Program-made: the position numbers and the translations under genes
In this document: piece after piece, positions 1-64,000 of the stretch
How positions within the stretch are numbered: position 1 is the first letter of the stretch
Layout: the number at the start of each line of letters is the position of its first letter
Notes under the pieces: model-generated
The model's input: the letters and a program-made list of their open reading frames with translations, nothing else
Database searches by the model: none
What the model was told of the DNA's origin: nothing
Assembly: GCF_006345805.1 (NCBI RefSeq)
Contig: NC_043007.1
Span: 48,422,001-48,486,000, forward strand
Source: Octopus sinensis
Lineage: Eukaryota
Reading direction: 5' to 3'
DNA: 64,000 nt

Positions 1-320
1 ATCACCCTGTCCAGGATGGTCTTGCTAAGTCTGCCGATATCCGATTTAGTCGGACAGATTAATCGTACTCCTACACTATCTGGGAAGTCTTTCTTATGGT
101 CTTTAATAGTAATTTTGGGTACTTGTGGTTTAATAGGTTCTGTTCTGTCCAGGAGGTCTAATTGCTCATAACTTCCTTGATTTGTAGTTAATTTCCTTAA
201 GGTTATCGTAGAAGTAGTTTTATACTTTTGCTAAGTTCCCTCATGATGAGCGTTGTAGGTTTGGTAGTCTAGCCTATACCAGTTCCCAGTCTTGTCGGCG
301 GGTATGATAAGTGAAAGCAT
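1..320 (-). mobile_element. Penelope-like element reverse transcriptase fragment (frameshifted; runs off the window edge)
   Basis: The minus strand encodes IIPADKTGNWYRLD and PKITIKDHKKDFPDSVGVRLICPTKSDIGRLSKTILDRV, the ADK...KDHK...RLI..KSxIGxxSK pattern of PLE RTs. Confidence 0.75.
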
Positions 321-442
321 ATGTATAAATATATGTATATATAATAATGAAGGGTGAAATTAATTAATTTGGAATATTATCAATTACACCAAGTAGTCTT
401 CGGCATGTAAAAGCCTCATTTGAGGAAAATTTAAGTAATACT

Positions 443-592
443 AAGCAATAAGGGTTCAGCAACGAATTGCCTTACCACATACCGAATTTAGAAATAGCAG
501 TCAAAGGGTTATAGCTATAGCTATAACCCTTTGACTGCTATTTCTAAATTCGGTATGTGGTAAGGCAATTCGTTGCTGAACCCTTATTGCTT
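443..592. repeat. Perfect 150-bp palindrome (75-bp arms, no spacer), probably an inverted PLE terminal repeat
   Basis: 443-517 is the exact reverse complement of 518-592 (checked by eye). It sits directly upstream of the minus-strand PLE RT fragment. Confidence 0.9.
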
Positions 593-626
593 TGTATATA
601 TATATATGTATATATATATATATAAT

Positions 627-700
<74 letters not shown>

Positions 701-878
701 GCAAGATTTATTGGCTAAACTGGCAATATGACCATTCCGAAATATAACAATATATATATATACGGTTTAAGTAATTGAGATTCAAGTGAATTCTAATGAA
801 TTCACATGAATATAGTCCTTAACCAGGATGCACCGGAAATCTATATGGTGTTAACCATACGACAAGTGGGGTGATTAC

Positions 879-1037
879 AAATAGGAAAAAAGCAACAAGA
901 ATGGATTCAAATCTCGGTACAATTGTTTCGTACGAGGACATCTTTAATAAGCTGCATTTTTTGTAGCTTATTAAAGATGTCCTCGTACGAAACAATGTAC
1001 CGAGATTTAATCCATTCTTGTTGCTTTTTTCCTATTT
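879..1037. repeat. Near-perfect fold-back repeat (about 78-bp arms, T5 loop) between TA tracts
   Basis: aaataggaaaaaagcaacaagaatggatt... pairs with ...aatccattcttgttgcttttttcctattt, with two 1-nt indels and one mismatch. Confidence 0.85.
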
Positions 1038-1084
1038 ACAATATATATATATATACGTTTATCTTATTAGTTTTTTTTTATCAT

Positions 1085-1450
1085 TTGCTTGTTTCAGCCA
1101 TGCTAGAGCACCACCTTTAGTTGAGCAAATCGACTCCAGGACTTATTCTTTGGAAGCCTAGTACTTATTCTATCAGTCTCTTTTGCCGAATCGCTAAGTT
1201 CTGGGGACGTAAACACACTACCATCGGTTGTCAAGCGAAGTTGGGGGGACAAATACAGACACACAAACATATACACAGACATACATATATGCGACAGGCT
1301 TCTTTCAGTTTCTATCAACCAAATCCACTCACAAGGCTTTGGTCGACCCAAGGCTATAGTAGAAGACACTTGCCCAAGGTGCCACACAGTGGGAATGAAC
1401 CCAGAACCATGTGGTTGGTAAGCCAGCTACTTACCACACAGCCATTCCTG
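1085..1450 (-). mobile_element. tRNA-derived SINE, family A (full length)
   Basis: Minus-strand head ggaatggctgtgtggtaagtagc...gggttcattccc (A/B-box-like), central TA/TG linker, tail ...gctccagcatggc...gaaacaagc; shared with many copies in the window. Confidence 0.8.
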
Positions 1451-1539
1451 CACCTATATATATATATAAAATTTATAATTCAGCATCAGAAAGTTTCCAC
1501 CTTTTGCTTTCTCTTGATTTGCATATATGCTTATATCAT

Positions 1540-1750
1540 CTTTTAACATCTGTTGTCCATGCTGGCATGGATTGGACGATTTGACCAGGGCTGGTAAACT
1601 GAGGGGCTGCACCAGACACCAGTCTGATTTGGTATGATTTCTAAGGCTGGATGCCCTTACTAATGTCAACTACTCTGAGAGTGTAATGGGTGCTTTTACG
1701 TGCCACTGGCATGGGTGCCAGTTATGTAACACCAGTATCCACCACAATAT
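1540..1750 (-). mobile_element. RTE LINE 3' UTR fragment
   Basis: Matches the 3' end of the RTE copy at 28706-30396 (ccatgctggcatgg...ggatgccctt...gccaaccactc). Confidence 0.75.
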
Positions 1751-1830
1751 AGTATATTGTGAAATTTGATTTAATACTAAATTGAATTTTTCCCTGTAAG
1801 TTTGGAGTTATACTCCCTAATATTATTATG

Positions 1831-1880
<50 letters not shown>

Positions 1881-1882
1881 CC

Positions 1883-2108
1883 GGAGTAAACACATAAATG
1901 TTAAACAAGGTGGAAAAAAGAGTACTCAAATACCAGTGGTAGAGTAATATGCTTTATTTAAAGCAGCAGAAAATTCAACAAAACCTGTTACTCTGAGTTT
2001 CCCGTTGCCATTCATCGGACAGTTTTGCTAGCAAAAACTGTCCGATGAACGGCAACAGGAAACTCAGAGTAACAGGTTTTGTTGAATTTTCTGCTGCTTT
2101 AAATAAAG
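1883..2108. mobile_element. PLE-type terminal fold-back element (palindrome 1952-2108) carrying two hammerhead-like motifs
   Basis: Arms are reverse-complementary around gct|agc (2029/2030). The left extension 1883-1955 recurs inverted at 56825-56899. Flanked by (TA)n. Confidence 0.75.
2038..2075 (+). ncRNA. Minimal type I hammerhead ribozyme-like motif (U4C core); mirror copy on the minus strand at 1985-2022
   Basis: CTGT-CCGATGA-A[CG GCAA C(A/G)]G-GAA-ACTC A GAGT-A-ACAG: stem I CTGT/ACAG, GNRA-capped stem II, stem III ACTC/GAGT, GUA cleavage triplet. Confidence 0.55.
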
Positions 2109-2359
2109 TGTATATATATTATATATATAGATCAAAACAGTTTGATTCAAACTCCTTGGTAACCTGAGTTTTAAGTATGACGCTAGTCTTCGGCCATGGG
2201 AAGTTCAATTCAAGTTCTTATGGCTGAAGACTAGTACCAAGGAGTTTCAATCAAACTGATTTGATTCATAAATGTAACTCCTAAATGTGTTCAGTGCCTT
2301 TCTTTCACTTGTCTACCCACTCGCATGCGTGTGTGTGTATAGGTACATATATATATATA

Positions 2360-2800
2360 CACAAGGTGAAGTAAAGAATTATCCGCACTTTCGCTATAAT
2401 ATATTTTCAATATTGTCACACTGCCTTCTGCGCATTCGTGCTTATAGTTGGTACTATTGTGGTTACGTGATCGAAGTTTGAACCTGGTCACGCCATTTTT
2501 CTTTCTGGATTTACAGTGTAGGCATGGCCACTCCACTAGCAATGTGCACCAAAGAAGAATACAGAGCAGTGATCTGAGAGATGGCAATGGTGAACCAGGT
2601 CTCCATTACCATTTCTTGAGCTTGCTGTATCTTCTCTATACTGCTAATTTAAAAAGAGCCTTCCGAAAAGAATGTTTGTATGTGGAGGCAATGATGCACA
2701 TGGAAGAGAATAGATTCCTGAATACAGGGATCACCAAAGTTAAACGCTGAGTTTCATCTCCAAAGGTAGAAATATCTTCGTTGACCATGTGAGTGTAGTT
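2360..2800 (+). mobile_element. Degenerate mariner 5' fragment
   Basis: ATG at about 2524 gives MATPLAMCTKEEYRAVI, like mariner transposase N-termini (CTKEEQRAVI type). The rest is decayed and I could not confirm TIRs. Confidence 0.4.
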
Positions 2801-3468
2801 GAGTAAATGATGGTTTTCATCAGAAGGCAGAAGTATCTTTTATCAGGGTCAACTACTTTTCAGTGGTTGGGTGTAAATAAGATGTTACCACTAATTTTTA
2901 TGCAAAGGATACAATAAGGAAATGAGACATCATTTAATGTTAACTCATTTTTCTTGTTGTGAGGGAAAGCAATGAGCTGCAGTGTCTCAGTCAAATATAT
3001 GCAGTACACACATGAAGAGTTTATAGAAATTACTGGAGTTAACACAACTCAAGCAAAACATTTTGAGAATAACAAGTATACTTTGTTGAACGTGTGGTCA
3101 GAGAAAAATAGCAGTAGTCAGAACATTTCAGTGAAGCTCCTGCATACTGTCCTGGTGTAGGTAAACTGAAAGAGAGATCCGTGCTTTTTAGTGTTCAAGC
3201 GGTGAGAGAGAAAGAAAGCTCTCAACCACTGGAATATGCAAGGGTCAGTTGCGATGCTACCTAGTGGCGTTTATCTGCAATGGGACGTATTTCAGCTATC
3301 CTTGCTAGTCTACTACACATATATATATATATATATTTATTTTGTTTTGTTTTTTTGTCGCTTGCCTATGACCGTTATTTGAAAGGACCAATGAAACAAT
3401 CCATTTTTAAAGGTGCATCGTTTAGCTAGTTTTGATCAAATTGTTATTTCGGTTCTATTTTAGCAAAA

Positions 3469-3506
3469 CTGTCCGACGAACAGGAATGTGAAACTCGGAG
3501 TAACAG
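3469..3506 (+). ncRNA. Minimal type I hammerhead ribozyme-like motif (U4C core) in a PLE-type terminus (about 3462-3540)
   Basis: CTGT-CCGACGA-ACA GGAA TGT-GAA-ACTC G GAGT-A-ACAG; all three stems pair. Confidence 0.6.
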
Positions 3507-3543
3507 CTTTTGTTATATTTCTGCTGCTTTTAAATAAAGTGTG

Positions 3544-3628
<85 letters not shown>

Positions 3629-3683
3629 ATGTATGTATGTATGTATGTATGTATGCATGTATGTGTGTGTATATATATATGTA

Positions 3684-4426
3684 TGTAACGGTAGTGTTAT
3701 TATGGTGCAACGTCGGGATCACCAGTTGTAACGGTTGTTGTTAAGGTGTTGGTTGCCAGTATGCAAGATAGAAGAAGAACAATGATGGAAGTTGTGAAGA
3801 AATATTTATTTACCGTTACTTTGTGTATATCCAAAACCATGATGGGTTGGTATGTATAATTGGTAAATGGAAAAGCGTGTGAGGAAAAAAAGAGTTAATT
3901 TTAACCGGGGTGTGTACACAATCTCATAGTAGTTTATAGAGAGAGATATTATAATGTTAGAGAGAAAAGAAAATGAGTTAGTGAAAGTGAGAGAGTCGAC
4001 AGAAGCTGTCTCACATAGTCGCTGATTGTAACTTTCTTTTTCCCTCTGGCTGTTTGGTCTCTAGTGGCTGCCTGTTTGTGGCCATGACTTTAGTTGTCCG
4101 TCCACACTCAACTGATGGTCACTCTCACTAACTGGCTTTAGCTTACGGAGTTTTTGTTTTTATAACTAACCAAAACTAGCCAGAAGGATAGACATATTGT
4201 TGAGAACAATAGATTTTGTTGGAGGTACCTGTTATCTCTATTCTAACTTTTGGTGAAATAGAAGAGGTTAGAAGGGTCAAGTGGCAAAAACATTCTTCTT
4301 CTTAGCGAAGGCATCTGGTAAATGTAACTGCTGTCACTCACAGAAAAACTATTGTGCTGTTGAACTGTTAAGTTAAATTTGATGATTGAGGATCGAATCC
4401 ATGCTATGCCTGCATGAAGCCACTAC

Positions 4427-4427
<1 letters not shown>
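3684..4427. repeat. TG...CA-bounded interspersed repeat (possible solo LTR) in TA microsatellite
   Basis: Starts TGTAACGG and ends CCACTACA. Its last ~150 bp recur at about 47053-47212. Confidence 0.35.
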
Positions 4428-4477
<50 letters not shown>

Positions 4478-4480
<3 letters not shown>

Positions 4481-5764
4481 GGTGGAGTGAATAAACTGTC
4501 ATCTAAATTACCCAAAAATGAAAATAACATTGACATCTCATTTTAACAGATACATTTGCCAAAATTACATAAAAATATCTTGAAATACTAAAGAGTAAAT
4601 TCATTCAATAAACTTGCCATTGGCTTCAACCTCAGCCTTCAGACGTCTTCAGAATCTCCTGCAACTCTTCTAAAGAGTCTCCTTGTTTAAGTTTGTGAAT
4701 GTTGCTATAATCCTTGCCTTCAGTTCATCTTTGATGTTAGAAGTTTTTCTGGTCTCTTGCTCAAATGCGCTCCACACATAATAATCAAGGTGGCTGTTGC
4801 CTGGGGAGTTGTTAGGTAGCCAGATGTTAGGGATGATGTGGTCACAGAAATTGTCTGACAGCTATGACTGGGTTCTCTTACTTGTGTGACATGGTGCATA
4901 TATATAGGGTCTTCCAGCAGCCACCCTCTTGACTTAAGGCAGCACTACCTCCTCCAGGCACTTGATGTAGGCCTCCGTGTTGAGTTTGAGGCCGTGTGGG
5001 AAGATGAATGGAGGCATAATGTCGCCATCACTAGTGATCACCCCAAACACCATGATGTTGATTGGATGTTTGATTTTTATCATTCTCGGTACATGTTTTG
5101 AGGACACGGCAAGCCAACGATTGTTCTGTGTGTCCACCATCTGATCCTGGTAGAAATTTTCTCATCTCAGAAAACCAAAACATGTTCGGTTGAAGGGGAT
5201 GCTTGAGTTTGTTCAAAAGCTTTATAGCACAGTCTTTCCTCTTGTCCTTGATGGTTTGGGATAAAAATTGGCCCTTTGCCATCTTGTTTGAAGAATACCA
5301 AATGTCTTCATACACTACCTGCCTGATAAGAAACTCAGACACTCCCATGTCTCTGGCGATGGACCTGACTGACTTGGAGCGATTGTTGTCGATCATGGAC
5401 TGGATCTCACTAACAAATTCAGGAATTCTTTTCTTACCAGACCTATCAGAGTGAGTTTTATGAGCTGTTGTACCTTCGTAATCACCATTAGACACATCCA
5501 ACTCTTTCCGAATTCTCTGCACTATCCTCAGATTTCACCCAAACACTCTGAAATGTTCATATTGAAGTTTTCTGTGTGAATGCCAAGCAGTACAGCATGT
5601 TGTTTCCAAATTTCTGGCAGAGTGAATTGTGCCATGGTGTTGTTTTTCTCACAAATGGTGCCCAACTTACCCTACTATACTGTGTAGTCGACAAAATCAA
5701 AAACAAGAATGCACACACATTAAATTAAAGATATAAAATGGCAACAATTTACACATCACACCCA
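4478..5764 (-). mobile_element. Tc1/mariner (DD37D/maT-like) transposon, decayed
   Basis: The minus strand encodes HTH-like KSVRSIARDMGVSEFLIRQVV, NIMVFGVITSDGDIMPPFIF and APCHTSKRTQS...IWLPNNSP. The second catalytic D region is replaced by (TA)n at about 4898-4906. Terminus tggggtggagtgaataaactgtcatct matches the end of the copy at 40020. Confidence 0.8.
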
Positions 5765-5868
5765 ATATATACATATATATATATATATATATGTTTAGCA
5801 CACCTCTTTGAAGGATTTCTTTTCCTCAGTTTGTTACTTTATATATATATATATACAGATACATTTAC

Positions 5869-5899
<31 letters not shown>

Positions 5900-5919
5900 G
5901 TGTGTGGTTATATATATGA

Positions 5920-6335
<416 letters not shown>

Positions 6336-6635
6336 GGAAAGGGAATGTATATAGACACACATGCACACACATACATGGAGACATAAATACATATAGAAAC
6401 ATGCATATAGATATCTATACATATACAAATATATACATATATATACAGACACATACAGACAGAGATATATGCATGCGTGTGTGTGTCTGTGTATATATAT
6501 ACATATATATATATACATTTGCATCACACACACACATATGTATAAAAATTCACCATATATACATATATGTGTGTGTGTATGTATGTATATATGTATATAT
6601 ATGTATATATGTATATATTTATATATATATATATA

Positions 6636-7188
6636 TTGGATTGTCTGGAAAGTTTGTGCCGATTTTTAAAGGAAAGAAAAAGGTCAATAAATACTTGCCA
6701 TTACATTTTTAATCAACCAAATATGAACCATTGCATCTCCATCTTTCCTATAACTAGAAAATACCTTCTTCCCAGAATTGAGGTGGTTTCATGGCAAAGA
6801 ATTCATCAAGGTATCTTTTTACATCATCCAAGGAATTGAAATTTTTACCATTAAGATTATTCTGCAGAGGCCTGAATAAGTGGAAATCCGAAGGAGCAAT
6901 ATCTGGTGAATATGGAGGGTGGGGTAAAGCATCTCAGCCGAGCTGCAGCAATTTTTGTCTGGTTCCCAAAACATCAAGTGCCGAAAATGAACTTTCTTAT
7001 CTTCCATTTTAAAGGGTTACAGAATTAACACAGTTTATAGGAACATAAACCTTCTTCCACGAAAAGAGAGCTTAAACTGTGCTCTAAATGGAGGTGTAGT
7101 CAAATCCTATTTTATGGACTCAATCATGTTCTAAAATAAGTCGAAAGGTAAGCTACTATAAATCAGCACGAACTTTCCAGACAACCTA

Positions 7189-7189
<1 letters not shown>
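6636..7189 (-). mobile_element. Internally deleted mariner (non-autonomous) with TIRs and TA TSD
   Basis: TIRs ttggattgtctggaaagtttgtgccgattt / aaatcagcacgaactttccagacaacctaa, both flanked by TA. The minus strand retains HPPYSPDIAPSDFHLFRPLQN. Confidence 0.9.
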
Positions 7190-7219
<30 letters not shown>

Positions 7220-7237
7220 TCTATATATATATATATG

Positions 7238-7269
<32 letters not shown>

Positions 7270-7363
7270 TGTATGTATGTATGTATGTATGCATGTATGT
7301 ATGTGTATATATATATATATATATATATAGATAGATAGATAGATAGATAGATACATACATACA

Positions 7364-7394
<31 letters not shown>

Positions 7395-7879
7395 TAATAA
7401 ACACACATCAACATGCACACATCAGCCATTTCCCCCTCTAGTATATATCTCCTTCATAAACAACACTACACAGAAAATAGAATTCAGTTGAGCCAACTGA
7501 AGAATTGGTCCTCCAAATTACAGCAGCCTGCAATAATTGGACACCACCATCATGTTACAGAATGAATAATTGATTTAGTCAGTGAGATTCGTTAACAAAA
7601 ATAGATAAGAAATTCCTTTTCTAGGTGTAAACAAATAAAACACCAGACAAACAATTGTATTCAGTTGTACTGTTTTTAATTGAACAAGTTGTGGGAAAAA
7701 ATGAATCTATTTATAATAAATCAGATTAAACACATATTGTTACTATTTTTATATTACTCAGAGTTGCTTTATTTTAATTCATCAAATGGGTGGGGGAGGC
7801 ACATACACACACACACATATACATACATATATAAATGTACATATATATATGTATGTTAGTTAGTTAGTATGTATGTATA

Positions 7880-8181
7880 TATCATCGTGATCACCGTGAC
7901 CAACCAGGCTATCAGATATTGCTACACATCGCTGGTCACAATGCGCTTCGCATTGTTTTAGCCTTCAACTGATGCCACCCCACTGGCTAAGCGAGCAGGC
8001 CAACAGGAGAAAGAGTGAGAGAGAGTTGTGGTGAAAGAATACAGCAGGGATCACCACCAACCCCTGCCGGAGCCTCGTGGAGCTTTAGGTGTTTTCACTC
8101 AATAAACACGCACAACACCCGGTCTGGGAATCGAAACCGTGATCCTACGACCGCAAGTCTGCTGCCCTAACCACTGGGCCA
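7880..8181 (-). mobile_element. tRNA-derived SINE (family C)
   Basis: Minus head atggcccagtggttagggcagcagacttgcggtcgtaggatcacggtttcgattccc with A box and B box, followed by a non-tRNA body. Confidence 0.8.
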
Positions 8182-8523
8182 TACATACATGTATGTATAT
8201 ATATTTATATATATATTCAAATGTGAATGAGAATGAATGAATATATATATAAACTTAACAAGGAATTTTTGTCAGGTGACTCCAACTATGTATACCTATT
8301 TATCATATATCTAAATTAAATATCCTTGTCAAGTCTTTTCAAATGGTTTGCCTTTTCATTTCTGTTTTAATCAATATATATATGTATTTAAACATATATA
8401 TATACATTATACAAGATTAAATTACCTTATGTCCAGCTTACTAAACCATTATTATAGTTTACTTTGTACATTCTTGCATTGTTCCAGCCTTACAGAAAAA
8501 AATCTCTTTAGATATATTATATA

Positions 8524-8600
8524 GGCGCAGGAATGGCTGTGTGGTAAGTAGCTTGCTTACCAACCACATGGTTCTGGCTTCAGTCCCACTTTGGTCGCTA
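8524..8600 (+). mobile_element. SINE family A head only
   Basis: ggcgcaggaatggctgtgtggtaagtagcttgcttaccaaccacatggttctggcttcagtcccac. Confidence 0.7.
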
Positions 8601-10187
8601 TGTAAGGCACAATGCCGGTAATCATAGTTATATGGCACAAGGACCTTTTGCAACACACTCTACGTTTTATTGGCAGCGCATGTGTGCTTGAGTTGTCTAG
8701 TGTTGTTGCTGCATTGATTAGCTAACCACTTAATTCTATTCCTTCAACATGAACACAACATTCAAAATACTGCCAAAGTATTGCTTGGATATATCTGGGA
8801 TTATACCTAAGGGAAGTATACCTTCATGGAAGTATGGACCAACCTCAATTGCCTCTGGAAGATGAACTGTGAACCTTATTCTCCTATCTGCATTCTTCTA
8901 TCTACTACTTTACTCTTTATTCTTTTATCTACTATTTTATTCATTATTTTATTCCTTATAGACTGTGAATTTCCCTGTCTAGAACTTTCACACATACTCA
9001 TCTTGATGGAATACCCAGGGTACGAACATGCTAGCCTATCACTTGGATAGCCCAGAAACAGCTGTAAGACTTCAAATTCACCTTACCCTAATTAAATATT
9101 CTAAATTACTTGACATGCTTGTCCTGCCTTGGTTTTTACTGTCCTTTTTCCTCAAATCTAACATAATAAATGTGCAAACTAATTTCTGTGTGTCAGTGTG
9201 TCACACTTAGACCCCCTCTCTCACTATTCAATGACACTCCTACTATTCCTCATGATGGGGTGAGAGTAATAGTAGGCATAGAGATGGTGAGAGTGGTAGT
9301 GAAGACAGAGAGAGAGAGAAAGAGAAAGAAAAAGAGAGGGAGAGAAAGAGAAACAAAGAAATTTAGGGAGAGTTGATGATGTTTTATTAAAAGTAATAGT
9401 GTTGATGGTGGCAGTAGGAGTAATAATAAGAGAGAGAGAGGGACTGCACACTGAAGCAACATGCTGAATAACATACTGAACAAAGACACACATTTAATCT
9501 TTTTGTTATGGTAATAGTATGGTGATAGTAATAGTATGAGCTGTAGTTGTGATAGAGGCAGAGGTGGTGGTGATGATTGGGGTAGGGAGTCAGGGATGAT
9601 GTGAGAGAAAACAATGGGAAAGACAGTGGTGATGGTGGTGAAGAAGGCAGAAAAGTCAAAGGTATTGATGGTGGTGGCGTCAGAAGTCTGAATGGTGTGT
9701 GCTTGGCAGTTATGGTGGTGATACTGATGATGGTGAAGGATGAAAACAATCAGCAGAAAAAGAAAGAGAGAAAGAGGTTAGATAGAAAAAAATTGATCTG
9801 ACCCCTGAATGAGTAGACAAAAAATGTTGTTCATCATGCAGCTTTGCAATAAGTTCCAAGTCAACAAATTATATCATTGTTTTGATGAAAATTGTTCATT
9901 GCTTGAAAAATATTGTTCAAGTTTAATAAAATTTATTATGTACCCAATGCATGAAGTGTCATTGTTGGGCGCAAAGCCTAATGAAGAGCCTTCCACAGGA
10001 GATAGCTTAAAAGTCACATGATAAGCAGCTTTTAAGCTAGTATTATATATATCCGCTGACTCAGAAGCCTAATATGGATTCCTAGCTCCAGCTTCAACCA
10101 TGAACTTGTAACTTGGCAGATGACTAATTATAGCACTTACCAAGCGTACTTATTCGTTTAGATCACCGGTGTGTGTGCGTGTGTGTC

Positions 10188-12102
10188 ATCATCATCACCA
10201 TTTAACATCTGTTGTCCATGCTGGCATGAGTTGGACGGTTTGACCAGGGCTGGCAAGCTGGAAGGCTGCACAAGACTCTAGTCTAACTTGGCATGGTTTC
10301 TATACCTGGATGCCCTTCCTAACGCCAACTACTCCACTGGCATGAGTGCCATTTGCATGACACCGGTATCTGCCATGACTGCAATTTTACTTGGATTGAT
10401 GGGTTTTCTTCTCAAGCAAAACATAATGCCAAAGGTCTCGGTCATTGCCCAACACTCAAAACGAGCTTTTCATGTACCACCAGCATAAGCCACTTTGCCT
10501 CTGTGTGACCCAACACTCAAAAGGTGCTTTTTACGTCCCACTGGCATGGGTGCCAGTTACATGACACCAGCATCAGCCACAACTACGATTTCACTTGGCT
10601 TGATGGATCTTCTCAAGAACAGCATATTGCCAAAGATCTCAGTCATTAGTCATTGCCTCTGTGAGGCCCAAAATTCAAAGATCACGCTTCACCACCTTGT
10701 CCTTCTAGGGTCTACCTCTATCACAGGTTTCCTCCACAGTTAGAGATTGGCACTTCTTTACACAGATGTCTTCATCCATCCGCATAACATGACCATACCA
10801 GTGCAGTCGTCTCTCTTGCACATCACATCTGATACCTCTTACACCCAACTTTTCTATCAAGATGCTTACACTCTGTTGAACATATACACTGACATTGCAC
10901 TCCAGCAAAGCATACTGGCTACATTTCTTTCAAGCCAACACATGTCCTCAGCAGTCACAGCCCATGTTTCACTGCCATTTAGCATGGCTGTTCACATACA
11001 GGCATCATACAATCTGCCTTTCACTCTAAGAGAGGCCCTTTGTTGCCAGCAGTGGTAGGAGCTCTCTGAACTTTGCCCAGCCTAATCTTATTCCAACAGC
11101 TACACTCTCAGAGCATCTATCTTCACTACTAACTTAGTCACCTAGATAATGGAAGCTATCTACTACCTCTAGCTTACCTCACTGGCAGTTGATGGAGTCT
11201 ATTTTCTGTACATTTTCAGTGTTTATTGTACCTGTGCGTCTTCCACACTCAAAAGCAATTTTCCCTGTTAACTTTCCTCTGATATTGTTGCACCTCATAT
11301 GTGCCCATAGCTTACACTAGGTATATCTTATGGAGTTTCTACCTATGCCTTTCCTACAGATCGAGCAGGGCCATCTACTTGAAGGGATTTGTGGTTTGTC
11401 TGCCTTCCTACTTACTAAGACTTTGGTTTTTTCTAGGTTAACTCTAAGGCCCTTCGATTCTAGACCTTGCTTCCATATCTGAAACTTCTTCTCTAGTTCT
11501 GTTAGTGATTCAACTATAGGAACACAGTCATCAGCATAGAGGAGCTTCAAGGGGTAGCCTGTCTTTAATTTCTCTGTTATTGCCTGGAGGACTATGATGA
11601 ACAAGAGGTGGTTGAAGACTGATCCTTGGTGAACACCTACTTGTACTCTGAATTTTTTGCTGTACTCATTGCCAACCTTCACCCTAGTGGTAGCGTCTCT
11701 GTACATGGCTTGTACAGCTCTCACCAACCATTTGTCTATCCCTAATTTCTGCATTGACCACCAGATGATGGACTGGGTGGGGGGCAGTCAAAGGCTTTCT
11801 CCAAGTCAACAAAAGCTAAGTACGGAGGTTTATCTTTGGCTAGGTACTTCTTCTACAGCTGCTTTACCAAAAATATAGCATCAGTGGTGCTTCTCCCTAA
11901 CACAAAATCAAACTGCATCTCATCTAGACTAACTCTCTTCCTAATTAGTTCGGCTATGACCCACTCCATAACTTTCATCAACTGATCTAACAATTTCATA
12001 CCTCCGTAATTATTTCTATCTAAAGCATCATTTTTACCTTTGTAGCTGTTGACTATGATGTGGCAACACCAGTCACTGGGTATGACTCCTTCGTGAACCA
12101 CC
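10188..12102 (-). mobile_element. RTE-clade LINE, 5'-truncated and decayed (RT + 3' UTR + (GAT)n tail)
   Basis: ORF fragments KNDALDRNNYGGMKLL...LDEMQFDF..GRSTTDAIF, GVHQGSV..LLF...LLYADD and RRLHWYGHVMRMDED. The tail is at the left end. Confidence 0.9.
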
Positions 12103-12164
12103 TAATTTACAATATAGGTGACCTACACTGCCAGAAATTTTAAGCATCTCAGCAATGATTTCTG

Positions 12165-12345
12165 ATGGGCCAGGGACTGGTGTGTTTACGTTCCCGTAAC
12201 TTAGCAGTTCGACAAAATAGACTGATAGAATAAGTAGTAGGCTTACAAAGAATAAGTCCTGGGTTCGATTAGCTCAACTAAAGGTGGTGCTCCAGCATGG
12301 GCACAGTCAAATGATTGAAACAAATAAAGAGAGTAAAAAAGAGGA
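12165..12345 (+). mobile_element. SINE family A 3' half
   Basis: gtgtttacgttcccgtaacttagcagttc...gctccagcatgg...gaaacaaataaagagag. Confidence 0.75.
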
Positions 12346-12349
12346 TATC

Positions 12350-12380
<31 letters not shown>

Positions 12381-12565
12381 TCTGCCTTGGTCCCTTGATT
12401 TTTCTTTTGTGAGTTGAAAGAACAACTTTGATTAACTAAGATTATTCATGCAACTTGTTAACCAAACATCCCTCAAAATGTTTTTAAAACAAAAAAACAC
12501 GCAAAAAAAAAATCACCAGACAATGGCGACAACTGCAATAAAATCAATTAATCGTTGTGTCAATG

Positions 12566-12598
<33 letters not shown>

Positions 12599-13414
12599 GC
12601 ACATGTACAGATTCAATTCCACTTCTTTATTGTTAGGTGAGAAGGTGAGTGCCTCTAGAGAAAACACAGAATCAATTTCTGTGGAAATGTGCTCTATTTC
12701 AATCTATGCAACCTATGTAGGCATGGAAAGAAAAACGTTAATAAGAATAGGTGGTGGTTGTGGTGGTGGTGAGAGCGTTGAGGTGTTGGGAGAAGGAGGA
12801 AGATGAGGGGTAAAGCAGAATTTGTTAGACATTTGATGTAAATTTCCCAATGAAATGCCTTCAATTTGAGAAATATCTTATTTCACTCGCTCATTCTTCC
12901 AATGTTGAGAAACTAGTTAATGTTATTGCTGTTGTTATTTAGCACCAGGTCACAGGACTGTTTTATCAACATTATGGACCCTTGGACAAAGCAATGCTCA
13001 ATCACTGCATATGTAGACTAGCATTGCTACCCTAGATCTGTAGAGGCTCCAGAATAATTGCCCAGTGTGTTTTTGCCTTAAGATGGTACTAACAAATGCC
13101 TTTTATAATACAGAATCCTGTTACAAACATTCTCAAAATTACCAACTGTTAAACTTGACTAAAAAATATGCAGTAGCAAGGCATTACATTTCATAGGTGC
13201 CTGTATAATAAAACCTTAAACTGTTACTCAGTCACTTTCTACAGACATAGTCGTAGGAAAACACACACAGAAGATACTGACTCACTTGCATTTCGCATGC
13301 AGTTTGTGTATGTATACATCGTATGTTTATCAATTTCTTTGCCACACAGTATCTGTAAATTCAATCACTTTTAGTGTATTTGTATCTTTTATCATTTTTT
13401 AGAATTCTTTCATC

Positions 13415-13850
13415 ATTAGACTGTGGCCATGCTGGGGTGCCACCTTGAAGAATTTTCAGTTAAATGTGTCAACCCCAATATTTATTTCTTTTTAAGCCTT
13501 GTACTTATTCTATTGATTTCTTTTGCTGAACTGCTAAGTTATGAGGACATAAACACACCAGCACTGGTTGTTAAGCAGTAGTGGGGGACAGATACAGACA
13601 CAAAGATGCACTCGCACACACACACACACATATACACACACATACACACATACAAACACACACAAACACACACACACATACACACACACACAAACATATA
13701 TATATACAACGAGTTTCTGTCAACCAAATCCACTCACAAGGCTATGGTCAGCCTGAACCTATAGTAGAAGACACTTACCCAAGGTAAGTGTCTTCTACTG
13801 AACCCTGAACCATGTGATTGGGAACAATGCTCCCTACCACACAGCCACAC
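13415..13850 (-). mobile_element. SINE family A
   Basis: Reverse complement of the head (ccacacagcca), CA linker and tail (ggccatgctggggtgcaccacc). Confidence 0.75.
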
Positions 13851-13974
13851 CTTTTGTTTAGTTTGATGCTTAACCACTGCTACTTTTACAGCAATCTAGA
13901 AGATTAATGTAGCAACCATTATGCAGCCAGCTGAAGGTTTTATCATTTGCTATTTTTTGTTAGTTTATTGGACC

Positions 13975-15045
13975 AATCATCATCATCATCATCATCATCA
14001 TCGTTTAACGTCTGCTTTCCATGCTAGCATGGGTTGGACAATTTGACTGAAGTCTGGTGAACCATATGGCTGCACCAGACTCCAATCTGATCTGGCAGAG
14101 TTTCTACAGTTGGATGCCCTTCCTAATGCCAACCACTCCGAAAGTGTAGTGGGTGCTTTTTACGTGCCACTGACACGAGGGCCAGTCAGGCGGTACTGGC
14201 AACAGCCACGCTCAAATGGTGCTTTTTACATGCTACCTGCACAGGAGCCAGTCCAGTGGCATCATCATCATCATTGTTCGACTGTGGTCGAGACAATGGA
14301 ATTTACCATGCTACGCCAGACTTCACGGTCCATCATGGCATTACGGAGGTCCTGTTGCTGGATGCCTGTATCCCTGGAGATTACATCAGGGTAGGAGAGT
14401 GTGCGCCCTCTGGTATTGCGAGTAGATGGCTTCCAGAGGAGAAGAGTAGAAATTACCTCTTTTTCAGCTCTACAACATGTCCAGCAAACTGGACTCTCTT
14501 ACCTTTCACAAGAGATGACACAGGTGGTAGTTTCCCATATATTTGCATTTTGGTTGGATGGCGCTTCCACGAGAGATTTTGAGCTCTCATAAGGAGGCGA
14601 GTGTAGGTTCCATCCAACCGCCTCTCAAGCTTCTTTGATAATGTCCAGGTTTCTGAGCCATATAGTAGAATTAGTTCGACTGTGGCTTTGAAGATTTCAA
14701 GTTTGAAGTCTCTACTTAGATTTGATGACCAGATCTTATGCATGTCATTACAGGCTGACCAGGCCATACCCTTTCTAGTTAGAAAGTCTTTTCCAGATGA
14801 TGATATGTATGACCCAAGATATTTGTAATCAGAAACCATATTTAAGGGCGCAACCTCGCTTGAATGTTTTTTCACGTGCCACCAGCACAAGTGCTAGTAA
14901 GGCGATACAGGTAACGATCACGCTTGGATGGTGTTTTTAACGTGCCATCGGCACGGATGCCAGCTTGTTGCTCTGGCAACGATCTCACTTGTGTGGTACT
15001 CTTAGCGCTCCATGAGTGAGATCGTTGCCAGAGCAACAAGCTGAC
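13975..15045 (-). mobile_element. RTE 3' UTR fragment interrupted by a second LINE (14262-14848)
   Basis: The (CAT)n tail and ggatgcccttcctaatgccaaccactc body stop at about 14260 and resume at about 14850 (cctcgcttgaatg). Confidence 0.7.
14262..14848 (-). mobile_element. LINE (RTE/RTEX-like) RT C-terminal fragment; ORF ends in a (TGA)n tail
   Basis: DYKYLGSYI...LLYGSETWTL...RVQFAGH, then (frameshift) RGRTLSYPDVISRDTG...NAMMDREVWRSMVNSIVSTTVEQ* running straight into gatgatgat. Confidence 0.85.
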
Positions 15046-15284
15046 CTCCATTTCTCAGATAGGCACTGACTATATAAACAGGAACTCAAATCTACTCAGC
15101 CTCTCCTTTTTGGTAGAATGAAGCAAAATCTGCTGTCTCTTCACCCAGAATTCAACCAGAACAGAATCAGTTATTTCCAATTACCATTCCAGCTACTGTT
15201 ATTTCCACACATTTCAATTGAACAAAACAGCAATTGACCATAACTTTTCATTTACCAACTACCTTACCACATGCACTATCATCA

Positions 15285-15640
15285 TCAGGTTTCAATCTGA
15301 TTTGGATAGTTTCTACAGCTGGATGTCCTTCCTAACACCAACCACTCCAAGAGTGTAGTGGGTACTTTTTACATTCCACTGGCACAGGTGCCCTTTATAA
15401 AATACCATCATTGGTCATGACTATGATCCCACTTGGCTTGACACATCTTCTTCGTGAACCTCCTAATTTACACAGTATATTGCCAAAGGTCTCGGTCACT
15501 TGTCACTGCCTTTGTGAGGCTCAAAATTCAAAGAGTGCTTTTTAGATGCCACCAGCACAGGTACCATTTATACAACATTGGTCACAACTATGATTTCATT
15601 TGACTTGACAGGTCTTCTAAAGCACAGCTAACCATTTCTA
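15285..15640 (-). mobile_element. RTE 3' UTR fragment
   Basis: ggatgtccttcctaacaccaaccactccaagagtgtagtggg plus downstream repeat units shared with 10300-10680. Confidence 0.7.
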
Positions 15641-15844
15641 ACAATATGTAACACTGGTTCCATATGTTTTAATTCCACCTTGTTTTTATGAATGCTTTAT
15701 TCTGAAAATTGTTGCCTTTTCTCTACTTGAATTACTGAATTATTGCAGCATGTTATTACAAACTCTTGGAACAGAATATATGCTATTTAACCACATAGAA
15801 TTATCGTATCACTTGGGCCTATTGCGGTCTACATTCTTTGTCTG

Positions 15845-16490
15845 TGTGGTACTTGCTTCCCAACCACATAGTTCTGGATACAGTCCCGCTGCATAGCACC
15901 TTGGACAAGTGCCTCCTACTATAGCCTCAGGCCAACTAAAACTTAATGAGTGGATTTGGTAGGAACTGAAAGAAGCCTGCCATGTGTCTGGGGAGAGTCA
16001 TTTTCTTTTTGTGTCTTTTAAGTTAAAACACTCACCAGTAAAATTTCCACTTATTCCTTATTTTTATTTTCCTAAAATTTTCGTTGCATCTTGCAAACTT
16101 TTCAATAGTCTTGATTCAAAAAGAAAATAACTCTCTCCAGACACAACAGAATATGCTTCAACACACGAACTCACATAAAGAATCTTGCAAGCCAAATCCA
16201 AAAACGAAATGTGTGTGTGTGTGTGTTCGTGCGTGTGTGTGTTTGTGTGTGCGTGTGTGTATATTTGTGTGCTTGTATCCGTGTTTGTCCTTGCCACCAT
16301 CACTTGACAACCAGTGTTGTTGTGTTGACATCCCCATAACTTAGCAGTTTGATAAACAGACCGATAGAATAAGTACTAGGTTTACAACGAATAAGTTCTA
16401 GGGTCGATTTGCTCGACTAAAACCGCTTAAGGTGGTGCTCCAGCGTGGCCACAGTCAAATGACTGAAACAAGTAAAAGAATAAAAGAATT
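15845..16490 (+). mobile_element. SINE family A with a PLE-type terminal fragment (about 15983-16210) inserted in its linker
   Basis: Head 15845-15985 and tail 16210-16490. The insert has an inverted repeat tgtgtctgggagagtcattttctttttg / caaaaagaaaataactctctccagacaca. Confidence 0.7.
16072..16108 (-). ncRNA. Minimal hammerhead-like motif with compensatory U3-A8 core
   Basis: Minus strand: CTA-TTGAAAA-GTTTGCA AGA TGCAAC-GAA-AATT-T-TAG; stem I CTA/TAG (3 bp), stem II with one bulge, self-complementary stem III AATT. Confidence 0.45.
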
Positions 16491-16690
16491 GTTAAAATAG
16501 CCATTTATATATTATAATAAATGAGTAAACACTGTCAATAAGTCAGTTACTGCAGTACTTGTTCTGAGATAGCATCTCTAATGGATTTATTGTGTTAAAA
16601 ACACAATAGATATAACAGGGAGATGAAATATCTCTGTGTACGTGATATTTTAATATTGGGGTTCGTAGCTATATTGATCTTATAGAACAA

Positions 16691-17920
16691 CTAGCAAACG
16701 CACCCGTCCTTTGGACGGTCAAAGTTGCTTTGGTGGTATTTTTTCACGAAATAATTGAACTACTGAGAAGGTTTATGAGTAGCACAGCAATCTATGTTTA
16801 CGATTAATCTAGGAACAGAAAACCAAATTGAAGGCTCGTTATTGAGGAGGTCGTTGCACTTTAATGATCACAGAACCTATAAGTTTGCAAGTGATGCAAA
16901 GTAGAGCTACTGAAGTGTTTTGGGAGTAGATTACGGATAATGACTAGTTGCTTAACATGAAAGCGAAATTTCTTCTCAGAAACAGCCACATAAATGGTGT
17001 AAGGAAATAGAAGGAAGACGTTGAAACTTCCCCTCTGCGAGTTTATTTTATTCAGCAGTAAAGGGAGCTATTTTTTCTGAAGAGAAGTATGATTGGTACG
17101 ATCAAAAATAGAAATATAATACCTACTTGAAAAAGTAGAGTTAAAAGAATGTGTTTGCTACGTGCTTACAGTGTACGACCACTCTGAAATTGACTTCAGG
17201 TAACGAAAAATGAAGACATGAAGAGTTTGACTTCAGTCCACGAACACGGCTTTGAATCTTTGTCAGTTAATAGTGAAAAGATGTCGCGTTCGAAATATCA
17301 TAATGGACGGATAAAATAAGCATCCTTAAAGTGAAACAACGCATTGGTATGTAAACAAAGGTATCAACAAATAGAAGAGAGGGAAAGGAATATCACTTTC
17401 AAGTAACTCAGAATAGGTAAAGGTAAGCTTGCCAAAGTTTAATGCAGTTTAAATATGGAGGTTAAGATTCTTTGGTATTGGATATCCATCGCGTACAGTG
17501 TTCCTAGTCGCAGGTGGACAGTCGAAATAAATGAATAGACAAAATCCTTTCACTTTTATAATATTCTCTAAACAAGTAATAATATACAATTACAACATAT
17601 AAATAAGTATTAAATCAAAAATGTGAAGACCGCTAAGAAATATTCTCTAATGCCAATATACGATCATATAGATTAAAAAGTATGGAAAAACCCCACATAC
17701 ATAAAAACACACGACGAATTAGAGAAAAACCCGTGTAAACCACCGTTATCCCGGTTTGTCCATTTAGGCGGGAACTCTGGGCAAAAGATTATAATGCATG
17801 ACCATCCTTGGGACGCAAGTAATGTAGGTGTAAAGTTTGGTGAAAATCGGTTGAGAATTGTGGAAATGTATATGTTAGTCAATGTACACACACATACTGT
17901 AATTCATATATACTGCAAGA
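16691..17920 (-). mobile_element. Non-autonomous Helitron (Lep1-like)
   Basis: The minus strand begins A|TC and ends CTAG|T. Subterminal hairpin ccgtcc-ttt-ggacgg (16704-16718). Block aagtttggtgaaaatcggttgag...(CA)n near the 5' end. Confidence 0.7.
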
Positions 17921-18064
17921 TATAAATTAAAAGTGCATTGCATGCGTATACATCTATACATACATAAAGACACACACACATACATTTGCGACTATATGCA
18001 TGAGAAAACATATAAAACCAGACATACACACACACACATACACACACATATGTATACATACTAA

Positions 18065-18383
18065 GATCGATGCATCAAAAGAATATTGGTGGAACTTAAA
18101 AGTCAAAGCAGCCACCAAGTTAAAACACAACCAGCCAGATGTTGCTGTGTGGTATCACAAAGAAAAGATATGTTCTTTTGTGGAAATCACCTGCCCACTG
18201 ATAAGGAGTTTGCAAATCCAGTACCCAAGATACACTATTGAAGCAATAGGATATATACCAACCTGTCTGGAGCAAAGTATGACTGAACTTGGAATTTTGG
18301 GAATGCAAATCCTTAATTCATATGCTACAAATGACCGTGATATCTGGGACTATAAAAATGTGCAAGAACTTCTTAAGATTTAA
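18065..18383 (+). mobile_element. R4/Dong-like LINE 3' fragment (restriction-like endonuclease)
   Basis: EYWWNLKVK...LKHNQPDVAVW...KICSFVEITCP, a PD-(D/E)xK REL pattern; internally deleted. Confidence 0.65.
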
Positions 18384-18975
18384 AGGATGATGGTTAAAAC
18401 AAGATGCTTTTTCTTCACAACCTTGCTACCAAGTAGAAGGCCGGTCAAAGTTTACTCTAAAATTAAAAAGAGAAAAGGAAGCCTATACATACATGCATAC
18501 ATACATACATGCATACATACATACATACATACATACATACATACATACATACATACAATGTACAAACAAGCATGCGTGCACGCAAGATCGTACGTACATA
18601 CGTATGTATGTATGTATGTATGTATGTATGTATGTATGTATGTATGTATGTATGTATGTATGTATATATGCATGAAGGTATCCTTTAGTATTCAAGGACC
18701 ATGGATCTACGCTTGGAAAGTCTCTCTTCGACTTTGTTGGTTGAGCAGCATTTACTGTGACAAGAGAAACCCAAAAGTGAGTGGCAGTCCCAGCTGCAGT
18801 GACTGCATTTGAACAGTTTGCCAATATTGTCCTAGTGCAGTTTTCTTCTTTTGAGTTTGCTTTTCTTCGTCAGCAAATCTTAGCACCCCATCCGCTCATT
18901 TTTAAACACTTTTCTTGTTCCAGCTCCCAGAAGGGAGCACCAGTAATATTTTAACACCATTTATCCCTCGATATA

Positions 18976-20195
18976 TTGGTTCATCCCATAAATAATACGG
19001 GTTTTTTTTTCAATTGCATGAACTAAAAGTCAGAGGGAGGTGGGATAAACTACCTGCATCAACTTGCTATAAAAGCAGGTAGTAATTTTACCTTCTCTTT
19101 ATTCTTAATGCAAGTTTTCAAGAGTGCAGTTCGATTTTAATAGTTATTTTTTCAAAGCTATAATGGAAATGACAAAGGAGCACATTCAGCATATTTTGCT
19201 TTATGAGTTCAATAAAGCAAACAACGCAATGGAAAGTGCAAGGAGCATTATATGGGGATCGGACAATAAGCGTAAACCAGTGTCAACGGTGATTACAGAG
19301 ATTCCGAGCCGGAAACTACAGCCTAGACGAAGAGCCTCATCTTGGAAGATCTCTAGAGCTCGATGATGACGTCCTGCAAACCCTAGTGGAACAAAATCCC
19401 ATCAAAACTTTTGAGGGACTAGCAGAGAAGCTTGGATTTGGTCATTCAACCATTCCTCAGCACCCGCGTGCCACTAAACTTTCTGCGTCTAATCGCGCGG
19501 AGAGTGAATGTGTGCTCTTCTTTGCTGTGACGTCTCACGAATGAACCTTTTTTTTTTTGGATCGAATAGCAACTGCTGACGAGAAATGGGTTCTCTATAA
19601 AAATGTCAAGTGCCAAAGACATTGGATAGGGAAATGATAAACACCGGCACCCCAGGTTAAAGAAGGTCTTCACTCACATAAGGTGTTATCTGTTTGGAGG
19701 GATATGAAAGGTTTAGTCCACTTTGAACTTTTAAACCCAAACCAAACGATAACCAAGGTGATCTACTACGAGCAGCTTGAGCGCCTTAAGTCAGCGCTAT
19801 AAGAAAAACAACCATCTTCGGTTTCAAGACAAAAGGTGTTCTTCCATCAGGATAATGCTCGGCCACATACAGCAAGGATGACATTCCCAAGGCTGGAGCA
19901 GTTTGAATGGGAAACAGTACCCCACCTACCATATTCCCGGGATATTTCCCCAGTATTCAAAATCATTTGGACGGAAAAAATATGAATTCTGTAAATGCGG
20001 TCAGAACAGTACTGGAGGAGTATTTTTCGTCACGGACAAGTGAATTTTGGAAGGGTGGCCTTTCAAATCTACCGGATGAAGAGCATTGCAGAAAATGAAG
20101 GGGAGTATATTTTAGATACAAAAAGAACATTGTTCATCTTAATTTTGAAAAATAAAAGAAGTATTAAAAACCGCATTATTTATGGGATGATCCAA
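18976..20195 (+). mobile_element. Full-length decayed mariner (D,D34D), copy 1
   Basis: TIRs ttggttcatcccataaataat / attatttatgggatgatccaa with TA on both sides. MEMTKEHIQHILLYEFNK, ATADEKWVLYKN, FFHQDNARPHT and a partly deleted HPPY motif. Frameshifts and stops. Confidence 0.9.
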
Positions 20196-21250
20196 TATAT
20201 ATATATATATATATATGTACGTATATGTATGCACGCGCGCGTGTGTGTGTGGCATTGGACGCTCGAGTACTTGACTGTCGTCTGGGGAAAAAAAAGAAAA
20301 CAAACAAGGGAGACAACCTCGAAATATTAATATTAATTCTGTTTTTTCTTAATAATTAATTCTGGTTTAACTATATTCAGCTGGTCAAAGTATTTTTGTT
20401 TATGCCTTTATTCTCTAATAATAAAATTAATCACTTCTATTTCCTTTTTGTTTTTCTGTTTTCCTCATTTTGCACTTTTTCATTCTATCTATCTTTACTT
20501 ATCTATCTATTTATAACTTGTTCTCTCTCGCTTTCTCTCTAGCTATAGTTATCTCTCTCTATTTATAAATATCATTCTCTCCCTCTCCTTATAAAAATCT
20601 TTTCCCTACCTCTCTATTTACATCTTTTTCTCCCTCTGTTTATAAAAGCTATCTTTCTTTCTCTGTATCTATAAATATCTTTCTTTCTTTCACTCCCTCT
20701 CTATAAACATCTTTCTCTTTTTTTCTATTTATAAATATCTTTCTCTCCTTCTCCTCTATTTTCAGACATCTCTCTCTCTCTATTTATAAATAACTATCTC
20801 AATAACCGAAGCTTACTCTAATACACGCGGGCTATTACTTGAAAACGTGCTCGTCGAGCTAACCTGACCAGTCTCAGCCACGCCCACTTAACTATATTTG
20901 GAAAGCACCAATCAGCTAGCGTTCCGTATATACGACTATATGAACCTTCCTCACTCTCTTCCCCCTTCTTTTTCTCTCTTTCTCTGTTTGATGTATGTAT
21001 AGTGTCTCTTTGTATGTATGTATCAATGTATATATGTGCTTGTGTATGTTGTGTGTGAACGAACGTATAGGAGAATCTGTACGCGTGTGCATAACAGTAA
21101 ATCTGGGAAATGAGTATTAATATATGTATGTGTTTATGTATGTATATATATATATATGTCTCTGTGTGTGTGTATATATGTGTCTTTGTATATGTATGTG
21201 TATCTGTGTGTGTGTGAGTTTACAATTTGTGCTTTAGCCATGCGTCAATT

Positions 21251-21268
21251 CACGTGTCAAAAAGCGTG
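21251..21268. promoter_or_regulatory. Canonical E-box CACGTG followed after 6 nt by E-like AGCGTG, in a CpG-rich region
   Basis: CACGTG at 21251-21256 and AGCGTG at 21263-21268. A GC-box-like ccacgccc and a CCAAT lie at about 20878-20915. Function is inferred only from proximity to a clock-type gene. Confidence 0.3.
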
Positions 21269-21978
21269 GAGCTCGGCACCTCCCTATATCTCGTTCCACT
21301 TCCTCCTCCCTCCATTGTTAATGTCGCCTGTTCCATATAAATATAAATATATATATTTATATATATATATATATATATATACATACATAAATATACACAC
21401 ACTTATCTATAAATATATATTTAAATACACACACACTTATAAGTATGTATGTTTTTATTCTACACAGTCTACACTCGGAACATTCTTTTCTTTTCTCTTC
21501 AAGCCTCTTTTTTCTCTCCCCTTCCACCTATTATACTCCCTTTATGAAGGCCTCTGTCCTAATCGGTGAATTCATAAAAATAATTACCTTGTATTCCTGG
21601 GTTTTGAGGTGGCTGGGTTGTTGTTCCTGAAACAATTGGGGACGAGGGAGTGGACACACACATAGGCACACATGCAAACATACACATACACTTATATAGA
21701 CATTGCAACAAGCATACAGATACACTTGTATACCAATACTGAAATAAAATACAACTTATCTATTTTATATATAAAGGTTGTGTATATATATATATATAAA
21801 TTCTATAATTATAAACATAATTATAATTAGGGTTCAGCAAATTGCTTCATGTATAAGGTTACCGATAAAGGTTATTTTAACATACCGAGATACTGGGTAA
21901 AATTATTAATTATTAATTAATTAATTTTACCCTTTATTATTATTGAGTATATTCATATATACATATACATATATATAT

Positions 21979-22020
<42 letters not shown>

Positions 22021-22661
22021 TATGTACATACACATATATATATATATATGCATATAAGTAAATAAGTGCATATCTGTGTGCACACCGATAAAACTTGCAC
22101 GCACGCACGCGCGCACACACGCAAATTTACATTCTTATTGATCTGTATGTTTATGTGTGTGTGCGTATGCGTGCGTGTGTGTGCAGATTGCAAACATAAA
22201 CGTTTACTTCTGTTGCATGCATATGAAATATATGCACAAATACTTGCTCTAAATGCACATAGGCGGTGCACAACTTTAAAAAATATTGCACGCGTATATA
22301 TATATTATGCATATTGGTACATTGCACACCCGCATTTAGATTGCACGTACGAACGCGCACTTTCACACACACACACACACACAGCACATGCTTAGAAATT
22401 ACAACCATCATCATCATTATCATAACTTTTGCAGAACTCTTGTCTTCTTCCTCTATGGTGGTGTTTTGTCGACGTTGTCGTCTTCGTCGTCGTCGTAGTA
22501 GTAGTAGTAGTAGTAGTAGTCGTGGCAACCGTTGTAAGTTGCAATTGTTGCTATTGTTGTTATTGCACAAAGTAAACATGGTTAGCAAGGGTGGGTTGTT
22601 GAATAAAAGTTAAAGCAACACATCTTCCGCGTAGCTTTTATATACCCACACACACGCTACG

Positions 22662-22696
<35 letters not shown>

Positions 22697-23664
22697 TCGC
22701 GCGCGCGCGCATACACACGACTGTTTGCCTATCTATGAGAAGTGAAAGAGATAGTGACAGAGCAAGAAGAGGGTAAGAAAATAAGATAGAAGAGACAGGA
22801 AATAATGCAAAAGAAAGAAGTGTTAAAAGCGACTAAAACACAAGTATTACCATCACTATCGACAACATCATTATAACCACTAACACCATCATAACCACTA
22901 TCATCGTCATAGGTTGGACAAGGAGTACTGATATGATAAAGTCACATACTGGGAAGAAGTTGGAATGCTAAATATATTCAGAAAAAACGTAAAACTATGT
23001 TATGTGCTGTAAATGGATGTTTTAGAGTTGTGGAAACTAAAATATGTAACTTAAAACCACAAAGAATCGTTTTAAGTAGGTAAGAGCCTTATTTTAACTA
23101 AATCTCTTCCGTTTCTTTTTTGTATACGTATTTCTGTGTATGTATATCGTATACTTATATGCACACACCACACTTTTAGTGTTTTTGCTATAGGGGTGTG
23201 ACTTTCATATATATATATGTATATATTTGTATGTATGTATAGGTGATGTTGTGATGTTGATGCATGGTTTACCTGCGGCGTCAGACTTGTAAATAAGAAC
23301 TGAAACGTTCGAAAAGAAAATCAATCACTTTCTACTTTTGCCTTTTTTTAGAAATATCATAGTTTTTCATATTTTTGCTGTTGTGACTGGTATATAATGA
23401 CTTGTAGATTCGTCACTTTTTGAAAAATATGTCTTTGTTTTGGGGCCATGCTTAGTTTGGCTCCTTTTTATTTCTTTTCATAAAGTATTTAGATATATTA
23501 ATATAACCTCATAGGAAGATACTTTGCACATATTGTTGCTGTTGCCTCTAAAACCCTTTTAATGTATATACTTTCTAATCGAACCCTTTCAGGGCCACTT
23601 GCACACACCACTTATATTTTTGTTTCAACTTATTTACTCCACCAGCGTTGACAGACATTTCCAG

Positions 23665-23697
<33 letters not shown>

Positions 23698-24280
23698 GTA
23701 TTATGTATGCATGCATGCATCCATGTGTGTATGTATGTATGTGCGTATGTGTATGTTTTCTGGCGTTGTTTAGCCCCAGGTCAGCTGTGATTGAGCAGAC
23801 GTGTGATCAAAAGCCATTGCAATCGTGATCATCAGTTTTTTTGTTGTTTTTGTTTTCGGCAATAGGGCATCTTGAACTTCACTATGTCCTTTTTTTTTTT
23901 CTTGAAAGAATCTGGCTGCTCTTTTTAGCAGTTGAAGTAATCGTATAGAAGAGCCTTATACACACACACACACACACACGCATATATATATATAATACAC
24001 ATGTTTGTTCGTATGTACGAGTACTTACATATATACCTCCCATGTATGTATCTATGCATGTGTGTGTATGCATGCAATGTATGTATCCGGTCTCTTCTAA
24101 CATGGAAACTTTGTCCCAAGCATTCATACGTATGTATGCTGGCAAGCACATGCAAAAAACTTATGCATAGATATACATTCATGTTTATGCACATACATAC
24201 ACTCATATTTACGTACAAACATCCATACTTTTACAAATATATTCATTCATATTTATGCATTTCGTCGTTAAACAAAGATA

Positions 24281-24589
24281 AAGCACGTGCTTAGGGCACT
24301 AAGGGAGGGTGGTGAGCCACAGTTGGTTCCAGTGCCTGATTCACTATAATTTAATTAACTGAAGTTTTTTAATGAAGAAAAAAAAAGGTGTAAAAATTCG
24401 CATTTTCCCTGGTTTTAAGAAAATATAATTTCGTAAAATGACCGAAATTGTTTAATATACGTGCAAATTCCATATATTTAATATTGCTGTAAGAATTGGC
24501 CTTGGGAATGGCCTGGAACTACGGTGTTTAATCTAGTTTTTTATATTCTTTATTATATTTAATGTCACCGTTGTTAGACAATGGTAAGT
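24281..24589 (+). promoter_or_regulatory. Candidate promoter/non-coding first exon of the CIPC-like gene
   Basis: 12-bp palindromic E-box AAGCACGTGCTT (24281-24292), TATA-like ctataattta at about 24344, and a consensus donor ATG|GTAAGT at 24583/24584 in non-repetitive CpG-rich sequence. Confidence 0.3.
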
Positions 24590-26598
24590 ATTGACAGCAG
24601 CGTACCGTAACTGCGTTGTAATAAGGCTATTGTTAAACTAACCCAGCACATGCACATACAGTCATGCTTACACACAAATGCACGTACACACGCACGTTCG
24701 CGCGCGCGTCTAATCATTCATACTGAAACATGCATACACGCATTCGTGCTTATGCTTATACACATGCAGTCATGCATATGGACATCATTTACACACACAT
24801 TCATGCTTAAAGACAGACAAAAACATACATACATACATTCGTGCTTATAAACCTATATGCATACACATAGTCATGCTTATACACATGCATATGTAATTAC
24901 ATATTCATGTTTATACACATGCATATATACATACCCTCATTCATGTTTAGGCACATGCATACACACACATCACACGCACCAAGGAGGCAGTCACAATGTG
25001 GCCACTCAATTTGCTGAAAATCATAGCCAGATGCAATGAAATCTTCCAGAAATGGATGCGGGCATTACTGTGTAGTCAAGAAGTTCGTTTCGTATCTGTG
25101 TAGTTCTAGGTTCGATACCACTCCACGGGTCTCTTAAGCATCGAGTTGACCAGTGCTTGAGTGCGTGTGTATAATATAATATATTATATTATGTTATTTT
25201 ATATTATATTATATTATATTATATTGTATATGCTTGTGTTTCAGCAAAAGTTAGACACATCAGCAAAAAATTACCGATTCTTTCGATGCGTCGAACAAAT
25301 ATTACCCGGTAGTATTTATTCCACCGAGTTGCTTGGACCCTGCATTGTACCTCTTGCCATAGTTAATGCAGTGGACCAGTAACTGGAAGCCTAGGACCAG
25401 AGATACTTATCCCTTGGAATGCAAAAGGAAAAAGGGGTCAGAAGTGGAATGCATTTGATCATAGTTTCAAAGATCTGGTCGATCAAGGCTGATCTGGGCC
25501 TAAGCAACAACATATGCATATATGTATATACTTATATTCATTCATGTTTGCATATATATATATAAACACACACACATACATGGGTATATATATATACAAA
25601 CGTACATTCCTATACATGAAGATATACATGCACACATATATACATACATGCACATTCATATACACATACGTACACACATACAAACATTTCTCGTGCGCCC
25701 GTTCACTCGGCGAGCCAACGATTTATTTTTCAAAATGCATCGAAACAACACATTTTATACGCATGCAGTGTAACACATTTTATGCGCATATGTGTGTGTG
25801 TGTTTGTGTACATTCGTAGGTATGTATGTATGTATTTGTGTGCATGTGCGCACGGCTACGTACGTGTGTTCATATAAATAAACTAAATGTGCGTTTTAAT
25901 TAAAACATACGTTAGTGTACAATTAAATGTTTTTATACCTAAATATATTTGTGTGTGTGTGTGTGCGTGCGTGTGTATGTGTGTGTGTGAAAGACAGCGG
26001 TGAGGTGCATATTTATATTCTGCGTTTGTATAAATAAATTTATATTCGAAATCCTTCTTTTATTTGTGTTCTGGATGCAGCATCGTTGTGTCATGCTGCA
26101 CACCACTGCTACCACCACATATTGCAACAAATCAATGTTGCATTTACCATTCCAAGACCAGAAACAACAACACAGTGTAGCTCAGCGATGCTGCACTGAC
26201 GACTCCACGATCACCACCAACACCACATCATACTGCAACAAGTCACTGCTGCACTTACCAGTCCAAAAGCACTGCCACCATGTTGCAAGAAGAAGTCACT
26301 GCTATGCTTACTACTCCAAGACCATCACCACCACATACTGCACATACTGCTACATGCAAATCAGAATTGCATCATCACTTAGAGCATCAAATTATCACTG
26401 CACTTTCCAATCCATCACTGCATACTGCATCAAGTCAACACCACCTTTGTACAGATAGTCATGACTTGCAAGAGAGTCTAACATACATACCATGTTGTAT
26501 CTGATTTAAGCGCTTATGTAACAGCAAACAGACATATACACCCTTGTGGCCTTCTCACTCTTGGCCTAGTAGAGTATCTATGATGCATCCCCCCAGCA

Positions 26599-27426
26599 AC
26601 CAGAATCTGCACGTCTGTTTTCCTCTTCCCACACCACCATCACCACAAGTATACCCCTGTATCGACTGTGCTCTTCCTAGAGCATCTTGCATCTATAACA
26701 CAGACACACATAAATACACAACAATACACACACATACATATGCAATATTTCAATATTGTATCATTATCAAAGAAACGATGCACCACCTGGGCCAAGGATT
26801 GAACCTTTGATTTTACTATCATGAGCTGATTAGCAGCCTAAATGACCAGGCCACATAGTTTTACCTCCATAATGGCATTATCACCACCTTTCCATCATTG
26901 CTAGCCACCATGGCCACTACACCATCAGCTAGTGCATCAAGTCATCCCTACATCATTACTGGTATTACCACTGCAGCTGCACCACCTAAACCTCCACCTA
27001 GTGCATCAAATTACCATAGCACCACAACACCCACACAACACAACCACCTCATGCATCAAGTCACCAATGCACTACCGTTGCAACTACTACCTAGTGCATC
27101 ATACCACCACCTACCCACCTCATGCATGAAGTCACCTCTGCACCATTGCAATCATCATGTGCATCAACTCACTGCTGCACCACCATCACTGCATCTAGTC
27201 ATGTGTAGTGGCACTTTTATATCTCAACTCTAACATACATCATTCAACCGTGTGACCAGAATCTGCACGTCTGCTTTCCTCTTCCCCCACCACCATCACC
27301 ACAAGTATACCCCTGTATCGACTGTGCTCTTCCTAGAGCATCTTGCATCTATAACACAGACACACATAAACACACAACAATACACACACATACATATGCA
27401 ATATTTCAATATTGTATAATTATCAA
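26599..27426 (+). repeat. 172-bp direct repeat pair (26599-26770 and 27255-27426) with CA-rich degenerate spacer
   Basis: accagaatctgcacgtctg...caatattgtat(c/a)attatcaa repeated at offset 656 with only a few substitutions. Confidence 0.9.
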
Positions 27427-27888
27427 TAATAATGGGTATTTTTTAATATCTTTATTTTTTGTTTGTATTTTTTATTTGATAATAGAATAGAAAACCTTGC
27501 AGGAGGCAACAAACACATCTACAACTATGGAGATATGTCAGGTATATACTATATATATGCATATATATTCATATAGAGATACACACACACACACACGCAT
27601 GCACATACACACAGATACATACACACACACAAACACATTCACACACATGCACACATACATGGGGCAGATTAGCAGAGTCATCAGAGTATTGGAAAAATAA
27701 TTTGTGGCATTTGTTCTGAGTTCAAATTCTGCTGTGATCATCTTTGCCTTCCAGCCATTTGGGGGTTAATCCTATAAATGTGAAATTAAATTTCATTGTT
27801 ATTCTCGCAATGATGTTAAATATCTACCAAAAAAGAAGAAAAGATAGAATTGGTATTTTCTGAAAACCACATTACCTCAATAAATTAC

Positions 27889-28047
27889 ATGCAAGCATGG
27901 TTGTGTGGTAAGGATCTTGCTTCCCAACCATATGGTTCCAGGTTCAGTCCCACAGCATGGCACTTTGGGCAAGTGTTTTCTACTATAGCCTCAGACTGAC
28001 TTGTGAGTGGATTTGGTAGAAACTGAAAGAAGCCCATTGTATGTATG

Positions 28048-28092
<45 letters not shown>

Positions 28093-28285
28093 ATACATTT
28101 ATGTGTATGTGTCATTCTATCTGTGTTTGTCCCCCACCATCACTTCTCAACCGATGTTGGTATGTTTATGTCCCCTTAACTTAGTGGTTCAGCAAAAGAG
28201 ACTGATAGAATTAAAAAACCCTTTAATGTGGTACTCCAGCATGACCACAGTCAAATGACTTAAACAAGTAAAAGAATAAAAGACC
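27889..28285 (+). mobile_element. SINE family A (full length)
   Basis: Head catggttgtgtggtaagg...ggttcagtccc, TA/TG linker, tail ccagcatgaccacagtcaaatgacttaaacaagtaaaag. Confidence 0.8.
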
Positions 28286-28574
28286 AGAATATCACTAAAT
28301 GTAGCTTCAAACATGACATTTCCCAAAACCTAGATTGGTATATAAAACTACTTTCTGCAGTTAAAGGTAATGAAATTTTGAATGGCTATGTCTGATTTCC
28401 ACTGTAAAAGGGTTATGAAATAAGTACCAGTCAAGTAGTAGTGGGGATCAATGGTATTGACTAAGCCCTTCCTCTCACAATTGCTGACTTAGGGCCTAAA
28501 TTAGAAATCGTCCTTATACATATTGCAATGTTCAATGTGTTACAGCCTGCATCATTGAACTTTACAGAACTCAT

Positions 28575-30592
28575 GGTAAGTAGCTTGCTTACGAACCACA
28601 TGGTTCCAGGTTCAGTCCCACTGCTTGGCACCTTGGCCAAGTGTCTTCTATTATAGCCTCAGGCCAACCAAAGCCTTGTGTGTGGATTTGGTTGGTGGCA
28701 ACTGAAAGAAGCCTGTTGTATATACAGGGATGCTGTCAGTAAGGTGAGGGTTGGCAATGAGTACAGTGAAGAATTCCGGGTAGAGGTAGGGGTCCACCAA
28801 GGTTCAGTCCTCAGCCCCCTCCTATTTATCACAGTCCTCCAGGCAATAATAGAGGAATTCAAGACAGGATGCCCCTGGGAGCTCCTCTATGTTGATGACC
28901 TTGCTCTAATTGCTGAGTCACTATCAGAACTAGAGGAGAAGTTTCAGGTGTGGAAACAAGGATTAGAATCAAAGGGCCTTAAAGTCAACCTAGCTAAACC
29001 AAAGTTCTAATAAGTAGGAAGGCAGGCAAACCACAAATCTCTTCAGGTAGATGGCCCTGCTCGATCTTTAGAAAAGGCATAGGTAGAAACTCTAAAAGAT
29101 GTACCCAGTGTAAGCTATGGACACATAAGAGGTGCAGCAATATCAAAGGAAGGCTAAATAGGAAGATAGTTTTTGTATGTGGCAGATGCTCAGGAGCAAT
29201 AAACACTGAAAATGTGCAGAAAACAACTTCCGCCATATTCCAAGGAGGAAAACTAGCAGTAGTTGTTAGCTTCCGTTACCTAGGTGACCAGTCAGTAGCA
29301 GGGGAGGGTACACTGAAAGTGTAGCTGCTAGAATAAGAATAGCCTGGGCAAAGTTCAGAGAGCTCTTACCTCTGTTGGTGACAAAGGGCCTCTTGCTCAG
29401 AGTAAAAGGTAGACTGTATGACGCATGTGTATAAACAGCCATGCTATATGGCAGTGAAACATGGGCCGTGACTGCTGAGAACATGTATAAGCTCACAAGG
29501 AATGAAACCAGTATGATCTGATGGATGTGTAATGTCAGTGTGCATACTCGACAGAGTGTAAGTACCTTGAGAGAAAAGTTGGACCTAAGAAGCATTAGAT
29601 GTGGTGTGCAAGAGAGATGACTGCGCTGGTATGGTCATGTGATGAGAATGGATGAGGGTAACTGTGTGAAAAAGTGCCCCACCCTAGCGGTTGAGGGAAC
29701 CTGTGGAAGAGGTAGACTCAGGAAAACCTGGGATGAAGTGGTGAAGCATGACCTTCGAACATTGGGCCTTACCAAAGCAATGATTAGTGACTGAGACCTT
29801 TGGAAATAATGCTGTGCTTGAGAAGACACAGCAAGCCAAGTGAGACCATAACCTTGTGGCCTATGCCAGGGGTGTAACCAGCCCACTTATGCGTACCTTT
29901 CCTTCATTGGACACTAAACTCTGCTTGCGAAGCCCTATTGAGGCAAGTGAAATCGAAATCAAATTTGATGACTGGCATCCGTGCTAGTGGAGCGCTAAGA
30001 GCACCATCCGACTGTGATCGTTGCCAGAGCAGCTAACTGGCTTCCATGCTAGGGGCACATAAAAAGGACCAATCGAGTGTGGTCATTACCAGCGTCGCCT
30101 TACTGGCACGTGAAAAATCATTCGAGCGAGGTCATTGCCAGTGCCACTGGACTGGCTCCTGTGCAGGTGGCATGTAAAAAACACCATTTGAGCGTGGCTG
30201 TTGCCAGTACCACCTGAGTGGCACGTAAAAGCACTCACTACACTCTCAGAGTGGTTGGTGTTAGAAAGGGCATTCAGCTGTAGAAATTCTTCCAGATCAG
30301 ATTGGAGCCTGGTGCAGCCATCTGGTTCGCCAATCCTCAGTCAAACCGTCCAACCCATGCTAGCATAGAAAGCAGACATTAAACGATGATGATGATATGT
30401 ATGTGTGTGTATATGTTTGTGTCGGTGTTTGTCACCCCAACATCGCTTGACAACCGATGCTGATGTGTTTACATCCTCATAACTTAGTGGTTTATCAAAA
30501 GACACCGATAGAATAAGTCCTGGGGTCAATTTGCTCGACTAAAGGCAGTGCTCCAGCATGGTCACAGTCAAATGACTGAAACAAGTAAAAGA

Positions 30593-30595
<3 letters not shown>
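28575..30595 (+). mobile_element. SINE family A split by an RTE LINE (head 28575-28705, tail 30397-30595)
   Basis: The SINE head ends at gaagcctgttgtata, and the body resumes after the LINE (GAT)n tail. Confidence 0.75.
28706..30396 (+). mobile_element. RTE-clade LINE, 5'-truncated (RT C-half + 3' UTR + (GAT)n tail)
   Basis: GVHQGSVLSPLLF...ELLYVDDLALIAES; later frames give VKGRLYDACV..AMLYGSETW and LRWYGHVMRMD...GRGRLRKTWDEVVKHDL; ends ttaaacgatgatgatgat. Confidence 0.9.
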
Positions 30596-30637
<42 letters not shown>

Positions 30638-31194
30638 TATATATATATATGCATATACATATACATACTGTGTTCTTTTTCTGAGGTACTTGCAGCCAGC
30701 TACACTACATTGTTCTTGCTGTCACTTGTCTCAATAAATCATTCACTCACTGTGCTCCTTCAAAGACGTGAAAAAAGAGATCTCTTACTTAAGAAACAGG
30801 TATGGTTTAGTGACAGGAAGAGCATCTGGTTGTAGAACAACACCTCAATGATATATTCATGTAACCCCATCCTAGCAATGTAAAAAGTAGATGCTCATTT
30901 TTTAAGGCAGTAAAGTCTGACTTGGTTACTATCTCTGGTAAACCGTGCAATCCCATAGTGGCACACACTTATTATTTTGAACAGTTGATAAAAGACCTGA
31001 CCTTTTAGGCCCCATCCATCATGTTATTCTTTTGGTATAACCAGCAGACAAAGAAGAAAAGAGTGCTTGAGAAAGGCAATGGACTTACCCCACAATCTGA
31101 CCTCTCATCATGTAGCTGTGCCAGACCAAAAACATTTTCAGAAGTTGACCACAACCTTAGGCCTGAAAGTAATCCAGGAATGTTTGTTATGTGA

Positions 31195-31420
31195 CCATAT
31201 TTCTCATAAAATAATGGTTACAAATTTTGGCACTAAGCCAGTAATTTCAGGTGTGTGGAGTAAGTTGATTACATCAATCCCTGTCTTCAACTGATACTTA
31301 TTTTATCAACCCCAAAAGGGATGAAAGGTAAAGTCAACATCAGCAGAATTTAAACTCAGAACAGAAAGACAAGCAAAATTGCCTGGAGTGCTCGCGATTC
31401 TTCTAGCTCACCATCTTATA
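31195..31420 (-). mobile_element. SINE family B
   Basis: Reverse complement of the ...ctgagttcaaattc...gactttgcctttcatcc...aagtaccagttg consensus; a further minus copy lies at about 32050-32290. Confidence 0.65.
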
Positions 31421-33964
31421 AATTGATAGTTTGATATTTGAAGAATGGTGAAACTCAGCTCTTTGTCCTTTTTCTTCACCTTCATTATTTTTTTAAGGTG
31501 GACATCATTGTTGTTTTGTAAAAAATTATTTCTCTTTGCCTTTTTGTTTGTTTCATGTTGACCTTTTAGTTTTTTGAAATTTTTTTTCTTTTATTCTTTG
31601 ATTATTTTTTTTTTAGATTTTGCATTTTATTCAACAATTTGTATGCTTTCCTCAGCAACCATTATTTCTTCATCATCACACACTGATGGAGTGCCACTGG
31701 TTACCACAGTTAAGGGACATGTTATTTGCTCACTTGTTTCTAAATTTGCTCTGGAAACAGGTTTTTGTTACTTCTGTTGGTGTCTCAGCTGGTTTCCATG
31801 GTTTTCCTTTCCCATTTTCTAGCCTGGTCACTCTAGTTGTTCAAGACAAGAAGCTTTAGGATGGTTCATATTTCAACAAATGCAGTAATTAGGCTTTTTA
31901 CCCTTGTGTTGTCAATTTCATGCCCTTTGTCCTGGTGCCCTCAACTGGGCACAGTTCTAATAAGGCTTTGTGGTCTTCAGAGGTCATCAGGACCAACAAA
32001 CCCATTCCAACACACCCTGGCCTCATGATGTTATTTCTAGTTAGCTCTGCTTTAACCACTCACCCATATTGGTTTCAAATTTTGACACAAGGCCAGCAAG
32101 TTTGGTGGGAGGGGCTAAGTCGATGACATCAACCTCAGAGCTCAATTGGTATTTATTTTATCCACTCCAAAAGAATGAAAGACAAAGTCAATCTCAGCAG
32201 AATTTGAACTCAGAACATAAAGATGGACAAAATGCTGCTAAGCATTTTGCCCAGTATGCCAACAATTCTGCCAACTCGCCGGCCTAACCACTCTCCCATA
32301 TAGGAAGACCAGACACACATCTATATCATTTCTTCATATCATGAACTGAGAAATAAATAGATAGGTGAAGGTATGTGTATCAATTTCAGCCTGTATTGTG
32401 GCTGAGTCTTCACTTTTGAAAATACACATATAGCAGATAGTGCCATAACTTTTCTTCCTTTCTCAATTGAGAAAATTTCTTCTGAGATGTCCCACAGTGC
32501 TTGTTGCAATTTTTGTTTTGGGAGGTAGATTCTGTCAAGTACCATCTTTTCTTAAGCACAAATATTATTTTTTCTTTGCTCTCTTTTGAGTTAAACCCAT
32601 TGGCAAACAAGCACTGTTTAGTCTTCCAAAATTCTCTCAACTACGTTTTTTTTTTTCTTGGAACTGTGTTAAGTGTTAAAAATTAATTTGTTCTGTTTGT
32701 GTTAGCTTTAACACAGCTTGACTCCAATCAAATGTTGTCTCTGTTATTGTTGCTGCTATTATCACTATCTTTATTTATCACAAGAGAAACAGATTTGGAG
32801 ATGGACATTTAAAGGACAAATTGGTGATGGTGATGGTGGTTGCAATAGTAATGGCAGCAGCAGTGCCCTTTCTCCAGCTGTGCTATTTGACCTACAGGCA
32901 CAGGCTGAGAGTGGATCCCTTTGTGCAGCTCATTCTGACCACATATTCCTGCTTTTTGAGTAAACTTACAAGAGAGCAGCACATTCCTCTTCATATAATG
33001 CTTTCAAATCTATGGGGATGAAAGGTAAAATTGACCACAGTGGAATTTGATACCAGAAAGTAAAGAGCTGTAAACAATTTTGCAGAGATCATTTCTGATG
33101 TTCTGACAATTTTGCCAGCTCACTTCCTTTCCTCTTCAAATATTAGTTTCCAATATTATCAGAAATGTTTATGGCCAAGACTTATGGTGATTTGTTCTGC
33201 TTGGCGAGACATGTCAAGCTATCAGAGTCATTGTTGTCATCATTCTCATCATCATCATTGTCATCATCATCATCATCATTGTTGTTGTCATCGTCATCAT
33301 CATTATCATCATCATCCTTATTGCCATCATTTTATGTGCAGTTTCTGATACCTGCATGCTTTGGGCTGATCTCCACCACAGCATTTCATCATTTGTTGAA
33401 GTCCTTTGGCATCTTATTCTTCAGTCTCAACCTCTTGAAACCAACCTTCGACCATTTATTCTCATTCCTTTCTTAGTATTCCTCTACCTCAGGCTCTGTT
33501 CACCTTCATTTGCATCTTCTGACATTTCTTTGCCCAACAGTCATCCCTTCTATACATCTCATGATCATACCATGTCAGGCTTTTGTCTTTTATACTACAT
33601 CTAATTCCTTTCATATTGCAGAGGTTTTCTCTCTAATCATTTCTCTCGTTACTCATCATCATTATTTCAATGTCCATTTTGACATGCTCACATAGGTCAG
33701 ACAGAATTCACTGAAGCAGATTTTCTACAACCAGATGACCTTCCTGTCGCCAATCCTCACCTGCTTCCAAGTAACATAATGTTTCCCTGTGGATGGACAT
33801 ATTTTCATGGAAGATTGGAAAAGAAGAATATCACTTGCATGATAGGGATGCTCATTTACAACTATTATATAATGTCAAGTCAAGGAGACCCATACACAGA
33901 CACACACATACACACACACACACATATATACATGCATATAACACACTCACATACACATATATAT

Positions 33965-34325
33965 ATATCATCATCATCATCATCGTTTAGCGTCTGCTTT
34001 CCATGCTGGCATGGGTTGGACAGTGCAACTGGGGTCTGGGAAGCCAGAAGGCTGCACCAGGCCCAGTCTGATCTGGCAATGTTTCTACGGCTGGATGCCC
34101 TTCCTAACACCAACCACTCCATGAGTGTAGTGGGTACTTTTTACGTGCCACCGGCACAGGTGCCAGACGAGGCTAGCAAACGGCCACGAGCGGATGGTGC
34201 TTTTTATGTGCCACCGGCACGGAGGCCAAGCAGGGCTGGCAATGGCCACGATCGGATGGTGCTTTTTACGTGCCACCGGCACTGGTATCACAGCTACAAT
34301 TTCCATTGATGTTGATCGATTTTGA
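33965..34325 (-). mobile_element. RTE 3' UTR fragment with two to three ~62-bp repeat units
   Basis: (CAT)n gtttagcgtctgctttccatgc...; units ggtgctttttacgtgccaccggcac. Confidence 0.8.
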
Positions 34326-34341
34326 TTTTTGATTTTGATTT

Positions 34342-34376
<35 letters not shown>

Positions 34377-34609
34377 TAAAAAAAAATATAAGGAGTGCAT
34401 TGTATTTCATAAATAATATTTCAAGGGTTTAACATTATGAAAAGAAAAATTTAATGAAAACATAACAAACAGAAAATTTGATAAAAAAAAACAACAAACA
34501 GAATGGTTTTGTCAAATTTTCCATTTTTTATGTTTTCGTTAAATTTTTCCATTTGTGTCTGTTAAATCCTTGAAATATATATAATTACACACTTCTTTAC
34601 ACTTCTACA

Positions 34610-35500
34610 GAAGATAGGATGCCCACAGCACCTGCTCAAAGTGATAACCTCATTCCACGACAACATGCACAGCACTGTCTGCTATAACGGCACAACATCG
34701 GAAGCCTTCCCAGTCAGCAGCGGAGTGAAAGAAGGTTGTGTTCTCGCACCAACACACTTCCCAATATTCTTCTCGCTGCTCCTACAGTTTGATTTTAAGA
34801 CCAGCAAGGAGGGAGTCTACATCCACACCAAGTGCGACGGCAAGCTTTTCAACATTGCCCGTCTACGAGCCTAAAACAAAGTCGCTAAGGTACTCATTCG
34901 AGAGATGCTCTTCGCAGATGACACAGCACTGGCGTCACATACAAAAGCTGGCACATTCTCCATATCAAATGGCAGGACAGGATCACTAACACAGAGGTTT
35001 TGGACTGTGCCAACATGTACAGCATGCAAACATCACTCTGTGAGAGGCGTCTTCAGTGGCTTGGTCATATCAGCTGAATGGATGCAAGACAGATTCCAAA
35101 GGACCTACTGTACGGACAGCTAGCGGAAGGCTCCAGAACAATGGGACACCCCAAACTGCACTTCAAGGATATCTGGAAGAAGGACTTAAAGCTATGCCAG
35201 ATCAACACTCAAACATGGGAATCCACTCCTGCCAACAGAAGTCCCTGGCGACACAGTGTCAAGCATGAAGTCATAACAGCAGAGAACCTGAGGACTACTA
35301 CTGCCAAACTAAAGAGAACCAGACAAAAGGAGCAGCAGCAGCAACCACAGCTCTCATCCCCTTTCACTTGCACCAGATGTGGTAGAGACTGCCACTTGAT
35401 GATTGGTCTGCACAGCCACACCAGGAAGTGCAGATAAACCCACCACCTTTTCCGAGCTACACCATCGTCTCTCGAGACGGACAGATGCTGAAGGAGGAAG
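34610..35500 (+). mobile_element. RTE/BovB-like LINE fragment, internally deleted, with C-terminal zinc finger
   Basis: SEAFPVSSGVKEGCVLAPT, MLFADD, RQIPKDLLYGQLAEGSR..GHPKLHFKD and FTCTRCGRDCHLMIGLHSHTRKC; ends in ggaggaaggagga. Confidence 0.85.
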
Positions 35501-35590
35501 GAGGATATAATTATATATATATACACATACACACACACACACACACACACTGTATATATGTATACACCTATAGCTATATATATATATATA

Positions 35591-36447
35591 CTAGCTGACG
35601 TACCCAGTAATTGCTGGGAAAGCAGGGCTTATCCCTTAGTTCCATTCTCATAATTGTTTCACTAATCCAGTAACAACATTACAAAGTATGTTGCCCTTAA
35701 AACGGTTTTTGTACATTTACAGAGAATACCGAACTGTCTTACACAGGATCTTATTTTTATGAATACCCAAATTGTCAAATCAGCTGTGTAATAACATAAA
35801 ATTAATTGCCCAATAGTAAGAATTCAAATAAAGTAGCCCCGAAAAGGGCTTTAATACATTCCCAGAGTATATAGAACTTAGGAGGAAATACTAATAAGGT
35901 ATGTATAGTAAAATCGTGAAGCATCTTACATAATAACAGGCTAATCAGATATGAGATAATAACAATTCAAAGTAAATAGCTCTGAAAAAAGCTTTTGTGC
36001 ATTTGCAGAGGATATTACCCTCAGCGACACTAGTGTTGGTATATTCGTGAATAAGTCACTAACCGAAATAAGTGGGTCTATTGTTTAGGAAAATACTATT
36101 TACTTGTTTAAGCATTGTACTGGATACAGTGTGAAAATAACTGAAATAGTTCAAATACTAAGAAATAAGCATTCTCAGTTTGATTTATACCAAATAATTT
36201 ACGAAGATGAATGGGTTATTTCCCTTGGATGTTTAAAAATAATATATTAGTTATATGTAGTAGATATAAGAATCCCTTGAAGGGATTCTTATATCGATTT
36301 TTTTCAAGTATGTCACTAGTTTTCCAGACGTGGGTTCTACTCACGTGTCAAGTTTCATCAAAATCAATAAAATGATGTAGGAGGAGTTAGATAACAACTC
36401 CACAAACAAACACACCCACAGACAGAATTTTCCACATATGTTGTAGA
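35591..36447 (-). mobile_element. Non-autonomous Helitron
   Basis: A|TC start on the minus strand (36447). 3' end CCCAG-caatta-CTGGG hairpin, 8 nt, then CTAG|T. Homologous to 46851-47918. Confidence 0.75.
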
Positions 36448-36719
36448 TATTGCTTAGGCATTGTGAGACTAATAACCTGGTGTAGAACTCAATATACATA
36501 TGCTTCAGAATGAAGTGTTAGACGAGTATAGAATGGGTATTAAGAAAATGAGATGACAAAAGGAAAAAAACGATTATGTCATGAACTTCATTTGCTTATA
36601 GTTGTTTCTATGAGATGCAGTGGACTCGTAGCTGAGTACCAGAATAGCACTTTATAGCTTCAATGAAGTGCAATTTACGTGGGGAAAAAATTACATTTGA
36701 GCATATAAGTATGTATATA

Positions 36720-36880
36720 CAACTGGCTTCTTTCAGTTTTCATCTACAAAATCCACTCACAAGGCTTTGGTTGGCCCAGGGTTATATTAGAAGACACTTG
36801 CCCAAGGTACCATTTAGTGAGACTGAACCTGAAATCATGTGATTGGGAAGCAAACTTCTTAACTACACTAACATGCCTGC
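36720..36880 (-). mobile_element. SINE family A head
   Basis: ctggcttctttcagttt...aaatccactcacaaggctttgg...gggaagcaaacttctt, reverse complement of the head. Confidence 0.7.
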
Positions 36881-37390
36881 ACACTAAACATTTCACATCC
36901 TGCAAAGCATTCTCATCTCATTTCTTGCTGATCTTCATTCATCCCCTGCATCTCTGCATCTAAATGCTGCATTCCCAACATAAGCATCATGCATTGTATC
37001 CTTCACATGGTGAGAAAACTTTGTTGTTACCAGCAGAGATAATAACTGCTTAAACTCCACGATTCTTTTCTTACTCTAAGTATACTTTCACAGAACTCCC
37101 CACTAGTACTATTTTTATCAACTGATACTGAAAGCTATCAAAAACTTCTACACAATTCTCTGAACATTTGAAAGAAATTAATTCATGGCTACTCATACTA
37201 CTAACTATTACTGTGTATTTGCTTTATATATGAAATTCTGTGTATTTTCATTTATTTGACCTGGAAATAATGCAGAGAATATTGTTTACAATAAAAAGAT
37301 GTTTCTGGTAATTTTTCTTCAAGAATTTATCATATTCCTTCATTTTACAGATGTGGCTACAGTAGTATGTGGAGCTCAAAATGAACCAAT

Positions 37391-37511
37391 ATGGAGATTA
37401 ACTTACCAATCTTTAAGAAACCAAAGATAGAAGACAATGGGGAATCAATTTCCAGCAGTGAAACAACTGTGCCGGACCAGACCAAGAAATATGTGACCCA
37501 AGTATTCCTAA
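37391..37511 (+). CDS. CIPC: CIPC-like gene, first coding exon (MEINLPIFKKPKIEDNGESISSSETTVPDQTKKYVTQVFL + 1 nt); the exon itself starts at 37351
   Basis: Polypyrimidine acceptor ...ccttcattttacag|37351. In-frame TGA (37382-37384) lies upstream of ATG 37391, and the other two frames also close. Donor A|GTAAGC at 37511/37512 is phase 1, matching the next exon. Confidence 0.7.
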
Positions 37512-38294
37512 GTAAGCTTGTTGTCATTATTGTAGTGTGAAGATGAGTGACTGAGTGGTTAGAACGTTTGGTTCACAATCATGTTGTGGTTCAATTCCTG
37601 GTTTAGGCAGTGTGCCCTTGAACAAGGCATTTTATTTCACATTGATCCAGCATACTTTCTCCCCATCCTGTTGCAAAATCTTCAGTATCTATTGAACTGA
37701 GGGTAGGAGATCCAAGAATGTCAGTGTGCTAGCAATTACATGAACACCTAAAATAATTAGAAAATGCATGGCAGTACATTAGTACCAGGACATACTCTCT
37801 TGTGAGTAATGACTGGATGGGCATTATTATTATTATTATTATTAAAATTAGTAGTAGTAGTAGTAGTAGCAGCAGCAGCAGCAGTAGTAGTAGTAGCAGC
37901 AGCAGTAGTTGTTGTTGTTGTTGATTAGATGATGAATCAGTAGAAATAGCAGAAAACTGGATTACATATAGAATATTTAGTTTCTTCCTTCCCTCTCAAT
38001 TCCAATTCTAAATCTTTCTGGACCAGCTTAGCTTTTGTGTGTTCAGAGTCACTGAAATAAGTGCCTGTTATATACTGTGATCTATACAATTAACAACACC
38101 TATTGCCAACAGATTTGGGACATTGATATAGTCCTTACAAACATAGAAAATTAATTATTGTTGTTGTTGTTGTTGTTGTTGGGGATGCTGAAGATGGTCA
38201 AACGGATGATGTCTAATAGACAGAAACATATCAGCCATGGTGCCCCCCTCCCCAACCCTTACCTGCTAACAATGATCAAACTTCCTTCTTCATC

Positions 38295-38560
38295 ATCATC
38301 ATCATCATTTAACATCCATTGTCCGTGCTGGCATGGATTGGATGGTTTGACCAGAAGTGACAAGCTGGAGAGCTGCACCAGGTTCCAGTTTGATTAGGCA
38401 TGGTTTTCACAGCTGGATGCCATTCCTAATGCCAGCCACTTTACAGAATGTGCTGGTTGCTTTCATGTGGCAGCAGCACAAGTGTTTTTTATGTGACACC
38501 AGTACAGTACACTTGCAGATCAATCCCCTTCACCAGGAGGAGTGGCCTTAACACTTATGT
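38295..38560 (-). mobile_element. RTE 3' UTR fragment
   Basis: (CAT)n tttaacatccattgtccgtgctggcatgg...ggatgccattcctaatgccagccact. Confidence 0.7.
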
Positions 38561-39639
38561 TGTGGAGTATGGGTATTCTTGAGTACAGTAAGGCACCTAG
38601 TATCTCAGTCCTTTGTCATCACGTCTGAAAAGTTCAGCATCCTAAGGTCGTCCTTCAGTACTTTGTCCATGTTTTCCTGGATTTCCCTCTTCCACGTGTT
38701 CCATCTACTTTGATAGAATGGCTCTTCTTTATGGAGCTGTTGCCTAGTTCCACTTATGCTTAAATTCTCTCTCAATACACTAGCACTCTGTCGAACATGT
38801 ACACATCCAGTGGAGCATACAGCCTTACTCCTTCTTATAAACCTTCTTTAAACATTCCTTCTTAAACATGTAAATTAACTTTCAGAGAATAATTCATTTT
38901 TTTGAAATTATCTCCCCTTTACTTTGAGTGTCACTAACAATGGCTTTCTTCTATTAAGAGGGGATTTTTAATGAATAAATAATTCTCTTTTTTTTACATA
39001 CATCATTTTGTACATCACCCTTTCATTTATTTATTTAACTTCTTGTCATTCACCCAATGCTACATTTTTATTTTATAATTATTTAAATTAGCACTGCCCA
39101 AAATTATTCCTAATTCTTTTCTTTTTTTTCTGTCCATAAAAATCATTGTGAACTGATCAAAGCAAACTTGAGTACACTAAACTATGCTAATAAGGTACAA
39201 TTATACAAATATATATATATATAGTTGTCCACCTTGCAAATGTATATACCTTTCCCTTAACCATATGCACTTTGGGAAATAGTCTTCACTTGAAATTATC
39301 TCCCCTTTGTATTGAACTCTCTAACAATTACAGCTAGGTATGTTTGCAAGCAACATTTAGTACATTACCCTTCTAAGTTATTCCCCTACCTAAATATTTT
39401 AGTTTCACTTACCAGATGCTTTAGTTTCTTCTTTCACAGTTCTAGTTTCAAATCTCACTAGAATCCCCTTTCCTTCTACTTTAAAGCATATATACAGCAA
39501 TAGTAAATAATTAATCCACTTTATTTCACACTTTCTCTCTTTGAAATTATGAAAGATTACAGAGCTTAACAAAGTAAACCATTATTGTTTGTTGCTCTTG
39601 TAGGTTTCAGCCTATTATTTGGGTGCTGAACTCCCAATC

Positions 39640-40023
39640 ATGGCTGTCAGACAATTTCTGGGACCACATCACCCCTAACATCTGGCCACCTAACTCCCCA
39701 GACTGCAACCCTCTTGATTATGTGTGGGGTGCAGTTGATTGAGAGCCCAACAAAACTCCTTGTAACACTAATGATGAACTGAAGGCAAGGATTATAACAG
39801 CATTCACCAACTTAAACAAGGAGATCATCCAGAAGAGTTGCAGGAGATTCCAAAGTCATCAGGAGGCTGTAGTTGAAGCCAATGGCGATTTTATTGAATA
39901 AATTTACTCTTTAGTATTTCAAGATATTTTTATGTAATTTTGGCAAATATATCTGTTAAAATGAGATGTCAGTGTTATTTTCATTTTTGCGTAATTTAGA
40001 TGACAATTTATTCACTGCACCCT
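39640..40023 (+). mobile_element. Tc1/mariner DD37D-like 3' fragment, same family as 4478-5764
   Basis: NFWDHITPNIWPPNSPDCNPLDYVWG and terminal gatgacaatttattcactgcaccctg. Confidence 0.8.
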
Positions 40024-40217
40024 GTGTGTGTGTATATATATATATATATATTATATATATATATATAACAGGTTTCTTTCATCTTCCTGATCTTCTCTCA
40101 AGAGTTTGGTTGATTTGGAATCATTGTAGTAGAGGATATTTGCTCAAAATTCCATGCTGTGAGACTGAATCCAAGATTACATGGTTGGGAAGCTAACTTC
40201 TTAATGGTCACACATGT

Positions 40218-40930
40218 CATCATCATTTAACGTCTGTTTTACCATGTTGGCATGGGTTGGATGGTTTGACTGAAGTCTGGCAAACCAGCAGCTGCACTAG
40301 TCTCCAATTGGATCTGGCAATGTTTCTACAGCTGGATGCCCTTCCTAATGCCAACCACTCCAAGAGTGTAGTGGGTGCTTTTTACGTGCCACCAGCACAA
40401 GAGCCAGTCAAGTGGGCCTAGTTCAGGCAGTGCTTTTTACATGCCACCAGTACGGGCGCCAGTCAGCAGGTACTGGCATTGGCCACATTTAGATGGTACT
40501 CTTTATGTGCCACTGGTACAGGAGCCAGTCAGGGGATGGTTTTATCATTTGCACAGTGTTACACTAGGGGTTTGGTAGAATCATTAGAGCATCAAACATG
40601 CCTAGAGATATTTTACCCTGGCACTTTGGATTCTGAATACAAATCCCACAGATCAACTTTGCTTTTCATCTTTTTGGGAGGTGGGGGGAGGGGCAATAAA
40701 ATATAGTACCAGTTAAATACTGTGGTCAATGTAATCAACTAATCTTCATCATCATTTAAGGACTGCCTTCCATGCTGGCAATGAGTTGGACAGTTCAACA
40801 GAAGTTAGCAAGCCAGTGGACTGCACCAAGCTCCACTACCTCTTTTGACATGGTTTTTATGACTGATGCTCTTCCTAATGCCAACCACATTTAGAGTGGG
40901 CTAAGTGCTTCTTGCCTTTCACCAGCATTG
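40218..40930 (-). mobile_element. Two RTE 3' UTR fragments (about 40218-40540 and 40745-40930)
   Basis: Both begin with (CAT)n ttaa and contain ggatgc..ttcctaatgccaaccac. Confidence 0.7.
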
Positions 40931-41339
40931 GCAGGGTTTGTTTTGGCATGGCTCTATTTCTAAGTTAGAATCCATAGTCAAACTAAAGAAAAACACACAC
41001 ACAACGAAAAAACACATTGGACTCATTTACCTTTACTTACCCCAACACAAAGAATGGCTGAAGAGAAAAAGACTAAAACTGGAATTTTACTGTCATTAAA
41101 TACGAATACATTTTAATGGGGCTATGACATACTTTAGATAGGGTAAGGCAATGCTATAATTTAGATATTATAGGGTTAACTTTTATGAGAGTCTGGCATA
41201 ATTTAGATTAAAATCTTCACTTATTTATGTGTTTTCTTTCTCAAACTTTTGTACACAGAGAACAAAAATATAAATTTGTTTAGTGATTGCATTATTATTC
41301 CTTTGATTTGGCTCATGTTCAGTCTTATTTGTGGTAGGA

Positions 41340-43430
41340 ATTATGTGGATAGTGGTTACTACCTGTAACCACAAGTTTTCAACAATCTTTCAAGTGCTTA
41401 GCACCCTCCTGATAATCCTTGCTGTCCCAAAGAGGCAAACTTTCTGTAGGAGCTCTACTGGGCATTCTATTTCAATATCCTTCAGCCATTTGTTTATATC
41501 TTCACTTACTATTCCCAACAAACCAATTATTTTAGTTATGACCTTTACTATTCACATGCTCCAAATTCTTCCTAGAGATGGTATTTTTTTGTTTTTTCTG
41601 TTTTCCTTCCTCTTTCTTTACGCTCTTGGAATCAGACAGGCATGATGAGTCAATAAGTAAGCAGCTTTGCTTTTCCTTTTCTATAATTGTTATATCTGGT
41701 CTATTATTTTCTAACTTCTTGTCTGTTTGAATAGGAAAGTCCCACAAAATCTTACATTTCTCCAACTCCAGTACTCTTTCAGCTCAATGATTGTACCATA
41801 TGTTTCCAGCTTCAAATCCACATTTCTGACACAATTTCCAGTATAAAACTTTTACATTCTAGTGATGCCTCCATTTCTTATATTCTTCCACAATGTATGC
41901 CACTGTCTTATTCCAAGTTCCACAAGCTCTACATTTTTCTGACACATTCTCTCCATATATATTTTTTCTCAAGTTGTTTGTTTTTATTGCTTGATCTTGG
42001 GCTGCTACAATTAGACTCTCTGTTTCTTCTTTTTTAATTGCCTCTTTATTAACCAGCTCAGGATTTTGTTCCACATATGTCTTCAGTGGCTCTCCAAAAT
42101 TGGCCATGCAGTGGTTTCTCTTCAATCTGTCTGACATACTCTCTTTGTATTTCATTCTTGTACTTTTCTCCTATTATGCACTTCTGATTAAGGGTACTGC
42201 TCTTGAATTCATTGCTTCAATAAGATTTTTTTGAATTCTGCTTTGACTGCAAAAATTTTCTGACTCTCCTTGTGTACTCCCTACTGGTAATTTGTTTCAT
42301 TTCTTCATTTTTGTTTTATCTCGTCTGCTTCCAGTATTCCCAAGTGCACTGTCCTTTCTCAACCACTCTCATTGTTTGCCCATTTAGCATTTCAGTTCCC
42401 TGGCTTCTTTCAAATCTTCCTCATTTCATTTTCAATATAGTGCACTTTGCTATCCCAAATTCTATACCCACATTATTTGAAAAAAATGTGGATAGTATGT
42501 GCAAGAGTTTCAAGTTGTTTCTCATTTTTCGCATAAACTTTTATATCATCCCCAAAAAAGAGATGATTTATCTGACCATTTCCTTTTCCTAAACCATAAG
42601 CAATTTAACTTTTTGTAGTATCACAGTTGTCAGTGTCATGGCCAATACAAATAGTAATGGAGATAAGCTATCACCTTAGAATATTTTATGTCTGATGTTC
42701 GCTTTTCCAAGTTTTTGTTTTCCTTTGATCAGTTCAGTATTCCAATGTTACATACTTTCATTAAGCATTTTCTCCATGTTTTTTGCTATTCAAAACATGC
42801 TCATTGTTTTACTTACCCAACTGTGTTACCATGTCATATGCTTTTTTGTAATCTAGCCATGCTACATTCAGTCCCATCAATCTGCATCTACAATTTCTAA
42901 TTGTCATTTTATCAACTAATAAGTGATATTTTGTTACCCTGCTTTGTTTTCTGCATCCTTTCTGTTCTTCTGGAAGTATATTATTACTTTCCAGATGATT
43001 GTATAACTCTTCTAACAAGACTACAGTCATAAGCTTCTACATTAGTGGTAAACAGTTCATAGGTCAAATATTTAATACTTTCTTCCACATCTGGAATCAG
43101 TTCCTGGTGTTGGCTGCTCTCTGTTTCCTCAAATAGACACCTTCTATTTGATTGGAACAGTCTATTCTGCTCGAAACCTTTGCATCTAGCATCATATCTT
43201 CTCAATTTGGCCTTTAATGTTGTCATCTTTTGTGTCAATTCATGTACTATTTGATTTCCTCTTTCTTGTCCATCAATTTTCTGATTACTAACTTATTCTT
43301 GAGCTCTCCTTCTATTATCCTATTCTATTGCTCCAGTTCTTTCCATGTGTTTTCCAGCTTCATTTGTATTCTCTTCCTCCAGTTTGTTTCTTTCTTTCCA
43401 TTATCTTCAGTTTTTTGCTTGTAGCCTACT
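41340..43430 (-). mobile_element. R4/Dong-like LINE (RT + CCHC + REL), decayed
   Basis: ILPEEQKGCRKQSR...AWLDYKKAYDMV; EETESLIVAAQDQAIKT...KCRACG; KILWDFPIQTDKKLENNRPDITII...LLID. Confidence 0.85.
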
Positions 43431-43479
43431 ACGTTAGCTATGACATTAGCAGCAGCTATGGTTAGTTGGTTTGTTTCAC

Positions 43480-43520
<41 letters not shown>

Positions 43521-43543
43521 GTCGTCGTCGTCGTCGTCATCAA

Positions 43544-43574
<31 letters not shown>

Positions 43575-44520
43575 TCTTTATCACAAGTTTTGTTGGAACT
43601 CCTGGAGTCTTGCATGTATATTGGGCTTACTACCTGCAGCCTATGGTACCATGCTATTCGTTCTTTTCAGCTATCTAATACTTTACAAATTATTCTGGCC
43701 ATGCCAAGGAGACAAACCTTTTGTAACAGTTCTACTGGGCACTCTATTCCAATGTCCTTTATATTGCTCTTAATGCCTTCTGATACTGTTCCCAAAGACC
43801 TAACAATAATTGGTACTATCTTCACCTTCTTCATTTTCCATAGCCAGGCTATTTCATACTTAAGAGGGTTGTATCTATTTATCTTTTTACCTTCTTTCTT
43901 GACTATTTGTGGATCAAAGGGGCATGCAACATCAACTGTATAGCATATGTGGTGCACCTTGTTCACCACCACTATGTCCAGTCTGTTATGCTTTAGCACC
44001 TGATCTGTTTGGATTGGAAAATCCCAGATGATTTTGCTAGTCTCCGACTCTGTCACTCTCTGCGGTTTGTGCTCATACCACGTCTTGCCTCTCTCTAGCC
44101 CCCACTTTTTTCACAATTTCCAATACAGCACTTTTGCTACCTAGTCATGTCGCCACAGCTTGTAGTGGTTTTGAGCAAGTCTAAGGACATTCATTCATGC
44201 TATGGGCAATGGTTTCATACACTCTATTGCAGATGCAGCTCAGCAGAGACACTTGTTCATTCCTCAGGTTGACCCCCCCAGTTTGTGGCCAGAGTTTAGT
44301 CTTGCACTGCAAGTATAGGGCTCTCAGTCTCCTTTTTAAGTGTTCCTTTCATCTGCCAATCCCACCTATTTTTTCAAGCAACTTCTGCTGTGGCTACATG
44401 GAATTGATTGTATAGTCCCTTCTTGCGTAATTCTTCTTCATGTCCTTTTTGTACTCCTTCCTTTGTTTTCCCTTTTTACTCTGCTCTCAATACTCCCTCA
44501 TTCCTAACTATCACTAGCAA
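43575..44520 (-). mobile_element. Second R4/Dong-like LINE 3' fragment
   Basis: KIIWDFPIQTDQVLKHNRLDIVVV...VDVACPFD...KINRYNPLKYEI...VPIIVRSLGTV...LQKVCLLGMARIICKVLDS*, followed by triplet-repeat tails. Confidence 0.85.
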
Positions 44521-44554
44521 TGTTTCCTTATTATTATTATTATCCTTGTTAATT

Positions 44555-45245
44555 GTTAGCATGCTGGACTAAATACTTAGCGGCAGTTCGTTCATTTTAA
44601 AGACATTCTGAATTCAAATTCCACCGATGTCGCTCTTGCCTTTCTTCATCATTTGAGGGTCGTTAAATTAAATACCAGTGAAACACTGGGGTTGATGTAA
44701 TCAACTAGTCACCTCCTCCAAAATTTGAGGCATTGTGCCTTTAGTAGAAAGGATGATTATTATTATTATTACTGTTATTATTGTTATTATTATTATTATG
44801 ATTATTATTATTATTATTATTATTATTTCATTTCATCCCTCTTCACATTCTGAGTTCAAATTCTGTTGAGGTCGACTTTGCCTTTCATCCTTCCAAGTTC
44901 ATTAAAGTAAGAACCAGTTGAGTACTGGGGTCAATGCAGTCGACTTACTTCTTCCCCCAAGATTGCTAGCCTTGTGCCAAACTTTGAAACCATTGTTAAG
45001 GTGGCAAGATGGCAGAATCATTAGCATGCCAGGCAAAATGCTTAGCAGCATTTCATCTGTCTTTATATTCAAATTCCACCTAAGTTGACTTTGCCTTTCA
45101 TCCTTTTGGAGTCAATAAAATAAGTACCAGTTGAGTACTGGGTTCGATATAATTGACTTACCCCCACTCAAATTCAGGCCTTGTGCCTATAACAGAAAGG
45201 CTTATTATTAATATTATTATTATTATTAATATTATTATTATTATT
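44555..45245 (+). mobile_element. Three head-to-tail SINE family B copies separated by (ATT)n tails
   Basis: The core ctgagttcaaattc...gactttgcctttcatcc...taccagttgagtactgggg recurs at about 44610, 44850 and 45070. Confidence 0.8.
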
Positions 45246-45748
45246 AGTAGTAGTAGTAGTAGTAGTAGTAGTTGTAGTTGTAGTAGTAGTAGTAGTTGTT
45301 GTTTTTGTTGTTGTTTCTAAAAACATCAACCATATTTTGTTTTTGCCTTGTAGTTCCTCCAGTAAACCAGTATAAACCACACAAAACTCGGCGAACACGA
45401 TTAAAATACAGCCTGGGACCTGACCGTTCTTCATCCGGTTCTTGTGGCAGTGGCATCACACAGTCTGCATTTGTTGGTAAGTTGAGGAGCACCTTTACAT
45501 TTTACCATTTGATATATATATATATATAATCTGGTTCTTATGGCAGTGGCATCACACAGTCTGCATATATGTTTATATGCATATATCTGTATATACATAT
45601 ATGTGTGTGGGTGGGTGTATATATATATATATGTGTGTGTGTGTGTGCATGTATATATGTATATATATATTATATATATATATATATATATAATATATAT
45701 GTATGTATGTATGTATGTGTGTATGTATATATATATTATATATATATG

Positions 45749-45793
<45 letters not shown>

Positions 45794-46097
45794 ATGTATA
45801 TATACATATGTATTTTGTGGTATATATATTATATAAATATGTGCTGCTACACACATACACATATATACACACACATTTACATTGACATATAACTACAGAT
45901 ATTACTGGTATGCAGTGGACTAGAATAGCATAGGAAGTAATAAAATGATAAATTACACAAATATCTCTGCAACTATTGATAATAATTTATTATTATTACT
46001 CTTCCATATTCCATTAACTTACAAGCCAATGTCTGTTTCTAGTCAATTTTCTGTGTATTTTTTGCCAAATGGTTTGTTTTCCTTTTGCTTCTTACAG

Positions 46098-46156
46098 GAA
46101 AAACCGATAATTGTGAGAAGGAATCAAAAAAGTCACAGAATGATGGAATAATATCT
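46098..46156 (+). CDS. CIPC: CIPC-like gene, second coding exon (59 nt; [R]KTDNCEKESKKSQNDGIIS)
   Basis: Acceptor ttttgcttcttacag|46098 and donor TCT|GTAAGT at 46156/46157. Phase 1 in and phase 0 out keeps one open frame between the flanking exons. Confidence 0.75.
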
Positions 46157-46850
46157 GTAAGTAATAAATTAATATGCATACTTACAACAGCCTTGGATTA
46201 AAATTACAATGTATTGTAATAACATGTATTGTGTGTTTAACAAACATAGAATAACACTAACTGTAATGTTTTGTCTCATACAAACTTCTCAAAGAGATTT
46301 TTATGATGAAAAAAAGTATTCTTAGCACCTTCAATACTTTTTTTCATCCTGACATTGTGTAAAACAGTGATTCCCACTGATGGGGCATACAGTGAGGTTT
46401 GGAATCTGAAATTTCTTTTTCTTTTACTTTTTAGTGGAACATAGTATTGTGAAAATCTTTTTTTTTTTTTTTGTTAATCAATAATGTACATTTTTTGTAC
46501 ATACTCACTGGCACTCCATTGGTTATGACGACAAGGGTTCCAGTTGATCTGATCAACAGAATGGCCTGCTCATGAAATTAACATACAAGTGCTTGAGCAA
46601 TCCACAGACATGTGTACCCTTAATGTAGTTCTCAAAGAGATTCTGTGTGACACAGAATGTGACAAAGTTGGCCCTCTGAAATAACCCCAGTACTTATTTC
46701 CTTTTTAAATCTCCTACATATTCTATCAGTCTCTTTTGTGGAAGCACTAAGTTACAGGGATGTAAACACACCAACACTGTTGTCAAGCATTAATGTAGGA
46801 CAAACACAAACACACACACACATAGATATATACATATATATATGCATATA

Positions 46851-47918
46851 CTAGCTGGTGTACCTGGTAATTCCCGGGGGTAAAGATGTTCTATTGAAAC
46901 ACCTTATTACTCTGATATGAGAAAGCAATTTCATTATTTCAGTCACGTAAAAGTACAAAAAACTGTCAGCTGGAGGAAGGAAAAATTGTTGGAGGTTGGC
47001 GAGAGAGGTTTTCGGAGGCTGGCAAGAAAGACTGTCGGTGGTTGGTGAGAGGCAAAGACATTATTCTACTTTGCGAAGGCATCTAGGAAATGTATAACTG
47101 CTGTCATTCACAGAAAAACTATTGTTTTACCGTGAAAAATGTGCTGTTGAAGTGTTAAGTGAAATTTGGCAATTGAAGATCGAATCCATGCTATGCATGC
47201 ATGAAACCACTACAAATACATTGTGGAATAAAAAATTTATCTACTGTCATGGAAAAAGTGTAACTGTAAAAATGCAGAATTATCAGAGTAATGGGCATTC
47301 AAAAACGTATATATGTATAGAAATGTATGAATGAAGACTTTAAGGTTTAAGATTCAAATTAAGGAAGTGCAATAATAATGTTTAGCAGTTCAAAACTGTG
47401 AGTAAGGAAACTCAGAATTAGGTTGGCTTCACTAAAATCTGCAGGTGATATGGGTTATTTCCCTTGGGTTGTTTAAATAAAATATTAGTAAAATGTAGTA
47501 GATAGAAGGATCCATTGGAAGGGTGATATCGATTTTTTACAACAATCTAAGTATGTCACGAGGTTTCCAGACATGAGTTCTACTCACGTGGTAAATAAAG
47601 TATAAAAGTGATATTGTTTGCAAAAATTAGAAATAGGACTCACACAAAAAAATCAATATTCAAAGTAATCAAACATAAACAATGAAGTGGGTTATTTCCC
47701 TTGAGTGTTTAAAAAGTTAGTTATATGAAGTAGATATAAAGGTCCCTTCCAGGGGCTGTATTATCGATTTTTTTCAACAATCTAAGTATGTCACAAGGTT
47801 TCCAGACATGAGTTCTACTCACGTGTCAAGTTTCATCGAAATCAATAAAATGATGTAGGAGGAGTTAGCTAACAACGCTACAAACACACACACACAGATT
47901 TTCCACATTTGTAGTAGA
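46851..47918 (-). mobile_element. Non-autonomous Helitron with a captured fragment and an internal duplication
   Basis: A|TC...CTAG|T termini as in 35591-36447. 47053-47212 matches 4280-4427. A ~135-bp block is duplicated (about 47450-47590 and 47685-47825). Confidence 0.75.
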
Positions 47919-48080
47919 TATGTGATGAGCTTCTGTTAGTTTCTGTTTACCAGATCCACTCATAAGGATTTGGTCAGCCTGAGTCTAGAGCAGAAGACAC
48001 TTTCCCAAGGTGTCATGCAGTGGGAGTGAACCTGGAACCATGTGGTTGGGAAGTAAACTTCTAACCTCGCAGCCACTTGA
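47919..48080 (-). mobile_element. SINE family A head
   Basis: gaagacactttcccaaggtgtcatgcagtgggagtgaacctggaaccatgtggttgggaag. Confidence 0.75.
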
Positions 48081-48299
48081 GTGTCAGTATGGTCTTGCAG
48101 TTTTTATTCTGAATTTTTATGTTATGTGTTCAAATCCACTTGAGGTCAACAATGACCATTCCTTCCAGGGTTGATAAAATGAAGTAACTATCTATTTCTA
48201 ATGTTGATGGTATTGACAAGCACCCTTCTCAGATTTTCTGGCCTTGTGCCTAATTGAGAAACAGTTGAAATCTCTTATGTAGTGTATAGAAAAGATATG

Positions 48300-48660
48300 A
48301 GTACTTAGTGGTTAAAGTGTTGGACATTTCATTGTAAGATTGTGGTTTCAGTTCCAGGACTGGGTGATGTGTTGTGTTCTTGAGCTAAACACTTCATTTC
48401 ATGTTGCTTCAGCTCATTCAGCTAGCAAAAATGAGTAATTCTGCAAGAGACTAGCATCCCATCCAGGGGGGAATATATGTGCCATGGAGACTGGGAAACC
48501 AGCCTTATGACTCAGGTAGGCTCTTTATCCTTTTGTAAAGGTATATGGCCTAGTGGTTTAAGCATTGCACTCACAATTGTCAGATCATGGTTCGATTTCC
48601 AGACCAGGCAGTGTGTTGTGTTCTTATGCTAAATGCTTCATTTCATGTTGCTCTGGTGCT
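48300..48660 (+). mobile_element. Two tandem tRNA-derived SINE heads (similar copy at about 37550-37650)
   Basis: tagtggttaaagtgttgg...ggtttcagttcc and atggcctagtggttaagcattgc...ggttcgatttcc, each followed by gtgttgtgttctt...cttcatttcatgttgc. Confidence 0.7.
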
Positions 48661-49582
48661 GTGTAGGGACTAGTATTTATTTTATTTTTATTTTATTTTA
48701 TCTAGTTTCAGCTCATGAGCTGTATGCCAAAGAATACACCCAATGTTTCCTCTGTCTATTATAAAAAGTGACTAAAAGAGGTTGAGATAGGATTTGCACG
48801 TTGACCTCACAAAACCTGCATCAAACAGATCCATGGGGTGGAGGGTTGTTGCCTGAGTAGAGCAGAAGCATCATCCACCAGGAGTAGTGAGGAGTCACCA
48901 ACAAATGGTGGATGATGTGGTCAGATGTGCAGAATAGATCTGAACTAATTATATAAAATGGTTTTACTCTGAAACTAAAGCCATTTTTTTTACTTCTATT
49001 GATAATGTCCTATAGAAAAACATAAATGTCATACAATATCATTTGTGTTCCAACATATTTCAGGTTTCAGCCTAAAATCAATTAAAAACTTTTGTTCACT
49101 TCAGGACATTCTTCAGCTTTTAATTTGGTTAGTGTCTTAGCTATAGTCCCCCTCTCTATGATCGTTATGACAGTGATTCTCTGTCTTTGGCCTTATTCTT
49201 CCTATTGTTAATGTAGCTCTGCTAAAGACAGTCCCAAGCCTGACTGCAAAAGGAGGAGGGTAGTTTCCATGCCAGGACAGCATGAACCAGGAAACTGGGG
49301 AAACCAAGCAAGAAATCGTCAGGATACTAACAGACTAACATCATCACCAAATTCTATCATCCAGTTGCACCCACAGCAGTGTATAGGTTGAAAGGACAGC
49401 TTCCCTCTCCAATTGCAAGCTGGGATTTAAGAAGATTGTTAATATACCAATATAATGTATCTGACATATGTTTTTCTCTCCTGTAATTCTGTATTCTAAC
49501 AATGCTGATTTGTTTTATTTGTTCTGTTACATGACCACTTTTAATCACCAATTTTAATGTTTCACTGTTTCTAATTCAACAG

Positions 49583-50095
49583 GAAAATGAAGTTTCGCTC
49601 TCCAGTTCAATGTTTAGTTCTGAAGAGAAGTGCTATGACAACTTATCTGACCAGGGATATTTACCGATATCTGAAGGAGCATGCTCACTTTTATCAGAGA
49701 AGGAATCTGGGAATGAATCTGGATATAGTTCTCATAGCGCTGGCTATATAAAAGATTTGCCTATGGACAAAAGAATAGAAAATTTGTCCAATGCAAATGA
49801 CCCTCTGGTTGACATAAACAGTGTTGAGAGCAAACAGAGTAATTTATCAGAGTCAAGTAGTGGCCCTTCAGACAAGAGAATGCGATTTTTGCGAACTGCT
49901 AGTGCCCTGCAACGGTCAGGGCTGATGGATATAACAATGAAGACTGCTGATATCTTGAAACAGAATCGGATAGTGAACAAAGAAATAGAAAGATTACACC
50001 AGGACACACTCAAATTTTTACATAGTGTCATCAATAACCCTGAGAATAAAACCTTCCAAGACACAATTACAAGGAACTGCGACAAACATTCTTGA
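49583..50095 (+). CDS. CIPC: CIPC-like gene, last coding exon with C-terminal CiPC coiled-coil domain
   Basis: Acceptor ttctaattcaacag|GAA at 49583, open to TGA 50095. The C-terminus RMRFLRTASALQRSGLMDITMKTADILKQNRIVNKEIERLHQDTLKF resembles the CIPC domain as I recall it (RFxxTxxxLxxSGLxxITxKTxxLxxQN). SEKESGNESGYSS resembles the CIPC SEKDSGFS-type serine motif. Family assignment is from memory, with no HMM run. Confidence 0.8.
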   Translation, partial: ENEVSLSSSMFSSEEKCYDNLSDQGYLPISEGACSLLSEKESGNESGYSSHSAGYIKDLPMDKRIENLSNANDPLVDINSVESKQSNLSESSSGPSDKRMRFLRTASALQRSGLMDITMKTADILKQNRIVNKEIERLHQDTLKFLHSVINNPENKTFQDTITRNCDKHS

Positions 50096-51436
50096 GTAAA
50101 GCATGTGTATTTCTGAATCTTTTCTATCAGACACTCATGTTAATTTTGTTTCCACATTTACTACAGACACAAAAATTAATTCACTGTCATCATCATCACC
50201 ATCATCATTATCACCATCATCATTATCATCTCTGTTACTAGTAATTAAATACTTCTCTACTATTCAGATTTTGTCAATTCATAAAAATTTTCATTTAATC
50301 ATATATTTATATCAGTTTTCTTTCTCTCTTTTTTGTTTTTGTTTGATGAAGAAGGTTTGTCTGAAATATTGATTTTTCTTCTTCTTTTCTTCATTCCATC
50401 AATCAGTATTTATTTTATTTTAGTTTTTACTGCTGTATATCATATATCATCTTATTTATTTCCTCTTTCCACCCTTTGTCTCATTCACCTCAATACTCTC
50501 AAGTGTTAGATGTTAGAGAGAATATTACTAGTCAAACTTTCTTTATTATAAATCATTGTTACTGATGAAAAGAATTCAATGAGAATGGGTTTGAAGTTCT
50601 AATATTTTAAGATTGCCATCTAGTGTTTGCCTCACTGACAAATTCAAGATGGTTTACCTGTTATATAGTTCACCTGTGCAAAATTCTACTATATCACAAT
50701 ACCTCAATACAACCAATTTGTCGTTCACAGTAGAATTATTAAAAAGACTTTCAGCTTTATTCTCACTTATTAGAATGGAAATAATAAACAAATTATTTTC
50801 ATTTTCAGAAAAGAAAAAAAAATGAAAAAGAAGACACAGGGGAAACAAATCCAATAGATGTGACATCTTAAAGTCATTACTGCTTTAGGAGACATCTTAG
50901 AAGTGTGTTGGTCACACAGTTTATATAAAACCACACATCTGTATTTATTATGGTCAAGTTCCTTCTCTTCGATATTGAATTAATTAAATTTACTTCCTTC
51001 TCATCAAATGTGAATCAATCTTTTCTTTAGTTCCATTCAGTTTAACCATAAAGTAAGACTAGTCTCGCTCTGTGATTGCTGCAGTTTAATATTCTCTGTA
51101 CAAACCCAATAACAAAATTAGATTCATGAATTGAGGTTTTTTTTTAATGAGTTTCTCATTTGAATTTGTTTCTTTCCATTTTAATTCTAAAGTTGTTTCT
51201 TCAGATAGAAATAATATTGGTAAACTGTTGAAGAGTAAACTGCATTTATTAACCTATGAAGTGGCCATATTATTCACCTATCATGCTTATGATAGATGCA
51301 TTAAACTGTGTTACTCTCCTAAAATTTATAAGTTGTCATGGCAAACAAAGTAGCATCAAAATGTCAGCTTATTTTAGTGTCCAATAATATTTATTGACAT
51401 GACAAAATATCTCACCATGTAAAGTATTTTTATCTA

Positions 51437-51606
51437 TTGGGAAAGTGTCTTCTGCTCTAGACTCAGGCTGACCAAATCCTTATGAGTGGATCTGGTAAAC
51501 AGAAACTAACAGAAGCTCATCACATATCTACTACAAATGTGGAAAATCTGTGTGTGTGTGTTTGTAGCGTTGTTAGCTAACTCCTCCTACATCATTTTAT
51601 TGATTT
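51437..51606 (-). repeat. 170-bp exact inverted copy of 47839-48008
   Basis: Base-by-base reverse-complement identity, including the (CA)6 tract and the Helitron/SINE junction. Confidence 0.95.
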
Positions 51607-52339
51607 TCTTCTGCAAAAGTTGGATAGTACCACCAAACATTCTGTTTCTTGATATTCCAGATTCCCATGGTGGATAGTCTTGCCAGCAAATATTTACAAA
51701 CTGGCCACCCTAACTGTCAAATATTGTACATATCATTGAAAGAATACAAAATGGTACTTGGTTATATAAACCAACATTTTGAAAAGTCTATATTCCTAAA
51801 ATATGGCACATAATGTTGCCGTCAATTGATCTAAACATTATTTTTTATTTAACGGTTTCAATTTCTAGTGATTACTCAACTAAATATGTGACATATTTGT
51901 TGGTCATTCACCCGAAACTATGCACCAATAGCAATTGAAAACTCTCACCATCTTATTTATATTAGCAACAGCATGGAGTAGTCATAGACAGGAGGGGAAT
52001 ATTTTTGCTTCAGGAGTAAAATGTTAGATGTGTTTTATGTTGTACTTGTTGAAAAGCTGCTGCCTGTCAATTAATATGAAGCATTATTGGATTTTAGAAT
52101 TTAAAAGCTCTTGTGGTTGTTATTATTGTTGTTGTTGTGTAAAGGCAAATGTAGTGCAGTAGTGAATTTAACTGTAAATTTCTTAATCCAGTTTCACTTC
52201 TCAGTCAAAACTATTTCACTTAAGTCACTAATGCCCATTGGCAAGGTATACACATCACTACTTCTTATTACTTCTCTTTAGCCATGACATCAAAGCTTCA
52301 TCCTTACCAAGTCATCATCGTCATCATCATCATCATCAG

Positions 52340-55320
52340 AGTTAGGGAGAGGCAAAAATAGTAGATCAGTAAACCAAATACCTTGTGGTAATTAGTTGTA
52401 CACCTTCAAGTTCTCATTTTAAATCCCACAATAGTTGACTTTGCTTTTGTTTGTTCCAATGTTAATAAAGTGACAGTCATATATGGTGGGAGAAGGGGTG
52501 CAGTTATTCATAGATTATAACCCTAGCCTACTAGGCCTTGTATCTGTGTAAGAAATCATTATTATAAAATAACCATTGTCCAGTTTTTCAAAATGGACTC
52601 AGTTTTAATTCCCATTTGGAGCCATTTGTATTTATATTTTCAGTGACCACTAATGCCCTTGGAAAATACATTTCTCTTTTCATACATTTCTCTTTTCATT
52701 AGAAACCCATGTCTATCTAAGGATATTGAACACTACTTTGTCACAGGTTTTTCTGCAATGAGTTCTACCATCTGGTTTCAGTTCTTAAAATGGGCTTTTT
52801 AGGAAATATTGAATACCACATATTCCCATTTTTTGTTATAACTAAATTAAACCTATTTATTTCATAAATAATTGTATTCAACTTTAAATCTGTTTTCTGT
52901 TTTATTATTTCTGATTTGATCCAATATATCTACATGAAAATTTCATCATTCATTCCTTTTCTCAGGAACACTAAGTGATCTAAGAGAAATACCATGACTC
53001 CAAACTTGGAATTGAAAGCCCTATTTCATGCCCAGTTCCCCAACACCACGCCACTTATTCCCCACTATGCTCACTAACATTTAAATTGCTATTGCTACAT
53101 CATGTCGCTGTACGAGTTTTTTCCCCTCTCAATGCAACACAGTGCACTTGAGTTACAGGAGAGAAACGTTGTATGGTAACATGATGCCCCTAAGTGTGCT
53201 GAAGGTTAATCGTTAAATATTAGTAGCTCTAATTGATATTTCACTAGACAACACTCATTTACTAATTAACTTTCACACAACCTTTATAACTTGTGTATTC
53301 AGAAGAAAATATGCAAGAGATTCTTGCCAATTAGATCAAATATCTGATTATTACAAAATCAATCAGATTGTAATGATATACATTAGAGGAGATTATTCTT
53401 TATGTCTTCGGGAGACTTGGTGTAGTATCAAAACTATCAGTGAAGTGACACAATCACAACTGAGTTAGGTACGTACATGATAAACCCATTTTAACAATAT
53501 TTTATATACTGTTACAATATGGTACTTATAAAAATACCGGTGTTATTATTATAGTTGTTATTAAGTTACAACCATTTATACCTTCAGTGCAAATCCTACT
53601 GAAATCAACTTTGTCTTTCATACTTCCAAGGTCATTAAAAAGTGCCACTCAAGTGCTGTGGTCACTATAATTACCCTTAATCCTCTCTCAAAATCAAAGC
53701 CCTGTGCCTGTCTAACTAACTATACATTCCCACAAAAGTATGTCGACTTAGGTCTATGTGAAAAAATTTTATTAATTGGATTAGGGCTGTAGTTGAGATA
53801 GAGTGGTACATGACTTGAAATGATCATGGCTAATTCTACATTTGGTGGGTTGGAGGAGCACCTACTGAACTACCTCTCATATCAGGGTCAACATTGACTG
53901 TTATCTCTCCAAGTTAGTAAATTGAACATCAGTTATGAATTAAGGTTAAGCAAAATGACTTTATCTCCTTCTTGCAAATCTGAGGCCTTGTGATTAACAT
54001 AGGAAGTATTGTTGTTATTGTTATTGACCCTTTAGCATTTAAACTGGCTATATCTGGCCCAAATATTTTGCTTCTTTTATGTTCAAACTGGCCAGATCTG
54101 GCTTCTCACATATACCCTACAGTGTCATTCTCAATATAAACAATCACCTCATAAAAATCTTGAAGCTACAAAGAAACCCGTGATTAACTACAAGCAATAT
54201 GAATAAATAAGCATAACAGTTGACAGAGAAATCTGAATGACAGAATTGTTTGCATGTCAAACAAGGTGCTTGGTAGTGTTTAGTTATGGTCCTTTATACA
54301 TTCTGTCTTTAAATCATATCAAAATTGACTTTACCTTTCTTCCTTCCCAGGTTAATAAAATAAAGTACCAGTCAAGTACTGAGGTTGATGTAACAGACTA
54401 ACACCTTTTCCTCATATTTCTGGTTTTGTACCTGTGCTAGAAATAATAACAATAACTATCAAAAGTGACAAGCTAATAGCATTGTTAGAGCATTAGAATA
54501 AATGCCTTGCAGTATTTGTTCTTACTATTTTATATTCTGTATTCAAATCCTGGTGAGGTCAGTTTTGCCTTCCATCTTTTTGGGGTCAATAAAAGAAAAT
54601 ATCAAGTCAAGTTCTGGGGTTGATGTAATCAACTTCCCATAATTGTTGACCTTGCACCTAAATCAGAAGCCATTATTATTATTATTATAATATAGGCTAT
54701 TCCCCTCCACCAAATTTCAGGCCTTGTGCCTTTAGTAGAAAGGATTATTATTGTTGTTGTTGTTGTGAGCTAGCAGAATCATTAGCACGCTGGATAAAAT
54801 GCTTCACAGCACTTCTAGCTTTCAAATTCTGCCATAGTCAACTTTGCTTTTCATCTTTACGGAGTTGTTAAAATAAGTACCAGTTGAACATTGAAGTCAA
54901 TGTAATCAACTAGCCCTCTGCCCCAAAATTTCAGGCCCTGCGCCTATAGTAAAAAGTAGGACAAATTGTTGTTATCATTATTATTAAATGATTAATAGAT
55001 TAGTAGAAACTAAACCAGGGATAAAATGCCTTGCAATATTTAGTTACTATCCTTTACATTCTGAGTTCAGATACTGCAGAGGTTAATTTTCAATAAGAAT
55101 AAAGTAAACTTTTGAAAACTAGAGTTGCTATAATTGAATGTATATCCCTCTTGCCTTTAAAATTGTGGCCTTGTGTCTATGTTAGAAATCAATATTTTAA
55201 TGGAGAGGCCAATAGAGGAGATCAAGAATACAATTAATAAGATACCTTGTAGTGTTCAGTACTTTTCCTTTATGAAATGAGTTACAGTTTGAGTTCCAAT
55301 CCAACCAGGTTAGACTTACT
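52340..55320 (+). mobile_element. Cluster of seven or more same-orientation SINE family B copies of different ages
   Basis: The core (caaat...gactttgc.tt.catc...aagtaccag...ggccttgtgcct) is recognisable at about 52340, 53580, 54262, 54470, 54765, 54990 and 55210, with ATT/AAT tails. Confidence 0.65.
54026..54245. mobile_element. piggyBac-like MITE remnant (a second one at about 55315-55545)
   Basis: Starts ttga|ccctttagcatt with a degenerate far end atctgaatg. The second ends aaaagggctaa. TTAA TSDs are eroded. Confidence 0.35.
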
Positions 55321-56572
55321 TTTTTTTTTTACCATATTTACCCTAAAATATACTGTCCTTGTTTCCATTAGTTTTTAAAATAATGAAGAATTTATTTAAA
55401 TGATTTTGTCATTATAAAACTAGTGTTTGGAATATAAATTAACATGAAATTTTGATGGCAGGTTTTAATTTAGATCACATTAAAACAGGGAATTTTATAA
55501 TAGAACCAGGAGCAGTTACAAAAGACTTCTTATCAAAAGGGCTAATACATAGTGTATTCCCTAAAACAGGATCGTCAGACAGTAACACAAGATACTTATT
55601 TCAATTTTAAATACTAACCTTCATCAGTTTTATTAAGTTCTTGGGAATCCAAACTGTTGTGTAATCATCCATTTATGACTTTTTCATCAACACTGGTTGC
55701 TTTTTTGCATTATTAAATTATAATAAATTGTAAAATAAAAATTAAACTTTATGCATTAAATTGGTTAAATTAACTATATCCACCACTTCACCAAATTTGA
55801 GGCCATGTATCTGCTGTTAAATTAATTAGATTAACAATACATTATCACACTGAATAGAATTTCAGACCTTGTGCCAATATAGTAATTAGTGTTAGTTCTT
55901 AATTACTGATAATTAATATTTTTTTTATGATTCATGATAATTTAGTTTGGAATTCAACAAAAGGCAGTTGATCTCACTTCACTGCCTTTGTTGTTGCCTT
56001 TTTTTTTTTTTTTTTTGTAAGATTCATGATGTGATAGCTGTGATATTGCAGTACTTTGGGAATGGTCATTTTCTCAATCACCAATTAAAACTCATACTGA
56101 CTATAGTTGAAACAGATATTGTTGTTCTTTGGGGATGGTCATTCTGCTAAATGTCAATTAAAATACACTCTAGTTGTTGTTCAATTCTTAATTAATAATC
56201 AGTATGTGTGTGTTAATGGGCAGAATGGCCTGTTTATATATAAGTGTGTGTGTGTGTGTATCCATACATGCATACACACACGTGTGTGTGTGTAGTTGTA
56301 ATAATGAAGTCAAACTAAACTGATATTTTGAAATCATTTGATACATATGTTTCAGGTTTATGTAATAGAATAGGAAATGCATCCATTACGTTAACCTTCC
56401 TCGATTAAAACAATTACTCCACTTATATAGATACTCTTGAATCTACTTATGCAGATACTCTAACAACAATTTGGAGTAGTTTGTTACATTTGACTCAAGT
56501 TAAAAATTCTGTTATCGTGCACTGCTTCTTAGCTGTGAAATATATGAGAAATACACCTGAAATATATGTATG

Positions 56573-56603
<31 letters not shown>

Positions 56604-56668
56604 CGTGTGTGTACTGTTAGCGGTTTTTTTCCTCCGGCTTCCTTTCTTTGGATCTTTCCTTTTCCTAT

Positions 56669-56703
56669 GTTTCTGATGAAGAGCTCTGCTCGAAACATTA
56701 AAC
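56669..56703 (+). ncRNA. Minimal type I hammerhead motif with canonical core (PLE-type terminus)
   Basis: GTTT-CTGATGA-A GAGC TCT GCTC-GAA-ACAT-T-AAAC; stem I GTTT/AAAC. Stem III ACAT is one CpG-type change away from self-complementary ACGT. Confidence 0.6.
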
Positions 56704-56910
56704 CCTCCTTCTTTCCTGAGCGTCCAATAATACTATCCACGCGTTGTTGTGTTTTCATGTTTGGATTAACTTTATCTATATATATATATATATATATATA
56801 TTAAAATATATATAATAAAATATTAAAGCATATTACTCTACCCCTGGTATTTGAGTACTCTTTTTTCCACCTTGTTTCACATTTATGTGTTTACTCCAGT
56901 ATATATATAC

Positions 56911-56975
<65 letters not shown>

Positions 56976-57239
56976 GATAGATATATATATATTTATATAT
57001 ATATGTATACACACACACAGATATATATACACACACACACATATATATATATACACACATATATAATAGAAATATGCTTCAAAAAGAAAATAGAAACTAC
57101 ACGTGGAAGAGATATAGAACAAGAAGAAAAAAGGCAGAAATGCACATTGGATATCAAAAAAAATATAGGCTTTTTTATGAAAACTAATGATAAATATATA
57201 CAATTAGATGAACTGAGGTAGAATTAAGAGGAATAAAAG

Positions 57240-57780
57240 TCATTATTATGAATTGTTAAAGGGATTCAAAGTCATACTGGTTCCGTTAATTACTGTTCAC
57301 TGACTTTGAATGCGCACCAATTATCAAATGGTCTTGACTCTACTAGTCCCTGACTAAAACGATTGTGTAAGGGAGGTAAGTAGTTCTAGATGTGGTTCAG
57401 TTAGGACAGATCTATATCTGTCCTAACTGAACCACAATAATGTAATAAGAATGGTGTATGGGATGTATGGGAGTTAGTGATATAATTGGTAAGGTTAGTA
57501 GTGTTCTGTATATGTTCATGTTTAGTTGTGGGTGGAATTTATTGATGAAAGTTGCCTCTTCATTCTTTGCTGTGATGAGGTGTTATGTGAACACTGATAG
57601 AAGGGGAAAATTAGGAAGGTAGGATTAAGGTTCCTAGCACACCTTTCTATGTGTTCACTGACCTGTATCTGTCTATTGTGGATGGCGGATTTGTTCTTTG
57701 TGATGGGTGGCTCTTCGATGGAGTGATATTCCTGTTCGGCCTATATATTGAGATTACCGCACCCTAAGCAGATAATGGCA
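57240..57780 (-). mobile_element. Penelope-like element GIY-YIG endonuclease C-terminus plus 3' region
   Basis: Minus strand IICLGCG...QVSEHIERCARNLNPTFLIFPFYQC, then a frameshifted FINKF.PQLN-like end. Confidence 0.7.
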
Positions 57781-57809
57781 TATATATAGATATATATATA
57801 TAATATATA

Positions 57810-57869
<60 letters not shown>

Positions 57870-57891
57870 TATATATATATTACACACACAC

Positions 57892-57927
<36 letters not shown>

Positions 57928-58437
57928 GCAGAATGACCCTCTCAAAGTATAACAAATATTTTATGGAGTTTTGTAAAACTTAAGGCTAACTGTAGATTGT
58001 CAGACCTTTTCGAATATTGCGGTACTTAGTTATTATCCTTTATATTCTGAATTCAATTTCTGTCAAGGACAACATTGTCTTTGATAATTAGTACTGTAGG
58101 GTAATGATGTAACTTGCAATATTTAACTCCTCATATCCATTCTGTCTTTTATCCTTTCAGAACTGATAAATGTAAGTATCAGACAAATACTAAGGTTAAC
58201 TGAATAAATGTGTAATATCCAAAACATAACAAAAAAAAAATATCATAATCTGTCCAAATTAATTATAAATTTAGGTTAAACCGTGTCGAAATCTTTCCGA
58301 AATGATATCTGAAAATGATGTTGACATTCAATAACAGACACCTTGCCTGCACTTTCTAGTAAACTAACTGAATGCATCAATGGTATTATTATTGTTGTTA
58401 CTGTTGTTTCATGACTTTTGTTGTCAAACATATCATT

Positions 58438-58660
58438 CTCATCATCATCGTTTAGCGTCCGCTTTCCATGCTAGCATGGGTTGGATGGTTCAACTGGGGT
58501 CTGGGAAGCCAGAAGGCTGCACCAGGCCCAGTCTGATCTGGCAATGTTTCTACGGCTGGATGCCCTTCCTAATGCCAACCACTCTGTGAGTGTAGTTGAT
58601 GCTTTTTACGTGCCACCAGAACAGGTGCCAGACAAGGCTGGTACCAATATTGGCTTCGTT
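58438..58660 (-). mobile_element. RTE 3' UTR fragment
   Basis: catcatcatcgtttagcgtccgctttccatgctagcatggg... Confidence 0.8.
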
Positions 58661-59259
58661 AATTCACACACACATGCATCATTGTAATAGGTAAATATGA
58701 TCCAGAGATCCAAGTGTAGGAAGTTAGTAAGCTTCAGCCGAAGTGGCAGTAGTCTGTATTTTACCTGTTCCTTTTCTTACTTTTTGGGATATATATAAAT
58801 TATATGTAGAGAGATTTGGTGATGTAAAGAGAAAATAGAATTCAAAACATGAGTATATATACATTTTTTTTTATTAAGAACCAGCATAAGTTACAGAGTG
58901 ACCCAAGGACAGAGAATTTCATGCATTGTCACTTGTCAAACTAGTTTTAAAATAGAGGGTCCTGTATTTATATACTGGTGATGGCATTTTTCTGGATTGT
59001 TCTGGAACAAACTATAAAAACAATTACAACATCCTTCTATAATACATATTTTTCAAATAGTTTACCCGTTACACTATTCAATAAATAAATAAATAGATAA
59101 TAAAAGTTTTAAGATATTTATGCACAAATAACCGAGAGTGACAGTGAATATAAATGCAGTATGTACATGAATAGATGCATATATGCATACATACATTCAC
59201 ACTCATGCATGTATGTTCATGGATTCACACATACACATGTATAGACATAAGTATAAATA

Positions 59260-60954
59260 CAGGGTGTCCCAGAAATAATTATCTGTTGGGTCATCTCATA
59301 AACAATGCAGTTTTTTCAATTGCATGAACTAAAAGTCAGAGGGGGATGGGATAAACTACCTGCATCAACTTGCTATAAATGCAGATAGTAATTTTACCTT
59401 CTCTTTATTCTGAGTGCATGTTCTGAAGAGTGCAGTTCAATTTTAACAGTTATTTTTCAAAACTATAATGGAAGTGACAAAGAAGCACATTCAGCATATT
59501 TTGCTTTATGAGTTCAATAAAAGCAACAATGCAATGGAAAGTGTGAGGAATATTAATGCAGTATATGGGGATCGGACAATAAGTTTAAGCCAGTGTCAAT
59601 GGTGCTTTCAGAAACTACAGCATAGAAGACCAGCCTCGTCCTGGAAGATCTGTAGAGCTCAACAAGGATGTCCTGCAAACCCTGGTGGAACAAAATCCCA
59701 TCGTAACTGTTGAGGAGCTAGGATTTGGTCATTCAACCATTCATCAACACCTGCATGCCATTAGAAAAGTCAGCAAATTGGGTCAATGGATTCTACAAAC
59801 TTTCTGAGTCTATTTGCACACAGAGAGTAAATGTGTGCTCTTCTTTGTCATGTCTCACAAATGAACTTTTTTTGGACTGAACAGTGACTGGTGACAAGAA
59901 ATGGGTTCTCTATAAAAATGTTAAGTGCTGAAGACAGTGGGTAGGGAAAGGAGAAACACCAGGACCCCAGGCTAAAGAAAGTCTTTACCCATGTAAGTTG
60001 TTATTTGGTGGGATATGAAAAGTTTAGTCTACTTTGAACTTTTAAATCCAAACCAAACAATAACAAAGATCTACTGCAAGCAGCTAGAGCAGATTAAGTC
60101 AGCACTAGAAAGAAAGGATCATCTTTGGTTTCAAGACAAAAGGTGTTCTTCCATCAGGATAATGCTCAGCCACATACAGCAAGGATGACATTCCAAAGGC
60201 TGGAGCTGTTTGAATGGGAAACAATGCCCCACCCACCATATTCACCAGACATTGCCCCATCTGATTATCATTTATTCCGCAGTCTTTATAACCATTTGGA
60301 CAGAAAAAATATGAATTCTGTAGATGAGGTCAGAACAGTACTGGAGGAGTATTTTTTGTCACGGACAAGTGAACTTTGGAAGAGGTGTCTTGTAAGTCTA
60401 CCAGACAGATGGAAAAGCATTGTAGAAAATGAAGGAGAGTATATTTTAGATTAAAAAAAACTTTGTTTATCTTAGTTTTGAAAAATTAAAGAAGTATAAA
60501 AGAAAAACTACATTATTTATGGGATGACCCAATATTTCAATGAAATTGGACAAATTTAAAAAAAACTGACAGAATTTTTATGTTTATTACTTAATTATGA
60601 TACTAAAACAAATAGATTTATAAATCTTACATGAAGACTTTATTGAAAATTTGCAACATGTGCTCCATCTGTATCCCTGCAAATTTCAAATCTATCCTTA
60701 GTATTGCAAAACACATTTTGAAGCATTTCAGGAGTTATTTCCGACACTGCTAACTGAATGCATTCTTAAAGTTCAGCTTAACTATTGCATCACCCTGGGG
60801 ATGGAGATAGAGAAAATGATTGCTACCAAATTGGAAAAAAAAAACATCATGGAGAGAAAACTGGGATCCAACAGGAATATTAAACATGGTAAACATACAT
60901 AAAAGTGAGTTTTTAAAAGATTTTATTGAAATAGATAAATTCTGGGAAACCCTG
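59260..60954 (-). mobile_element. Internally deleted Tc1/mariner (DD37D-like) element hosting a mariner inside its left TIR
   Basis: Termini cagggtgtcccagaa / ttctgggaaaccctg. The minus strand at about 60650-60750 encodes SEITPEMLQNVFCNTKDRFEICRDTDGAHV. Confidence 0.75.
59286..60532 (+). mobile_element. Full-length decayed mariner (D,D34D), copy 2, same family as 18976-20195
   Basis: TIRs ttgggtcatctcataaacaat / attatttatgggatgacccaa. MEVTKKHIQHILLYEFNK, FFHQDNAQPHTA and HPPYSPDIAPSDYHLFRSL. Confidence 0.9.
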
Positions 60955-60989
60955 TGTAAAACATAGAAATAAGAGAATGCATAGGTACT

Positions 60990-61205
60990 TTTTCTACTCT
61001 AGGCACAAGGCCTGAAATTTGGGGGAATGGGTCCAGTTGATTAGATCAACCCCAGTATGCAACTGGTACTTAATTTATCAACCCCGAAAGAATGAAAGGC
61101 AAAGTCGACCTCGGCAGAATTTAAATTCAGAACGTAAAGATAGACAAAATACCATGAAGCATTTCACCTGGCATGCTAACGTTTCTGCCAGTTCACCACC
61201 TTAGA
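60990..61205 (-). mobile_element. SINE family B (well preserved)
   Basis: ggcacaaggcctgaaattt...aactggtacttaatttatcaaccccgaaagaatgaaaggcaaagtcgacctcggcagaattt. Confidence 0.8.
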
Positions 61206-61703
61206 GAATGCATACATTGATGCATAAATGTTCATAAATATATACATATGCACACATGCACACACACACACATACATACCTATACATACACAAACATGAG
61301 TGTGAATACATGTGTGTATATGTATGTGTATTCATGTTTTTATTGAACAACATAATAAGCAAACCATTTGAAAAACATGCATTATAGCTGTAACATTGCT
61401 ACTGTCTTTATAATTTGTTCCAGAACAATCTAGCGAACTACATTACCTCTGATATATATAAATATATGCTCCATCATTTGAAACCAATTTTACTACAGAA
61501 AAGGCACTAAACTTTCAGCTGCCTTTGAGTCTCTCTTTAACTATATATATATATATATATATATATGTATACATATATATAAATGCACACAAATATAAAC
61601 ACACACATCTATATACATACTTGAATAGATACACATGTATAAGCATACATGTATATTTCTTTATACTTATATAAACATACTTATGTAAATATAGAAGTAT
61701 TAA

Positions 61704-61958
61704 GAATTGAAATCAAAAATGCACTTGAAGTTTTAAGAAAATTTATTTACTTTAACTTAACCAGTTTCACAATTTCCTGTTTTTTAAAATTAGTGTAAAA
61801 TGGAGAGTTGTGGAACTATCTTAACAGAGGTGAGACAACTGTGGTATAGTTCCACATTTTCCCATCTTACACTACTTGGGAAAATCATGAAATTGTTAAA
61901 CTAAGTTAATGTAAATGAATCTTCTTAAAGACTCCAAGTATATTTTCAACTCCATTTC
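61704..61958. mobile_element. Old fold-back MITE (about 110-bp imperfect arms)
   Basis: aaaatgcacttgaagttttaagaaaatttatttactttaacttaacc...gtggaactat pairs with atagttccac...ttaatgtaaatgaatcttcttaaagactccaagtatatttt. Confidence 0.7.
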
Positions 61959-62227
61959 ATTTCATATATATATATATATATACACATACAAACACACACA
62001 CATACACATACTATGCACATTTATAAATACATACATATAGATACATGTGTATACACACACAATCACACACACACACACACACAACACACACACACACACA
62101 TATATATATAGACAAAGAGAGGGAAAAAGGGCAATTAAAGCCGAACTTTAATGTGTTGAATGGTCGTTGGAGTTTGACTTTAGCTACTCTTTCTCCCTCT
62201 TTTTGTCTTTATGTGTGTGTGTGTATG

Positions 62228-62266
<39 letters not shown>

Positions 62267-62267
62267 C

Positions 62268-62880
62268 ATCATCATCATCATCATCATTTAGCGTCCGTTC
62301 TCCATGCTAGCATGGGTTGGACGGTTCAACTGGGGTCTGTGAAGCTGGAAGGCTTCATCAGGCCCAGTCAGATCTGGCAGTGTTTCTACGGCTGGATGCC
62401 CTTCCTAACGCCAACCACTCCGTGAGTGTAGTGGGTGCTTTTTACGTGCCACCCGCACAGGTGCCAGACAGAGCTGGCAAACGGCCACGAAACGGATGGT
62501 GCTTTTACGTGTCACCGGCACGGGGGCCAGGCGAGGCTGGCAACGGACACGAACGGATGGTGCTTTTACATGCCACTGACACGGGGGCCAGACAGGGTTG
62601 GCAAACGGCCACGAACGGATGGTGCTTTTACGTGTCACCGGCACGGGGGCCAGACAGAGCTGGCAAATGGCCATGAATGGATGGTGCTTTTACGTGTCAC
62701 CGGCACAGGGGCCAGGCGAGGCTGGCAACGAGCATGAACGGATGGTGCTTTTACGTGCCACCGACACGGGAGCCAGACAGGGCTGGAAAACAGCCACGAA
62801 CGGATGGTGCTTTTACGTGTCACCTGCACGGGGGCCCTGATGTTGATTGACTTCAATTTGGTTCTGCTTTCTGATATATG
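62268..62880 (-). mobile_element. RTE 3' UTR with an expanded 61-64-bp tandem array (62435-62836)
   Basis: Unit starts at 62435, 62499, 62560, 62622, 62684, 62745 and 62807. Confidence 0.85.
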
Positions 62881-63089
62881 TATTGATTTGGTTTGATTTT
62901 GATTTTGACTGTTCTCACTGGTCTTGCCGGGTTTTCTGACGCACAGCATACTTCATATATATATATATATATATATATATAAGTTGCCACTATCAGCCCA
63001 ACGACAGAATAGAAAGCATGTTTGAATGTGAATGAAGAAGTATGTTTCTTCTCCCTTCTCTTACTTTTTATCAATATGCTCCAATCTGA

Positions 63090-63300
63090 TCAGGCAGAGT
63101 TTCTACAGCTGGATGCCCTTCCTAACGCCATCCACTCTGAGAGTGTAGTGGGTGCTTTTACATGCCACCAGCACGAGGGCCAGTCAGGTGGTACTGATGA
63201 CAGCTACACTCAAATGGTGTTTTTTATGTGCCACCTGCAGAGGAGCCAGTCTAACGGCACTGGCAATGACCTCGCTTGAATGTTGTTTTTCACGTGTCAT
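63090..63300 (-). mobile_element. RTE 3' UTR fragment
   Basis: gagtttctacagctggatgcccttcctaacgccatccactctgagagtgtagtggg... Confidence 0.75.
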
Positions 63301-64000
63301 ATATATATATATATAGAATGTTAAATTAAAAAAAAATTTGACTAGTTCTCTTTTTCTTCATAACAGTAGAATCCATTGGGACCATATCCCTTCTAGCTCA
63401 CTCTGTAGAACCGTGGTTCAATAAATTTGAATTGAATCCTGCAAATCCAAACCTAGCTGCTCTCCATTCCTTCCCTAAATAATATCACAATATCCTCCCT
63501 TGCTTCCTTTTTTCCTGTTGTAGTTCTCACCAATTTTGGTCTCTGAACATGATGTTGTTATTGTTGATGATGATTACCGTTTAATTCACTTGCTATATGG
63601 AATATCTCTGACCAATGTGTTAATTATTAATACCATAAAGCTTGTTGTGCTTCTCAGCTGGCTTTTTTTATTTTTGCAGTCTCAATTGTAATTTTGTAAA
63701 ACATCTTTTTCCATTTTATTTTTATTTCTAATAAAAGATATTTCCTGTCAAATTCTGAGATTTGTTGTTCTTTAAGAGTCAGTAGATTTGAATGGTTTAG
63801 CAGTTTACTCTAGACACAAAAGTTGTATGGATTACATCATATGATTTTACTTTTGCTCTGCACATGATGCAGGAGTAAAAGTTAGTGATTTAAACTCTAC
63901 ACCAAGACACCTGTTCTGCTCTGGCTTTTCTCTCATGTTTCAATCTCCTAGCATAAAGCTACCTCCTCAGGATTCATAGTTTTGCAAACTGCATAGCAAC

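What the first reader, a model, noticed from the sequence alone, without database searches (positions are those of the whole stretch)
47839..51606. 170-bp perfect inverted duplication brackets the last coding exon of the CIPC-like gene
47839-48008 (last intron) and 51437-51606 (about 1.3 kb past the stop) are exact reverse complements. The copied piece spans a junction: 80 bp of Helitron end plus 90 bp of an unrelated SINE head. It is therefore a recent local templated copy, not two independent TE insertions. All other repeats here are visibly diverged. If the transcript reaches 51.6 kb, the pre-mRNA could fold a 170-bp perfect duplex looping out the CiPC-domain exon, a strong potential ADAR substrate in a lineage known for heavy A-to-I editing. 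The IR could also promote a 3.4-kb inversion. The IR is seen directly; the consequences are inference.
Basis: partly seen in the sequence, partly recalled or inferred. Interest (0 to 1): 0.7.

Follow-up and report, generated by a model that had tools for sequence, protein, structure and literature searches.

The report
Species-specific inverted copy around clock-gene exon
In the Octopus sinensis assembly, a 167-bp piece of the last intron of a CLOCK-interacting (CiPC) gene was copied backwards into the gene's 3' region 3.4 kb away; this is a known kind of DNA copying error that could make the pre-mRNA fold on itself, but no effect has been shown.

Summary
Window 47839-48008 and 51437-51606 are exact reverse complements (170 nt). 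This is the longest inverted repeat within 10 kb in the window and the only perfect one.

The window is Octopus sinensis chromosome CM016869.1. The gene is LOC115217409, a CiPC-domain protein.

- **Arm A** lies in the last intron (46157-49582).
- **Arm B** starts 1,342 nt after the stop codon.

Orthologous loci settle the origin. O. vulgaris and O. bimaculoides both keep arm A. Both have a clean empty site where arm B sits.

The net insert is 167 bp. The junctions share 3 nt of microhomology. There is no target duplication of 5 bp or more, no poly(A) and no lost target bases. Both arms carry a T that is C in both relatives.

Arm B is therefore a young, local, inverted templated insertion of the MMBIR/FoSTeS or break-patch type. 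It is not a transposon insertion.

The SINE part is the antisense 3' half, not the head. "Helitron" could not be verified.

A published 3'UTR alignment for this gene runs past arm B, so both arms may share one pre-mRNA. Editing, inversion and any function are untested. An assembly artefact is unlikely but not excluded.

This is a new member of a known kind, of modest interest.

The parts
47839..48008 (+). Arm A, the donor: about 81 nt of the end of an unclassified ~245-bp repeat plus about 89 nt of the 3' half and tail of a minus-strand SINE. It lies in the last intron.
   Evidence: Orthologous copies: O. vulgaris L004 35470-35639 (169/170) and O. bimaculoides L002 20192-20368 (about 89%).
51437..51606 (-). 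Arm B, the inverted copy. The net insertion is 167 bp (51437-51603, 51438-51604 or 51439-51605, ambiguous because of the T runs). It is absent from O. vulgaris and O. bimaculoides.
   Evidence: Empty site: TATCTA-TTTT-CTTCTG. Filled site: TATCTA-TT-[165 nt]-TTTT-CTTCTG.
51595..51607 (+). Junction on the return side. The last 12 nt of the insert (TTTTATTGATTT) match the pre-insertion target (TTTTATCTATTT) at 10 of 12 positions. The T run is shared microhomology.
   Evidence: P about 0.015 given the 3 terminal matches.
47937..47937 (+). Derived T in O. sinensis (C in O. vulgaris and O. bimaculoides). The mirror position 51508 in arm B carries the same state.
47682..47921 (+). It ends ...TTTTCCACATTTGTAGTAGATAT. 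Its 145-bp left part is also present in tandem at 47446-47590. A second copy lies at 36207-36450 (82%).
47922..48085 (-). SINE copy on the minus strand with a B-box-like GGTTCCAGGTTCA. Other copies of the family end in a (TA/TG)n tail. Its 3' end abuts the unclassified repeat.
   Evidence: Alignment A1 of 9 copies. ARAGORN and Rfam find nothing here.
46157..49582 (+). Last intron of LOC115217409 (GT...CAG).
49583..50095 (+). Last coding exon with the CiPC domain and the TGA stop at 50093-50095.
50096..51735 (+). Minimum extent of the 3'UTR as used in a published O. sinensis/O. bimaculoides 3'UTR alignment. A conserved Mir-190 8-mer ACATATCA lies at 51728-51735, 122 nt beyond arm B.
   Evidence: PMC9699675 data S3. 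Coordinates matched. Conservation 96.5% before and 96.6% after arm B, against 93.1% in the intron.

Best explanation
Arm B is a secondary copy made in the O. sinensis lineage, after its split from O. vulgaris about 2.5 Mya. A 167-bp stretch of the gene's own last intron was copied in inverted orientation into a site 3.4 kb downstream, in the gene's 3' region. That stretch happens to cross the junction of two old repeats. The copying was a template switch guided by a few bases of microhomology. Either a replication strand jumped to the nearby opposite-strand template and back (FoSTeS/MMBIR type), or a broken end primed on the nearby sequence and was then rejoined (synthesis-dependent break patch). 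Nothing was cut out of the donor, and nothing was lost or duplicated at the target. The result is a perfect 170-nt inverted repeat around the last coding exon. If the long 3'UTR isoform is made, both arms sit in one pre-mRNA until the last intron is removed, and they can pair into a 170-bp duplex. Such a duplex would be an ordinary, if unusually perfect, substrate for ADAR. No function is shown. The default reading is a neutral or slightly deleterious structural variant. Shown: the repeat, the polarity (insertion, O. sinensis-specific), the donor, and the junction anatomy. Inferred: the enzymatic route, co-transcription, and any RNA consequence.
For: Perfect 170-nt IR. The window is O. sinensis CM016869.1. 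O. vulgaris (0.51% substitution divergence over 46.9 kb) and O. bimaculoides are collinear across the site and lack exactly 167 bp. Arm A is present in both. The junctions share 3 nt of microhomology in total, with no TSD of 5 bp or more, no poly(A) and no target deletion. There is a 10/12 homeology on the return side. Both arms share the derived T at 47937/51508. Both ends of the copy are internal to repeats, and the repeat junction occurs nowhere else in about 170 kb of octopus sequence examined. This matches the published MMBIR templated-insertion signature: an insertion near its template, inverted relative to it, and flanked by microhomologies (PMC8421209). It also matches class 2 templated sequence insertions: no TSD, no poly(A), NHEJ-type junctions (PMC5110952). 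RNA side: the duplex is -321 kcal/mol. The MFE fold of the 4,051-nt segment pairs 169 of 170 arm positions, at -1176 against -914 kcal/mol without the insert. A published 3'UTR alignment extends past arm B. Most octopus A-to-I editing is in introns and 3'UTRs (PMC9699675).
Against: Only one O. sinensis assembly (PacBio plus Hi-C) carries the insert, and I could not reach independent reads or contigs, so an assembly artefact is not excluded. Three nucleotides of microhomology are not far from chance, and the 10/12 homeology is only marginally significant. A DNA template cannot be told from an RNA template. The event is larger and more distant (167 bp, 3.4 kb) than typical catalogued MMBIR insertions (10 bp or more, within 100 bp). 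The median octopus 3'UTR is only 350-380 nt. Five conserved PAS-like hexamers, including AATAAA at 50783, lie upstream of arm B, so many transcripts may end before it. The RNA data behind the published annotation came from O. vulgaris, which lacks arm B.
Confidence: 0.72

Rival explanations
1. Assembly or polishing artefact: the 167 bp were placed at 51.4 kb by error in the O. sinensis PacBio assembly and do not exist in the animal.
For: The insert is 100% identical to a sequence 3.4 kb away and is seen in a single assembly. Two other assemblies of close relatives lack it. The same assembly also differs from O. vulgaris by clean 245-bp and 332-bp gaps nearby. That assembly has lower contiguity than the O. 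vulgaris one (PMC10700109 table).
Against: Both flanks continue collinearly with no loss or gain of target bases. The junctions have a biological microhomology signature. Known long-read artefacts (missed-adapter palindromes, collapsed repeats) do not produce a clean, short, inverted insertion of a unique repeat junction 3.4 kb from its source. The window has no N gaps.
Confidence: 0.12
2. RNA-templated patch: a reverse transcriptase (for example from a LINE) copied a piece of the gene's own unspliced pre-mRNA, or of a read-through transcript of the arm-A SINE. The cDNA then sealed a break or nick in the 3' region (class 2 templated sequence insertion, or an atypical 5'-truncated retrocopy).
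For: The donor is transcribed (intron of the same gene), and nascent RNA is tethered close to the target. Class 2 TSIs have exactly these junction features and are reported to derive from RNA (PMC5110952). On the + strand arm B reads in SINE sense, is 5'-truncated, and ends just after a T4 run (CATCATTTTATTGATTT) that could act as a Pol III stop. LINE reverse-transcriptase fragments are present in the window.
Against: There is no poly(A) or microsatellite tail and no TSD. The copy extends 8 nt past the T4 run. A free retrocopy landing within 3.4 kb of its source in a 2.7-Gb genome is very unlikely by chance. Nothing in the sequence requires RNA.
Confidence: 0.12
3. Ordinary transposition: arm B is an independent insertion of a mobile composite element that carries the same repeat junction. 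Alternatively, the IR is ancestral and arm B was lost in the other species.
For: Both halves are repeat-derived. SINEs make up about 11.6% of the O. vulgaris genome (PMC13282606).
Against: Both ends are internal to their elements. There are no terminal features and no TSD. The copy is 100% identical to the neighbouring copy, including a lineage-specific substitution. No further copy of the junction occurs in about 170 kb. Ancestral presence would need two identical, perfectly precise deletions in O. vulgaris and O. bimaculoides.
Confidence: 0.03

Closest known systems
MMBIR/FoSTeS templated insertions (MMB-TI; Osia et al. 2021, PMC8421209)
   Same: The insertion lies near its template, is inverted relative to it, and is flanked by short microhomologies. 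The donor is left intact.
   Different: Here the insert is 167 bp and lies 3.4 kb away. Catalogued MMB-TIs are 10 bp or more, up to read length, with templates within 100 bp. This is a germline, species-level difference, not a somatic or cancer event.
Class 2 templated sequence insertion polymorphisms (Onozawa/Aplan, PMC5110952)
   Same: A short patch copied from elsewhere, with no TSD, no poly(A) and NHEJ-type junctions with microhomology. It is a presence/absence variant.
   Different: Human class 2 TSIPs come from distant loci and are argued to be RNA-derived. Here the donor is 3.4 kb away in the same gene, and the nature of the template is unknown.
Short-range template-switch mutations that create hairpins (Loytynoja & Goldman 2017, PMC5453318; PMC8794818)
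   Same: One mutational event creates a perfect inverted repeat that can fold as an RNA stem.
   Different: Those events span tens of bases with short loops. This one has 170-nt arms and a 3.4-kb loop containing an exon.
Inverted repeat pairs (e.g. inverted Alu pairs) in introns and 3'UTRs as ADAR substrates
   Same: Two repeat-derived arms in opposite orientation within one transcription unit. In octopus most editing is likewise in introns and 3'UTRs (PMC9699675).
   Different: Those pairs arise from independent TE insertions and are diverged, as are the 73-83% pairs in this window. Here the arms are a perfect copy made in one step. One arm is intronic, so the duplex can exist only before the last intron is spliced. 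No editing data were available.

Membership tests
Local templated insertion by template switching (MMBIR/FoSTeS-type) | Extra copy at the recipient site with the donor left intact | tested here: met
   Arm A is present in O. sinensis, O. vulgaris and O. bimaculoides. Arm B is present only in O. sinensis.
Local templated insertion by template switching (MMBIR/FoSTeS-type) | Template nearby and, typically, in inverted orientation | tested here: met
   The arms are 3,428 nt apart and reverse-complementary. The distance is larger than in catalogued cases.
Local templated insertion by template switching (MMBIR/FoSTeS-type) | Microhomology at both junctions, with no TSD and no poly(A) | tested here: met
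   170 nt are identical against a net insert of 167 nt, which leaves 3 nt shared. The target TTTT is kept and nothing is lost. There is a 10/12 homeology on one side. Three nucleotides is weak statistically.
Local templated insertion by template switching (MMBIR/FoSTeS-type) | DNA (not RNA) template, arising during replication or break-induced replication | not testable with these tools
   The sequence alone cannot separate a DNA template from an RNA template.
SINE/LINE-type retrotransposition (TPRT) | Element with its own 3' end and tail, flanked by a TSD, with dispersed copies | tested here: not met
   The copy starts and ends inside two different repeats. There is no tail and no TSD of 5 bp or more.
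Helitron (for the left-hand repeat, 47682-47921) | 5'-TC and 3'-CTRR ends, a subterminal GC-rich hairpin 10-12 nt from the 3' end, and insertion between A and T | tested here: inconclusive
   In + orientation the end is ...GTAGTAGATAT, with no CTRR and no nearby hairpin. In - orientation the terminus would read A|TCTACTAC, which suits a 5' end, but the other end (…GGGAAATAACCCA) has no CTRR. Only two independent copies were available.
SINE (for 47922-48085, minus strand) | Many dispersed copies with a shared 5' start, an internal Pol III box and a simple-repeat tail | tested here: met
   Nine copies align with a common start, GGTTCCAGGTTCA and (TA/TG)n tails. tRNA ancestry is not confirmed: ARAGORN and Rfam are negative.
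ADAR substrate formed by an intramolecular inverted repeat | Long, near-perfect duplex | tested here: met
   170 bp, -321 kcal/mol. The duplex forms in the MFE fold of the 4-kb segment.
ADAR substrate formed by an intramolecular inverted repeat | Both arms present in one RNA molecule | tested here: inconclusive
   A published 3'UTR alignment reaches window 51735, and conservation continues past arm B. However, proximal PAS hexamers exist, and the RNA data came from O. vulgaris.
ADAR substrate formed by an intramolecular inverted repeat | A-to-G clusters in RNA relative to DNA | not testable with these tools
   No O. sinensis RNA reads could be reached.

The most novel reading that the evidence does not exclude
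The insertion created, in one step and in one species only, an intron-to-3'UTR double-stranded RNA clamp around the terminal exon of a circadian-clock regulator. This clamp changes its expression in O. sinensis relative to O. vulgaris, through hyper-editing of the 3'UTR arm, retention of the last intron, nuclear retention or siRNA production. More broadly, local inverted templated insertions could be a recurrent source of new ADAR substrates in octopus genomes.
Probability: 0.07. Interest if true: 0.6.

Novelty: new member of a known kind. Interest (0 to 1): 0.3.

Why it matters
On its own this is a single, probably neutral structural variant of a well-described mutational type. Its value is as a clean natural experiment. 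Two octopus species that differ by 0.5% in sequence differ by the presence or absence of a perfect 170-bp intron/3'UTR duplex in one gene. That lets one ask directly what such a duplex does to editing, splicing of the last intron, 3'-end choice and mRNA level in a heavily editing lineage. It also shows that perfect inverted repeats in these repeat-rich genomes need not come from paired transposon insertions.

Tried and rejected
- **Independent O. sinensis sequence across the junctions.** I looked up exact ORFs spanning or adjoining arm B in the assemblies/Logan index and scanned JGI metagenome contigs with a flank 28-mer. Nothing was found.
- **A further homology search not run.** I ran no further search on spurious UTR ORFs. 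The first search showed no Logan contig carrying even the coding exon of the octopus gene.
- **Argonauta hians locus (L003).** Only the coding exon aligns, so it gives no information on the site.
- **Helitron classification.** Only two independent copies were available and no repeat library, so the result is inconclusive.
- **tRNA origin of the SINE.** ARAGORN and Rfam were negative.
- **Age from arm identity.** With 0.51% divergence between species, zero differences in 340 bp is uninformative beyond 'much younger than the O. bimaculoides split'.
- **Poly(A) signal scan.** Many conserved hexamers lie in AT-rich sequence, so the 3' end cannot be placed.
- **Other templated insertions.** Among all O. 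sinensis/O. vulgaris indels of 10 bp or more in 47 kb, the indels of 10 bp or more inside the aligned blocks showed no other inverted templated copy; several are microsatellite or tandem-repeat changes; the larger gaps between aligned blocks, such as the 245- and 332-bp ones, were not tested for templates.
- **Gene-level literature.** No paper names LOC115217409 in its main text. It appears only in a supplementary table.
Full report
**1. The observation**

Window 47839-48008 and 51437-51606 are 170 nt long and 100% reverse-complementary, with 3,428 nt between them. Identity ends abruptly on both sides. Of 116 inverted pairs within 10 kb in the window, this is the longest and the only perfect one. 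Pairs of interspersed repeats are 73-83% complementary. Two short-spacer palindromes elsewhere reach 99% and 95%.

**2. Where the window comes from**

The 170-aa translation of 49583-50092 hits Pfam CiPC (PF15800, E=7.6e-13). It is 100% identical to Octopus sinensis LOC115217409. The locus fetched for that protein equals window 27391-60095 of CM016869.1 in GCA_006345805.1.

The coding exons map to these positions:
- 37391-37510
- about 45353-45475
- 46098-46156
- 49583-50095

The last intron is therefore 46157-49582 (GT...CAG) and contains arm A. Arm B begins 1,342 nt after the TGA at 50093-50095.

**3. What the arms are made of**

Arm A crosses the boundary of two old repeats at about 47919-47929.

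*Left of the boundary.* This is the end of a repeat of about 245 bp (47682-47921). A second copy lies at 36207-36450 (82% identity). Its 145-bp left part is also repeated in tandem at 47446-47590. I could not confirm that it is a Helitron:
- In + orientation it ends ...GTAGTAGATAT, with no CTRR and no subterminal hairpin.
- In - orientation it would begin A|TCTACTAC, which suits a Helitron 5' end.
- The other end has no CTRR.

*Right of the boundary.* This is a SINE. An alignment of nine copies shows that it lies on the minus strand. The arm therefore holds the antisense 3' half and tail of the SINE, not its head. ARAGORN and Rfam find nothing in the region.

**4. Polarity of the event**

Orthologous loci were fetched for three species:
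- O. vulgaris (L004)
- O. bimaculoides (L002)
- Argonauta hians (L003)

O. vulgaris differs from the window by 0.51% substitutions over 46.9 kb. O. bimaculoides differs by about 5-7%. Both are collinear through the region, and both contain arm A: 169/170 and about 89% identity.

Both also lack arm B. Their sequence reads ...GTATTTTTATCTA-TTTT-CTTCTGCAAAAG.... O. sinensis reads TATCTA-TT-[165 nt]-TTTT-CTTCTG. From this:
- The net insertion is 167 bp.
- The 170-nt identity includes 3 nt of junction microhomology.
- There is no target-site duplication of 5 bp or more, no poly(A) and no loss of target bases.

At arm position 99 (window 47937, mirror position 51508) both O. sinensis arms carry T, while O. 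vulgaris and O. bimaculoides carry C. The copy therefore carries a change derived in the O. sinensis lineage.

The two species split about 2.5 Mya, and O. bimaculoides split about 34 Mya (PMC10700109). Arm B is thus a young, O. sinensis-specific insertion copied from arm A. The alternative of ancestral presence would need two identical, perfectly precise deletions.

**5. Mechanism**

The anatomy has these features:
- The donor is intact.
- The copy is inverted and close by.
- Both ends are internal to repeats.
- Each junction has a few bases of microhomology.
- Nothing is lost at the target.

This is the signature described for MMBIR-type templated insertions (PMC8421209). It also fits class 2 templated sequence insertions (PMC5110952). 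It is not the signature of SINE or Helitron transposition.

One further detail is suggestive. The last 12 nt of the insert (TTTTATTGATTT) match the pre-insertion target (TTTTATCTATTT) at 10 of 12 positions. This would help a nascent strand return to its original template. The chance probability is about 0.015 given the three terminal matches, so the evidence is suggestive only.

I favour a DNA template switch during replication or break repair, because the donor is only 3.4 kb away. An RNA-templated patch from the gene's own pre-mRNA cannot be excluded. Arm B reads in SINE sense on the + strand and ends just after a T4 run. This keeps a read-through retrocopy formally possible, but the proximity, the missing tail and the missing TSD argue against it.

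In the aligned blocks of the 47 kb shared with O. vulgaris, no other indel of 10 bp or more has an inverted copy nearby. Several are microsatellite or tandem-repeat changes.

**6. Real or artefact**

The insert rests on one assembly. I could not reach independent O. sinensis reads or contigs.

Several points make an artefact unlikely:
- The flanks are clean and collinear.
- The junction signature is a biological one.
- No known long-read artefact places a short inverted copy of a unique junction 3.4 kb from its source.

I put the chance of an artefact at about 0.1. It is not excluded.

**7. Consequences**

*Folding.* As RNA, the two arms pair at -321 kcal/mol. In the minimum-energy fold of the 4,051-nt segment 47700-51750, 169 of 170 arm positions pair with each other. 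Total energy is -1176 kcal/mol, against -914 with the 167 bp removed. No other complementarity of 30 nt or more links the last intron to the 3' region.

*Is arm B transcribed with arm A?* Evidence that it can be:
- Data file S3 of Zolotarov et al. 2022 (PMC9699675) lists a conserved Mir-190 8-mer (ACATATCA) for LOC115217409/LOC106875245. It lies in the 3'UTR alignment anchored at NC_043007.1:48472093-48472095, at alignment position 1692-1699.
- That anchor is the stop codon at window 50093.
- The only ACATATCA between 50093 and 56000 is at 51728-51735.
- It falls at column 1693 of my own O. sinensis/O. bimaculoides alignment.
- Their 3'UTR for this gene therefore runs at least 122 nt past arm B.
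- Identity to O. bimaculoides is 96.5% from the stop codon to arm B and 96.6% in the 500 nt after it. It is 93.1% in the intron and 94.1% further downstream.

Evidence that many transcripts may not include it:
- The paper's methods do not say exactly how UTR ends were set for the alignment.
- Its RNA came from O. vulgaris, which lacks arm B.
- The median octopus 3'UTR is only 350-380 nt.
- Five conserved PAS-like hexamers lie before arm B.

*Inference from established knowledge.* Removal of a last intron is coupled to recognition of the downstream poly(A) site. In the long isoform both arms should therefore coexist before splicing. A long perfect duplex is promiscuously edited by ADARs. Edits in arm B would persist in the mature 3'UTR.

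*What is not shown.* None of this was measured. Because the bracketed exon is terminal, it has no downstream splice donor, so circular RNA formation is not expected. Inversion of 48009-51436 by recombination between the arms is possible. The assembled haplotype is collinear with both relatives.

**8. Verdict**

The repeat labels need correcting. The functional ideas remain hypotheses, with one prerequisite indirectly supported.

This is a new example of a known mutational class, not a new kind of element. Its main interest is as a natural presence/absence test of a perfect intron-3'UTR duplex between two sister octopus species.

Noticed in passing
window 438-597: A 160-bp palindrome of unique sequence (80-nt arms, no spacer, 99%) lies directly next to a (TA/TG)n microsatellite. 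It looks like a fold-back copy of a retroelement 3' end.
   Followed up: partly
window 1947-2113 and 3461-3542: A 167-bp palindrome (80-nt arms, 7-nt spacer, 95-96%) lies next to a (TA)n run. One arm has a single, non-palindromic relative at 3461-3542 (84.5%), which is itself followed by a microsatellite. This suggests the palindrome arose by snap-back copying of a repeat's 3' end.
   Followed up: partly
window 42184 and 43076 (O. vulgaris L004 29275-29519 and 30413-30744): O. sinensis lacks 245 bp and 332 bp of non-repetitive sequence that O. vulgaris has, with 1-2 nt of microhomology at the edges. The surrounding segment is absent from O. bimaculoides, so the direction (deletion, insertion or assembly gap) could not be set.
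   Followed up: partly
window 22997-23080: The alternative first coding exon of the 290-aa O. vulgaris isoform (P0009) is present at 100% amino-acid identity in O. sinensis, about 14 kb upstream of the ATG exon of the 271-aa form. The gene therefore probably has two promoters or first exons.
   Followed up: no
window 47446-47590 and 47683-47825: The 145-bp left part of the unclassified repeat is duplicated in tandem (84.6% identity over the 143-nt unit; its best-conserved 64-nt core is 97%), start-to-start spacing about 235-237 bp. The duplication is shared with O. vulgaris and O. bimaculoides.
   Followed up: partly
window 51728-51735: An ACATATCA 8-mer, listed in a published table as a conserved Mir-190 target site, lies 122 nt downstream of the new insertion. 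It is identical in all three Octopus species.
   Followed up: yes
window 11317-11754, 14453-14890, 28678-29010, 43667-44056: Open reading frames with reverse-transcriptase-like sequence (LINE fragments) are scattered through the window, some inside the gene's introns.
   Followed up: no
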